Source: Dehalococcoidia bacterium | Lineage (GTDB): Bacteria; Chloroflexota; Dehalococcoidia; Lucifugimonadales; UBA3495 | Reading direction: 5' to 3' | NCBI GenBank assembly: GCA_030740155.1 | Contig: JASLXV010000040.1 | Span: 1-55,616, forward strand | Length of the DNA stretch: 55,616 nt | Shown: piece after piece, positions 1 to 55,616 of the stretch | How the letters are laid out: each line of letters starts with the position of its first letter | Position numbering within the stretch: position 1 is the stretch's first letter | The notes under the pieces: generated by a model | Told to the model about the DNA's origin: nothing | What the model saw: the letters and a program-made list of their open reading frames with translations, nothing else | Databases searched by the model: none | Position numbers and translations under genes: made by a program

Positions 1-129
1 AGAATCTGTGTTTGATTTGAATTCAGGGTTTTACAAGTTCGGCGGCGGTTCATGAGCTGCAGCTTAGAGTTCAAACACCGACCAAGAGATGAAGATAACA
101 ACGTCAAATCCAGTTAGGAGAAGGCTGCC

Positions 130-567
130 TTGATTACAGAACCTGTCTCAGCAGATATTTTATGGCTCTTCGATGAAGTTTGGCCTCTCATGGAATATTC
201 GCCGGTCCACCGTGACAGAATGATCGGAATGCAAGATGTAATCTCCAGCTGCTTTCAAGAATGGGCAACCGACCCGAATCAACTGCTCAGAGCACTCGAC
301 AACCTCGACGGCGTGGGGTTGGTCATCGCTAGCGGGCTGATATTTTCGGCTAATAGAAACACGATGGTCCCGTTCGACCAGTACACAACCGGCTGGTGCT
401 TGGAAAAGAATATTCTACCGGATCACTACATATCCCTAGAGGAGAATTACGCTAATTATTGCGGCCGGGTCTCAGACTACGTCCAAAACAGCCCACGTTT
501 GAATTCCGTCCTTGACTTTGTCAGGGAGGCGGCTAGTGAATCCCAATTTCCCATCCCGCCAAAATAA
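130..567 (+). CDS. Hypothetical protein with a helix-hairpin-helix-like segment
   Basis: 145-aa ORF with TTG start after AGGAG. LDNLDGVGLVIAS resembles an HhH motif. The region is visibly AT-richer than the rest of the window. Confidence 0.6.
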   Translation: MITEPVSADILWLFDEVWPLMEYSPVHRDRMIGMQDVISSCFQEWATDPNQLLRALDNLDGVGLVIASGLIFSANRNTMVPFDQYTTGWCLEKNILPDHYISLEENYANYCGRVSDYVQNSPRLNSVLDFVREAASESQFPIPPK

Positions 568-932
568 GGGGCGTCTATCGTTGCCGGTCAACGCCGTAGT
601 TGTCAACTCTAAGAGTAGGATGCCGGGCGACTATTACGATTCAGCACCGGGTTGTGATTTGCCGAAATGGCCAGATGAGGTAAAGCGTGTGATCAATTTT
701 GAGGATTATGCACTGCAGCTTTGATTTGCACGGTCACTCTGGGGGGGTTATTCACCATAGGAGATGAAGGATCATGTCTTTAAGAAATGGGAACTATGGT
801 GTTCTCCAGGATCCGGAGAAACGTCAGAGGTTGATTGACCTTGCCACGAGCTAAGTGGAAGTCAGGATTCTGTCGGCGTTAGGTGTGCATGATGCAAAAA
901 CGGCAACCGGTCGAAAATATTGGAGGTTAGAT

Positions 933-1241
933 ATGACTTCGAATACGCGTAGTAAAGCCGAAATGCGCTAGAATTTCTTTGAGCAAAGCCTGCTCCCTAA
1001 ACTCCGAGCGGAGCGTCCGATGTGGGGCTGGAGGATCCACGACCACTCTCCAAATGGGGGTTGGGCAAATCTCCACAGGGTCAAGCTCGATCTTTGGATG
1101 GGGGCAGGGTTCACTGCAGTTTTGTCAGGCTCCAAGCGCGTTAGGGACAAAGCCCACTCTGAACGGAATAGCTATAGCCAGGAGCGGAAGACCATGTTGC
1201 TGCTTCCCCTCCCGCAGAGTGAGGTAAGGAGCATCCAATAA
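933..1241 (+). pseudogene. Probable decayed gene with an in-frame TAG at 969-971
   Basis: GGAGG then ATG at 933. Frame reads MTSNTRSKAEMR*NFFEQSLLPKLRAERP and continues into ORF 1020..1241. Confidence 0.35.
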
Positions 1242-1389
1242 GGCGGAGGCCCCCCGATGACTCAGGACTTAAACAAACCCCATATCTATGATCCCAACGC
1301 CACCGATGAGGAAATCGACCAGTGGGTGCAAGGACTTTACGAACTCGAAGCTAGGCACGGGGTCGGAGTGGTCCCGGCACACGCCGTAG

Positions 1390-1758
1390 GGCCTGGGGGG
1401 CTGCGAGACCGGCGAGGCCAAGATCACCCGGGGCTATGACCTGGCCGCGCGTTGGGTGATCCATACCGTTGGGCCGGTGTGGCGGGGCGGTGGACACTCC
1501 GAGGATGAGTTGCTGGCCCGGTGCTACCGCAGTTGCCTCGCCTTGGCCGAGGGTAACGTAATGCGTTCTATCGGGTTCCCGGCCATCAGCACCGGGGTCT
1601 ACGGCTTTCCGCTGGAGCGGGCCACGTTGATCGCCGTCATCGAGACGAGGGACTTTCTGCGGACGAACGAGTCGGTTGAAGAGGTGACCTTCGTCTGCTT
1701 TACGCCGTACGCCTACCACTGCTACCTGTCCACAGTGCAAGAACTGGCCGGGCGGTGA
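1390..1758 (+). pseudogene. Macrodomain protein (YmdB / O-acetyl-ADP-ribose deacetylase-like), N-terminal half missing
   Basis: Frame from 1390 reads GLGGCETGEAKITRGYDLAARWVIHTVGPVW...SIGFPAISTGVYGFP. An in-frame TAG lies at 1387 and no GDIT/NAAN segment is found upstream. Confidence 0.85.
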
Positions 1759-1844
1759 TGTTCCGCCGCCCGGCGCTCGGGGCGTCCCCGCGCCTGCCCG
1801 CGTGATTTCTTGAGAGCCACGTATTCTAGAAGCTGTTTCAAAAT

Positions 1845-1950
1845 GTGGTTCGAAAAGCTCACCATGAACGGGGGAAGGCCTCTTTCCCGCTCACTCTGAG
1901 CTTGTCGAAGGGCGCCAGGCTAGTGGTTCGACAAGCTCACCACGAACGGC
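1845..1950. repeat. REP-like palindromic cluster (GGTTCGACAAGCTCACC / TGAGCTTGTCGAAGG)
   Basis: Alternating inverted copies between convergent genes. Confidence 0.8.
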
Positions 1951-1980
1951 GGCGGCAACGCCGATTATCGCAAGCAAGCC

Positions 1981-2397
1981 CTACTCGGGGATTACCCCAA
2001 GCTGTTGCATCATGCTCATATTATCTTCCATACCCCAGTGTTCCACCACCTTTCCCCCGGAGATGCGGACGATGTGAATCTCCGCCAAGTCGATCTGATT
2101 TCCGGTGGGAGCGATACCCATAAGGTCGCCCTGGTGCGTTCCCGTGGTCCTCATGCGTCCTACGACCCTGTCGCCCTCCGCTATCAGGTCTTCGACTTCA
2201 ACGTGAAGGTCGGGGAAGGCGGCGAAGAACATCCCGAGGGCCTGTTTGAAGCCCTCCATGCCCGGTTCACCGAAGGGCGGCGGATTGTGGTCGAGATAAT
2301 CGGCCGCGAAGAATTGGTCAACGGCGTCAGTGTTCTTGGCGTTTTCGACCTCCTCGATGAAGCGGCGGAAAAGAGCCTTGTTTTCCTCGAGTGACAT
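1981..2397 (-). CDS. SnoaL-like ester cyclase (NTF2 fold)
   Basis: AAFPDLHVEVEDLIAEGDRVV...GTHQGDLMGIAPTG pattern; AGGAGG RBS. Confidence 0.92.
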   Translation of the reverse strand: MSLEENKALFRRFIEEVENAKNTDAVDQFFAADYLDHNPPPFGEPGMEGFKQALGMFFAAFPDLHVEVEDLIAEGDRVVGRMRTTGTHQGDLMGIAPTGNQIDLAEIHIVRISGGKVVEHWGMEDNMSMMQQLGVIPE

Positions 2398-2442
2398 GGA
2401 GCCTCCTGCTTTTATCGGGTCTATTTCATCGTTTCAAGAATA

Positions 2443-2550
2443 GGGTGGTGAGCGCCACCTCTCCCAAGGGACGAAGGTAGGGCCCGAGGTGCTCCGCCTC
2501 CGGCGCACTTGCCGGTTACTATGAACCAAGGCGCTGGGAGCGATCCGACC
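2443..2550 (-). ncRNA. Candidate structured RNA/leader motif, copy A (similar to 17845..17938)
   Basis: Outer CUCCCA/UGGGAG stem, UAACCGG, central CGCC-GGA-GGCG hairpin and a terminal hairpin. The blocks are shared in order with copy B. Confidence 0.35.
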
Positions 2551-2554
2551 TGTT

Positions 2555-2707
2555 GTACCGTCCTGCAAATCTCTGTACATCGGCTAGGTTGAGCGACCTT
2601 TCCTCTCCTGGATCGTCTTTCCGGCGAAGGCCGGAATCCAGAGAAGCGCTAGCTGGATCCCGGCCTTCGCTGGGATGACGGACCGGGCATCAAGCCGTTT
2701 ATGAGAC
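2555..2707 (-). mobile_element. MITE-like element with an internal GTC(A/T)TTCCGGCGAAGGCCGGAATCCAG-type palindrome, copy 1
   Basis: Reverse complement aligns end to end with 48458..48610, including an exact ATTTGCAGGACGGTAC terminus. Confidence 0.65.
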
Positions 2708-2738
2708 GTTGGCTGTCAGTCTACCCGATGCAGACATT

Positions 2739-2811
2739 TGTCGTTTCGGCCGCAGGGAGGAATCTCGTTATTACGCTGAGATTCCTCATTGCTCCGCTCC
2801 TCGGAATGACA
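2739..2811. repeat. REP-like palindrome (GAGGAATCTC...GAGATTCCTC...GGAATGACA)
   Basis: Nested inverted repeat in an intergenic region. Confidence 0.7.
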
Positions 2812-2872
2812 TTCTGCCAAAACCAAGTTGGCTCAGTGCTACACCGGATAATGCCCTCACCTCAGCAGACTA

Positions 2873-4063
2873 TTAAATCTTCCCCAGCGCCTCCTCCAGG
2901 CGGCCCACGCCCTCGTCGATCTCCTCACGAGTGATGTTCAGCGGCGGCATTAGCCGGACGGCGTTGGGCTTCACGCCGTTGAGCAAGAGCCCGGCCTCGT
3001 TGGCGTGGGTCAAGACCTGGCCGGAGATATCACTTTCGAATTCAACGGCGGCCAGCAACCCCTTGCCTCGCACGTCGGTCACGAAGGAGAAGCGGGATCG
3101 CAACTCGTTCAGCCGGCCGAGCAGGTACCCCTCCATGACCTTGACCTGGGCCGGTATGTCGTTGTCGACGAGGAACTTGGTCCCGGCGTAGGCGGCGGCG
3201 GTGGTGAGGACGTTGCCTCCGAAGGTGGAGCCGTGGTCGCCGGGGACCAGGGCCATGCAGAACTCTTTGGACATGAATGCGCCGATGGGCACGCCGTGGC
3301 CGAGCCCCTTGGCCAAGGTGATCACGTCGGGCTCGATGCCGTACTCCTGGTAGCCGAAGAGGCTGCCCAGCCGGCCAATGCCGGTCTGCACCTCGTCCAG
3401 CATGAGCAGAATCCCCTGGCGGTCGCACCACTCGCGGACCCGGATCAAGTAGTCGTCATCGGGTATGTTGACGCCGCCCTCGCCCTGGACCGGCTCCAGG
3501 AACACGGCGGCGGTCTTGTCGGTGGTGGCGCTCATGATGCCTTCCACGTCGTTGTAGTCCACGTGGACGAAGCCGGGCAGCAGCGGGGTGAAGTTCACCT
3601 GGTAATGGGGTTGACCGGTGGCTGCCACCGTACCCATCGTCCGGCCATGGAAAGAGTTGTAGGCGGTGATCACCTCGAAGGCGCCGTCCCGGTGCAGCTT
3701 GCCGTACCGGCGGGCCAGCTTCAACGCCCCCTCGTTGGCCTCGGCGCCGCTATTGCCGAAAAACACCCGGTCCAGGCAACTGTTATCGATGAGAATCTGG
3801 GCCAGGTGAAGCTGGGGCACGGTGAAGAACTGGTTGGAGGTCTGCACCAGCGTGCCGGCCTGGGCGACGATGGCCTCCGTCACCGCGGGATGGCAATGGC
3901 CGAGGTTGTTCACGGCCCAGCCGGCCACGAAATCCAGGTACTCTTTACCGTCGGCGTCCCAGACCCGGGTCCCCTCGCCCTTGACGATGACCACCGGCTG
4001 CCGCCGCACCGTTTGGGCGTAGTATTTGGTTTCGATGTCGATCCACTCGCTGCTCTTGCTCAC
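2873..4063 (-). CDS. argD: Acetylornithine aminotransferase
   Basis: Class III aminotransferase motifs SGAEANEGA, SFHGRT, EPVQGEGG, DEVQTG and TLAKGLG; near argB/argJ. Confidence 0.93.
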   Translation of the reverse strand: MSKSSEWIDIETKYYAQTVRRQPVVIVKGEGTRVWDADGKEYLDFVAGWAVNNLGHCHPAVTEAIVAQAGTLVQTSNQFFTVPQLHLAQILIDNSCLDRVFFGNSGAEANEGALKLARRYGKLHRDGAFEVITAYNSFHGRTMGTVAATGQPHYQVNFTPLLPGFVHVDYNDVEGIMSATTDKTAAVFLEPVQGEGGVNIPDDDYLIRVREWCDRQGILLMLDEVQTGIGRLGSLFGYQEYGIEPDVITLAKGLGHGVPIGAFMSKEFCMALVPGDHGSTFGGNVLTTAAAYAGTKFLVDNDIPAQVKVMEGYLLGRLNELRSRFSFVTDVRGKGLLAAVEFESDISGQVLTHANEAGLLLNGVKPNAVRLMPPLNITREEIDEGVGRLEEALGKI

Positions 4064-6789
4064 TTCGTAGTACCTCCCAAAGACTCGCGCAGGCTCTCCA
4101 GTGCTTCCTCCAGTTCATCTACCGCGGCGTCCAAACCGGACACCGCTTCGCCAATCCGGTCCAGTTCTTCCAGGCCCGGCGGCGTTTCACCGTCGACGGC
4201 CGGTGTTGAATCCGAAGATTCCGGCGGGGCCGGCTTGTCGCCTACCAGCATGGCCAGCCCCTGCTCGATATCGTCGGCCATGACCACGTTGCCGGCGTCG
4301 GCCAGTATCACCTTCTTCAGTTCCGGGAAGGCCAGCCCCTCCGACTGGAGGTAGAGAGGCTCCACGTAGATTATCGCGCCGGCCACCGGAATGACCAGCA
4401 GTTGGCCCCGGATGATCTGCGAGCCGGCCCCTTCCCAGAGGGTGAACTGCTGGGAAATCCGCTGGTCGTTCTCGATCCGGGCCTCCACCTGGCTGGGCCC
4501 GTCAATCTGCGGGTCGCTGGGCACCTGGAAACCGAGGAGCCGCCCGTAATGGGGCGGGTCGCTGCGGGCTACCATCCAGCCTACCAGGTTCTTCTTCTCC
4601 CCCGCCGGGCTGAAAGGGACCATCAGCACGAACTCTTCTTTTTCCTCTTCGGGCATCTGCAGCACCAGGTAGGAAGGGGTCACCTCCACTCCCCGTTTGC
4701 CGAAACGGGTCTCCAAAGGAATGGCCCACTGCTCCGCCTGGTTGAAGAACACCTGGGGGTCGGTTACATGGTACCGCAAATAGGTGCGGGCCTGGGCCGA
4801 GAAAAGGCGCACCGGGTAGCGCATATGGTCTTGCAGGTCCTGTGGCATCGCCTCCAAGTCTTCGAACAGGTCTGGGAACGCCTTTCGATACATCCGAAGC
4901 AACGGGTCTTCCGGGTCGAGAACGTAAAAATGAACCTCCCCATTATAGGCGTCGACGGCCACTTTGACACTGTTGCGAATGTAATTAAGCTCGCCGTCCA
5001 GTCTGGCGGAATAGGGATAGCGGTCGGTGGCGGTGTAGGTATCTTGCAACCACCAGATGCGCCCTTCGCCGTCCAGCACCGGGTAGGGGTCGGCGTCGAG
5101 TTCGAGAAACGGCGCGATGGCTCCCACGCGCTCCCGGATCTGGCGGCGGTACTGGATGCGGCTGTCCGAGGTTACCTGGTCGGTGAGCAGGATGTTGATG
5201 TCGGAGAACTGCCAGGCGTAGGCGAGGCGTCGTAGCGCTGAGTCCAGGGATATCCCGCCGGCGCCATCGTAGTGCTGAAAGCCGGCGCTGGGGTTGACTT
5301 CCGGCATGGTGCTGTTGACGATGGTGAAGTTTGCGGGGCTTTCACTGTAATACAGCTCGGGCCGCGACACCGGGAACTCACCCCGAATGGGGATGTCCTG
5401 GAGGAAGTACTGGGGGCGGCCCTCGCCGGGGCTGAACCCGGTGGTGGGGCTCATGGATACGCCGTAGCCGTGGGTGTACTGCAGTTTTCGGTTTACCCAA
5501 TTCTGCGCGTCCGGCGGCAGGTTCTGCGAGTCCAGTTCCCTGGCCCCCACCAGCACCTGGCGCAGCCGGCCGTCCACCACGTAGCGGTCCGAGTCCAGGT
5601 CGAGAAACCGGTAGTACAGCTCCATGAACTGGAGCTGATTGTAGGCGTCCAGCAATGGCTGAGGGTCCCACAACCGAATGTTGTCCAGGGTGGCCCGGTT
5701 GTCCCGTAACGCCAGGGCGTCCAGCGTGCCGGTTGCCGGGTAGGGGACCGGGTCAACCAACTCCAACTGATAGGCGGCACGGGTCGCTTCCAGGTTGCGG
5801 AGGATGTAGGGAAGCTCCCGTGTGAACTCGTCGGGCTCCACCTGGAATCGCTGGAACAGGGCCGGGTAGGCCAAGTCCGCCAGCAGCACCACGATAACCC
5901 ACAGGCTGAAGGCGCCGGCCATCAAACGGAGGCCGCCGAAGTAGTTGCTGACGCCGAAGCCGACTGCCCCCAGGATGCCGACGCTGGTCAAGAGCCACAG
6001 GACGGGGATGCGGGCGTGGACATCGGTGTAGGTGGCGCCGAAAACCACCCCTTTGCCCGAGAGCACCAGCTCGTACACGTCCAGCGCGTGGCCGGCGGCG
6101 ATACTCAGCATCAGCAGCAAACCCATAACCGCCGCATGCTTCATCATCCGGGGAGCCAGGACCAACCCGAGGCCGCGCAGGCCGTATCGCGAGCTATACA
6201 GGGCCAGGCAGGTCACGATGGTGACGATGAGCAGCCCCATGGTCCAGCCCTGGATGAAGTTAAGCAGGCGGAGCGTCACCACGTAGAAGGAGATGTCCAG
6301 GCCAAACTGGGGATCGGTGGCGTTGAAGGGCGCCCTGTTGAAGTAAAGTAGGAAAGTCTCCCAGCGCCCGGACGCAACCGCGCCGAATATGGGAGCGGCG
6401 ATCAACACGGTGAGACCGGCGGTTCCGAATATCAGCGCCCGTAGCGACCGGACCACATCGTCTTTCAAGATGCGTGTCGAGGGCCCCCGGGAGAAGCGGA
6501 CCGCCAGATACATGTTCCCGGAAAGGAAGGCCGCAGCCGCCAGGGCGCCGCCCAGGAAGAGCCACGCCTTCAGGATCAGGAGCTTGGTGTAGACGCTGAG
6601 AAGACCCAGCCGGTCGAACCACAGCCAGTCGGTGTATACGGCGCGGACCCACCACAGGCTTAAGACCAGCAAGACCAGGGCGACGAGGGCCAGAGCCCAG
6701 CGGCGAGCCAGGCGGAGCTGGGCCGCGGAAATACCGGGAACCCCTGGACTTGGGGTTATTTCAGCGTCGTCGGTGAGATCGTAGCTCAT
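4060..6789 (-). CDS. UPF0182 family membrane protein
   Basis: N-terminal TM helices, DPQFGLDISFYV, NIRLWDP, YTHGYG, NYIRNSVK and YVEPLY; stop overlaps the argD start. Confidence 0.93.
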   Translation of the reverse strand: MSYDLTDDAEITPSPGVPGISAAQLRLARRWALALVALVLLVLSLWWVRAVYTDWLWFDRLGLLSVYTKLLILKAWLFLGGALAAAAFLSGNMYLAVRFSRGPSTRILKDDVVRSLRALIFGTAGLTVLIAAPIFGAVASGRWETFLLYFNRAPFNATDPQFGLDISFYVVTLRLLNFIQGWTMGLLIVTIVTCLALYSSRYGLRGLGLVLAPRMMKHAAVMGLLLMLSIAAGHALDVYELVLSGKGVVFGATYTDVHARIPVLWLLTSVGILGAVGFGVSNYFGGLRLMAGAFSLWVIVVLLADLAYPALFQRFQVEPDEFTRELPYILRNLEATRAAYQLELVDPVPYPATGTLDALALRDNRATLDNIRLWDPQPLLDAYNQLQFMELYYRFLDLDSDRYVVDGRLRQVLVGARELDSQNLPPDAQNWVNRKLQYTHGYGVSMSPTTGFSPGEGRPQYFLQDIPIRGEFPVSRPELYYSESPANFTIVNSTMPEVNPSAGFQHYDGAGGISLDSALRRLAYAWQFSDINILLTDQVTSDSRIQYRRQIRERVGAIAPFLELDADPYPVLDGEGRIWWLQDTYTATDRYPYSARLDGELNYIRNSVKVAVDAYNGEVHFYVLDPEDPLLRMYRKAFPDLFEDLEAMPQDLQDHMRYPVRLFSAQARTYLRYHVTDPQVFFNQAEQWAIPLETRFGKRGVEVTPSYLVLQMPEEEKEEFVLMVPFSPAGEKKNLVGWMVARSDPPHYGRLLGFQVPSDPQIDGPSQVEARIENDQRISQQFTLWEGAGSQIIRGQLLVIPVAGAIIYVEPLYLQSEGLAFPELKKVILADAGNVVMADDIEQGLAMLVGDKPAPPESSDSTPAVDGETPPGLEELDRIGEAVSGLDAAVDELEEALESLRESLGGTTK

Positions 6790-6849
6790 GGCCGATCGCC
6801 ACCGTCGCCCCCAAAGTTACCGGACTCGACGGCCAAGCTCCGCGAGGCG

Positions 6850-7030
6850 TAAATCCCCCTTGGTCCTCCTTTTGGAAAGGAGGATATCGAAGGGTTTGAA
6901 TCGACCGGGCAGCCGTCAAGCATGCTTGGCCCCTCTGAATAAAGGGTGGGTTCGGGGTGTCACCCACCCTTTCTATCCTATCTCGCCTGGGGGACACGAA
7001 GAGGTGTAGGGGCGGGTTTCAACCCCCTCG
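6850..7030. repeat. Cluster of palindromic repeats (AAATCCCCC...CTCCTTT..AAAGGAG type, plus GTAGGGGCG REP-like)
   Basis: Same family as 27464..27511 and 32927..32968; GTAG-type hairpin at about 7005-7030. Confidence 0.65.
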
Positions 7031-7086
7031 AACGGCGGCATTCAAGCCCTCGTGCGCGATGGCAGAACGCATCTCCTGAGCCAGCG

Positions 7087-7872
7087 CTAGGCGGTAATGG
7101 TGGTGCCGGAGGCAACCCCCCGGACGCATTCCAGCAACGCCTCCGGCCTCCGGCCGTCGATGATGTCGGCTACAGGCGAACGCTCCAGGGCCCGAAGGCA
7201 AGCGGCTAGCTTGGGAATCATGCCGCTGCCAACCACCCCGGATCGGGCAAGGATGCTGGCCCGGCGCCGGTCCAGCCGTCGGATCACCCGGTTGTTGCCG
7301 TCCAGGATTCCTTCCACGTCCGTCAGGAAGATCAGGCGTTCCGCGCCCAGGGCATGGGCCAACTCCCCGGCCACGGTGTCGCCGTTGATGTTGAGGGGCG
7401 CCCCGGAATGCTCCGACCCGTCCTGGCGATGGCCGGCCAGGGGGGCCACCAGGGGGATGTACCCGCTGTCCAGGATCGCCTGCAACGGCTCGCCGTCGAC
7501 CTTGGAAATCTCGCCAACGAACCCCAATTCGGGATTGGCGATGTGGGCCTCCAGCATGCCGCCGTCGATGCCGCTGATGCCGATGGCGCGGCCGCCCAGA
7601 TGATGGACCCGCGCGACCAGCTCCTTGTTGATCAATCCGGTCAGCACCGCCACGACTATTTCCAGGCTCGGCTCGTCGGTGACCCGCAGGCCGCCAACGA
7701 AGCGCGGCCGTAGACCCTGGCGCTGCATCCACTGGGAGATTACCGGGCCCCCGCCGTGGACCACCACCAGGGCAACTCCCTCCTGCTGAAGGGTTACCAG
7801 GTCCTTCAGGCTGGTGTCTTGATTGCTCAGGGTGCTGCCCCCGATTTTCACGACTATCGGTGGGCCAGGCAT
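7087..7872 (-). CDS. argB: Acetylglutamate kinase
   Basis: VVKIGG, VVHGGG, GLRVTD, NINGDTVA and GMIPKL. ATG at 7872 follows GGAGGT. Confidence 0.95.
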   Translation of the reverse strand: MPGPPIVVKIGGSTLSNQDTSLKDLVTLQQEGVALVVVHGGGPVISQWMQRQGLRPRFVGGLRVTDEPSLEIVVAVLTGLINKELVARVHHLGGRAIGISGIDGGMLEAHIANPELGFVGEISKVDGEPLQAILDSGYIPLVAPLAGHRQDGSEHSGAPLNINGDTVAGELAHALGAERLIFLTDVEGILDGNNRVIRRLDRRRASILARSGVVGSGMIPKLAACLRALERSPVADIIDGRRPEALLECVRGVASGTTITA

Positions 7873-8030
7873 TCCACCTCCCAATTAGCGAAGGTGAAAT
7901 GTGCGGTCAAATGTTGCCCAGGTGAATAAAGCATAGTCGCGGAATGAGCCAAGGGAATAGACAGCAGGTTAGCTGTGCAATGGAGAGTAGCGGCCGGCAC
8001 TGCCTTCCGGAAGGCCAAGGTGCACCCGGC

Positions 8031-9248
8031 TCAGGTGGAATACGCGCTGTTGATGATCACGTACTGCTCGGTGAGATCACATCCCCAGGCGGTGGCCTGG
8101 CCGTCTCCCAGGTTGAGGTTCAGCTTGAAGGTCACCTCGGACCCGCGCATCAACACCACCACCGCGTCCCGGTGGAAGGGGATCTGCTTGCCCTCCTGCA
8201 TGATGCAGACCCCGTTGATGTACAGATCGATCTTATCCTCGGTGACGGCGGCGGCGCTTCGGCCCAGGGCGGCCAGCACCCTTCCCCAGTTGGGGTCGGC
8301 CCCAAAGACCGCCGATTTTACCAGGCTGGAAGAGGCGATGGTGCGGGCCGCTTTGCGGGCGTCCGGTATATCCTTGGCCCCCGTCACTTCGACCACGATG
8401 AGCCGGGTCGCTCCCTCGCCGTCGCGGGCCATCTCCCTTGTTAAGTGAACACAGACCTCCGTCAGGGCGCCCTTGAAGGTCGCCGCGTCGGGTGAACCCG
8501 CGGTAATCGGCCGGTTGGCCGCCAGCCCGTTGGCCAGTACCAGCAGGGTGTCATTGGTGCTGGTGTCACCATCTATGGTCAGCATGTTGAACGAGGCGTC
8601 GGCCACCTCGCGTAGCGTGTCCTGCAAGAAATCCCTATCAACGGCAGCATCGGTGGTTATGAAGGCCAGCATGGTGGCCATGTTGGGATGGATCATCCCG
8701 GAGCCCTTGGTGACTCCGCCCATGCGGACCTGCTTGCCGTCGAGTGTGAAGGTAACCGCCACTTCTTTGGGCCGGGTATCGGTGGTCATCATGGCCCGAG
8801 CCAACTGCGAACCACCGTGCTGGGAAAGCTCGATGGTTTGGATGCCGTCGCGAATCAGGGACATGGGGAGTTCCACGCCGATGATGCCGGTGCTGCAGAC
8901 CAACACCTCTCTCCGCTGTACCCCAAGCCGCTCGGCGGCCAGGCCTGTCATCTCCTCGGCGTCTTTGTAACCCTGCTCGCCGACGCAGGTGTTGGCGATG
9001 CCCGCGTTGACCACCAGCCCCCGTACCGGCCCCTTGACAAGGTGATCTTGGGTCACGTTGACCGACGGCGACTTTATGGTGCTGGTGGTGAAAACACCGG
9101 CGGCGACGCAGGGGGCTTCGGAGAGAAGCAGGCTCAGGTCCAGCTTGTCTTCAGCGTAGGTCTTCAGCCCGGCGTAGGTGGCCCCGGCGAGGAAGCCCTG
9201 GACGCTGGTTACCGTCCCGCCCTCCAGGAAGTCGATCGCACCTGCCAT
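8031..9248 (-). CDS. argJ: Ornithine acetyltransferase / N-acetylglutamate synthase
   Basis: KGSGMIHPNMATML, DGDTSTND, RDGEGAT and DPNWGR. Confidence 0.97.
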   Translation of the reverse strand: MAGAIDFLEGGTVTSVQGFLAGATYAGLKTYAEDKLDLSLLLSEAPCVAAGVFTTSTIKSPSVNVTQDHLVKGPVRGLVVNAGIANTCVGEQGYKDAEEMTGLAAERLGVQRREVLVCSTGIIGVELPMSLIRDGIQTIELSQHGGSQLARAMMTTDTRPKEVAVTFTLDGKQVRMGGVTKGSGMIHPNMATMLAFITTDAAVDRDFLQDTLREVADASFNMLTIDGDTSTNDTLLVLANGLAANRPITAGSPDAATFKGALTEVCVHLTREMARDGEGATRLIVVEVTGAKDIPDARKAARTIASSSLVKSAVFGADPNWGRVLAALGRSAAAVTEDKIDLYINGVCIMQEGKQIPFHRDAVVVLMRGSEVTFKLNLNLGDGQATAWGCDLTEQYVIINSAYST

Positions 9249-9460
9249 GGGAACCTTTCCTTACTAGTCACGCTAGTCACGAATTCTGGAATCGCGCCGG
9301 CTAGGAGTATATCACAGCGGCCAGCCGCCTTAAAGCGACGCCGGACCCTGGCCGTGGCTCAACGACGGCGGGTCCCCGGAGGCAACCACGGTGGACTTGC
9401 TCATTCCGCTCACCCTATAATCGTTACGAGAGATCGTTGTTATTGGAGATTGTTGATCCC

Positions 9461-10765
9461 ATGGTTGATTTAAGGCCCTTCCGTGGCTGGAGATATGACC
9501 CGGACGTCGTTGGGGACCCGGCTTCGGTCCTCAGCCCGCCCTACGACATGGTAACTCCGGAGCTTCAAGATTCGCTGCGCCGGCGCAGCCCCTACAACGT
9601 GGTGCACCTGGAAGCGGGAGAAGGACTGGATTGGGCCTCCCCGGCCGAGGGCCAGTACTCGAGTGCCGCCGCCCTGTTCGAACAGTGGACCGGGCAGGGG
9701 GTGTTGCGGCGGGACCAGGAGCCGGGCTTTTACCTGCAAAGGCACCGGTTTCAGGACCAGGGGCGGCAACGGACCCGCCTGGGATTGACCGCCTGTGTCC
9801 GGCTGGAAGGGTACGAGAGCAGGCAGGTGCTGCCCCACGAGTACACCGAGGAGCTGCCGATTCAAGACCGTGTGTCGCTAATGGAAAAATGCGACGCCAA
9901 TTTCAGCCCCATCATGAGCCTGTACCGCGACACCGCGGCGGAGCTGGCCCCGGTGTTCCAGGAGGTCATGTCCGGCGCCCCGGTTCTGGACGCGCGGGAC
10001 GAGTCGGAGCAGGAGTTCGCGCTCTGGCGAATCGCCGGCCCCGAGATCAAGGCGTCCATCAGCCGGTTCTTCTCGGACCGGCCCGTGTTTCTCGCCGATG
10101 GGCACCACCGGTACGAGGCGGCCCTGAAGTTCGCGCAGCTGCACCGGGAGCGGGAAAAGGGCCCGGCCCAGCCCGGCGCGGCCTACAACTTCATCATGAT
10201 GACCCTGATCGGCTTCGACGATCCGGGCCTGTCGGTGCTGCCGTATCACCGCCTGGTCGGGGGACTTCCCCCGGACCGGTTGAAACAGGTCCAAGAAAGG
10301 CTCCACCGGACGTTCGAGTTCCAGCCCCTCGCTTTGGCCGGGGACCAGCGGGCCGATAGGCTGGCGGAAGAGGTGGCTCAGCACGGCCGCGACCGGCACG
10401 CAGTGGGACTGGTGGGGCCGGAGGCCGAAGGCCCGTTCCTCCTGACCTTGCGGGAGGGCGTCAACTGGACTCAGTGGGGGCCACAGGCCGTGTCTGAAGC
10501 CTGGATTCTGGAGGAGCATGTGCTGAGGCCGGTCCTTGGCGACGCCACCCTGGACCACCTGGGCTACATCCACGACCCCGCCGATGCGCTGGAGCAGGTC
10601 GCCTCCGGCGCCCGGCAGATGGCCTTCTTGCTCAAGCCGTTTCCGATGGACCAGTTCGAGGCGATCGTTGGCGAAGGCCACCGGCTGCCGCGGAAGTCCA
10701 CGTTCTTCTACCCTAAGTTACCAACGGGGCTGGTGATCAACCAGCTTCGGGGCACTTTGTTCTGA
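9461..10765 (+). CDS. DUF1015 family protein
   Basis: PFRG, SPPYD, VLPHE, LADGHHRYE and PRKSTFFYPK. ATG 9461 is the likely start. Confidence 0.92.
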   Translation: MVDLRPFRGWRYDPDVVGDPASVLSPPYDMVTPELQDSLRRRSPYNVVHLEAGEGLDWASPAEGQYSSAAALFEQWTGQGVLRRDQEPGFYLQRHRFQDQGRQRTRLGLTACVRLEGYESRQVLPHEYTEELPIQDRVSLMEKCDANFSPIMSLYRDTAAELAPVFQEVMSGAPVLDARDESEQEFALWRIAGPEIKASISRFFSDRPVFLADGHHRYEAALKFAQLHREREKGPAQPGAAYNFIMMTLIGFDDPGLSVLPYHRLVGGLPPDRLKQVQERLHRTFEFQPLALAGDQRADRLAEEVAQHGRDRHAVGLVGPEAEGPFLLTLREGVNWTQWGPQAVSEAWILEEHVLRPVLGDATLDHLGYIHDPADALEQVASGARQMAFLLKPFPMDQFEAIVGEGHRLPRKSTFFYPKLPTGLVINQLRGTLF

Positions 10766-10826
10766 GTTCCGCTTGGAGGACCTTTTTGCAAGAACCCGGA
10801 TTCAGGGACAGCGAAGGGGCCTCAGC

Positions 10827-11939
10827 CTAGCGGGCGCTGAAACCGACCTTGGGCAGCACCACCTTGAGGGCCTTCAGCACCTCTTCGATATCCTCGCGAG
10901 ATACGGACCCCAGGTGCCCGATGCGGAAGATGTGCCCGGTGAGTTTACCCTGCCCGCCGGCCAACACGACATTTTCCTCGGTTCGCATCATGCCCATGAA
11001 TTTGGAGCTGTCCACGCTCTCGGGAATCTTGATGGCGGTAACCGTGTTGGAGGCGTAGGCTTCGTCCCGGGCCAGTAGCTCCAGCCCCAGGTCCTTGACC
11101 CCGTCCCGGGTGAACTGGCCGATGTCAGCGTGGCGCTGGAACACGTTTTCCATCCCCTCGGCCAGCAGCTTATCCAGGGCGAGGGACAGGCCATACAGGG
11201 TGGACAGGTTGGGGGTCCACGGTGTCTGGCCCCTTTCCAGGTAGCTCTGGGCCGCCTTGAGGTCGAAGTAAAACCGGGGCATGGCGGCCGTCTCCTGGGC
11301 CTTCCAGCCGGCAGCGCTGACGCTGATGAAGGACAAGCCCGGCGGGATCATGAATCCCTTCTGAGACGCGGTCCCGACCATGTCGCAGTTCCAGCCATCC
11401 ACCAGCACGGGAACGCAGCCCAGACTGCTGACTGCATCCACCAGCAGCAGCTTATCGAACTCGCCTTTGACCACCTGGGCTATGGCGTCCAGCGGGTGGG
11501 TTACCCCGGTGGAGGTCTCGTTGTGGGTTATGATCACGGCCTTGATGTCCGGGCTGGCGCGCAAAGCCTGGCGGACTGAGTCCGGGTCGACGGCGGCGCC
11601 CCATTCAAAATCCAGGTGCTGCACCTCGGCTCCGTAGGCCCGGGCTAGATCGGTGTAACGGTTTCCGAAGGCCCCGGCGGTGGCTGAGAGCACCTTGTCA
11701 CCCGGGGAGAGGGTGTTGACGATCGAGGCCTCCAACGCCCCGGTCCCCGACGCGGTCAGAATGTACAGGTCGTTCTTGGTCAGGAACACCTGCTTGAGCT
11801 GCTCCGTGGCCCGGGTGATCAGGTCCAAGAACTCGGGGCCTCGGTGGTTGATCATGGGATTGGTCATCGCTTCCATTATGTCGTCCGGCACGGGTGTGGG
11901 TCCTGGGGTCCTGAGGTTTTGCCTGGAAAGTCTTAGCAT
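10827..11939 (-). CDS. Class V PLP aminotransferase (alanine-glyoxylate / serine-pyruvate / phosphoserine aminotransferase-like)
   Basis: [31 protein letters not shown] and FRIGHLG. Confidence 0.92.
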
Positions 11940-12114
11940 GCCTTCTCCGCTCCTCCGCTGATGCCATTCCCTGCCACTTGTTCAATTGGCCCATGGGGTC
12001 CAGTGAGATACTTCCCAGTCTGCCCGCCGCCATTTTGAACCTAAGCCGGTCCTGGGGGGACCCGGTCCGGTTCTGGCCAAGGGAAGGGGTTCGCCACCGG
12101 TACCAGGCAAGAAA

Positions 12115-12123
12115 ATTATAGCA
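12115..12123 (-). promoter_or_regulatory. Extended -10 promoter (TGCTATAAT) upstream of the aminotransferase
   Basis: Perfect TGnTATAAT on the minus strand about 175 nt upstream of the start codon. Confidence 0.6.
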
Positions 12124-12154
12124 TCTGGCCCTACTGCCCGCCATGGAGAGAACC

Positions 12155-12224
12155 GCCCTCACCCAGCCTCAGACTGCTTCAGAGGCATCCCTCTCCCATT
12201 GGGAGAGGGAACGAGGGTGAGGGC
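12155..12224. repeat. Palindromic repeat (CCCTCACCC...CCCTCTCCC..GGGAGAGGG...GGGTGAGGG)
   Basis: Nested inverted repeats between divergent genes. Confidence 0.75.
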
Positions 12225-12328
12225 GTAGGCTGCGCTGAAATGCGCGGCCTCGCCGGCGCCGAGGGTCGCTATCATCCGGCAAGGATGGTATGGGACGGAT
12301 AGCATGGGGATGTTATAATGTGCCCGCT

Positions 12329-13012
12329 ATGGCCGATGCAGAGTTTTTGACCACAGTTCCCATCTTCTCAAACCTGAATCCGGAACAGCTTCTGCCCCTG
12401 ATCGGCAAATTGCACCGGCGCCGCTACCAGCGGGGCGAGGTCATCTTCCATCAGGACGACCCGGCAGACCGGTTACACATAATTGTCCAAGGCAAGGTGC
12501 GGATATCAATCGCCTCCGAAGACGGCCGGGAGAAGGACATCGCACTGCTTCAGCAGGGAGAGTGCTTCGGCGAAATGGCGCTGCTGGACGGGTCGCCGCG
12601 CTCGGCGACGGCCTCGGCGATGGAGGCCTTGGAGACCCTGACTCTATTCCGGGAAGACTTCCTGGAGTTCCTCGACAAGCACCCTGAGGTGGCCGTGGAT
12701 ACCACCGGCTTGCTGACCCGCCGGCTGCGCAGCGTGAACCAGATGCTGGGTGACCTCGCTTTCCTGGACGTGCCCACCCGGGTCGCCAAACAGCTTCTGG
12801 AGATGGCGGAGACCTCCGCCGGTGACGCCGAGTGGCAGGGTCCCATCGAGTTGACCCTGGGCCAGGAAGAGCTGGCCCGGCTGGTTGGGGCCAGCCGGGA
12901 GACCGTCAGCCGGGTGCTCAACGGCTACCGCCGCCAGGGCATCCTGCTAACCTCCCATCGCCGCATCACCATCAAAGACCGGCCTGCCCTGGAGCGGATG
13001 GCGTACGTCTAG
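12329..13012 (+). CDS. Crp/Fnr family transcriptional regulator
   Basis: cNMP-binding FGEMALLDGSPRSATA and HTH QEELARLVGASRETVSR. TGTTATAAT at 12311-12319 precedes ATG 12329. Confidence 0.95.
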   Translation: MADAEFLTTVPIFSNLNPEQLLPLIGKLHRRRYQRGEVIFHQDDPADRLHIIVQGKVRISIASEDGREKDIALLQQGECFGEMALLDGSPRSATASAMEALETLTLFREDFLEFLDKHPEVAVDTTGLLTRRLRSVNQMLGDLAFLDVPTRVAKQLLEMAETSAGDAEWQGPIELTLGQEELARLVGASRETVSRVLNGYRRQGILLTSHRRITIKDRPALERMAYV

Positions 13013-13065
13013 GAGGATGGCCCGCTGGCCCGGAAAGTCTCGATAAGAAGAACAGGAGGCCACCA

Positions 13066-13674
13066 ATGACTCTCTCCATCGACAGAGAACATACAGCACT
13101 GCTGGCCATGGATTTCGAGAACGACATCGTACACGAGAACGGGGCCTTCAAGGATTTAGGCTTCGCCCAGATGGTGAAGCAGAACGACGTGCTGGGCAAG
13201 ACCGCCCGGTTGCTAGACGCCGCCCGCGGAGCCGGCGTGAAGGTGATCTACGCCTCGGTAAAGTTCCGCTCGGGCTACCCGGAGAGACCCCAGAACGCGG
13301 GTATGTTCCAGGCGGTGGTCGGGGCCAACGCCCTGGTGGAGGGCACCTGGGGCTCGACGATTCATGAGGCGGTAACTCCCAAAGAGGGTGAGCCGGTGGT
13401 GAGCAAGCGGGGCATTAGCGCCTTTACTGGTTCGGACCTTGCCGCCTTGCTGACCACCGGGGGCATCACCACCCTGCTGCTCACCGGGGTGGCCACCAAC
13501 TTCGTGGTGGAGGGTACCGCCCGGGAGGCGGTGGACCGGGGCTACAACGTGGTGATCGTCGGGGATTGCTGCGCCTCGGCATCCCAGGAGGTCCACGATT
13601 CGGCCTTGACCTCGACGCTTCCGTTTCTGACCACCATTTCCAACTCGGAAGAGGTGTTGGCGGCCCTGAACTAG
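13066..13674 (+). CDS. Isochorismatase-family (cysteine hydrolase fold) protein
   Basis: ALLAMDFEND, KRGISAF and GVATNFVVEGTAREAVDRGY; AGGAGG before ATG 13066. Confidence 0.9.
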   Translation: MTLSIDREHTALLAMDFENDIVHENGAFKDLGFAQMVKQNDVLGKTARLLDAARGAGVKVIYASVKFRSGYPERPQNAGMFQAVVGANALVEGTWGSTIHEAVTPKEGEPVVSKRGISAFTGSDLAALLTTGGITTLLLTGVATNFVVEGTAREAVDRGYNVVIVGDCCASASQEVHDSALTSTLPFLTTISNSEEVLAALN

Positions 13675-13721
13675 CCGCTCCAAAGGGCGGCGCGTGGCCC
13701 GCCCCATGCTATAATTTCGCC

Positions 13722-15944
13722 ATGACTACAGGCACCGATCTCCTCGATGGACTGAACCCCGCCCAGAAAGAAGCCGTCCAGACCACCGAAGGCCCCCTGC
13801 TGATCGTGGCCGGGCCGGGCAGCGGCAAAACCCGGGTAATCACCCACCGCATCGCTTACCTGGTGCGGGTCTGCGGTGTCAGCCCCTACCGTATCGCGGC
13901 GGTAACCTTCACCAACAAAGCGGCCCGGGCGATGAAGGACCGCCTGCATCGATTGGTGGGCCCCGGCGGTGACGGGCTCAGCGTGGGCACCTTTCACGCA
14001 TTTTGCGCCCAAATGCTCCGCCGGGACGGCGCCTACTTGGGCATCTCGCCCAGTTACAGCATCTACGACGCCGAAGATCAGCTTTCGGTTATCAAGCAGT
14101 CGATGGAACTGGCCGAACTCGACCCCAAAAGGTATCCTCCTCAGGCGGTCCGGAGCGTCATCTCCCGGGCCAAGAGTATCCTCCTTGACTCCCAAGGACT
14201 CGCCCGGCGTAGCCAAGACTACTTCGAGGAGTGTTGCGCCCGGGTCTACCATTACTACGAAGAGCTACTGACCCGGAACAACGGCCTCGACTTCGACGAC
14301 CTGCTCATGCGGGCGGTCCAGTTGCTCCAAAACCACCAGGAGGTGCGGGAAAACTACCAGCGCCGTTACCTCCACCTGATGGTGGACGAGTTCCAGGACA
14401 CCAACGTGGCCCAATACCAGCTGGCCCGGCTGCTGGCTGGTGAGCATCGGAACATCTGCGTGGTGGGCGATCCCGACCAGTCCATCTACTCCTGGCGCAG
14501 CGCCGACATCCGCAACATCCTCAGCTTTCAGCAGGACTACCCCGACGCCATCACCATCGCCCTGGAGCAGAACTACCGCTCGACTAGCACCATTCTGGAC
14601 GCGGCCAAGCACTTGATCTCGGCCAACGGGATGCGGCTGCATAAAGACCTGTTCACCGATAATCAGCAAGGGGTGCCGGTGGACGTGCAGGAGGCCTACG
14701 ACGAGAACGAAGAGGCCTCCCGGGTCGTCGGCGAGGTGATCCGCCTGGTCCGCGAAGAGAAGTTTCAGCCTGGCGACTGCGCGGTCATGTACCGGGTCAA
14801 TGCCCAGTCCCGCGCCCTTGAGGAGGCCTGTCTCCAGCGGGGGATGAAGTACCGGCTGGTGGGCGGCGTCCGTTTCTACCACCGGCGTGAGGTCAAGGAC
14901 CTGATAACCTACCTTCGCGTGCTCTACAACCCCGCGGATGAGGTCAGCCTGGCCCGGGTGACCGGGGTGCCGCCTCGCGGCATCGGCGCCAAGACGCTGC
15001 AGACCCTGTCCCACTGGTCGCAGCGGGAAGGCATCTCCCTGTTCGCCGCCATGCAGAGGGTTGCCGCACCCCGGCCGGCGGGGGAGCCGCCCCCCGTCTC
15101 CATGACGCCTCGGGCCGTCAACGCCATCACCGGCTTCGTCACCTTGATCGAAGGCCTGGTAACCCAGACCACTAAACTCCCGATAGTGGACCTCATCGAC
15201 CGGGTCCTGGAGGATAGCGGTCTGCGCCGGTTCATCCAGAACGGCGAAGACCGGTCCGACGAGCGCTGGGAGAACATCCAGGAGTTTCGAAGGACCGCCC
15301 AGGAACTCAACGCCGAAACACCACCCGACGGCCTGGGCAGCCTCCTGGAGCGGGTCTCCCTCGTAGCCGACGTGGACAGCTATGAAGAATCCGAAGAATC
15401 GATGACGCTGATTACCCTGCATCAGGCCAAAGGGCTGGAGTTCCCGGTGGTGTTCATCGTCGGGATGGAGGAAGGGCTTCTGCCCCACAGCCGGTCGATG
15501 GACAACGAGCAGCAGCTTGAGGAGGAGCGCCGCCTGTGCTACGTGGGCATCACCCGCGCCGAGCGTCGCCTCTACCTGCTGCGAGCTTTCCGCCGGGGAT
15601 TCATGGGCGGCAGGCCCACCATCGCTTCCCGGTTCCTGCGCGACATTCCCGAGTACCTGCTGGCCGCAGGCCGGGCGCCGGCCGCCCCCGCCTCGACCCC
15701 GGCGCCGAGACGGTCTGCCTGGAGTGATTGGGGATCGGAATCCGCCGCTCCGCCCGCCACCGCACCGGCTCGGCTCAGGCTTCAGGTCGGCGATCTGGTC
15801 CGCCATACCGCCTTCGGCGAAGGGGTGGTTATGGGCTGTGACCTGGTGGCGGGTGACTACGAAATCACCGTGGAGTTCAGCGACGGCGTCGGCGTGAAAC
15901 GGCTACTGCTCAGCTTTGCCCCCCTGGAAAAGATTGAGGGGTAG
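13722..15944 (+). CDS. pcrA: PcrA/UvrD DNA helicase
   Basis: AGPGSGKT, DEFQDTN, VGDPDQSIY, TLHQAKGLEF, EEERRLCYVGITRA and a C-terminal Tudor-like domain. Confidence 0.96.
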   Translation: MTTGTDLLDGLNPAQKEAVQTTEGPLLIVAGPGSGKTRVITHRIAYLVRVCGVSPYRIAAVTFTNKAARAMKDRLHRLVGPGGDGLSVGTFHAFCAQMLRRDGAYLGISPSYSIYDAEDQLSVIKQSMELAELDPKRYPPQAVRSVISRAKSILLDSQGLARRSQDYFEECCARVYHYYEELLTRNNGLDFDDLLMRAVQLLQNHQEVRENYQRRYLHLMVDEFQDTNVAQYQLARLLAGEHRNICVVGDPDQSIYSWRSADIRNILSFQQDYPDAITIALEQNYRSTSTILDAAKHLISANGMRLHKDLFTDNQQGVPVDVQEAYDENEEASRVVGEVIRLVREEKFQPGDCAVMYRVNAQSRALEEACLQRGMKYRLVGGVRFYHRREVKDLITYLRVLYNPADEVSLARVTGVPPRGIGAKTLQTLSHWSQREGISLFAAMQRVAAPRPAGEPPPVSMTPRAVNAITGFVTLIEGLVTQTTKLPIVDLIDRVLEDSGLRRFIQNGEDRSDERWENIQEFRRTAQELNAETPPDGLGSLLERVSLVADVDSYEESEESMTLITLHQAKGLEFPVVFIVGMEEGLLPHSRSMDNEQQLEEERRLCYVGITRAERRLYLLRAFRRGFMGGRPTIASRFLRDIPEYLLAAGRAPAAPASTPAPRRSAWSDWGSESAAPPATAPARLRLQVGDLVRHTAFGEGVVMGCDLVAGDYEITVEFSDGVGVKRLLLSFAPLEKIEG

Positions 15945-16053
15945 CGTGCCAGCTATCGGCGGTCGCTCACACCCCATGGGTGGCCACCCCTCCATTGACA
16001 GAAACCGCCCTGGGCGAGATGATGGCCCCGATTTCCATGTAGGAGGCACTATT

Positions 16054-17148
16054 GTGAAGGCTGCTGTCCTCTACGAGGCAGGTCAACCCCTGGTGATCGA
16101 AGATGTGGAACTGGAAGACCCCAAGGCAGGGGAGGTGATGGTCAAGATCGGGGCGGCGGGCATCTGCCGCAGCGACCGCCACTTCATGCACGGCGACGCC
16201 AAGATCCCGTTGCCGGTGGTGTTGGGCCATGAAGGAGCCGGCACGGTGGAAAAGGTGGGGCCGGGGGTCACCTCGCTCACGCCGGGCCAGCAGGTAATCC
16301 TTTCTTTCGTCCCTGCCTGTGGACGGTGCAAGTCCTGCCGGGAGGGCAACGCCAACCTCTGCGACACCCACATGGCCACCGGCGCCTTTATGTATGATGG
16401 CACCTGCCGTCTGCACAAGGGAGGACAGGACATCCACCATATGGGCAAGGTCGCCTGCTTCGCCGAATACGCGGTGCTTCCCGAGACCGGCTGCGTTCCG
16501 ATGTCCGCTACGATTCCCATGGACATCGCCGCGATGATCGGTTGCTGCGTCCCCACCGGGGTCGGCGCCGTCCTGTACTCCGCCGACGTCAAGCCCGGCA
16601 GCACCGTGGCGGTGGTGGGCTGCGGCGGAGTTGGCCTCAACGTAATCATGGGGGCGAAGCTGGTCAACGCCGCCAAGATCATCGCCGTGGACATTCGGGA
16701 GAGCCAGCTTGAGTTCGCCATGAAGTTCGGGGCCACCCACTCGGTGAACGCCTCCGACCGGGACCCGGTGGCCCAGGTGAAGGAGATTACCGGCGGGAAG
16801 GGCGCCGACTACACCTTTGAGGTCTTCGGCTCCGCCGACACCACCAAGGCCGCCTATGACATGTGCGGCAAGCGGGGCACCGTGACGGTGGTGGGTCTCG
16901 CCCCCGCGGGCGCCGAGGCCCCTATCAACGCCGTGGACCTGGTGCGTATGGAAAAGACGCTGCGGGGCACCTATTACGGCTCCGCCCGCTCCCAGGTAGA
17001 CATGCCCAAGATGGTGGAACTGTACCTCTCCGGCAGGCTGCCCCTAGACGATCTGGTCGTCCGTCACTACACCCTGGACCAGATCAACCAGGCCTATGGC
17101 GACATGGACCAAGGTGAGGTGGGCCGGGGCGCGATAATGTTTTCTTAG
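16054..17148 (+). CDS. Zn-dependent alcohol dehydrogenase (class III-like MDR)
   Basis: GICRSD, GHEGAG, CGRCKSC..C and GCGGVG; GTG start after AGGAGG. Confidence 0.95.
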   Translation: MKAAVLYEAGQPLVIEDVELEDPKAGEVMVKIGAAGICRSDRHFMHGDAKIPLPVVLGHEGAGTVEKVGPGVTSLTPGQQVILSFVPACGRCKSCREGNANLCDTHMATGAFMYDGTCRLHKGGQDIHHMGKVACFAEYAVLPETGCVPMSATIPMDIAAMIGCCVPTGVGAVLYSADVKPGSTVAVVGCGGVGLNVIMGAKLVNAAKIIAVDIRESQLEFAMKFGATHSVNASDRDPVAQVKEITGGKGADYTFEVFGSADTTKAAYDMCGKRGTVTVVGLAPAGAEAPINAVDLVRMEKTLRGTYYGSARSQVDMPKMVELYLSGRLPLDDLVVRHYTLDQINQAYGDMDQGEVGRGAIMFS

Positions 17149-17202
17149 CCCTCAGCTTTCAGCTGTCAGCTTTTTTGTAGCCGTCCCAGAGGAGATAGAG
17201 AT

Positions 17203-17706
17203 ATGGAAACTGAGTTTGTCGTGGCGAGGCTGCTGCGCATTGTATTCGGCGGGTTCTGGGCGGGGTCCGCGATGTTCATGGCTGTGATTCTGGAGCCTCG
17301 GCTCCGGGCCTTGGGGCCCGCGATTCAAGGACCAGTCATGGCGGCCCTGACCCCGGTTCTAATTCCGGTGATGCTAATCAGCGCCACCATCACATTGGTT
17401 AGCGGCGGGTACCTAACGGAAAAGCTTTGGGTGGACACGGACTACTTCTTCGATAGTGGCTGGGGCCGGGCCATGTTAATCGGCATAATCGCGACGGTAT
17501 TGGCGTATGCCTCAGGGGTCACAACGTCGTTCCAGAGTAAGAAGATGCTCCGCATGGGCGCCGCCATTCAGGGCCGGCCTCCAGCTCCCGAAGAGATAGC
17601 TGCTTTGACCAAACAGGGTGCGCTTCTCAGGCTTCTGGGGCGCACCACCGCCGTTCTCACTCTCATCGCGGTGGGGACCATGGCCTCCGCCCGGTTTCTG
17701 CACTGA
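17203..17706 (+). CDS. Four-TM integral membrane protein of unknown function
   Basis: Four hydrophobic segments; GAGGAG RBS. Confidence 0.8.
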   Translation: METEFVVARLLRIVFGGFWAGSAMFMAVILEPRLRALGPAIQGPVMAALTPVLIPVMLISATITLVSGGYLTEKLWVDTDYFFDSGWGRAMLIGIIATVLAYASGVTTSFQSKKMLRMGAAIQGRPPAPEEIAALTKQGALLRLLGRTTAVLTLIAVGTMASARFLH

Positions 17707-17844
17707 GCGAGTATTCAAGCCCGCAGAGGGCGCGGAGCCGCGACCGGCTCTGAACCGATTTCCCGATGTTCTCCGCGATCGCTGATACCAGGTTTGGGGC
17801 TCTGGCCACGGAACGGTTATGGACCCATGATAAGCGCGGGCTGC

Positions 17845-17938
17845 CGCCGGATCCCAGAGGCACAACAATAACCGGTCCGCCGGAGGCGGACCACCACTCG
17901 CCCCACTTTTGTTTCCTGGGGAGGGGCCCTTGAGGGCT
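17845..17938 (+). ncRNA. Candidate structured RNA/leader motif, copy B (similar to 2443..2550 minus)
   Basis: CCCAG/CUGGG outer stem, AAUAACCGG, GGUCCGCC-GGA-GGCGGACC hairpin and a GCCCU-UG-AGGGC terminal hairpin. Confidence 0.35.
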
Positions 17939-18002
17939 AGTTCGCGCCACGGGTAATCACGGGCTGCCGGAACAAGAAGGACGATTAACGTCAGGGAGTG
18001 AG

Positions 18003-18437
18003 TTGGAAGAGCTTGTAATCAAACTGGCGGAAAGAGAAGAGGACCTGGCGGCGGCCATCGCGCTGCGTTTCCGGGTCTTCGTGGGCGAGCAGGCGATAGC
18101 GCCCGAGGAAGAGCTTGACGAGGCTGACGCCACCGCCACCCACGCGGTGGCCCTGCATCACGGGCAGGTGGTTGGCACCGGGCGATTCGTCGGCGTGGAT
18201 ACCACCACGGTCAGGATTGGCCGCATGGCGGTGGATGCGGCATGGCGTCGCCAGGGGATCGGCGGGCGCATTCTGGAGTTCCTGGAAGGGACCGCCCGGG
18301 CCCAGGGCGCGCACCTCGGCGTACTCCACGCCCAAGAGTACGTAAAAGAGTTCTACGCGGGCCGCGGCTACCGGGAGCACGGCGAGACCTTCCTGGAGGT
18401 CAACATCCCCCACGTGGAGATGCGGAAAACGTTGTAG
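18003..18437 (+). CDS. GNAT acetyltransferase (ElaA/YjcF-like)
   Basis: LRFRVFVGEQ, IGRMAV..RRQGIG, LHAQ..FY and IPHVEM. Confidence 0.92.
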   Translation: MEELVIKLAEREEDLAAAIALRFRVFVGEQAIAPEEELDEADATATHAVALHHGQVVGTGRFVGVDTTTVRIGRMAVDAAWRRQGIGGRILEFLEGTARAQGAHLGVLHAQEYVKEFYAGRGYREHGETFLEVNIPHVEMRKTL

Positions 18438-18449
18438 CGAAGAACGACT

Positions 18450-18505
18450 AACCGCGGAGACGCGGAGGCCATAGTGTTCTCTATCTCTCCGCGCCTCAGC
18501 GGTGA
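18450..18505. repeat. Palindrome ACCGCGGAGACGCGGAG...CTCCGCGCCTCAGCGGT between convergent genes
   Basis: Imperfect inverted repeat; could act as a bidirectional terminator. Confidence 0.6.
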
Positions 18506-18519
18506 TTCACCCGCCCGGC

Positions 18520-18819
18520 TCAGCTCGCCGGTACCGCCTCGACTACCCGTACCTCGATCTTGGCGATGTGGGTCTGGGGCAGGTCGCCAATGGCTTTGCG
18601 CTCGGCCGAGGCGAAGTAGGCGGCCTCTTTTTCCGGTATCTCTTCGGCGCTGTTGAAGCGGCGCGTCCAGATGAACTCGGTCCGCGCGGCGTTGACCCAG
18701 GTGTGTTCCACCGGTATCCCGAGATTGGCGTGCAGGGGCCGGAGCTTCTCCTCGAACACCTTGAGCCAGGAGTCCATCATTCCCCGGTTGATCGTGTAGA
18801 TGCGCAACTGAGAGACCAT
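18520..18819 (-). CDS. NIPSNAP-family protein
   Basis: QLRIYTINRG...W...F pattern; 99 aa; GGAGG RBS. Confidence 0.8.
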   Translation of the reverse strand: MVSQLRIYTINRGMMDSWLKVFEEKLRPLHANLGIPVEHTWVNAARTEFIWTRRFNSAEEIPEKEAAYFASAERKAIGDLPQTHIAKIEVRVVEAVPAS

Positions 18820-18869
18820 GTGGAGCCACCTCCGTACTAGAATGAGCTGTCAGCAATCAGCTGACAGCT

Positions 18870-19970
18870 TTACGTCACTTCGTACTGCTTGATCGCGTCT
18901 TGGCTGAACTTCAGTCCGAGGCCCGGTTTGTTCGGTACCACGAGCTGTCCGTCAACCAGGGCAGGGGTCTCTTCGAACAGCTTCAGGGTCCAGGGCATGT
19001 ACTCCACAGTCAGGCCGTTTGGTATGGCCGCCACCAGTTGGACGTGGATTTCGGGAATCAGGTGGCTGACCACCGGCATGTTGAAGGCCTCGGCCATCGC
19101 CGCCACCTTCTGCCATTGGGTGATGCCTCCCACCCGCAACAGGTCGATCATCACGATATCGATGGACCGGGCCTCGAGCATGTGGCGGAACGGGATGATG
19201 CCGTAGTGGTACTCTCCGGCGGCGAGGGGAGTGGCCAGGGCGTCGGCAACCCGGGCCTGCCCCGCGAAATCGTCGTGGGCCACCACATCCTCCAGCCAGA
19301 ACAGGTGGTACTCCTCCAGCCTGCTTCCAATCGAGATGGCCTGGCGCACGTCCCAAAGCTGGTTGATGTCGCACATCAGGTCGATGTCCTCGCCGATGCC
19401 CTCGCGCAGCACCCTGATCCGCTCCAACTCTTTTTCCACCGTCGGCTCGGCCCCCAGTTGGGTCTTCATCTGCTTGAAGCCCATCTCCACCATCCGGGGT
19501 CCCGCATCCTTCAGGTACTCCGTGTTGTGGGTGCGCATTAACGCGCCGCTGGCGTAGGTAGGCGCCCGGTCCCGATAGCCTCCAAGGAGAGAGCAGACCG
19601 ACTGTCCCATGGCTTTGCCTTTGATATCCCAAAGGGCCATGTCGATGGCCGACAGGGCCAGGGTGAATATGCCCCCCGGCCCGGCGGCGCCGGCCACCCC
19701 TCGAAGCTTGCTGACGACGGCCTCCACCCGCATCGGGTCCTCGCCTACGACCACCTGGCAGAGGGCATCCACCGTTGCTTTCAGGGCTGGAGTCAGCGGG
19801 TTTTCGCTGAGACCCGGAGCGAAGGTGAGGCCGATGCCCTGAACGCCCTCATCGGTGTCCATCTCCAAGGTAACGAAAGCCCTTTTGGCGTTGCCCTGGG
19901 GAATCCCGACCACCAACGGGTGATCCGCCGGCGTGCGAAGCACCCGCGTCGTTGCTTGTGTTACTTTCAT
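18870..19970 (-). CDS. Mandelate racemase / muconate lactonizing enzyme family enolase
   Basis: SAIDMALWDIKGK, LLGG, MCDINQ, WLED, AGE and GGIT. True start is MKVTQ at 19970. Confidence 0.93.
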   Translation of the reverse strand: MKVTQATTRVLRTPADHPLVVGIPQGNAKRAFVTLEMDTDEGVQGIGLTFAPGLSENPLTPALKATVDALCQVVVGEDPMRVEAVVSKLRGVAGAAGPGGIFTLALSAIDMALWDIKGKAMGQSVCSLLGGYRDRAPTYASGALMRTHNTEYLKDAGPRMVEMGFKQMKTQLGAEPTVEKELERIRVLREGIGEDIDLMCDINQLWDVRQAISIGSRLEEYHLFWLEDVVAHDDFAGQARVADALATPLAAGEYHYGIIPFRHMLEARSIDIVMIDLLRVGGITQWQKVAAMAEAFNMPVVSHLIPEIHVQLVAAIPNGLTVEYMPWTLKLFEETPALVDGQLVVPNKPGLGLKFSQDAIKQYEVT

Positions 19971-20048
19971 AGATCCGGTCCTTCGATGGTGGTGGCGCCA
20001 GGCGGAATCACCCGCCGGGCGGCCCGGTTGTATAGGTGAGGGCGAGGT

Positions 20049-20128
20049 GACCCCCTCTAATCTCCCCCTTCGCAAGGGGGAGAGAACTGTTCCTTCCCCT
20101 TCACGAAGGGGAAGGTCAGGATGGGGTT
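20049..20128. repeat. Double-hairpin repeat (CCCCTTCGCAAGGGG...CCCCTTCACGAAGGGG), copy 1
   Basis: Near-identical to 26575..26656. Confidence 0.8.
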
Positions 20129-20161
20129 CCTCGCGGTCCGTCAAAACCAAGCTGGTGGTCC

Positions 20162-20752
20162 CTATTTGCCGGTGCCGAATTCCCGCATCAAGTCGATGAT
20201 GGCCTCGGGAGTCCGCCGGGCCGGAGCGCCCTGGCTCGCCGCTCTCTCTTCCGCACCCCGGATGTTGGGAACGGCCTTGACGCACACGAACACCGGCCCT
20301 TCCTGGCTCAGAATCTGCTCTGCCTGGGTGGCGAAGTCTTCCAGGTCGTCGAAGGTGTAGGTGTGCGCGTAGCCCGCGGCCCTCGCCACTTCGGCGTAGT
20401 CCGTGGTCCCGGCGCCGGGCACATCCTGGCCGCCGGTGGTCGCGTAGACCCCGTTTTCCATGAGGAAGTGGTACATGTTCTTGGGCGCTTTGTTGCCGAT
20501 GGTCACCAGGGTGCCCAAATTCATCACCAGGCTGCCGTCGCCGTCGTAGACGATGACCTTGGTCTCGGGCTGGGCCAGACAGAAGCCCAGGGCGAAAGAC
20601 GAGGTCTTGCTCATGGCGCCGCTGACGGGAATGTCCCGGTTGACGTTGTTGGACACGCTCGTCCAGGCCACGTTGGCCCGCATCGCCGGGACCACCACGG
20701 CGTCGCCTCGCAACTTTTCGATAACTCGCATCATCTCCACCGGCTCGATCAT
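20162..20752 (-). CDS. TPP-binding subunit, sulfopyruvate/phosphonopyruvate decarboxylase beta (ComE-like)
   Basis: TPP motif DGDGSLVMNLG...ENGVYATTGGQ; GGAGG RBS. Confidence 0.85.
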   Translation of the reverse strand: MIEPVEMMRVIEKLRGDAVVVPAMRANVAWTSVSNNVNRDIPVSGAMSKTSSFALGFCLAQPETKVIVYDGDGSLVMNLGTLVTIGNKAPKNMYHFLMENGVYATTGGQDVPGAGTTDYAEVARAAGYAHTYTFDDLEDFATQAEQILSQEGPVFVCVKAVPNIRGAEERAASQGAPARRTPEAIIDLMREFGTGK

Positions 20753-21239
20753 TACTCTCGCCTCCGCTCAAACAAATTGGCACATAATATGGCAAACAAA
20801 GTGGGACGTGTGACGTCAACCATTTGGTTCTTGCCCTACGTTATTCCTGGCCAGGCTCCCAGGCACAGGCCATTCTAACATACATCGGCTCGCCGAACCC
20901 CGGCGCCGTCCAATTGCATGGCGATCGCGTCGAATCCCTTATCTTGGGGATAATGCATGGCCCAAAAATGGTGTAGCATGAGTTGTACCGGCGAAAGCCG
21001 GAACACAGAGACAGGAGCTTCTCCGCGGCGGTTGCCCTTGTCACGGATGGGGCGCCTGGATTCCCCTTCCGCGGAAGGGCCGGAATGACGAGGGTGACGC
21101 CGGAATGACGAGGGTGCGCAAGTAGGATATAAGGAGGATATAGGGAGATCAGGTCCAGCAACCAAGGTCTCGATCAAGCATAGCCGTAGATTCAAAGGCT
21201 GGCTAGGACGCGGTTGCCCTGTTGGATAAGGGCGGCCGG

Positions 21240-21269
21240 TTGACACCCGCGCTTCCCCACTTCTATAAT
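21240..21269 (+). promoter_or_regulatory. Sigma70-type promoter TTGACA-N18-TATAAT for the thiamine salvage operon
   Basis: Consensus -35 at 21240-21245 and -10 at 21264-21269, directly before the riboswitch. Confidence 0.8.
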
Positions 21270-21299
21270 TCCCTCACTTAACAATCGAATAGGCTGAGG

Positions 21300-21395
21300 C
21301 ACGTAGGGGAGCTCGGTTGAGCCGGGCTGAGAGGGCGACCCTCAATGTCACCGACCCTTGCGAACCTGATCTGGGTAATGCCAGCGGAGGGAATC
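21300..21395 (+). promoter_or_regulatory. TPP riboswitch (THI element)
   Basis: GGGGAGC...GCTGAGAG...GACCC...GAACCTGATCTGGGTAATGCCAGCGGAGGGA consensus, upstream of thiamine-precursor genes. Confidence 0.96.
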
Positions 21396-21462
21396 GGGCT
21401 ATGATATTGGTGTCAACGTTAGGCCGCTGGGCGAATTAACCCGGCGGCCTATTTCTTTTGCC

Positions 21463-22311
21463 GTGGGCAGGGTCGCGGAGCGTATGGACAATCGAGCCAC
21501 ACCTGATCCAAGTGATAGGGCAAAGGTCAGGGCGGATTCCATTGACAAGTCCTTCGCCGTGGACGGGCGCCGGGAGCCGGTCCTGGCCGGGGTCAGCCTT
21601 GACGTGAGTCCCGGCCAGTTCGTCGCCATCATCGGCCCCAGCGGCTGCGGCAAGAGCACCTTGCTCAACATCATCGCCGGCCTGGACCAGCCCGACGCCG
21701 GGACAGTGGAGATCGACGGAGACCCGGCCGGTCAGAGATTGGGCCGCATCGGATACATGCAGCAGAAGGACCTCCTGCTGCCATGGCGAACGGTGGTAGA
21801 CAACGCCGCCTTGGGCCTTGAACTCCGGGGAACCCCCCGTCGCCAGGCTCGCCGCCGGGCACTGGAGCTGACCGAGCTGTTCGGCCTCAAAGGGTTCGAG
21901 CATCAATACCCCTTCGCTCTGTCGGGGGGCATGCGCCAGCGTGCCGCTTTTCTCCGGACCATGCTGCTGGACCAGGAAGTGGTGCTGCTGGACGAGCCCT
22001 TCGGGGCCCTGGACGCCCTTACCCGCGTCCAGATGCAGGAGTGGCTGCTGGACCTTTGGGGCACTCTGGGAAAGACGATCATCTTGATCACCCACGACGT
22101 GGACGAGGCGATCTTGATGTCCGATCGGGTCTACGTGATGACCGCCCGTCCGGGGCGGATAACCATGGTCCTGGATATATCCCTGCCCAGGCCTCGACAT
22201 TTCATGGAGGTCACCCAGCCGGCATTCGTTGAACTCAAAGCTCGCCTGCTGGCGCCGCTGCACGACGAGAGTTCCAAGCAGGATATTTTGCAGCCTGGGA
22301 AGCGGAGCTGA
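21463..22311 (+). CDS. ABC transporter ATP-binding subunit (ThiZ-like)
   Basis: GPSGCGKST, LSGGMRQR and LLDEPFGALD. Start codon uncertain (21463 or 21484). Confidence 0.92.
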   Translation: MGRVAERMDNRATPDPSDRAKVRADSIDKSFAVDGRREPVLAGVSLDVSPGQFVAIIGPSGCGKSTLLNIIAGLDQPDAGTVEIDGDPAGQRLGRIGYMQQKDLLLPWRTVVDNAALGLELRGTPRRQARRRALELTELFGLKGFEHQYPFALSGGMRQRAAFLRTMLLDQEVVLLDEPFGALDALTRVQMQEWLLDLWGTLGKTIILITHDVDEAILMSDRVYVMTARPGRITMVLDISLPRPRHFMEVTQPAFVELKARLLAPLHDESSKQDILQPGKRS

Positions 22312-23207
22312 TGGGCGTTAACCCGGTGAGAGCAGGGCAACACATCGAACGGGAGGAACCCGAGGCCCACCCGTCTCCGGCGCCCGGTCCCTTTACGGCG
22401 ATACCGGGAAGCCGGCCCGGCGGCGCCCTGAGCCGCGTCCTCTTGTGGGCGATTCCCCTGCTGATTCTGGCCACGCTGGTGGGCGCCTGGGAACTCTGGG
22501 TTCAAGTGAGGGACGTGCCCAAATGGCAACTGCCTGCACCATCGGCCATCGGGCGGGAGCTGGCCGACAGCCGGGCGCTGCTTTGGGACAACACTCTGAT
22601 CACCCTGGAAGAGGTCGTGATCGGGTTCATGGTCGCCCTGGCCGCCGGCGTGGCGCTGGCGGCCCTGATCGCCTACTCGAGGATACTTGAAAGGTCCATC
22701 TACCCCATAGTCATCGCCTCCCAGACCATACCGATTATCGCCGTCGCGCCGTTGCTGCTGATCTGGGTGGGCTACGGGATGACCCCGAAAATCATCGTAG
22801 TGGCGCTGATCGCTTTCTATCCCATCGCGGTCAACGCCGTGGACGGCCTCAAAGCCATCGATCCGGATATGGTCAATATGATGCGCACCCTGGGCGCGTC
22901 CCGCTGGCAGGTGTTCACCAAGCTGCAGGTGCCAACGTCACTGCCGTTCATGTTTTCCGGGATCAAGATCGGCATCTCGGTGAGCGTCATCGCGGCGGTA
23001 ATCGGCGAATGGGTTGGCGCCAGCGCCGGGCTGGGATACCTCATAACCTACTCCCAGCCGCTGTTCCTGACCGCCCGGGTGTTCGCCGCCATCGTGGTGC
23101 TGTCGGTCATGGGCATGACCCTCTTCGCTTTAGCCGGCCTGGCGGAACGGTTGCTGCTGCCCTGGTACCACACCGAAAAACAAGCCAAGGCCCTCGGGCG
23201 GGAATGA
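22311..23207 (+). CDS. ABC transporter permease (ThiX-like)
   Basis: LPAPS, EAA-like loop (MRTLGASRWQ) and VIGEWVGASAGLG. Confidence 0.92.
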   Translation: MGVNPVRAGQHIEREEPEAHPSPAPGPFTAIPGSRPGGALSRVLLWAIPLLILATLVGAWELWVQVRDVPKWQLPAPSAIGRELADSRALLWDNTLITLEEVVIGFMVALAAGVALAALIAYSRILERSIYPIVIASQTIPIIAVAPLLLIWVGYGMTPKIIVVALIAFYPIAVNAVDGLKAIDPDMVNMMRTLGASRWQVFTKLQVPTSLPFMFSGIKIGISVSVIAAVIGEWVGASAGLGYLITYSQPLFLTARVFAAIVVLSVMGMTLFALAGLAERLLLPWYHTEKQAKALGRE

Positions 23208-23310
23208 CCCGGCACGTCCTGCCTGGAAGAAGCTATCTGGCGCATCGCCCACCAGCGCCGGTCCGCAAATAGTCTGGTTGGTAATCTTGGAGAGTGAGGA
23301 GCGAAGCTCT

Positions 23311-24333
23311 ATGAAAAGAATGGCTGGTCTGATTGTGATCACCCTCGTCCTGATGCTGGCGGCGGTCGCTTGTGGCTCTAGCGCGACGCCGACGCCGGCC
23401 CCTCAGCCGACGGCGACGCCCGTGCCCTTGACCAAAGTGTCGGTATCCCTGGACTGGTTCCCCTGGTCCAACCACTCCGGGTTGTACATCGCCCTGGACA
23501 AAGGCTATTTCGCCGAGGAAGGGCTGGAGGTGGACATCCACCCGCCGGCGGACCCTTCGGCCGTCCTGCAAACTGTGGCCGCCGGGCGGGACGACTTCGG
23601 CATCAACTACCAGACCGGAGTGATGATTGCCCGGGAGCAGGATATCCCCGTGGTCTCGATCATGGCCCTGGTGCAGCACCCCCTGAATTCCGTGATGACG
23701 TTGAAAGAATCGGGCATCGCCGAGCCCAAAGACCTGGCGGGCAAAACCGTCGGGTGGCCCGGCATTCCGGACAACGAGCCGCTGCTGGACACCATGCTGA
23801 AGAGCCAGGGGTTGACCCTGGATGACGTGGAGCTGGTCAACGTGGGCTTCGACTTGGTCCCCGCCCTGATCGGCAAGAAGGTCGACGCCATCGTGGGGGC
23901 CTACTGGGTCCACGAGTCCATCTCCGCCACCAACCAGGGGTTCGAACTGAACATAATGCGCATGGAGCAGCACGGTGTCCCGGACTTCTACGAGTTGGTT
24001 ATGGTGGCCAACGAGGAAAAGATCGCCAAGGAGCCCGACCAGGTCCGGGGCTTCGTCCGGGCGTCCATACGGGGCTACCAGGACGCCATCGCGGACCCCC
24101 AGGGAGCGGTGGAGTTGCTCAAACGGCTCAGGCCGGAGGTGGACCTGGACATCGAAAAACCGGGAGTGGACCTGCTGGCCCCGCTCTGGTCATCCAGCGC
24201 CGGTGTATTTGGCTGGCAGGAGGAAGAACGTTGGGTGAGCTTCGCCAAGTGGATGCAGGAAAACGGGCTGCTTACCTCTGAAGGCGACGCCCTGGCGGCC
24301 TTCGACAACAGCTTCGTGTCCGGCGCTCAGTAG
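23311..24333 (+). CDS. NMT1/THI5-type substrate-binding lipoprotein (ThiY-like)
   Basis: Lipobox AVAC and LDWFPWSNHSGLYIA..KGYF..EGL. Confidence 0.92.
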   Translation: MKRMAGLIVITLVLMLAAVACGSSATPTPAPQPTATPVPLTKVSVSLDWFPWSNHSGLYIALDKGYFAEEGLEVDIHPPADPSAVLQTVAAGRDDFGINYQTGVMIAREQDIPVVSIMALVQHPLNSVMTLKESGIAEPKDLAGKTVGWPGIPDNEPLLDTMLKSQGLTLDDVELVNVGFDLVPALIGKKVDAIVGAYWVHESISATNQGFELNIMRMEQHGVPDFYELVMVANEEKIAKEPDQVRGFVRASIRGYQDAIADPQGAVELLKRLRPEVDLDIEKPGVDLLAPLWSSSAGVFGWQEEERWVSFAKWMQENGLLTSEGDALAAFDNSFVSGAQ

Positions 24334-24450
24334 TGTCGAGTATTGGCGCCGGCGCGGCCATCTCATGAGGTTATGAGAGCGTCGGCGACCCGGTCCTGGT
24401 GGTATACTTGGCCCAGTCGGCGTCACCGGAATACCGGTTAGAGGTTGATA

Positions 24451-24783
24451 ATGTCGCTCTATTTTCTGCTGGGAACCCTCACCTACGCGGGCCAGAAGAT
24501 GGTCCGCGAAAACCCGGATCTGATAGTGAACGCCACCCGCGCTATCCAGGTCGAGGGCGCCGAGTTTCTCGGGCAGTATGGCGTGCTGGGGAAATACGAT
24601 TACCTCATGATGGTCGAGGCCAACGACAACGACTCCGTGGCCCGGCTCTCCCTTGCATTGGGCGTTCGGACCGGTCTGCACATCGAGACCCTCCCGGCCA
24701 TCGCCATCGGCTCTCTCACCGATAGGTCGCAAGACGAGCCTGCCTCGCAGTCCACGTCGGTCCACCAGCCCCCGGGCGAATAG
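24451..24783 (+). CDS. GYD domain protein
   Basis: QYGVLGKYD and ETLPA pattern; GAGG before ATG 24451. Confidence 0.85.
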   Translation: MSLYFLLGTLTYAGQKMVRENPDLIVNATRAIQVEGAEFLGQYGVLGKYDYLMMVEANDNDSVARLSLALGVRTGLHIETLPAIAIGSLTDRSQDEPASQSTSVHQPPGE

Positions 24784-25044
24784 GGCGCGAATCAGATTGC
24801 GAAGAAGTCCCACGGACCCCGATTGCAACGGGGCGCCACGATGCTTGAAGACTGCCTTGCACAGTTTACCAAGTCCGTCGCTGAATAAAGAGGGAAGGGG
24901 GCCTGTGCCGCTCCGCCTTCGGTGGAGAGGAACAGGCCGTTCTCTACATCCAGTGGCATGGCCGCGCGCGAACCCAATTGGCTCGCAAACGTGGCGCCGG
25001 GCGGGACAGGCGCGCGAACCGTCTTTCAGGAGGCCCTGCGCGGT

Positions 25045-25707
25045 ATGGGCTTGAGCGACGAATTACGGGCCGGAGTCCAAGCCGTTTGGGAGCGGGTGGT
25101 TAACCATACCTTCGTGACCGGGTTGGGCGACAACACGCTGCCCCAAGAGACTTTCAATATCTACTTCGACCAGGACTATCTGTTTCTGAGAGACTGGTCC
25201 ATCCTGCTCAGCATGGCCACGGCCAAAGCGCCTGACTTCGACGCGGCCCGCCAACTGGTCGGCTTCCTCCACCTGGGGCTCGGCGGCGAAGAGGGCTTGT
25301 TCCAGCGGGCCTTCCGGGAACGGGGCCTGTCCCCCCAAGAAGTAGCCGACCTGGAGTACCGGCCCACCACCCTGCACTACAGCGGCTATCTGCGCAAGAT
25401 CGCCCACGAAGGCAGCTTTCTGGACCTGGCGGCCACCCTGCTGGCGGTGGAGTGGCCCTACTTGGACTGGGCCCAGTGGCTCGAATCCGAGGGCAAGCGG
25501 CCCGACAACTACTACTATCAGACCTGGATCGACATCCACGCCGGCGAGGGCATGATCGGCTTCGTGGGTTGGCTGCGCCAAACGCTCGACGCCGCCCCGG
25601 CCACGCCGGCGGACCGCGCCCGCTGGCAAGAAATCTTCCGGGACGTGCTCCGCTACGAGCTTCTCTTCTGGGAGATGGCCTGCCAGGACGAGCGGTGGCC
25701 GGAATGA
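25045..25707 (+). CDS. tenA: TenA family protein (TenA_E-like)
   Basis: HTFV, YFDQDYLFL, WIDIH and YELLFWEMA; AGGAGG RBS; coupled to thiD. Confidence 0.9.
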   Translation: MGLSDELRAGVQAVWERVVNHTFVTGLGDNTLPQETFNIYFDQDYLFLRDWSILLSMATAKAPDFDAARQLVGFLHLGLGGEEGLFQRAFRERGLSPQEVADLEYRPTTLHYSGYLRKIAHEGSFLDLAATLLAVEWPYLDWAQWLESEGKRPDNYYYQTWIDIHAGEGMIGFVGWLRQTLDAAPATPADRARWQEIFRDVLRYELLFWEMACQDERWPE

Positions 25708-26498
25708 CCTCCATCCCCAAAGCCTTGACCATCGCCGGGTCCGACTCCGGCGGCGGCGCGGGTATCCAGGCCGACCTCAAGACCTTCGCCGCGTTGGGGG
25801 TGTACGGCGCCTCCGCGCTGACCGCCATCACCGCCCAGAACACCGTGGGCGTAACCGCCGTCCACGAGATTCCCACCGAAATAATCACCTCCCAGATCGA
25901 TGCCGTGCTCGACGACATCGGGGCCGATTCCGTCAAGACGGGCATGCTGGCTAACGGCCCCATCATCGGGTGCGTCGCCGACGCGCTGCAGCGGCATGGG
26001 GTCCCTTGGCTGGTGGTGGACCCGGTCATGGTGGCCAAGAGCGGCGACCCATTGCTTCGGGAAGATGCCGTCGAGGCCCTGCGCAACCGGCTCTTGCCTC
26101 TGGCCTCGGTGGTCACGCCCAATATTCCCGAGGCTGAGACCCTGACCGGGATGAAGATATCCTCCGACGCCGAGGTGCGGCGCGCCGCCGAACTGATCGT
26201 CGAGATGGGCGCTAATAGCGTGGTGGTCAAGGGTGGCCACCGAGAGGGCCCGGCCGCCGATCTGTTCTACGACGGCGCCCGCTTCCAGGAGTTTTCCGCC
26301 CCTCGTATCGATACCCGCAACACCCACGGCACTGGGTGCACCTTCGCCTCGGCCGTCGCCGCCGGACTGGCTCGAGGGATGAGCGTAGCCGAGGCGGTCG
26401 CGCTGGCGAAGAACTACGTGACCGAGGCCATCCGCCGCTCCTTTCCCCTGGGCCGGGGTCACGGCCCCCTCAACCATTTCTATAAGCTGTGGAAGTAG
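25704..26498 (+). CDS. thiD: HMP/HMP-P kinase
   Basis: IAGSDSGGGAGIQADLKTF, TPNIPEAE and NTHGTGCT; ATGA overlap with tenA. Confidence 0.97.
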   Translation: MTSIPKALTIAGSDSGGGAGIQADLKTFAALGVYGASALTAITAQNTVGVTAVHEIPTEIITSQIDAVLDDIGADSVKTGMLANGPIIGCVADALQRHGVPWLVVDPVMVAKSGDPLLREDAVEALRNRLLPLASVVTPNIPEAETLTGMKISSDAEVRRAAELIVEMGANSVVVKGGHREGPAADLFYDGARFQEFSAPRIDTRNTHGTGCTFASAVAAGLARGMSVAEAVALAKNYVTEAIRRSFPLGRGHGPLNHFYKLWK

Positions 26499-26574
26499 GT
26501 TAGGGGACGAAGGCCTCTGGTGGGGGCACAAGCCGGGTATGAAGCGTTACCTATGCGCCCGGTTTGTATCGTTT

Positions 26575-26656
26575 GACCCCCTCTCTTATCTCCCCCTTCG
26601 CAAGGGGGAGAGGACGGTTCCTTCCCCTTACGAAGGGGGAGGTTAGGATGGGGTTT
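26575..26656. repeat. Double-hairpin repeat, copy 2
   Basis: Near-identical to 20049..20128. Confidence 0.8.
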
Positions 26657-26823
26657 CCAGGCCGGGCGTCAAGTTGCACGTGCTCCGTAAACACCACCCC
26701 ACACTCCCCCAACACGAGGTGAGAGCGGCGCACGGGCCTACGGTTACGGTATAATGGCCGTCTGTGAGCCAAACGCACTCCGCGACTGTCTGAGGACTCG
26801 CCAAGATCAGAGGTAAACTGTCC

Positions 26824-29800
26824 ATGCTCAAATCGGTCTCCAGCCGCGTCAGCTTTTCGGAGTTGGACGCCGGCATCATCCAGCTTTGGAAACAGAAGGA
26901 CGTGTTCCACCGCACCGAAACCGAGCGGCAGGACGCCCCCTTATTCATGCTCTTCGAGGGGCCGCCGACTGCCAACGGTAGTCCCGGCATCCATCACGTG
27001 CTGGCCCGGGTATTCAAGGATGTCATCTGCCGCCACCGGACGATGAAGGGGTACCGCTGCCTGCGCAAAGGCGGCTGGGACACCCACGGGCTGCCGGTGG
27101 AGTTGGAGGTGGAGAAGGGCCTGGGCCTCACCAGCAAGTGGGACATCGAAGAGTACGGCATCGAGAAATTCAACCAGAAGTGCCGGGAGAGCGTCTTCCA
27201 CTACCTTAAGGAGTGGGAAACCCTGACCGACCGCATCGGCTACTGGGTGGACATGGACCACCCTTACGTGACCCTGGATAACGATTACATCGAGTCCGGC
27301 TGGTGGATACTCAAAACCCTCTGGGACCAGGGCCTGCTCAGCCAGAACATGCGGGGCACCCCCCACTGCCCCCGATGCGTCACCAGCCTCAGCTCCCATG
27401 AAGTGGCCCTGGGCTACAAAGAGAACACGCCGGACCCCTCGGTGTTCGTGAAATTCCGGGTGGAAATCCCCCCCAACCCCCCTTTGTTAAAGGGGGGAGA
27501 AAGGGGGATTTTGAATTCACAAGTCCCCACCTACCTGCTGGCCTGGACCACTACGCCGTGGACGCTGCCCGGCAATACGGCCTTGGCCGTGGACGAGGCG
27601 TCCGACTATTCGGTGGTGGAGCTGGAGCAGGATGAAACCGTGCAGCGGCTGGTGCTGGCCACCCCGCTGCTGGAAGCCAACCTCCGCCAGGACTACAGGG
27701 TAGTCGCTACCCTGAAGGGGTCCGACCTGGTGGGCGTCGGGTACCAGCCTTTGTTCCCTCCAGAGGAATACGGCGTGGAGTTCCGACGGTTCGTCCGGCG
27801 GGAGGCCCGCGGCGGCGGCACCGTCGTGGACCTGGAACCGGCCACCGGGCTGGCGCCCCAAGTCGTGGGCGCGGGCTTCGTCTCCATGGACGACGGCACC
27901 GGCATCGTCCACATCGCCCCGGCCTTCGGAGATGAGGACCTGAACTTGGGCCGGGAAAAGGAGCTGGCCTTCGTCCAGCCGGTGGACCTGCTGGGCAAGG
28001 TTACGGGCAACTACCCGTTCGCCGGCAAGTTCGTCAAAGACGCCGACAAAGACATCATGGCCGGCCTCAAGGAACGGGGGCTGCTGTTCCACCGGGACAT
28101 CTACAAGCACACCTACCCTTTCTGCTGGCGATGCGACACTCCCCTGCTCTACTACGCCAAGAGTTCGTGGTACATCCGCACGACAGCCTTCAAAGATAAG
28201 CTGGTCAACGGCAACGGCAAGATCAACTGGTATCCGGACTACATTAAAGACGGCCGCTTCGGCGAGTGGCTGCGCAACAACGTGGACTGGGCCATCTCCA
28301 GAGAGCGGTACTGGGGCACCCCGATACCCATCTGGCAATGTCCGAGTTGCCGTCACCAGCTTTGCGTGGGCAGCGTCGACGAGTTGAAGCAGCACGCGGC
28401 GCCGGAGCACCGGGACCGGCTGGACGGACTGGACCTCCACCGGCCCTTCGTGGATGAAATCGAGTTAGATTGCGCCGCCGGCGGGTGCAATGGCCGGATG
28501 CGCCGCATCCCCGAGGTGATGGACGCCTGGTTCGACTCGGGTGCCATGCCCTTCGCCCAGTGGCACGTTCTCAGAAATGACGATGTGGATAAACTCAAGG
28601 AGGTGGGGAAATTCCCCGCCGATTACATCTGCGAGGCGGTGGACCAGACCCGGGGCTGGTTCTACAGCCTGCACGCTCTGTCCACGCTGCTGACCGGGGA
28701 GCCATCCTACAAGAACGTCATCTGCCTGGGCCTGGTCCTGGACGAGAAGGGCCGCAAGATGAGCAAGCGGGTGGGCAACGTCGTGGAGCCGATTGGCGTG
28801 CTCGACGAGCACGGCGCCGACGCCCTGCGCTGGTACCTGTTCACCGCGTCCCACCCCGGCGAGCCCCGGCGGTTCTCCGCCCGGCTGGTGAAAGAGACGC
28901 TGCGGCGGGTCCTGCTGACACTGTGGAACGTCTACTCGTTCTTCACCAACTACGCGTCCATCGACAAGTTTCATCCCGAGCAAACACCCGAGGGCTGGCG
29001 GCCGGAGGGCGAGCTGGACCGCTGGATCCTTTCCGAGTTGAACACCCTGGTGTCCCAGGTGGACGCCCACCTGGACGGCTACGACCCCACCAACGCGGGT
29101 CGCCGGATTCAGGAGTTCATCGACCAGCTCTCCAACTGGTACGTGCGCCGCAGCCGCCGCCGGTTCTGGCGGAGCGAGAACGACGGCGACAAGCTCTCGG
29201 GCTACATCACCCTGTACACCTGCCTGGTCACCCTGGCCAAGCTGATGGCGCCGCTGGCCCCCTTCGTGGCCGAGGAAATCTACCAGGGACTGGTCTGCTC
29301 GGTGGACCCCGAAGCTCCCGACAGCGTGCACCTGGCGGAATTCCCGGCGGCCGACCCGTTGCTGGTCGACCGCCTCTTGATGGAAGCCACCCGGCTGGCC
29401 ATGCGGATCGCCAGCATGGGCCGGGGCGTCCGGTCGCGGGCCGGGCTAAAGGTGCGTCAGCCTCTGGCGAACGTTCTAGTCAAACCGAGATCCCAGGAAG
29501 AAGACAAATATCTCGCGTGGATCAGCCCTCAAATTCTGGACGAACTCAACGTCAAAGAGCTTGTCCCCCTGGACGAATCCTCAGACCTGTACCGGCGGGC
29601 GTTGGAATCTGCCGGAGACCAAACCGAGTGCGTGGTTGAAGTGAGCTGGACTCCCCCGGAAGGGGTCGAGCGACATTATTGGGTAGCCCTCGAGGGTGGC
29701 TACATGGTTGGCCTCGACGTGATCATCACGGCGGAGCTGAAAGACGAGGGGACCGCCCGGGAGCTGACGCATCACATCCAAAACTACCGGCGGGCCGAAG

Positions 29801-30006
29801 AGTTCGAGATTACCGACCGGGTGGTCACCTACTACCAGGCGCCCGCATCCATCCGCCGGGTGCTGGAGGCGGCAAGCACCGGCGAGTACATCCGGAAAGA
29901 AACGCTTAGCGAAGACCTGCGGGACGAGCCTCCGCCGGAAGGGGTCAGGGCGCAAGTCGTGAAGGTGAACGGCGAAGAGGTGACGCTGGGGGTCCGGCGG
30001 GTCTGA
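26824..30006 (+). CDS. ileS: Isoleucine-tRNA ligase, type 2-like
   Basis: EGPPTANG, GWDTHGLPVE, WTTTPWT, GTGIVH, DWAISRERYWG, DQTRGWF and KMSKR. Confidence 0.97.
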   Translation: MLKSVSSRVSFSELDAGIIQLWKQKDVFHRTETERQDAPLFMLFEGPPTANGSPGIHHVLARVFKDVICRHRTMKGYRCLRKGGWDTHGLPVELEVEKGLGLTSKWDIEEYGIEKFNQKCRESVFHYLKEWETLTDRIGYWVDMDHPYVTLDNDYIESGWWILKTLWDQGLLSQNMRGTPHCPRCVTSLSSHEVALGYKENTPDPSVFVKFRVEIPPNPPLLKGGERGILNSQVPTYLLAWTTTPWTLPGNTALAVDEASDYSVVELEQDETVQRLVLATPLLEANLRQDYRVVATLKGSDLVGVGYQPLFPPEEYGVEFRRFVRREARGGGTVVDLEPATGLAPQVVGAGFVSMDDGTGIVHIAPAFGDEDLNLGREKELAFVQPVDLLGKVTGNYPFAGKFVKDADKDIMAGLKERGLLFHRDIYKHTYPFCWRCDTPLLYYAKSSWYIRTTAFKDKLVNGNGKINWYPDYIKDGRFGEWLRNNVDWAISRERYWGTPIPIWQCPSCRHQLCVGSVDELKQHAAPEHRDRLDGLDLHRPFVDEIELDCAAGGCNGRMRRIPEVMDAWFDSGAMPFAQWHVLRNDDVDKLKEVGKFPADYICEAVDQTRGWFYSLHALSTLLTGEPSYKNVICLGLVLDEKGRKMSKRVGNVVEPIGVLDEHGADALRWYLFTASHPGEPRRFSARLVKETLRRVLLTLWNVYSFFTNYASIDKFHPEQTPEGWRPEGELDRWILSELNTLVSQVDAHLDGYDPTNAGRRIQEFIDQLSNWYVRRSRRRFWRSENDGDKLSGYITLYTCLVTLAKLMAPLAPFVAEEIYQGLVCSVDPEAPDSVHLAEFPAADPLLVDRLLMEATRLAMRIASMGRGVRSRAGLKVRQPLANVLVKPRSQEEDKYLAWISPQILDELNVKELVPLDESSDLYRRALESAGDQTECVVEVSWTPPEGVERHYWVALEGGYMVGLDVIITAELKDEGTARELTHHIQNYRRAEEFEITDRVVTYYQAPASIRRVLEAASTGEYIRKETLSEDLRDEPPPEGVRAQVVKVNGEEVTLGVRRV

Positions 30007-30013
30007 AACGGCG

Positions 30014-30829
30014 ATGCCTGAGCTACCCGAGGTCGAAAACGCCAGGTGCTATCTCGTTCAGGCGGGGCTGCCCGGACGCACCTTCACCGGCGCCAATATC
30101 GGCTGGGCCAAGACCGTCCGGACGCCCTCCCTGGAAGATTTTGTCCTGGGGCTCACCGGCGGCGCGGTGCAGGCCGTCAACCGGCGGGGCAAGTACCTGC
30201 TCCTGCCCTTGCGTAGGGGCGACTCGCGAACCCCCCTCACCCTCATCATCCACCTCGGCATGACCGGCGGCTTGCAGGTCCACCCAAGGTCCGAGCCCGA
30301 ACCCCGGATGCTTCGCCACACCTTCTACCTGGACGACGGCCGCGAGCTGCGGTTCGTGGACGGGCGTAAGTTCGGCAAGTTGTGGTTGGCATCCGACTCC
30401 GACGATGTCTTGCCCGTCCTCGGCCCGGACCCGCTGGGCGACGACTTCACCGCGGACACCCTGGCCCGGAGCCTTGACGGGAGAATCGCTCCAATCAAGG
30501 CCCTGATACTGGAGCAGTCTATCGCGGCGGGGATCGGCAACCTGTACGCCGACGAGTCCCTGTTCCTGGCGGGCATTCACCCCTTGCGCCCCGCCTCGGA
30601 CCTGTCCGGCGATGAAATCTCCCGGCTCCGGGACGGCATCGTGGCCGCCCTCAGCGCCGCCGTGGCCCTATACGACAAAAGCCGGGCCAACGGCCAGCCC
30701 GACCCTCCCACGGAACTGAACGCCTGGACCATTCCCCGCAAACCCGGCGACCCCTGCCCCCGTTGTGGATGCCCCATCGACGCCATCCGCGTCCGCGGCA
30801 CCTGCTTCTGCCCAGGGTGTCAGGGGTAG
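30014..30829 (+). CDS. mutM: Formamidopyrimidine-DNA glycosylase
   Basis: N-terminal PELPEVE, RRGK, HLGMTG, GIGNLYADE and a C-terminal CxxC..CxxC zinc finger. Confidence 0.95.
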   Translation: MPELPEVENARCYLVQAGLPGRTFTGANIGWAKTVRTPSLEDFVLGLTGGAVQAVNRRGKYLLLPLRRGDSRTPLTLIIHLGMTGGLQVHPRSEPEPRMLRHTFYLDDGRELRFVDGRKFGKLWLASDSDDVLPVLGPDPLGDDFTADTLARSLDGRIAPIKALILEQSIAAGIGNLYADESLFLAGIHPLRPASDLSGDEISRLRDGIVAALSAAVALYDKSRANGQPDPPTELNAWTIPRKPGDPCPRCGCPIDAIRVRGTCFCPGCQG

Positions 30830-30869
30830 TGCCCATGGCAAGGGCGACTAACAGGAGCTGGTCATGAGT

Positions 30870-31340
30870 CTAAGGGCTCATCACCACAGTTTGGTCCCCG
30901 CCGTTATAGCGATCTACAAAGTGTCGGTAGATAGCACGTGCATGCGTTTCTGAATTCCCGCCGTCCGATTTGCGGTTCACCTGGAGCCCCAGCTGACCCT
31001 CCACCAGGTCCATCGGGAGTCGTCTATAATCCGTTCCGTCTATCATGGTCCTGAAATTGCGGCCGGGAAACTGCGAAACTGAAACCTGGTGACCTCTGAT
31101 GGAGCCAGATAACTCTCCTGGAGTGTCGTAAACGATCCGCCGATTTGACCTGATGGGGGTAGCTGGATAACTAGGCGGAAGAGTTGCGTCTTCCGATCCA
31201 TCCATTAAGATTTCTGAAAATTTGTGGACGAAGACTCGTCGTGCGGCTGGTTCATCAAAGAGAAGCGCCGCCACGTCTTGCTGATCTTTTTCCGGCAGCG
31301 ACCTGTAAGCAAGCAAGAAAACTTTGGCAGGTTCAGGCAC
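30870..31340 (-). CDS. Hypothetical protein
   Basis: 156-aa ORF with GTG start after AAGGAGG; AT-richer than neighbours; no family recognised. Confidence 0.6.
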   Translation of the reverse strand: MPEPAKVFLLAYRSLPEKDQQDVAALLFDEPAARRVFVHKFSEILMDGSEDATLPPSYPATPIRSNRRIVYDTPGELSGSIRGHQVSVSQFPGRNFRTMIDGTDYRRLPMDLVEGQLGLQVNRKSDGGNSETHARAIYRHFVDRYNGGDQTVVMSP

Positions 31341-31429
31341 ACAGCACCTCCTTAGTAGACTGTAGATACTGTAATATACTCCGGAGTTACTGTCAACCGG
31401 CAGTATGCACTGAGTTTCTAGTTATTCTT

Positions 31430-31627
31430 CTACACGCTGGTCCCATGGATATGCCTCGGCGCCACGATAATGACGGAACACTTGTCGTCCACCACGGCTT
31501 GGTCGTACTCTTCCCAGTCGGGGTGATCCTGACCGGCTGTCGCCACGTATACCTCTTGCAACGCCAGCCGCAGTTCCCCGGCGTCGGTGTTGGCGGGGGT
31601 AGGTATCAGGTGCCCGACGGCGACAAC
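31430..31627 (-). pseudogene. 3' remnant of a PPOX-class F420-dependent oxidoreductase paralogue
   Basis: Reads ...PTPANTDAGELRLALQEVYVATAGQDHPDWEEYDQAVVDDKCSVIIVAPRHIHGTSV*, matching the C-half of 31866..32282. It is preceded by an in-frame stop. Confidence 0.8.
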
Positions 31628-31865
31628 CTACGAAATTATCTAGTTAGGCATGAAATCACCTTCCGGATATGGCCACGATAGTGAAGGCTGACTCCTACTC
31701 TTAGCATTCCGGGTTTCCTCCTCAGATTTCACCCCAGCCCTAAGCACGCACCCCATGAAGGGGACAGTTCAGAGTCAGCCTATATGCATATATTACGGTA
31801 TGCTGCCCATGTCAGTGTGTCAATGCGCGTAATCGGACGTGTTCTGGCGCGGCAGCCTGCCCCCC

Positions 31866-32282
31866 CTACATCCTCAACCCATAAACATGCTCGGGCACCA
31901 CTATCACCACCGAACGCTGGTCGTCGCGAACGGCCTGGTCGTACTCCTCCCAGTTGGGGTGCTCCTGGCCGGCGGCCGCTACATATACGTCCCGTAGCGC
32001 CAGCCGCAGCTCCTCGGCGTCGGTGTTGCCGGGGGTGAGTAGCTCGGCGTGCCCTTCCAGCACGAAGAAGCTCCGCCAGTTGTCCGTGGAGACGAGCAGG
32101 GAGCAGCGCGGGTCCCGTTTCAAGTTTCGCAGCTTGGCTCGGTCCTCGGTGGTGGTGAAGCCGACCCCATCTCTGGTTGGACCGCAGGTGATGATGCTCA
32201 TCTGAGCCGCTCCATTCCGGCGAAAGGTGGTGAGCACGCCGCGGTGGTGCTCGGCGACGAACTGCCGTACCTTGTCTTGCAT
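31866..32282 (-). CDS. PPOX-class F420-dependent oxidoreductase
   Basis: GVLTTFRRNG..Q, RAKLRNLKRDPR and HPNWEEYD. Confidence 0.9.
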   Translation of the reverse strand: MQDKVRQFVAEHHRGVLTTFRRNGAAQMSIITCGPTRDGVGFTTTEDRAKLRNLKRDPRCSLLVSTDNWRSFFVLEGHAELLTPGNTDAEELRLALRDVYVAAAGQEHPNWEEYDQAVRDDQRSVVIVVPEHVYGLRM

Positions 32283-32300
32283 CTGACCTCCTCCTGTGTT

Positions 32301-32783
32301 CTACCGCTCCAGCACGAAGTCGATTTCCAACATGTCGTAGTGGGCGTTTTGCATTCCCAGGCTGTCGTACACCTGCCGGGCCACGTGGTTGTCCCGGTCA
32401 ACGTAGAGCCGCAGGCCGCACACATTGTCTTGACGCCGGGCCTCTGCCTGAACGTGGCGGTGCAGCGTGCTGTACACCCCCAGCTGGCGGTGGCCGGCCT
32501 CGACATATACGCTCTGTATCCACCAGAAGAGGCCGTTGCGCCAATCGCTCCACTCGGTGGTAACGAGCAACTGGCCCACAACCCGTCCCGACAGCTCCGC
32601 CACGAGGTAAAAGCCCAAGGCGTCCTGTTCGAGCACGGCGGTGACGCCGTCCCGCAGCCGCGCCAAGTCCAGGGTCTTCCCCTCGGTCTCCCAGGCCATG
32701 GCCGCGTTGAACTCCACCAGGGTATTCAGGTCACCCGAAACGGCCCGCCTCACACATACTTCTGGGTGCTGGTCTTTCGCCAT
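32301..32783 (-). CDS. GNAT acetyltransferase
   Basis: TEWSDWRNG, WIQSVYV and GLRLYVDRDN. Confidence 0.9.
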   Translation of the reverse strand: MAKDQHPEVCVRRAVSGDLNTLVEFNAAMAWETEGKTLDLARLRDGVTAVLEQDALGFYLVAELSGRVVGQLLVTTEWSDWRNGLFWWIQSVYVEAGHRQLGVYSTLHRHVQAEARRQDNVCGLRLYVDRDNHVARQVYDSLGMQNAHYDMLEIDFVLER

Positions 32784-32926
32784 TCCTTCTCCGAAAGCAG
32801 ATTGCTCACCTTGGGCCTCGCCATTGCAAGGCAGAGGTTAACCGGGGCCCGCTCTGAGACCTAAAGGTGGACGCCCGGTCACAGTGCCGCGATCAAATTG
32901 GCAAAGCCGACGAAGAGTTGGTCCCG

Positions 32927-32968
32927 TTCAAGTCCCCCTTTATAAAAGGGGGACTTGGGGGGATTTCC
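32927..32968. repeat. Palindromic repeat AAGTCCCCCTTTATAAAAGGGGGACTT
   Basis: Hairpin of the same family as the insert in ileS. Confidence 0.75.
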
Positions 32969-33021
32969 TCCCCCAATCAAGTCTAGCCATCCACCCAAAG
33001 GCCGGTATATAGCACACCCGG

Positions 33022-35607
33022 CTAGCTTAACCAGAATGTGGAGCCGGAGTCCCCTTTCTGGACCTCGATGGTGACCGGGAACATCTCCTTCAAATCCTCC
33101 AGGTGGGTGATGACGATGATCTTTTCGAAGTCGCTCTGGATCGCGCCGATCACATCCAGGACCCGCTCCCGACCGGCCGTGTCCTGGGTGCCGAACCCCT
33201 CGTCGATAAACAGGGTGGGCATGGGCGCGCCCATCCGTTGGGCCAGCACCTTGGACAGCGCGATGCGCAGGGCCAAGTTGACGCGGAAGGCCTCGCCGCC
33301 GCTGTACATCTCGTAGCTGCGGGGGCCCAGCTCGTCGCTCACCTGAATCTCCAGGGTCTCGATGGGGTCGCCGCGCCCGGTGCGCCGTTCCCGCTGGGTC
33401 TCGAGCTTCACCTGCATCCGGTTGTCCGTCATGCGTCCCAGCAGCCCGTTGGCCTCCTCCTCCAGCCGGGGGACCACCGTCTCGATGAGCATGGCCTGGA
33501 CACCCTGGCGGCCGAAGGCGGTGACCAGCTCCTGGTAGATGCCCTGGTCTTCTTGCGAGCCGGACAGGCGGGCCGAGATGCCGGCCATCTCCAGTTCGAG
33601 ACCTTCCAGCCGCTCCACCTGGCCCCGCAGGTAACCCCGGCGGTCGATGGCGTGCTGTCTTTGCCCCTCCAACTCTTTCTGAGCTGCCTCGGCCTCCTTA
33701 CGTCTGGCCTCCCACTGGGGCAGCGCGGCTGTTGCCGCTTCGTCGCTTCGGTGTTGCTCTTGAAGCTGCTCTGCCTCGCTCTTTCGACGCCGCAGCATCT
33801 CCTCGGTCCCGGTGACCGACGCCTGCTCTTGGGGCAGGTTGGTTTCCGCATCCGAGAGTTGGCGGAGTTTTGCGGCATAGGGCTCCAGCTCCTGAATCTG
33901 CGTGTAGGTCTGCCGGCGAGCCGCTTCGTCGTAGCCGAGGGTGTTGATTCGGAGGTCCAGCGCCGCGAGCCGGCCCTGCTCATCGGCGGCGAAATCCCCG
34001 GAGGCCAGGGATGCCGAGGTGGTAGATAGCTGAGTCTTGGCCTGGTCCAACTCCTCCCGGGCCGCCCGCGACTCTTGGATGGCCCGCTCCAGGTCGTTGA
34101 TCTTGACCCCGGCTTCCCGTTGAGCCTGGGCCAAGGCCCGTTCCCGGCCGGGCAGGTCCCGCTCCAGGGCGGCGCGCTCGGCCTCAAGCTCTCGCAGCTT
34201 GGAGGCGTTCTGGCGGTACAGATCGCGCTTGGCTTCGATGTCTACTCGGTAGGTTTCCGACAGGCGTCCGCAGCCGTCTTCACCCAGGGGAGACTGGCAC
34301 AGAGGGCACATCGCATCCTGGTGGCCGGTGCGTTGAAGCAACTCCAGCTTGGCGCGAAGCTCCCTCCCTTCCGCCTCGTAACGCTCGGCGACGCTCTGGG
34401 CCTCACCGGCGCGGGTGGCCAGGGTTTGCTGGTCATCCCGACGGGTGCGAAGAGCCTGTTCTTCCACTTCCAGCGCCGGCAGCCGGAGCCGGGTCTTATC
34501 CAGCTCTTTGACCAGGTCCGCTTCCGCCCGCGCCTTATCGGGCAGCTCCACCTCCACTCGGCGCCGAAGCTGTTCCCCCTGGGCTTCCAGGCGGGCGCGG
34601 GCGCCGTCGATGGCCCTCGTCAGAGTTTGCCGGGCCTCAACGAGCGTATCGAAGGCCTGGCGGGCCTCTTCCAGGGCAATGAAGCGGCGCCGGGCCTCGT
34701 CCAGCCGGACGGCCCCCTGCCGGACTGAATCCGCCTGTAGAAGCAGGTCCTGATACTGGTCGACCCGGGCCCGGCCGGCCGCCACGGCGGATTCGAGGTG
34801 GACTGCCTCCCGGCGGATGCCCTCCATCTGCCGTTGCAGCTCGTCCAGCTGAGCACCTTTTCGTTCGAGATCGGCCACCGTCCGCACCAGCTCCTCCACT
34901 TCGCGGCGGCGCTCCTCCAGTTGCGGGTCGACCTGCTGCAAACGTAACTCGATCCCGGCCAGCTCTTCGGAGGGGTCCCCAATCTCCTCGACCTGGCGGC
35001 GCATCTGGCCCAAGGCCCCTTCCGTCTCGGCGGAGGCGTTCCGGCTCTCGTCCAGCCACTCCCTGGCGCGGGCCTGCAGCCGGTCGTAGGCGGCCAACCC
35101 GAGGATCTTGGCCAGCACTGCCTTGCGGTCCGCGGGGGTCTTGTTGCTGAACTCGTCGGCCCGCCCTTGAAGCAGGAAGGCGGAGTTGATGAACGTGTCG
35201 TAGTCCATGCCGACGATCTGGTCGATCCGGGCCTGGGTCTCCCGGATCTGATTGCCGGTGACGGGCTTGGATTCACCGGCGCTCAGGACCTGAAGCTGCA
35301 GGTCGGTGACCCCCTGGCGGCGCCGGCCCCCGCCCCGGGCGTGGGCCCGCACGGCGCGGTATGGGGTGTCCCGGGCCTGGAACTCCAACTCGACGCGGCA
35401 CTCGTCGGCGCCGTAGGAGATCAGGTCGTCGTGGGTCTTGCCCCGGGCCCGGCCCCACAGGCACCAGGTGATGGCATCGAGCAAAGCCGATTTGCCGTGT
35501 CCGTTGGGACCGCAGAGGCAGGCCACGTGAATCCCGGTGAAGTCGAGGCTCGGTACGTCCTCCCGGTAGCAGAGGAAGTTCTTCAAACTCAGGCGCAGGG
35601 GTATCAT
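33022..35607 (-). CDS. sbcC: SbcC/Rad50 SMC-family ATPase
   Basis: GPNGHGKS, coiled coils, CPLC zinc hook, YSGGE and FIDEGFG. Confidence 0.92.
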   Translation of the reverse strand: MIPLRLSLKNFLCYREDVPSLDFTGIHVACLCGPNGHGKSALLDAITWCLWGRARGKTHDDLISYGADECRVELEFQARDTPYRAVRAHARGGGRRRQGVTDLQLQVLSAGESKPVTGNQIRETQARIDQIVGMDYDTFINSAFLLQGRADEFSNKTPADRKAVLAKILGLAAYDRLQARAREWLDESRNASAETEGALGQMRRQVEEIGDPSEELAGIELRLQQVDPQLEERRREVEELVRTVADLERKGAQLDELQRQMEGIRREAVHLESAVAAGRARVDQYQDLLLQADSVRQGAVRLDEARRRFIALEEARQAFDTLVEARQTLTRAIDGARARLEAQGEQLRRRVEVELPDKARAEADLVKELDKTRLRLPALEVEEQALRTRRDDQQTLATRAGEAQSVAERYEAEGRELRAKLELLQRTGHQDAMCPLCQSPLGEDGCGRLSETYRVDIEAKRDLYRQNASKLRELEAERAALERDLPGRERALAQAQREAGVKINDLERAIQESRAAREELDQAKTQLSTTSASLASGDFAADEQGRLAALDLRINTLGYDEAARRQTYTQIQELEPYAAKLRQLSDAETNLPQEQASVTGTEEMLRRRKSEAEQLQEQHRSDEAATAALPQWEARRKEAEAAQKELEGQRQHAIDRRGYLRGQVERLEGLELEMAGISARLSGSQEDQGIYQELVTAFGRQGVQAMLIETVVPRLEEEANGLLGRMTDNRMQVKLETQRERRTGRGDPIETLEIQVSDELGPRSYEMYSGGEAFRVNLALRIALSKVLAQRMGAPMPTLFIDEGFGTQDTAGRERVLDVIGAIQSDFEKIIVITHLEDLKEMFPVTIEVQKGDSGSTFWLS

Positions 35608-35846
35608 GGCGCCGCCTCGGCGGCAGTGTATGGAGGGCGGCCAGCCCCATCCCGGTTTCGAGCCACAAGCCCGTCAAGCACGATGATTCCTCACCCCCCG
35701 GCTAGCCGCGTCCATTCTAGCACAGGCCGCCTGGTGCATCCGCCGGGCATCGAGCCGGGTAAGGTCGACGCCCTTCGAACCCAAGGCGAGGGCGTCTATT
35801 TCTCCGCCCTAAGAACAGGGCGCTCCACGAAGCTGGCGCCCCCGCT

Positions 35847-35951
35847 CCGTCATTCCGGCGAAAGCCGGAATCCAGCCGACCAGGTCTGTCTGCGACACTC
35901 GCACAGGTGATTGGAGACGCGTCTGGATTCCGGCCTTCGCCGGAATGACGG
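35847..35951. repeat. CCGTCATTCCGGCGAAAGCCGGAATCCAG...CTGGATTCCGGCCTTCGCCGGAATGACGG palindrome
   Basis: Same palindrome as the core of the MITE-like copies; degenerate copies also at about 20985-21115. Confidence 0.85.
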
Positions 35952-36077
35952 GGGTGAGTGGGCGGGCGACAACAGAAAAGTCAGCTAAGGAATGAGGCAC
36001 GAGGGCTGATGAGGGTTTATGCTAGTAGTCTACGATCTTCGCGTACGTCGCGGTGAATTTCCGGGCGGCGGCACGGT

Positions 36078-36856
<779 letters not shown>

Positions 36857-36857
<1 letters not shown>

Positions 36858-37942
36858 TGTGGAGGACTAACCCCACCCTGGCGCTGACCGTGGCCTCGCT
36901 GAAGATGTGGTTTCGCAACCGGCAGGCCATCTTCTGGACCTTCTTCCTCCCCCTGGTGATCATGGTGATATTCGGCATGCTCAATTTCGGCGCCCTGGGG
37001 GCGGTGGACCTGGGTGTAATCGACCTGGCCGACAGCGAGGCGTCGCGCAGCTTCGTCAACAACCTGTCGAACATCGAATCCTTTGACGTATCCCTGCACG
37101 GTACCGAGGAGGAAGAGCGGCAGGCCTTGGCCGATGGCGACCGGGCCCTGGTGCTGATCATTCCCGAGGAGTTCGGGCACTCCAGCGTCCCGGCGACCGT
37201 GCAACTTTATTACAACGATGGCCAGCCCGGGGAGACCCAGGTTGGCCGGACCATCGTGCGCCAGCTTCTGGACGAGATGACCTTCGCCATGGCCGGCGCG
37301 CCTCGCCGCTTCCCCATCGACGCCCAGCCGGTGAACAGCCGCAACCTCCGATTCATCGACTTCCTGATGCCGGGCATCGTCGCCATGTCCTTGATGCAGA
37401 TGGGGCTGTTCAGCGTGGCCTTCGCCTTCGTGCAACTGAAAAGCCGGGGCATCTTGCGCCGCCTGCTGGCCACGCCGGTCCACCCGGCCAGCTTCCTCTT
37501 CGCCCAGGTGTTCACCCGGTTGACCGTCTCCATCATCCAGGCCCTGGTGCTTGTCGGTGTGGCGGTGATCTTCTTCAACGTACATCTGGCGGGCAGCCTG
37601 AGCGCCATTCTGCTGCTGGCCGTGCTTGGTGGCGGGGTGTTCGTGAGCATGGGTTTCGCCGTTTCGGGCTGGGCGAAGAGTGAGGAGGTGGCCGCGCCCA
37701 TCGCCAACGTCATCGCCCTGCCCATGATGTTTCTTTCCGGCATCTTCTTCCCCAGGAGCGCCATGCCGGAGATACTGCAAGAAATCACCGACTTCTTGCC
37801 CCTTACTTACTTGGCCGACGCCATGCGGAACATAGCAATCGACGGCGAGGCACTCTGGTCCCAGGGGTGGAACGTTCTCGGACTGACGGTATGGCTGGCC
37901 CTCAGCTTCGCGATCGCGGTGCGGCTGTTCAAGTGGGAATAG
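36857..37942 (+). CDS. ABC-2 type exporter permease
   Basis: DFLMPGIVAM, FLSGIFFP and LPLTY. Confidence 0.93.
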
Positions 37943-38009
37943 GTGGGACCCGGCGCCGCAAGTAATCTTCGGCAAGAACTTGTGGCATCCGCAACGCCGG
38001 GCCGATTTC

Positions 38010-38038
38010 TTGACCCGCTCGTGTCACGAGCCTACAAT
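38010..38038 (+). promoter_or_regulatory. Promoter TTGACC-N17-TACAAT upstream of ffh
   Basis: Near-consensus elements with a 17-nt spacer. Confidence 0.65.
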
Positions 38039-38141
38039 CAAACCAGACTCGCGAGATAGACTGGCGAAATAGACTCGAATCGAGTGACAAGCAATCAGCG
38101 TCACGCCCGGCCCGCAATCATCCCCGTCTTCAGGGTGAATA

Positions 38142-39476
38142 ATGTTTGATAACTTGACCGATAAGCTCACCGGTATCCTCCAGAAGCTAACCAGCAAGGG
38201 CCGCTTGACCGAAAAGGACATCGACGAGGCCCTGAGCCTGGTCCGGCGTTCTCTTTTGGAGGCCGACGTCAACTTCCGGGTGGCCCGTGACTTTGTCGCC
38301 TCAGTCAAGGAGCGGACCATGGGGTCCGATGTGATGGAGAGCTTGACCCCCGGCCAGCAGGTGGTCAAGGTGGTCCACGAGGAGTTGACGTCTCTGCTCA
38401 GCGGCGGCGACCACCGGATGACCCCGGCCAGCCGGCCGCCATCGGTGGTGATGCTGGTGGGACTCCAGGGCTCCGGCAAGACCACCAGCGCCGCCAAGCT
38501 GGCCTTGAACATGCGCCGCCAGGGGCACCGGGCGCTGATGGTGGCCGCCGACCTCCGCCGTCCGGCGGCCATCCTGCAGTTGGAAACCCTGGGCAAGCAG
38601 CTAGACATCCCGGTCTATTCGGAAGACCCGGCGGACTCCTCGGCCGTTAAGGTCGCCCGCGCCGGGGTGAAGCGCGCGGAGCAGTTGGGCCTCACCTGGG
38701 CCATCGTCGACACCGGCGGCCGCCTGCACATCGACGACGAGCTGATGAAGGAGATAGAAGAGGTCAAGGCTGCGGTGTCGCCCCACGAGGTCCTGCTGGT
38801 GGTGGACGCCATGACCGGCCAGGACGCGGTGAACGCGGCCAAGGAGTTCCACGAGCGGGTTTCCCTGACCGGGCTGATCTTGACCAAGATGGACGGCGAC
38901 GCCAGGGGTGGCGCCGCCCTGTCGGTTACGCGGGTAACCGGTGTTCCGATCAAGTACGTGGGCGTCGGAGAACGCCCCGACGCTCTGGAGGCGTTCCACC
39001 CCGACCGGATGGCCTCGCGAATCCTGGCCATGGGCGACGTGCTGACCCTCATCGAGAAGGCCCAGGACGCGATGGACGAGAAGCAGGCCAAGGAGATGGA
39101 GCGCAAGTTTCGCCAGGCCACCTTCGACCTTGAAGACTTTCTGCAGCAGATTCAGAGCGTCAAGAAAATGGGCTCCTTGAGCCAGATCATGGAAATGATC
39201 CCCGGAATGGGCCAGTTGAGCAAGCGGCTCCCCGCCGGCGCATTGGATGAGGGGCAGATCAAACGGGTGGAGGCCATAATCCGCTCCATGACCTCGGCGG
39301 AACGGCACCGGCCGGAGATCCTCGACGGCAGCCGCAAGCGCCGCATCGCCAAGGGCAGCGGCACCACGCCCCAGGACATCAACCAGCTACTGAACCAGTT
39401 CCGCCAGGCCCAAAAGATGGTCCGCCAGCTGTCCCGGTCCCGGGACCCCCGCAACCTGCTGAAAATGTTTCAGTAG
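38142..39476 (+). CDS. ffh: Signal recognition particle protein
   Basis: GLQGSGKTT, DTGGR, TKMDGDARGG, and M domain SRKRRIAKGSG. Confidence 0.98.
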   Translation: MFDNLTDKLTGILQKLTSKGRLTEKDIDEALSLVRRSLLEADVNFRVARDFVASVKERTMGSDVMESLTPGQQVVKVVHEELTSLLSGGDHRMTPASRPPSVVMLVGLQGSGKTTSAAKLALNMRRQGHRALMVAADLRRPAAILQLETLGKQLDIPVYSEDPADSSAVKVARAGVKRAEQLGLTWAIVDTGGRLHIDDELMKEIEEVKAAVSPHEVLLVVDAMTGQDAVNAAKEFHERVSLTGLILTKMDGDARGGAALSVTRVTGVPIKYVGVGERPDALEAFHPDRMASRILAMGDVLTLIEKAQDAMDEKQAKEMERKFRQATFDLEDFLQQIQSVKKMGSLSQIMEMIPGMGQLSKRLPAGALDEGQIKRVEAIIRSMTSAERHRPEILDGSRKRRIAKGSGTTPQDINQLLNQFRQAQKMVRQLSRSRDPRNLLKMFQ

Positions 39477-39533
39477 GTGGAGAACCAAGGAGCAACAGGC
39501 ACAAATCATCGTAAGAATTTAGCCGCTGAATGA

Positions 39534-39788
39534 TCATCGGTAAACATCGCGCCTATGGCCAATGTGGAGCACGGTCACGTGTTCTTGGGTGTCGTCTATC
39601 TAGTAGATCACCCGGTAGACGCCCACTCGGATGCGCCACCCGTCTCGGCCTGTCAATCTAAGACAACTCGAGGGCCTGGGGTCTTGGCCAAGACCACCAA
39701 TCGCATCACGAACCCTCTCGTAGTCCGATCCTGGCAACCGGGCTAACTCCCGTTGTGCTCGTCGAAGAAGGGAAACCGCATAACTCAT
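39534..39788 (-). pseudogene. RelE/ParE family toxin interrupted by an in-frame TAG (39600-39602)
   Basis: MSYAV...WRIRVGVYRVIY*IDDTQEHVTVLHIGHRRDVYR*. The typical RelE C-terminus continues past the stop. Confidence 0.88.
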
Positions 39789-39988
39789 GAGCGCTTCTGA
39801 TCAATCTCCTTAACTGCCTCCTCGGATGGGATGGCCTCATCGCCAGAAGCTTTGGCATCGTCATATGCGCGAATGCAATCCAATTCCTCAAGAGCCTCAA
39901 GGAGCTTGTGGTAGTCCTCTATTTCTAGAAGCACCCCAACTCGCGCTCCCTGTTCATCCACGACATAGCGTTCTTTGAATGCGGGCAT
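39785..39988 (-). CDS. Type II antitoxin
   Basis: YVVDEQGARVGVLL..EDY..LLEALEELD; stop overlaps the relE start (ATGA). Confidence 0.85.
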   Translation of the reverse strand: MPAFKERYVVDEQGARVGVLLEIEDYHKLLEALEELDCIRAYDDAKASGDEAIPSEEAVKEIDQKRS

Positions 39989-40077
39989 AATAACTCCGTG
40001 TTCTAGGTGGACTCGCTTCAGAACATTGTAGCAAGATAGCCAAGGGCTACCAAGCCTGCCGCTCGGACTCGCCTGGC

Positions 40078-40998
40078 CTACCCCATCCCCTGCCTCATGG
40101 CGGTGAACAGGTAAACCGTGGCGTAGGTGCGCCAGGGGGACCACCGCGCGGCGAACTCCTCCACCTGCGCGTCGTTCTGGTCTGCTCCATCAAAAAACAC
40201 CTTGGAGACCACCCGCCGTAGCGCCAGGTCGCCAAGGGGCAGGGCGTCGGGACGCCCCAGCGCCCGGATCAGCACCCATTGGGCCGTCCAGCGCCCAACC
40301 CCGCGTATCGCCACAACGCTTTGGACCACCGCTTCATCGGACATCTGGTGGAGATACTCGAAGCCCCGAGGTGAGGAGTTCAGCGCCTCACGGGCGATGC
40401 CCTGGACGTACTCCGCCTTGTGCTGGCTCAGCTTCAAGGTGCGCAGTTCCTCCAATGGGGCGTCGCCCAGCGTCTCGGGGAGCGGGAAGGCGTAGTAGGT
40501 CTGGCCGTCGAAGGTCTGGCGCGGGCCGTAGGTCTCGATCAACAGAGTGCGGATGATCCGGGCCACGGTGGTGGCGATCTGCTGCCCGAGGATGGCCAGC
40601 ACCATAGCCTCGAACACCGAGGCAGTGTGGGGCAGGTGCAGACCGTAGAACCGGTCGACGATGCCCGACAGGGCCGGGTCTCCCTGGGCCAGGGCATAGA
40701 ATGGGGCCAGGTCCTGGCCGGTGCCCAGGAGCCATGCTACCTGTTTTCGCGCCAGCGCCACATCGGCAGCAGACAGGCCGTCGCCCTGGAGTTCCGCCGC
40801 CAGCTCCGGTTCCAGGACGCTGCCCTCCGACCGCACCGACGCCAGCACCAGTTTTCCGCCCAGGTCCAACAGCCTTCGGTACACTCCGCCGGTCAGGGAA
40901 TCGGTCCCATAGTGGCCCTGGAAGTAGGTGTGGTAGCCGGCGGTTAATTCGAAGTCGAAGGGCGCGGTAGGCTTGATTTTGATAGTTGTATTGTCCAT
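40078..40998 (-). CDS. alkA: DNA-3-methyladenine glycosylase (AlkA family)
   Basis: FEAMVLAILGQQI, HhH IRGVGRWTA, LPLGDL and WSPWRTYA. Confidence 0.9.
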   Translation of the reverse strand: MDNTTIKIKPTAPFDFELTAGYHTYFQGHYGTDSLTGGVYRRLLDLGGKLVLASVRSEGSVLEPELAAELQGDGLSAADVALARKQVAWLLGTGQDLAPFYALAQGDPALSGIVDRFYGLHLPHTASVFEAMVLAILGQQIATTVARIIRTLLIETYGPRQTFDGQTYYAFPLPETLGDAPLEELRTLKLSQHKAEYVQGIAREALNSSPRGFEYLHQMSDEAVVQSVVAIRGVGRWTAQWVLIRALGRPDALPLGDLALRRVVSKVFFDGADQNDAQVEEFAARWSPWRTYATVYLFTAMRQGMG

Positions 40999-41020
40999 CA
41001 CGTGCTCCGTGCACCTCCGA

Positions 41021-41632
41021 TTATTCGCCGGTCTTCCCGGCACTCCCCAACGGGACCGAGGCCAGCGCCGAGTACTTTGCCCCGCCCGGCGTCAGGATAC
41101 TGCGCATCAGGTGCACCGAGTCCACCAGCCAGGGTTCGGTGGGCTCTAGGGAGGTGGATGCTACGGCGGCGCTGATCCGCTGCACCAAGCCGCTGGAAAC
41201 CGGTTCCCGCACCCGGCCCAGCGTCAGGTGGGGGCTGAAGGGACGTTGCTCCCGAGGGAAGCCCAGCGGGGACACGGTCTCCTCGATTTGCTCCCGCAGC
41301 CGCTGGAGGGGGTGCAAACCGCCCTGCACCCCGGCCCAAAGGACCCTGGGCCTTCTTTCATTCGGGAACATTCCCAATCCGGACAGGTGAATGGAGAAGG
41401 GAGACGCCTCTGCCGCCGGCCGGGCCATCCCCTCGATAATGCCGTCCACCAAACCAGGCTCCACATTTCCCAAGAACTTCAGCGTAAGGTGCATGCCCGC
41501 CGGGTTCACCCACCGGACCCCGGCGGGTGCCTGAACGGCTAGGCGCTGTATGACATCGGCCAGCGCCGACTTCGCCGTGGCTGAGATGGCCAGGGCAATG
41601 AAGGCTCGTATGGGTTCTCCCGTTTTGGTCAA
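41021..41632 (-). CDS. thpR: RNA 2',3'-cyclic phosphodiesterase (2H family)
   Basis: RAFIA plus two HxT motifs (HLTLKFLG, PHLTLGR). Confidence 0.93.
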   Translation of the reverse strand: MTKTGEPIRAFIALAISATAKSALADVIQRLAVQAPAGVRWVNPAGMHLTLKFLGNVEPGLVDGIIEGMARPAAEASPFSIHLSGLGMFPNERRPRVLWAGVQGGLHPLQRLREQIEETVSPLGFPREQRPFSPHLTLGRVREPVSSGLVQRISAAVASTSLEPTEPWLVDSVHLMRSILTPGGAKYSALASVPLGSAGKTGE

Positions 41633-42225
41633 CGGTCCAGCCCCTCACGCAACTCCCGGAGCTTATCGAGCCACCCGGCAAGATCATCCAACGAGAAGCG
41701 GGCGTTGGCCGGACTGGGGTTAGGCACGACGAACACCCGGGTCTGTCCGATTTCGAGCTGTTGCAGACCCAGCTCCGGCTTGTCCTTGATCGCTTCGGCG
41801 TGCCTGAGGTACTCTGCATAGGCGGTCACCCCCTGGAAGCAGGCGATGCGCGGCTGGTATTTGAGCAGCTTCTCCCGGAGCACCGGCGCCCAGCGGCGAT
41901 AGTCGGCGGCCCGCAGCCCGGATGCCTGCCGGGTAGGCCTCTTCACAACGTCGGTGAAGCCGATGCCGTGCTGGAGCAGTTCCCCGTCCCGTTGGGGCGA
42001 CATCTCCCGGCCGGCCAACCCGGACCGGTTCAGGGCCGCCCAGAAGCGGTTGCGAGGGTTGGCGAAGTAGTGGCCCGCCTTGACCGAGGGCTCGGAGGGG
42101 TTCAACCCCACGAACACGATGTCCAGGCCCTCTTCCAGGTAGTCCGGCAGGGTATGAAGGCTTTCATCTTGGGGGAGGCCGCACGGCACGGCCCGGTCCT
42201 GCGCGTCGCCGCCGGAAGGAGACAA
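41629..42225 (-). CDS. mug: Mismatch-specific uracil/thymine DNA glycosylase
   Basis: VFVGLNPS, HYFANPRNRFW and VVPNPSPAN. Confidence 0.92.
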   Translation of the reverse strand: MSPSGGDAQDRAVPCGLPQDESLHTLPDYLEEGLDIVFVGLNPSEPSVKAGHYFANPRNRFWAALNRSGLAGREMSPQRDGELLQHGIGFTDVVKRPTRQASGLRAADYRRWAPVLREKLLKYQPRIACFQGVTAYAEYLRHAEAIKDKPELGLQQLEIGQTRVFVVPNPSPANARFSLDDLAGWLDKLRELREGLDR

Positions 42226-42228
42226 CTC

Positions 42229-43080
42229 CTACAACCCGAGGAGGCGGGCGGCGTTGCCCCAGAGGATGGCCTCCTGGGCCGCCGAATCCAGGCCCGACTC
42301 CTCCACCTGCCGCATCATCCGCCGGTGTTCAATAAGCGGATAGTCCGTGGCGAATAGGACCTTGTCCGCGCCGACCAGACCGGCCACGGTGGCGACAACC
42401 CGGGGCTGGTACAGGAAGGGCGACGCGGCCATGTCGAAGTAGACGTTCCGGATAACCTCCGGTACCTCCGGCATCATCGCGTAGAAGGGAAGTCCGCCTC
42501 CCCAATGGGCGCAGATGATCGGATTTTCCGGGAAGTTCTCGATGAAACGGTAGAGCTTGCCGGGCGTGGTCCGGCCCTTTCCGGGATACTGGTGGCCCGC
42601 CGGCTCCGAAGAGTGCACCAGGACGGGCAGGCCAAGCCTCCGGGCCGCATCCATAAGGGGAGCCAGGCCGGGCCTATCGGTGATGTCAAAGCCCTGGGTG
42701 TCCGGGTGCAGCTCGCCGACCCCCCGCAGTCCGGCCACGGCGCAACGCTCCAATTCAGCCGCGACCCCGTCTCCCCAAGCCGGGTTGACCGAGCAGAAGC
42801 CGCTCAGCCGGTCCGGGAACCGGGCCACCGATTCGGCGATGTAGTCGTTGACTTCCTCGGCCAGCGTCCGGTCGCACCAACCCATTCCCATGACCACGGC
42901 TCGGGAGACCCGGGCCCGGTCCATGGCGTCGATCAACGCTTCGGCGGTGGCCATGGTTGCGCCCGCTTCAGGGAAGAGGGTGGCAAAGGTTGCATCGCGC
43001 GCCAGCAGTTCGGCGCGCCGGTGCGCAAAGCCGGGCGGAAGAATGTGGCAATGGCTGTCGATTACCTTTTCGTTTATCAT
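42229..43080 (-). CDS. Amidohydrolase_2 family metal-dependent hydrolase
   Basis: DSHCH, GELHP, CAHWGGG and LFATDYP; ATG 43080 after GGGAG. Confidence 0.9.
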   Translation of the reverse strand: MINEKVIDSHCHILPPGFAHRRAELLARDATFATLFPEAGATMATAEALIDAMDRARVSRAVVMGMGWCDRTLAEEVNDYIAESVARFPDRLSGFCSVNPAWGDGVAAELERCAVAGLRGVGELHPDTQGFDITDRPGLAPLMDAARRLGLPVLVHSSEPAGHQYPGKGRTTPGKLYRFIENFPENPIICAHWGGGLPFYAMMPEVPEVIRNVYFDMAASPFLYQPRVVATVAGLVGADKVLFATDYPLIEHRRMMRQVEESGLDSAAQEAILWGNAARLLGL

Positions 43081-43366
43081 GGGATCTCCCACAAGATTAT
43101 AATAGATGTGTCGTTCGCCGTCCGCCAGTGGGTGTTCTTGACATCCGGCAAGAGCAGGCTGGAATTTGCCCGCCCTCGAATGAGTGGACCGGTGGACCTC
43201 TAGATTTCGAAAAGGGGTATTGGGTTTGGGAGCAACCACCATAGGCAGCAACAGGAGAGCGGGTCAGATAATCCCTCGTCCCACGAGGGCTCGGCGCGGC
43301 ATCCAGGGACCGGAGGCATTGGCACGGTTCCTGGGGCGCAACCGGGCCTAGCCCGGAATCCCTGGC

Positions 43367-43927
43367 GTGGTCAAGCAGCCTGCTGGCAAAGCCGGTCTCT
43401 TGCTGGGCGATGTCGCGCCCGATTTCACCTTGCCAACGGCCGACGGCCGGTTCCTGTCCCTTCAGGACTTTCGAGGCGGCAAGGTGCTCCTGGTGTTCCT
43501 TCGCCACTACGCTTGACTGCCTTGACGGGATCACCTGTCGCAGTTGCGGCGGCACCACCCTGAGATCGAAGCGCGCAATGGCGCCGTACTGGCGGTTTCA
43601 TTCGAGCCTCGGGACCGGCTCTTTCAGTTGTCCCGCCAGATGGGGTTGCCCTTCCCCGTGTTGTCCGATCCGGAGCGGGACGTATACCGGGCCTACCGGC
43701 TGGGAAGAAGGAGCCTGAGACAGGTGTTCGGCTTGGGGACCATCTGGACCTACATCAAGCTTGTGGGCCGGGGACGGCGGTATCGATTCCAGCGGAGCGA
43801 CCTGCGGCAAGGGGGCGGTGACTTTGTCGTCGATGAGCAGGGCGTCGTCCGGTTTGAGCACCGGGGCCCCGCACCCCACGACCGCCCGACGATGGAGAAG
43901 TTGCTGGAAATTCTGGATACGATCTGA
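43367..43927 (+). CDS. Peroxiredoxin-like (AhpC/TSA, SelL-type) selenoprotein with a UxxU motif
   Basis: Single frame GDVAPDFTLP...KVLLVFLRHYA-TGA-LP-TGA-RDHLSQL...LSDPERDVYRAY...QGGGDFVVD...DRP. TGAs at 43514 and 43523 occupy the CxxC positions. The GTG 43367 start is tentative. Confidence 0.85.
43535..43552 (+). promoter_or_regulatory. Putative bacterial SECIS hairpin
   Basis: Stem CUGUCGC/GCGGCGG with loop AGUU. The loop is 16 and 25 nt downstream of the two UGA codons. Confidence 0.6.
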
Positions 43928-44029
43928 GGCAGTATTTGCCCCTGTTCCGATTCCTCGGGCGCCGGCCGCCAGGTTCCGGCGATAGCGGCCGTGGCAAGAT
44001 TGCGCTAGACTGGGGCGGGGGTATCGGGT

Positions 44030-45304
44030 ATGGCACGCTTGAGATTCGTACACGCCGCCGATCTGCATCTGGACAGTCCCTTTACCGGCCTGCGAACGGT
44101 TGAACCCGCCATCGCCGGCGCCTTGCAAGAGGCGACGTTCGACGCCTTCAGCAACATCATCGAGTTGTGCGTCTCGGAGCGGGTCGACGCCCTACTAATA
44201 GCCGGCGACATTTTCGATGGGGCGGACCGGAGCCTCAGAGCCCAACTGAAATTCGTTGACGGATTGAACCGCCTTAGCAATGCCGGCATCAGATCGTTCG
44301 TCTGCCACGGCAATCACGACCCGCTCAACGGATGGGAGGCACGGCTTGCTTTCCCGGAGGGGTCCCACCGGTTCGCTGCCGAGGTGGAAGGGTTTCCCGT
44401 TTTCGCGGATGATCCGGGTCGATCTATGGTCTACGGAATCAGCTACCCACGGCGGGAGGTCCGGGAGAATCTGGTGCCGCGATTCGGCGGCGTGGAGCGC
44501 GGGCCGTTCAATATAGCCCTGCTCCACGCCAACGTGGACAGCGACCCGGCCCACGAGGCCTACGCCCCCTGTAGCCTGGGCGATCTGGAGCGGACGGCCG
44601 CTATAGACTACTGGGCACTGGGTCACGTACACACCCGCCGGGTCCTCCGCGAGACCGGCCCCTCGATCGTGTACCCCGGCAATCCCCAGGGCCGGCATCC
44701 CAACGAGCGCGGCCCCCGCGGCGTGTACCTCGTCGAGGTGAGCGATTCCGGGCAGGTGCATCTCGACTTTCGCCCCGTCGACGTGGTCCGCTGGGCGAGA
44801 CTGGAACTTGACATAAGTGGACTGGAAGCCGAGCAATCGCTCTTTGACCGGCTGGAGCAGGAGCTTGCCACCCGCCGGGACCAAGCCGATGGCCGGAGCA
44901 CGCTCTTCAGGCTGGTGTTGGGCGGCCGGGGCCCTCTTCATCATTCGCTGATCCGCCCAGGGTTTGTCGACGATCTGCTGGAGAGGATCAACGAAACCGG
45001 GTCTCAGGAGCGTCCCTTTTTCTGGTGCGAGCGAATACAGGTATCCACGGCCTCTCTCATCGATCGTGAACAAGAACGCCATCGAGGCGACTTCGTGGGA
45101 GATCTGGTCCGGCTTCGTGATGAGTGGCAGAAGACTCCGAATTGCCTCGGCGAAATCCGTGAAAACCTGCAGGAGCTATACGGAAGGGGCAACGCGGGCC
45201 GTTTCTTGCGGGAGCATTTGCCTACCGATGAGGAATTGCTGGAGTTGATGGCCGGCGCCGAGGCGGCTTGCCTCGCGGAGTTGTTGGAGGAGGACAACGC
45301 GTGA
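44030..45304 (+). CDS. Mre11/SbcD-like metallophosphoesterase (YhaO-like)
   Basis: ADLHLDSPF, AGDIFD, GNHD, DYWALGHVH and YPGNPQGR. Confidence 0.93.
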   Translation: MARLRFVHAADLHLDSPFTGLRTVEPAIAGALQEATFDAFSNIIELCVSERVDALLIAGDIFDGADRSLRAQLKFVDGLNRLSNAGIRSFVCHGNHDPLNGWEARLAFPEGSHRFAAEVEGFPVFADDPGRSMVYGISYPRREVRENLVPRFGGVERGPFNIALLHANVDSDPAHEAYAPCSLGDLERTAAIDYWALGHVHTRRVLRETGPSIVYPGNPQGRHPNERGPRGVYLVEVSDSGQVHLDFRPVDVVRWARLELDISGLEAEQSLFDRLEQELATRRDQADGRSTLFRLVLGGRGPLHHSLIRPGFVDDLLERINETGSQERPFFWCERIQVSTASLIDREQERHRGDFVGDLVRLRDEWQKTPNCLGEIRENLQELYGRGNAGRFLREHLPTDEELLELMAGAEAACLAELLEEDNA

Positions 45305-48300
45305 GGGTCGAAGATCTGCATATAGAGGGATTCGGTCCTTTCGCCGCCAAACAGGTCGGGCCCTTTACGGGGTCCATCGTCGTTATCCACGGAGTCAACG
45401 AGGCCGGAAAGAGCACCCTTCTCGCGTTCATTCGGATGGTCCTCTTTGGGTTCCCCCGATTACCGGATAGGCATTACCCTCCACTGGCCGGCGGTCAGCA
45501 TGGCGGCCGCTTGACGCTAGTGGATAGCAGCGGGCGCCGGTTCATCGTTGAAAGATTCCGTGGTACCCATGGCGGACCGGTCAGCATCAAGACCGGGGAT
45601 GGCGCCCCGGCTGACGAGGCGAACCTTCGCCGGCTTCTCAGCGATACCTCATCGGATGTCTTCAAGAATGTGTTCGCTTTTAGCCTCGACGAACTCCAGG
45701 AGGACAAATCACTACAGAATGCCGATGTAGATAACCAGATATACAGCGCCGGGATGGGAGCAGCCAGATTGCCGGGGGCGCTCAATGCAATCAGAAACAA
45801 GAAGAACGAAATCTTCCGCAGGCAAGGAAGGAGAAACGCCATAGCAGGGTTGATCGCAGAACTGGAAGTGGTCGGCAGCCGTCTGGATGAGGCGCAGGGG
45901 AACGCCGCCAAGTATGGCAGTCTCGTCGCCCGGCTGTCGGAGATCGGCCAGGAAATAGAGTCCGGGGGATCCGATCGCGCCAAGTTGCAGCAGCAATCCG
46001 GGGAAGTGGCCCGCTTGCAGGAGGGCTGGGACGACTGGGTTGCCCTCATTGAGGTTGACGATCAATTGAACGAGCTTCCCAGCTTCGACGGTTTCCCGGA
46101 AAATGCCGTCGGCCGGCTTGAAGCCGCCCAGGAGCGGGCGGGCAACGGGAAACGGGATTTGGAAGAGGACGCCGAAAAACTCAAACTGGCCGAGAAATCA
46201 GCCGAGGAATCGATCGCCGATGAAAGCCTGCTGGAGCATCGGGAAAACGTCGAGCGTATTCGCCGAGGGCGGGCCAGCTTCGACGCATCGGTGCGGGACC
46301 TGCCCGACCGCAAGGGAGAGCTACAAAGTTTGGAAGCCGCCCTCGGTGAACGGCTCCGGGACCTCGGCCCTGATTGGGTTGAGGAACGCCTCGATTCCTT
46401 TGATACGTCGATAGGCACCCGAGACCACATCGAGGTTTCGCGGCAGACGCTGGCCGGGAGTCATGCCGATCTGCGAGAACGCACCAGCCGTCTGGAACAG
46501 TTTCAGGGCCTCCTGAAGGAACACCGGGAAGTCGAGCTTCGAGCCCGAAACGCGGTCGAAGAGAAGGAAGGCCCGTCCCTCGATGCCGCGGCGGTTGAAC
46601 AAAAACGAACGGCATTGCGGGCCACCCGAACTCGACTGGATGAATACGCCAGGCAACGCCAGCGCCACACGGATTTCCGGGGTCAACTCGAATCCTCCGC
46701 GGGCCCGGCGGAAGTCGGGCGGCAGAGCAGCGGATTGCAAAGGATGGGCTTGCCGCTGCTGCTGGCTCTCGCGGCGGTCGTGCTGATGGCGGCCGGAGCG
46801 TTCCTGGGGCAGGAGGCGTTGATTATCAGCGGTTTCGCGGGCTTCGTGCTGCTCGGCGTAATTGGATACATCCTCATAAGAGGCGAGCGGACACCTTCGG
46901 GCGCTGGTGGCCCGGTCAATCAGGCATTGGCGGGCCTGGTTCGGGATGCCGAGATTGCTGAAACCAAGGCGGAGGCAGAGCTTCAAGAGGCCGCGGCGCC
47001 CCTTGGTCTCATTCTGCCTGACGCCGTTGCCCTGGATGTCGTTGAAGGGGAGTTGGACTCTGTCAGCGAGGCCCTTCGCGCCTGGGAGGCCCTGCGGCAG
47101 CGGCTCGCCGACGCCACCCAGGCGGTGCGGCAGCAACAAGGCCGCGCGGATGACGCGGCTCAAGCGCGGGAATCGGCGCGGGAAGCGCTGGAGGCGGTGC
47201 AGGGGGAATGGCGGACCTGGCTGGTGGACCGTGGCCTAGCCGAGACGCTTACCCCGGAGACGATGGTCGAATTCCGGGGCAGCGTGGAGACGGCGCGGTT
47301 CGCTCTGGGGGAAGTCCGGACCATGCGGAGCCGGATCAAGGCCATCGAAAAGGATATTGACGAGTACAAGGAGTTGATTGTTCCTCTCGCGGGCACCTTT
47401 GGCATACCGATTGGCGGCACACCGATTGAGACCGGGGTGTCCCGCGAGCTTGCCTCGGCGGCGGACGCTCTGATAGCGCGGTACGTTGCCGTGGGTGATT
47501 CAGTAAACCGGCGGGATGTCGCCCGAGAAGAGGCCGAGAATGTCGGTCAACGAGTCCGGCGGCTTGAGAAGCGGCTCGAAGAGTACCAGGAGGTTGTGGT
47601 GAAACTCCTCGGCGCCGGCGGCACCGATGACCCCGAGGAATTCCGGCGACGGGCCGCGCAGCACGACGAACGTCGCGACTTGGAGCGAAAGCGCGGTGGA
47701 TACCAGACAAACCTCCAACGATTGACCGGCCCCGGTGAGCAGTTCGAGCGGTTCAAGGAAGAACTGGCCCAGGCGAGCCCGCAGGCTCTGGAAGAAACCT
47801 CTCGCGAGCTTGCCGAGCAAATCGAAGCAAATGAGGAAATCGGAGACACCTTGTTGCGTGAGCAAGGAGAAAAGAGGACCCTCCTGGGCCAGCTAACCAG
47901 CGAAGCAGAGTCGTCGGCGCTGCGGGTGAAGAGGAACGCGCTCATGGAGGAGCTACGGGAGCAAGCACGGGAGTGGACGAAACTAACCATAGCTGAGGAT
48001 TTACTGCTGCGGACCCGCACGAAATTCGAGGAGGAACGCCAGCCGGGAGTGATTCTGCACGCTCAAAAGTTCTTCGGCGCCATCACCGGCCAGCGGTACC
48101 CCCGGCTTTACGCTCCAATTGGGGAGCAGACCGTTACGGTGATCGACGAGAACGGCGTCAGCAAACAACCTTCGGAACTCAGCCGCGGCACCAGAGAGCA
48201 GCTCTACCTGGCATTGCGCTTCGGCCTGATCCGAGAGTTTGGGGAGCGGAACGAGTGTCTGCCGGTGGTGGTGGACGAGGTGCTGGTGAACTTTGACCCA

Positions 48301-48435
48301 GACCGGGCCCGGCGCGCCGCCGAAGCCTTCGTGGAGCTTTCGAGAACCAACCAGGTCCTGGTGTTCACCTGTCACCCGGAGATGATCGACCTCTTCACCG
48401 GTGTTGCTCCGGACACCCAGGTTATCGAGCTGTAG
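45301..48435 (+). CDS. SMC-like AAA ATPase (YhaN/SbcE-like) with a central two-TM hairpin
   Basis: GVNEAGKST, long coiled coils, LSRGTREQLYLALR, DEVLVNFD and FTCH. GTGA overlap with the upstream gene. Confidence 0.9.
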   Translation: MRVEDLHIEGFGPFAAKQVGPFTGSIVVIHGVNEAGKSTLLAFIRMVLFGFPRLPDRHYPPLAGGQHGGRLTLVDSSGRRFIVERFRGTHGGPVSIKTGDGAPADEANLRRLLSDTSSDVFKNVFAFSLDELQEDKSLQNADVDNQIYSAGMGAARLPGALNAIRNKKNEIFRRQGRRNAIAGLIAELEVVGSRLDEAQGNAAKYGSLVARLSEIGQEIESGGSDRAKLQQQSGEVARLQEGWDDWVALIEVDDQLNELPSFDGFPENAVGRLEAAQERAGNGKRDLEEDAEKLKLAEKSAEESIADESLLEHRENVERIRRGRASFDASVRDLPDRKGELQSLEAALGERLRDLGPDWVEERLDSFDTSIGTRDHIEVSRQTLAGSHADLRERTSRLEQFQGLLKEHREVELRARNAVEEKEGPSLDAAAVEQKRTALRATRTRLDEYARQRQRHTDFRGQLESSAGPAEVGRQSSGLQRMGLPLLLALAAVVLMAAGAFLGQEALIISGFAGFVLLGVIGYILIRGERTPSGAGGPVNQALAGLVRDAEIAETKAEAELQEAAAPLGLILPDAVALDVVEGELDSVSEALRAWEALRQRLADATQAVRQQQGRADDAAQARESAREALEAVQGEWRTWLVDRGLAETLTPETMVEFRGSVETARFALGEVRTMRSRIKAIEKDIDEYKELIVPLAGTFGIPIGGTPIETGVSRELASAADALIARYVAVGDSVNRRDVAREEAENVGQRVRRLEKRLEEYQEVVVKLLGAGGTDDPEEFRRRAAQHDERRDLERKRGGYQTNLQRLTGPGEQFERFKEELAQASPQALEETSRELAEQIEANEEIGDTLLREQGEKRTLLGQLTSEAESSALRVKRNALMEELREQAREWTKLTIAEDLLLRTRTKFEEERQPGVILHAQKFFGAITGQRYPRLYAPIGEQTVTVIDENGVSKQPSELSRGTREQLYLALRFGLIREFGERNECLPVVVDEVLVNFDPDRARRAAEAFVELSRTNQVLVFTCHPEMIDLFTGVAPDTQVIEL

Positions 48436-48457
48436 CCCGCCCGGTACCTGGCCCAGG

Positions 48458-48610
48458 GTCTCGCAAATAGGTTGATCCCAGGTCCGTCATCCCGGCGAAG
48501 GCCGGGATCCAGCCAGCCCCGCTCTGGATTCCGGCCTTCGCCGGAAAGACGGGTGTAGGGGCGGTCTGTCACACAGTTTCGCCCATGTGAGGCTATTTGC
48601 AGGACGGTAC
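48458..48610 (+). mobile_element. MITE-like element, copy 2
   Basis: Imperfect TIRs GTCTCGCAAATAG / CTATTTGCAGGAC and an internal palindrome; aligns with 2555..2707. Confidence 0.65.
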
Positions 48611-48702
48611 GCTAGCGATCAGTCAGCTTCGCCAGGATGACGGGCGGGAGGCTAGAATGCCGCGCAGTTTCGCCCATGGGAAGCTACTTGCAAGACAGTG
48701 CG

Positions 48703-49008
48703 TTAGTTCTCGCTGCCGTCTTCGGTGAACCCGTCATCGCTGAACACGCCCGTTTCCCGGCCTTGGAACACGTGCACCACGAACCCTTCGCGGTCGATGC
48801 CCACGGCGTCCACCATGTCCTCGTCCACCGTGTCGATTATCTCCTGAATGGCGTCTTGAGTCAGGCTCTCGTCCACCGCGACGGAAAGGTGGACCACTCC
48901 GTTTGCGAAATGGATATCCACCCGCCCCACGGGGCGGTCGTCCTCACGGATGGTATAAGCCTCGGAATAAGGGGTCCGGACCTCGCGCTCGAAGCTAAAG
49001 TCCCCCAC
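48703..49008 (-). CDS. Small acidic hypothetical protein
   Basis: 101-aa ORF with GGAGG RBS, directly downstream of proA. Confidence 0.75.
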   Translation of the reverse strand: MGDFSFEREVRTPYSEAYTIREDDRPVGRVDIHFANGVVHLSVAVDESLTQDAIQEIIDTVDEDMVDAVGIDREGFVVHVFQGRETGVFSDDGFTEDGSEN

Positions 49009-49023
49009 AGCCCACCTCCCGGT

Positions 49024-50322
49024 CTAGTATCTGACCTGGCCGTTGCCCAGGATTACCCACTTGTATGAGGTGAGTTCCCGAAGGCCCATGGGTCCTCTGG
49101 CGTGTAACTTTTGAGTACTGATGCCCACCTCGGCGCCCAGTCCGAACTGCGCGCCGTCGGTGAACCTGGTGCTCGCGTTGACGAACACCGCCGCGGCGTC
49201 CACCTCTTCGAGGAACCGCATCGCCGCCGAATAATCTTCGGTAATGATGGCCTCCGAATGGCCGGAGCCGTAGGTTTCGATATGTTGCAGAGCCTCTTCC
49301 AGAGAGTCTACCACCTTGACGGCCGCGGTCAACGACAGGAACTCCTGTCCCCAGTCGTCTTCGACGGCGGGCAGCACCTTGCCCATCGGCAATTCTCCCT
49401 CACCGAGGGGGCTCGGCCCCAGGATGCTCAGGGCCCGGTGGTCGCAGTGCAGCTCCACCCCGGCCGCCGCCAGCTCCCGGGCGATGCGGGGCAGACACCG
49501 GGGCGCAACGTCGGAGTGGACCAGCACCGTGTCCAGGGCGTTGCACACTGTGGGGCGCTGGACCTTGGCGTTGAAGATTATATCCGCCGCCATCCCCACG
49601 TCTGCACCCCGATCCACGTAGGTATGGCACACGCCGATGCCCCCGGTGACGGCGGGCATGGCGGCGTTGTTCGCCACGAAACGGACCAACTCCGCGCCGC
49701 CCCGGGGCACCAACAGGTCGATATGCTCTTTCATTCGCAGCATGGCGTCCACCAGGGCCCGGTCCGGGTTGTCGATGAATTGGACGGCCTCCGGCGGCAC
49801 CCCAGCCTCGGCGATGGCCTCGCGCACCAGTTTGACCAGGGCGGTGTTGGAGTGGAGGCTCTCCTTGCCGCCCCGCAGCAGGCAGGCGTTGCCCGATTTG
49901 AGGCACAGGACGGCGATGTCGATGGTGACGTTGGGACGGCTCTCGTAGATGCTGCCCACCACGCCCAGGGGGACTCGGCGTTTGCCCACCCGCAGGCCGT
50001 TGGGCAAGGTGGTCATGTCCATGGTCTCGCCTATTGGGTCGGGCAAGGCCGCCACGGCGCGCACGTCACGGGCGATGTCCTGGAGCCGCTCCGGAGTCAG
50101 GAGCAGCCGGTCCAGCATCGCCTCGTCGAGGCCGTTACTTCGGGCAGCCTCGTGGTCCCGCCGGTTGGCCGCCAGAACGGGAGACTGGCCGGTTTCAAGC
50201 GCCTCCGCGATGTTGAGCAGCGCCCGGTCCTTGATCCGCGTGGACAGACGGGCCACCTGCCGGCTGGCCGCCCGGGCCGCCCGGCCCTTCGCCACAAGCG
50301 CGTCAACGGTCTCGATGGTCAT
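49024..50322 (-). CDS. proA: Gamma-glutamyl phosphate reductase
   Basis: IYESRPNVT, LRGGKE, CNALDT, NASTRFTDG and ISTQKLHARGP. Confidence 0.97.
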   Translation of the reverse strand: MTIETVDALVAKGRAARAASRQVARLSTRIKDRALLNIAEALETGQSPVLAANRRDHEAARSNGLDEAMLDRLLLTPERLQDIARDVRAVAALPDPIGETMDMTTLPNGLRVGKRRVPLGVVGSIYESRPNVTIDIAVLCLKSGNACLLRGGKESLHSNTALVKLVREAIAEAGVPPEAVQFIDNPDRALVDAMLRMKEHIDLLVPRGGAELVRFVANNAAMPAVTGGIGVCHTYVDRGADVGMAADIIFNAKVQRPTVCNALDTVLVHSDVAPRCLPRIARELAAAGVELHCDHRALSILGPSPLGEGELPMGKVLPAVEDDWGQEFLSLTAAVKVVDSLEEALQHIETYGSGHSEAIITEDYSAAMRFLEEVDAAAVFVNASTRFTDGAQFGLGAEVGISTQKLHARGPMGLRELTSYKWVILGNGQVRY

Positions 50323-50696
50323 GGTTTCTCCGCCGTGAATCCCAGCAGGTTGAAGACAACGGGCACCAGGGTGTGGTTGACTGGGTCAACGCCCAGGCCG
50401 AACTCCTCTAGGGCGGTCGCCCCTAACAAGGCTTCAGTCCCGGCATCGCCAAAAACGCAAGATACAATAGCAGTTTCCTGGCCGATACGCACCGGCGCCT
50501 GGCACAAGCCCATTTGCACGACACTGCCATCCGCTAGCCGGAAAGGGCGGTGATGCGTAGGCGAGTGTCCTAACTGTTCCATCACGGGCCGAGGCACCAA
50601 CGTATAGCTGGCGCCCGTATCGACCCGGGCACCCACACTCTCGAAGTGCTGCCCGGCCGCGTCGCCGATCTCTATCGAGTAACGAAAGGTGGTCAT
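50319..50696 (-). CDS. Single-domain clan AA (retropepsin-like) aspartic protease
   Basis: VDTGA, LADG and LLGATALE..GL.VDP. Confidence 0.88.
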   Translation of the reverse strand: MTTFRYSIEIGDAAGQHFESVGARVDTGASYTLVPRPVMEQLGHSPTHHRPFRLADGSVVQMGLCQAPVRIGQETAIVSCVFGDAGTEALLGATALEEFGLGVDPVNHTLVPVVFNLLGFTAEKP

Positions 50697-50860
50697 CCTG
50701 CTACCCTCTTGGGTTTATGACTCTGTTGCCCGCTTCTTCTGACCTGGTTTGTCCTCGCAACCATCGGTGGCGGCATCCGGAACTTGCAGCAATGAGTTGG
50801 GCCATGCGCGCCCAAGCTCACCTTAGCCAGGCCCAAACGCCCTGTCCGGGCCGACGCGCC

Positions 50861-52039
50861 TCATAGCAGCACCAGGTTGTTGCGGTGCACCACTTCCTCG
50901 CCGTAGTGGTAGCCGAGGATGCCCTGGATGTGGTCGGAGCGGACCCCTCGAATTCGTCTTACATCCTCTGACTTGTAATTGGCGATGCCGCAGGCGACGC
51001 GGCGGCCCCCTTGCTCCAGAACATAAACGATGTCGCCACGGCGGAAATCCCCGTTTGCGCCCGTGATTCCGGCGGGCAGGAGGCTCCCATTGCTCTCCAC
51101 GAGGGCCCGAACCGCCCCGGCGTCAACCACAATGTCGCCCCGGAGGGAGATCTCGCCTAGCATCCACCTCTTGCGGGCCTCCAGCTTCTCGGCGCCGGGC
51201 CGAAAGAGGGTGCCGATGGCCTCTCCCCGTGCCGCCCTTTTCACGGCGTCTTCAGCCAAACCGTGGCACATGACCATGGTAATGCCGGAGGTGGTCACCA
51301 GCCGGGCTGCATCCAGTTTGGTGGCCATGCCGCCTCGAGCCCAAGGGTTGCGGTCCCTGCCGGCCAGGGCCTCCACCGCGGCGTCGACCTGGTCCACCAC
51401 GGGAATCAGGCGTGCCTCGGAGTCCGTGTGGGGGTCGGCGGTATAGAGCCCATCGGTATCGGTCAGTATCACCAGCAGGTCGGCGTCCACCAGGTTGGCC
51501 ACCAGGGCAGAAAGGCGATCGTTGTCTCCGAACACCTCCCCGATCTCGTCCACCGCCACCACGTCGTTCTCGTTGAGAATGGGCACCACCCCCAGGTCGA
51601 GCAAACCCCGGAGGGTATTACGAACGTTCAAGTAGGACTGGCGGTCCGAAAGGTCGTCGACGGTGAGCAGCGTCTGGGCTACCTGGGACCCGTGGGAGGC
51701 GAACATTTCCTGGTAGGTGTGCATCAGCCGGCTCTGGCCCACGGCGGCCAGGACTTGCCGGGTTGGGATGTCCCGATCCCCGTTGTCCTGGTCAGGTTCC
51801 AACAACTCCCGGCCCGCGGCGATGGCGCCGGAGGTCACCAACAGCACCTCCGCGTTCAACCCCTTCAGCTGGGAGATCTGTCGCGCCAGGTCGCCCATTA
51901 CCTTCAGGTCAAGGCATCGATGCTCCGGGGCCTCGGTCAGCACGCTGGTACCGGCTTTGACCACGATTCTCCGGTGGCGCAGGCCTTCCGACGCGGTAGA
52001 GTCCATAGACGAATCAGTGAGCTGACCGGTGCTGGGCAT
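50861..52039 (-). CDS. proB: Glutamate 5-kinase
   Basis: VVKAGTS, VTSGAI, NEND, GDNDRLSA, GGMATK and a PUA domain. Confidence 0.97.
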   Translation of the reverse strand: MPSTGQLTDSSMDSTASEGLRHRRIVVKAGTSVLTEAPEHRCLDLKVMGDLARQISQLKGLNAEVLLVTSGAIAAGRELLEPDQDNGDRDIPTRQVLAAVGQSRLMHTYQEMFASHGSQVAQTLLTVDDLSDRQSYLNVRNTLRGLLDLGVVPILNENDVVAVDEIGEVFGDNDRLSALVANLVDADLLVILTDTDGLYTADPHTDSEARLIPVVDQVDAAVEALAGRDRNPWARGGMATKLDAARLVTTSGITMVMCHGLAEDAVKRAARGEAIGTLFRPGAEKLEARKRWMLGEISLRGDIVVDAGAVRALVESNGSLLPAGITGANGDFRRGDIVYVLEQGGRRVACGIANYKSEDVRRIRGVRSDHIQGILGYHYGEEVVHRNNLVLL

Positions 52040-52289
52040 TGGGGCGAGTCCTTATCGTGGATAGCCAGAGGCGGTGGAGGAGGTTCGGAACTCCTCGTCA
52101 GTCGTTTATTATAACATGGCACTTTTGCCGGGCCACCGGCTTCTTGTGCGGGCGGCCCGAATTCAATAGAATGGTTTGATCGGGGCTGGCACTTTGGGTC
52201 AGCCCCTTCTGGACGTTTTGCGGGGCTGGGAGCCCTTTCGGGGCTGTTCGAGCAGCGCCTGAGGGCTCAACCGGCCAGGACTTGAATAC

Positions 52290-55200
52290 ATGTCTTTGAA
52301 TGGTGTCCTTTCCGTAATCAGCGGTCACCCGGAGTACCTGCGCCATATGGCGACGGCCCCCACTCCGGAGGCGCCGCCCCGCGTCGCGGTGCGCCAGGGA
52401 GCGCGTCCGGGGTATATCGCGGCCCTGTGGCGTCACCAGCCGGGACCGTTACTGGTCATCACCCCTCGCTCGGAGGATGCCCGGCGGCTCCACGACCAGC
52501 TCCTCACCTACTTGGGAGAGGGCGAGCAGGTTTACCTGCTTCCGGAGCCGGAGGTGCTTCCCTTCGAACGGCTCTCCGTGGATGCCAACACCAGCAACCA
52601 GCGGCTGGCCGCTCTGGCAGCCCTGGCTTCGTCATCGGCAAACCGCGACAGTGAGGACTCCTCACACCCGCTGGTCGTCGCCTCCGTGGGCGCCGTGCTG
52701 ATCAAAACATTGCCCTTCGAGGTCATGGTTGGCCCCGGCGCCGGGGGCGGAGAGAGCGGTCTCTGGCGGGTCGGCGTGGGCGAGAAGGTGCGGCTCAACC
52801 AGCTCTTGGCCCACTGGGTGGACCTGGGCTACCGCAACGAGCCGGTAGTGGAAGCGCCCGGCTGCTTCAGCCATCGGGGCGGCATCATCGACGTCTATCC
52901 GGCCCATGCCGACCTGCCCTATCGCATCGAACTCTGGGACGACGAAATCGACACTATCCGGCAATTCGATCCCTACAGCCAGCGCTCGGTTCGCGGCGTG
53001 GAGGAGGTGCGCCTCATCCCCGCCAGGGAGCAACTACCGAACCTGACCAGCCCGGTGCGGGTTCGAGAGCTTGTCTCGGGGATCGACTTCACCCGCTGCA
53101 ATAAGGACATCCAGGAACGGATGGAAGAGGAGATCGCGGCCCTGTTCACCGGGCCGAACATCGAGACCATCTCCTTCTACAACGGCCTGCTGAATTCGGC
53201 TAACCTGCTCGAATACCTGCCGAAGCATGGGCGGATAGTCCTGGAGCGGGCCAGCCAGATCGAAGCCGAAGCCCTGGAGCTACAGGAGCGGTTCGACCGG
53301 ATGCGGTCCAACCGGGAGGATCGCGGCGAGCTTCCCGCCGGCTTTCCGACCCCATACCTGCCCTGGCCGGAGTTCACCGCGGAGCTGGAGCAGCGTCCCC
53401 GGTTGCTGCTCCAGACCTGGGTCAATGACGAGGACGACCGCATCTTCCAGCCGGTGGCCCCCTACTACGGGCGGTTGGAGGAACTGGCCGGCGATGTCCT
53501 GCGTCACCAACAGGAAGGCCGGGCCGTGGTGGCGGTGACGCAGCACGCCCGCCGCCTGGCCGAAATTCTGGAGCAGGCCGGCGCCGGGGTTACCCTATCC
53601 ACGACGCTAGAAGAACCGCCCCAACCCGGCCGCGTCTACCTGGTGTCCGGGTCGCTGCGGGAAGGCTGGACCATCGACGCCCCAACATCCGGCGCTGCCA
53701 GGGACAACGGCGATGGTCCCCATTCAGAAAGTGGGTTGGAAAACCGGGAAGGTGCGCCCTGCTCCCTCACTTTGTTGACCGACGCCGAGCTGTTCGGCAC
53801 GGTCAAAGAGCGGCGCTACCGCCGGGTCCAGAGGGCGGAGCACGGCCCGGCGGTGGTCCTCTCCGACCTGGTCCCCGGCAGCTACGTGGTCCATATCGAC
53901 CACGGCGTGGCCCGTTTCGCCGGGACCACCAAGATCGGAGAGGACGGCGAGGAAAAGGAATACCTGGTCCTGGAATACGCCGAGCAGGACAAGCTCTACG
54001 TGCCCACCGACAACCTGGACCGGGTAAGCGCCTACGTTGGGGCCATGGACCGCCCGCCCAACCTGACCCGCCTCAGCGCCGCCGATTGGGCCAGGGTCAA
54101 GGAACGGGTCAAAAGGGCCACCAGAGAGATGGCCATGGAGCTGCTGCAGCTCCACGCCTCTCGCCAGGCCGCCCAGGGCCACGAATTCGGCCCGGACACG
54201 GTCTGGCAGCAGGAGCTGGAAGACTCGTTTCCCTTCGAGGAAACCCCCGACCAGGCCAACGCCATCAACGAAGTGAAAGCGGATATGGAGCGGACCAAGC
54301 CCATGGACCGGCTGATCTGCGGAGACGTCGGTTACGGCAAGACCGAGGTCGCGCTGCGGGCCGCCTTCAAGACGGTGAACGACGGTATGCAGGTCGGGCT
54401 CCTGGTCCCTACCACCGTGCTGGCCCAACAGCACTACGCCACCTTCAGCGAGCGCCTGAGCCCCTTTCCGGTGCGGGTCGAGGTCCTCAGCCGGTTCCGC
54501 ACCCGCAAGGAGCAGCAAGAGGTTATCCAAGGGCTGAAAGACGGCACGGTCGACATCGTAGTCGGCACCCACCGCCTGCTGCAGAAGGACATCCATTTCA
54601 AGAATCTGGGCCTGGCGGTGGTCGATGAAGAGCACCGGTTCGGGGTCTCCCATAAGGAGCGGCTGAAGAGGCTCCGGCGGGAGGTGGATGTCCTGACCCT
54701 GAGCGCCACTCCAATTCCCCGCACCCTGAACCAGGCCCTCTCCGGCATCCGGGACCTGAGCACCATGGACACTCCCCCTGAGGCGCGCCTGCCGGTGAAG
54801 ACCTTTGTCTCCGAGTACAGCGAGGAGGTCATCAAGGAGGCCATCCTCCGGGAGCTGGAACGCAACGGCCAGGTCTTCTTCCTGCACAACCGGGTCAGGA
54901 CCATCCAGCAGAAGGCGGCTGAGATTCTTGAGCTGGCGCCCCAGGCCCGTATCCTGGTTGCTCACGGCCAGATGGTCGAGGGGGACCTGGAAGACGTGAT
55001 GATGGCTTTTTCCAGAGGCGAGGCCGACGTGCTGATGTGCACGACCATCATCGAGTCCGGACTGGACATGCCCAACGTGAACACGTTGATCGTGGACCGG
55101 GCCGACCGGTTCGGCCTCTCCCAGCTGTACCAACTCCGGGGAAGAGTGGGCCGGGGCGACCACCGGGCTTACGCTTACCTGCTGATCCCCCGGGGGCGGC

Positions 55201-55616
55201 GAATTACCGAGGCGGCGGAACGGAGGGTCCAGGCCATCCTGGAAGCGTCCGATCTGGGCTCCGGCTTCCGCATAGCCATGCGTGACCTGGAGATACGCGG
55301 CGCGGGCAACCTGCTGGGCGCGGCGCAGAGCGGCCACATCCAGGAGGTCGGGCTGGACCTCTACAGCCAGCTGCTCCAGGAGGCGGTCAGGGAGCTGACT
55401 GAGGAGCAGGGAGAAGGGGCCTTAGCCCCCAAACCGGCGGCCGTCGAGCTGCCCCGGGTGGACCTGCCCGTTCAGGCCCGTATTCCGGAGAGCTACATCT
55501 CGCACCTGCCTACGCGTCTGGCCACCTACCAGCGGCTGGCCCGTACCACCGAGCGGCGGGATCTCCCCCAGCTTCGGGACGAGCTGCGGGACCGGTTCGG
55601 GCCCCTGCCCCAGGAG
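52290..55616 (+). CDS. mfd: Transcription-repair coupling factor (runs off the window end)
   Basis: Reading frame from ATG 52290 with VVHIDHGV, CGDVGYGKTEVA, DEEHRFG, SATPIPRT, QLRGRVGR and DLEIRGAGNLLG. Confidence 0.96.
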   Translation, partial: MSLNGVLSVISGHPEYLRHMATAPTPEAPPRVAVRQGARPGYIAALWRHQPGPLLVITPRSEDARRLHDQLLTYLGEGEQVYLLPEPEVLPFERLSVDANTSNQRLAALAALASSSANRDSEDSSHPLVVASVGAVLIKTLPFEVMVGPGAGGGESGLWRVGVGEKVRLNQLLAHWVDLGYRNEPVVEAPGCFSHRGGIIDVYPAHADLPYRIELWDDEIDTIRQFDPYSQRSVRGVEEVRLIPAREQLPNLTSPVRVRELVSGIDFTRCNKDIQERMEEEIAALFTGPNIETISFYNGLLNSANLLEYLPKHGRIVLERASQIEAEALELQERFDRMRSNREDRGELPAGFPTPYLPWPEFTAELEQRPRLLLQTWVNDEDDRIFQPVAPYYGRLEELAGDVLRHQQEGRAVVAVTQHARRLAEILEQAGAGVTLSTTLEEPPQPGRVYLVSGSLREGWTIDAPTSGAARDNGDGPHSESGLENREGAPCSLTLLTDAELFGTVKERRYRRVQRAEHGPAVVLSDLVPGSYVVHIDHGVARFAGTTKIGEDGEEKEYLVLEYAEQDKLYVPTDNLDRVSAYVGAMDRPPNLTRLSAADWARVKERVKRATREMAMELLQLHASRQAAQGHEFGPDTVWQQELEDSFPFEETPDQANAINEVKADMERTKPMDRLICGDVGYGKTEVALRAAFKTVNDGMQVGLLVPTTVLAQQHYATFSERLSPFPVRVEVLSRFRTRKEQQEVIQGLKDGTVDIVVGTHRLLQKDIHFKNLGLAVVDEEHRFGVSHKERLKRLRREVDVLTLSATPIPRTLNQALSGIRDLSTMDTPPEARLPVKTFVSEYSEEVIKEAILRELERNGQVFFLHNRVRTIQQKAAEILELAPQARILVAHGQMVEGDLEDVMMAFSRGEADVLMCTTIIESGLDMPNVNTLIVDRADRFGLSQLYQLRGRVGRGDHRAYAYLLIPRGRRITEAAERRVQAILEASDLGSGFRIAMRDLEIRGAGNLLGAAQSGHIQEVGLDLYSQLLQEAVRELTEEQGEGALAPKPAAVELPRVDLPVQARIPESYISHLPTRLATYQRLARTTERRDLPQLRDELRDRFGPLPQE

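Follow-up and report, generated by a model that had tools for sequence, protein, structure and literature searches.

A Dehalococcoidia gene with two in-frame UGA codons predicted to encode a SelL-related redox protein with selenocysteine at both positions of its motif

Introduction

Selenoprotein L (SelL), in the 2007 account of Shchedrina et al., reportedly possesses an in-frame bacterial SECIS placed to serve both of its UGA codons. SelL is a peroxiredoxin (Prx)-like protein in which two selenocysteine (Sec) residues are located two residues apart, depend on a single SECIS and form a diselenide; it is found in fish, invertebrates and marine bacteria (PMC2397514, PMC3316567). Prokaryotic selenoprotein catalogues list a 'Prx-like thiol:disulfide oxidoreductase' of PF00578 that carries one or two Sec residues in UxxC or UxxU motifs (PMC13188914, PMC9312934). 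UxxC proteins with the same RHLG-U flank were present in the 2008 GOS dataset, as was the UxxU 'Prx-like 2', a very distant family resembling pfam04592 (PMC2398784). The PrxL.1 protein of Lokiarchaeota has a Prx-like fold with both redox-box Cys residues replaced by Sec and no other Cys, and its one-Sec and two-Sec forms coexist (PMC4989117). In human PRXL2B (prostaglandin F (PGF) synthase, FAM213B; PDB 9us9), a CxxC motif reduces an endoperoxide, with Arg40 and Arg41 located beside Cys44 (PMC12938796). Two Dehalococcoidia are among the ten most selenoprotein-rich organisms of BSepDB (PMC13326102).

We analysed a 55,616-nucleotide stretch of DNA of a Dehalococcoidia bacterium (contig JASLXV010000040.1 of assembly GCA_030740155.1; hereafter, the window), in which a gene located at 43367..43927 of the forward strand is predicted to encode a SelL-related protein with two Sec residues. 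UxxU SelL/Prx-like selenoproteins have already been catalogued, in bacteria as well, and the protein is not of a new kind. Judging by the description of SelL, the two share the UxxU motif in a thioredoxin (Trx)/Prx-like fold and an aquatic host; the single predicted hairpin of our gene may serve both UGA codons as the SECIS of SelL does, and the diselenide that was shown for SelL is a predicted one here. There is no difference in kind from the catalogued Prx-like thiol:disulfide oxidoreductase and from the NF040769 family: the Pfam domain and the motif are the same and the cut-off is passed. The replacement of both redox-box Cys residues by Sec is common to our protein and the GOS 'Prx-like 2', but our protein has no pfam04592 match. 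It also resembles PrxL.1 in having no other Cys, whereas PrxL.1 is archaeal and relies on a eukaryote-like SECIS (PMC4989117). With human PRXL2B it shares basic residues at positions -4/-3, a near full-length profile match and a less ordered insert; the human enzyme, however, has CxxC instead of UxxU and is only ~20% identical, so that its lipid substrate PGH2 cannot be assumed for the bacterial protein. True peroxiredoxins (AhpE, BCP/PrxQ) are the closest structurally, but their catalytic Pro, Thr and Arg are replaced. Our literature searches found no paper on this SAR202-type clade, which BSepDB may nevertheless contain.

Results

The reading frame and its annotation

The region 43367..43927 (+) is a single frame of 186 codons that starts from GTG, has no frameshift and contains two TGA codons as its only internal stops; the terminal stop, at 43925-43927, is TGA too. 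The translation bears out the initial annotation, which described a continuous 186-codon frame with TGA codons at 43514 and 43523 (residues 50 and 53). The motif region reads FLRHYA-U-LP-U-RDHL. Locus and database comparisons suggest that UGA codon 50 (43514..43516, +) would encode the first Sec, which takes the N-terminal, nucleophilic place in the CxxC-type motif, and UGA codon 53 (43523..43525, +) would encode the second Sec, at the resolving position, which the locus comparison shows to be exchangeable with Cys. The assignment of the coding sequence to a 186-aa SelL-related thioredoxin/peroxiredoxin-like selenoprotein is based on the translation, on matches to PF00578, PF13911 and NF040769 and on a structure model. 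The GTG at 43367 is the probable start: a same-genus orthologue begins with a nearly identical VVKQP.GKAG, and N-terminal length in other orthologues points to it as well, although the sequence shows no clear ribosome-binding site.

In a mechanical list of open reading frames only 43544-43927 is called, i.e., 127 aa from a TTG (43544..43546, +) which gene callers take as a start and which is probably not a real one. This TTG lies inside the loop/stem of the SECIS-type hairpin described below: the invariant loop contains it, which explains its conservation, and a start at this place also explains why 97 of the 98 best database matches (E <= 2.3e-31), covering <=70% of the query, are the same truncated piece. 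The list and the database fragments thus agree with the earlier claim that standard annotation would report only the 127-aa C-terminal piece. Taken alone, the fragment scores 87.3 bits against NF040769, below the cut-off of 120, and in the structure model it is devoid of the redox motif and of the first strands of the fold.

The TGA codons are not an assembly error, since a contig from sequencing run X18, which is not marked as a possible source, has 0 differences to positions 43232-44100. A contig from run X5, a possible source, matches the whole stretch. The runs that contain window DNA are labelled marine or seawater metagenome, and all but one of the near-complete holders are possible sources. 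Two contigs from RNA libraries are short, have a depth of ~2 and leave the TGA codons outside; transcription is not shown by them.

Motif codons in related loci and proteins

Both motif codons were obtained from 30 of the 31 related loci examined (the window and three repeated records count among them; 26 of the 72-nt stretches are distinct). Codon 50 is TGA in 30/30, while codon 53 is TGA in 22, TGC/TGT in 7 and GGG in one, and such conservation means that the TGA codons are not there by chance. The one locus left over, L077, contains a frameshift; by eye, its motif codons are TGA/TGT. In a wider set of 55 Dehalococcoidia-centred loci, a count from which L058, L059, L061, L073 and L077 were left out, the motif is UxxU in 22, UxxC in 23, CxxC in 8, UxxG in one and UxxS in one; the first position is therefore U in 47/55 and C in 8/55, and CxxU does not occur among them. 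TGA53 is retained in 22 of these 55 loci, whose proteins are 45-75% identical or, in a more distant case (L087), 39%. A quick tree of the 55 loci places three UxxC loci (L030, L063 and L071) inside a mostly UxxU clade and some UxxU loci outside it (L079, L087); it was used only to see UxxC rows lying among UxxU ones and not for the order of events, and a FastTree phylogeny of database proteins, whose deep support is weak, was likewise used for nesting only. One protein inside the clade, P0010, reads SxxC, and locus L074 has a TAA 12 codons past the motif. A full-length match is present in 11 of 61 genomes (the host's own included), and class-wide the family was detected in 34 of the 301 genomes searched. 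Relatives of the protein occur in records titled Dehalococcoidia, Chloroflexota or SAR202, from which, together with the marine labels of the sequencing runs, we infer that the host is of the SAR202 type.

The motif is covered by 103 of the 149 database proteins that we examined; it is CxxC in 91, SxxC in 6, WxxW in 2 and something else in 4; Cys is found at position 50 in 94/103 and at position 53 in 97/103. The initial annotation had predicted Cys or TGA at both sites of the homologues, and this holds in general, the exceptions being the two WxxW proteins of the 103, the six SxxC ones and the four with other residues. The WxxW pair (P0200 and P0204) reads WLPW, keeps the LP and RDH flanks at 38% identity and forms a separate branch of the weakly supported tree; one of the two has a 150-aa N-terminal extension. 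The DNA of a WLPW relative was searched for and not found. Most simply, these proteins may be UxxU genes translated with a table in which TGA means Trp.

Loss of coding conservation upstream of the TGA codons had been named at the outset as an observation that would speak against a two-Sec protein. No such loss is seen: pN/pS is 0.395 for residues 13-49 and 0.400 for residues 64-178 (231 pairs from 22 sequences; values uncorrected and ungapped, with pS near saturation).

Selenocysteine machinery and genetic code of the host

A search of the host genome (assembly 93.7% complete and 7.65% contaminated) found selA (548.6 bits), selB (322.8), selD (376.8) and tRNA-Sec (69.4), each over its curated cut-off; this is the complete set that the initial annotation proposed to look for. 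The four genes sit on contigs other than that of the window, and the GC and tetranucleotide profiles of these contigs agree with those of the bulk genome (r 0.983-0.997). The anticodon of tRNA-Sec is UCA, and the host selD itself carries an in-frame TGA in the context CAG-U-AAK. Among the host genome and 60 relatives, selA is present in 57/61. No selA was found in one TGA-bearing genome, G131, nor in G022, a close relative of the host (67% complete). Both trxB and trxA are present in the host. TGA is a normal stop codon in this genome: it ends 603 of 1594 long open reading frames, and the terminal stop of the orthologues varies between TGA, TAG and TAA at about the same place.

Taken together, the Sec machinery, the codons of the homologues and the equal constraint upstream and downstream support the earlier reading of the gene as one for a two-Sec redox protein and not a pseudogene. 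Sequence comparison makes it almost certain that UGA50 is read as Sec, and it is highly probable that both UGA50 and UGA53 are.

The SECIS-type hairpin

A single in-frame hairpin of the bacterial SECIS type is predicted at 43535..43552 (+) from covariation and synonymous constraint; it has a 7-bp stem and an AGUU loop (43542-43545) located 25 nt after UGA50 and 16 nt after UGA53. In the consensus bSECIS model, the loop has 3-9 nt with a G in its first two positions, the stem has 4-16 bp, the distance from the UGA is 16-37 nt and the MFE is <= -7.5 (PMC13188914). The hairpin agrees with all of these values (AGUU, 7 bp, 25/16 nt, -9.2 kcal/mol, the energy being that of the stem-loop alone calculated with our own script and not with bSECISearch). 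The consensus spacing begins at 16 nt, so UGA53 is as near to the loop as the model allows and its decoding may be poor.

The AGUU loop is invariant in 26 sequences, 96.7% of the stem cells are paired and five of the seven stem pairs covary with two-sided changes, although the structure was derived from the same sequences and the two-sided changes come from few lineages. Neither any of 500 shuffles nor any slid register scores as high as the real stem. RNAalifold recovers six of the seven pairs unaided and finds only one conserved hairpin in the 72-nt alignment, and synonymous divergence is 0.165 in the hairpin vs. 0.650 elsewhere. Single-sequence folding over six subregions gave the hairpin no stability advantage over shuffles (z -0.65 to +0.71), and in two of these six folds its 5' arm was paired instead with the region of the UGAs; only comparison singles it out. 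A comparable hairpin is present at only 37 of 471 TGA ends of long open reading frames in the host genome. Hairpins of -5 kcal/mol or better accompany 46/47 TGA forms vs. 1/8 CxxC forms, and selA is found in 20/21 genomes with a TGA form vs. 2/8 with CxxC, the CxxC controls not being independent because seven of the eight come from one family. An Rfam search of 42900-44200 gave only two sub-threshold chance matches.

As a separate observation, the basal (seventh) pair of the stem is broken in all three in-clade UxxC genes (L030, L063, L071) and in 2 of 20 in-clade UxxU genes; in this small and related sample, the broken pair may matter for decoding of the nearer UGA.

Family, fold and active site

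The readthrough protein scores 88.6 bits against PF00578 (AhpC-TSA) and 49.5 bits against PF13911 (AhpC-TSA_2; gathering score 27). Against NF040769, 'SelL-related redox protein', it scores 146.9 bits (cut-off 120) over positions 2-172 of the 173-position profile, and 131.3 bits when the genome is searched with stops read through; all 85 members of our alignment match this family. In a structure model built from the 85-row alignment with Cys in place of Sec, which gives no chemistry (pLDDT 91.3, pTM 0.86), the motif begins the helix that follows strand 39-44, and the core is followed by an insert of lower order, residues 111-150 (pLDDT 81-85). AhpE and BCP peroxiredoxins match the fold best (AhpE: Z 22.2, rmsd 1.9, 149 residues aligned); for human PGF synthase, Z is 18.1 and rmsd 2.1, with 138 residues aligned. 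Among 52 PDB sequences, PGF synthase (two entries) is the only one whose best stretch spans profile positions 19-179.

Peroxiredoxins are defined by a PxxxT/SxxC peroxidatic motif and a conserved distal catalytic Arg. The former is absent from our protein: FFPLAFTGIC of AhpE aligns with FLRHYAULPU, so that the Pro corresponds to R46 and the Thr to U50. The distal Arg is absent as well, since the Arg of AhpE RGTFVVD aligns with G150, and G, P or S stands there in most rows of the family. With R46, U50 and G150 at the catalytic Pro, Thr and Arg positions the protein is not a peroxiredoxin, and it scores far below the cut-off of Prx family models (46 vs. 140 bits). The designation 'peroxiredoxin-like' given to it earlier is therefore right for the fold but not for the catalytic motif. 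Two other features are conserved in the family: Arg46-His47 (43502..43507, +), at -4/-3 from the first Sec (R in 71/74 and H in 62/74 aligned rows), and a Q-x-G-G-D-F motif, residues 148-153 (43808..43825, +), which occupies the site of the peroxiredoxin catalytic Arg (Q148 in 77/85 and G151 in 75/85 rows). R46/H47 would correspond to Arg40/Arg41 of PRXL2B, as judged from their offset to the motif and not from a printed alignment. With PF13911 over the gathering score, a CxxC-type motif and basic residues at -4/-3, the features of PRXL2/FAM213-like proteins, it looks like a PRXL2/PGF-synthase-type CxxC reductase.

Discussion

Proposed mechanism

The locus very probably holds a functional gene whose predicted product is a SelL-related oxidoreductase of the cytoplasm (PRXL2/AhpC-TSA_2-type) that has Sec at both positions of the redox motif. 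SelD and SelA, whose genes are present in the host, would charge tRNA-Sec, and SelB bound to the single hairpin at 43535-43552 would recode UGA50 (+25) and then UGA53 (+16), such double use being a prediction. The 186-aa product likely adopts a Trx/Prx-like fold in which U50, modelled as Cys, begins the active-site helix. U50 is taken as the nucleophile because Cys was never seen at this site together with Sec at the other; its selenolate would attack an organic hydroperoxide or endoperoxide placed by Arg46/His47 (the most likely substrate) or a protein disulfide. U53 would then resolve the intermediate to an intramolecular diselenide, as suggested by the order of the motif, by PGF synthase and by SelL. 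Finally, the diselenide may be re-reduced by the thioredoxin system of the cell or by another selenoprotein. This is the weakest step of the scheme: a secondary source describes diselenides as hard to reduce, which is a problem for re-reduction (PMC2397514). We consider peroxide reduction somewhat more probable as the main activity than disulfide exchange or selenium handling taken together.

It is possible, though unlikely, that the two-Sec protein does not catalyse the reduction of peroxides or disulfides but rests as a very stable diselenide, buffering selenium or a metal or else working as a sensor whose reduction needs strongly reducing conditions. The redox potentials of diselenides, which are very low, and the fact that a system dedicated to their reduction was only postulated (PMC2397514) would fit such a role, as would the lack of a partner reductase linked to the gene and of the Prx catalytic motif. 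However, UxxC and CxxC versions are as common as UxxU, and position 53 toggles between U and C within one clade, which is what one expects of a resolving residue in a catalytic cycle; besides, the conserved Arg46/His47 have their counterparts in PGF synthase, which is catalytic. We regard it as improbable, and more so than a buffer or sensor, that only UGA50 is decoded efficiently while UGA53 mostly terminates translation, the scarce full-length protein being then the outcome of a selenium-dependent throttle of expression. Such a throttle would agree with the 16 nt between UGA53 and the loop, the smallest distance that the bSECIS model admits, and with the loop distances seen elsewhere (17-19 nt in 16/22 UGSC genes and 20-21 nt in 13/18 Prx-like paralogues), and the 25-nt position, being found in 17/23 UxxC genes too, need not be tuned for the second codon. 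A codon that mostly kills the protein would, however, be expected to revert to TGY, whereas TGA53 is kept in 22/55 loci and the 125 codons downstream of it are constrained like the upstream part.

The two remaining alternatives deny Sec insertion altogether. That the locus is a pseudogene or a split gene, whose real product is the 127-aa C-terminal frame starting from TTG 43544, is very improbable: such fragments do make up 97 of the 98 best database matches, and L074 does have an extra stop, but the fragment lacks the redox motif and first strands and falls below the family cut-off, the part upstream of the TGAs is under the same constraint as the downstream one, the TGAs are common to several genera, and the conservation of the TTG is explained by the invariant SECIS loop. 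We give practically no credence to a genome-wide use of TGA for an ordinary residue (Trp, Gly or Cys), with no Sec-specific recoding, which could account for the 2/103 database relatives that read WLPW. These are distant proteins (38% identity, separate branch), while in the host TGA ends 603/1594 long open reading frames, the terminal stops of orthologues vary between TGA, TAG and TAA, homologues have Cys where the internal TGAs stand, and the genome encodes a tRNA-Sec whose anticodon is UCA. Two-Sec decoding in a catalytically active protein thus remains our preferred reading.

Significance and the spacing of the hairpin

What is new is a SAR202-type clade that toggles between U and C at the second site and so provides a natural series for the study of two-UGA decoding and diselenide turnover. 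Its UxxU and UxxC genes are nearly identical and have the hairpin in common, and CxxC relatives lack it, which makes two questions directly testable: how two UGA codons separated by 9 nt are served by one in-frame bacterial SECIS, and which cellular reductant acts on a natural diselenide. The analysis also corrects a systematic annotation error for a redox family of an abundant marine lineage, a family that is invisible to ordinary surveys because 97 of the 98 closest database entries are devoid of the active site.

The hairpin loop is located 25 nt from the first UGA in 22/22 UxxU and in 17/23 UxxC genes. In Prx-like paralogues of the relatives it lies at 20-21 nt in 13/18, none of these 18 genes being UxxU, and the best hairpins of the host UGSC genes lie at 17-19 nt in 16/22. 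We tentatively suggest, while holding it rather more likely to be wrong than right, that SECIS geometry and not only chemistry decides which bacterial CxxC proteins gain a second Sec and that a routine diselenide cycle accompanies this. If so, a loop placed at 25 nt would already be 16 nt from codon 53, and one TGY-to-TGA change would give a diselenide enzyme with the RNA unchanged; codon 53 would have flipped several times, while the paralogue loops at 20-21 nt would leave only 11-12 nt for a second UGA. A catalytic diselenide cycle would then be routine in SAR202-type bacteria, probably with another of their many selenoproteins as the reductant. A UxxU thioredoxin-fold protein of another subfamily, which bears on this spacing rule, is encoded in a relative (L107:313-849; G055:C31): it reads HMASG-U-GA-U-MKQ, has a lipoprotein-like N-terminus, scores 27.7 bits against NF040769 (below the cut-off), and its loop is predicted, from a single fold, at a different distance.

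Genomic neighbourhood and other selenoprotein genes

A divergent amidohydrolase gene recurs beside the SelL-related gene in 26/30 loci, usually followed by mug/thpR/alkA-like genes, whereas the downstream Mre11-like gene recurs in only 4/30. Other neighbours are transketolase, proA/proB-like and varied genes (24 of the 96 listed open reading frames were scanned). No conserved redox partner adjoins the gene in the 30 loci, and we read the amidohydrolase neighbourhood as inherited gene order and not as a functional link. A promoter scan gave only one sigma-70-like site, at 43074-43103, which lies 263 nt upstream of the SelL-related gene and overlaps the start of the divergent one, and a terminator scan gave two terminator-like sites inside the coding sequence, at chance level; neither is claimed here. 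Three long open reading frames of the window, 14265-15806 (-) of 513 aa, 53724-55337 (-) of 537 aa and 48637-49068 (+) of 143 aa, have no Pfam match at E <= 0.001.

In five relatives, a two-gene transketolase is located directly upstream on the same strand (L060:2141-3969 and L071:2184-3964, both assigned with Pfam, and similarly in L063, L073 and L077). In the window, the SelL-related gene is followed at 44030-48435 (+) by genes for an Mre11/SbcD-like phosphoesterase and a 1055-aa AAA_27 SMC-like partner, and a separate SbcC-like ATPase is encoded 8 kb upstream, at 33022-35607 (-). The window as a whole is rich in genes of nucleic-acid repair (Mre11/SbcD-like, SbcC-like, mug, thpR, alkA-like and fpg). 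In an Anaerolineaceae record, the UxxC relative (L076:2369-3061) is preceded on its strand, at a distance of ~1 kb, by a GrdB-family gene.

On other contigs, the host genome matches the UGSC selenoprotein family NF041046 at 28 places (for example, C69:5123-5557 and C94:8593-9027); every match has a single in-frame TGA, and six are over the cut-off. A second candidate Prx-like selenoprotein of the host (C74:61219-61515 (-), L056) reads RGFF-U-GLC and has a lipoprotein-like N-terminus and its own hairpin. A scan of the host genome for TGA codons with coding sequence on both sides yielded 39 UxxC-type and three CxxU-type candidates.
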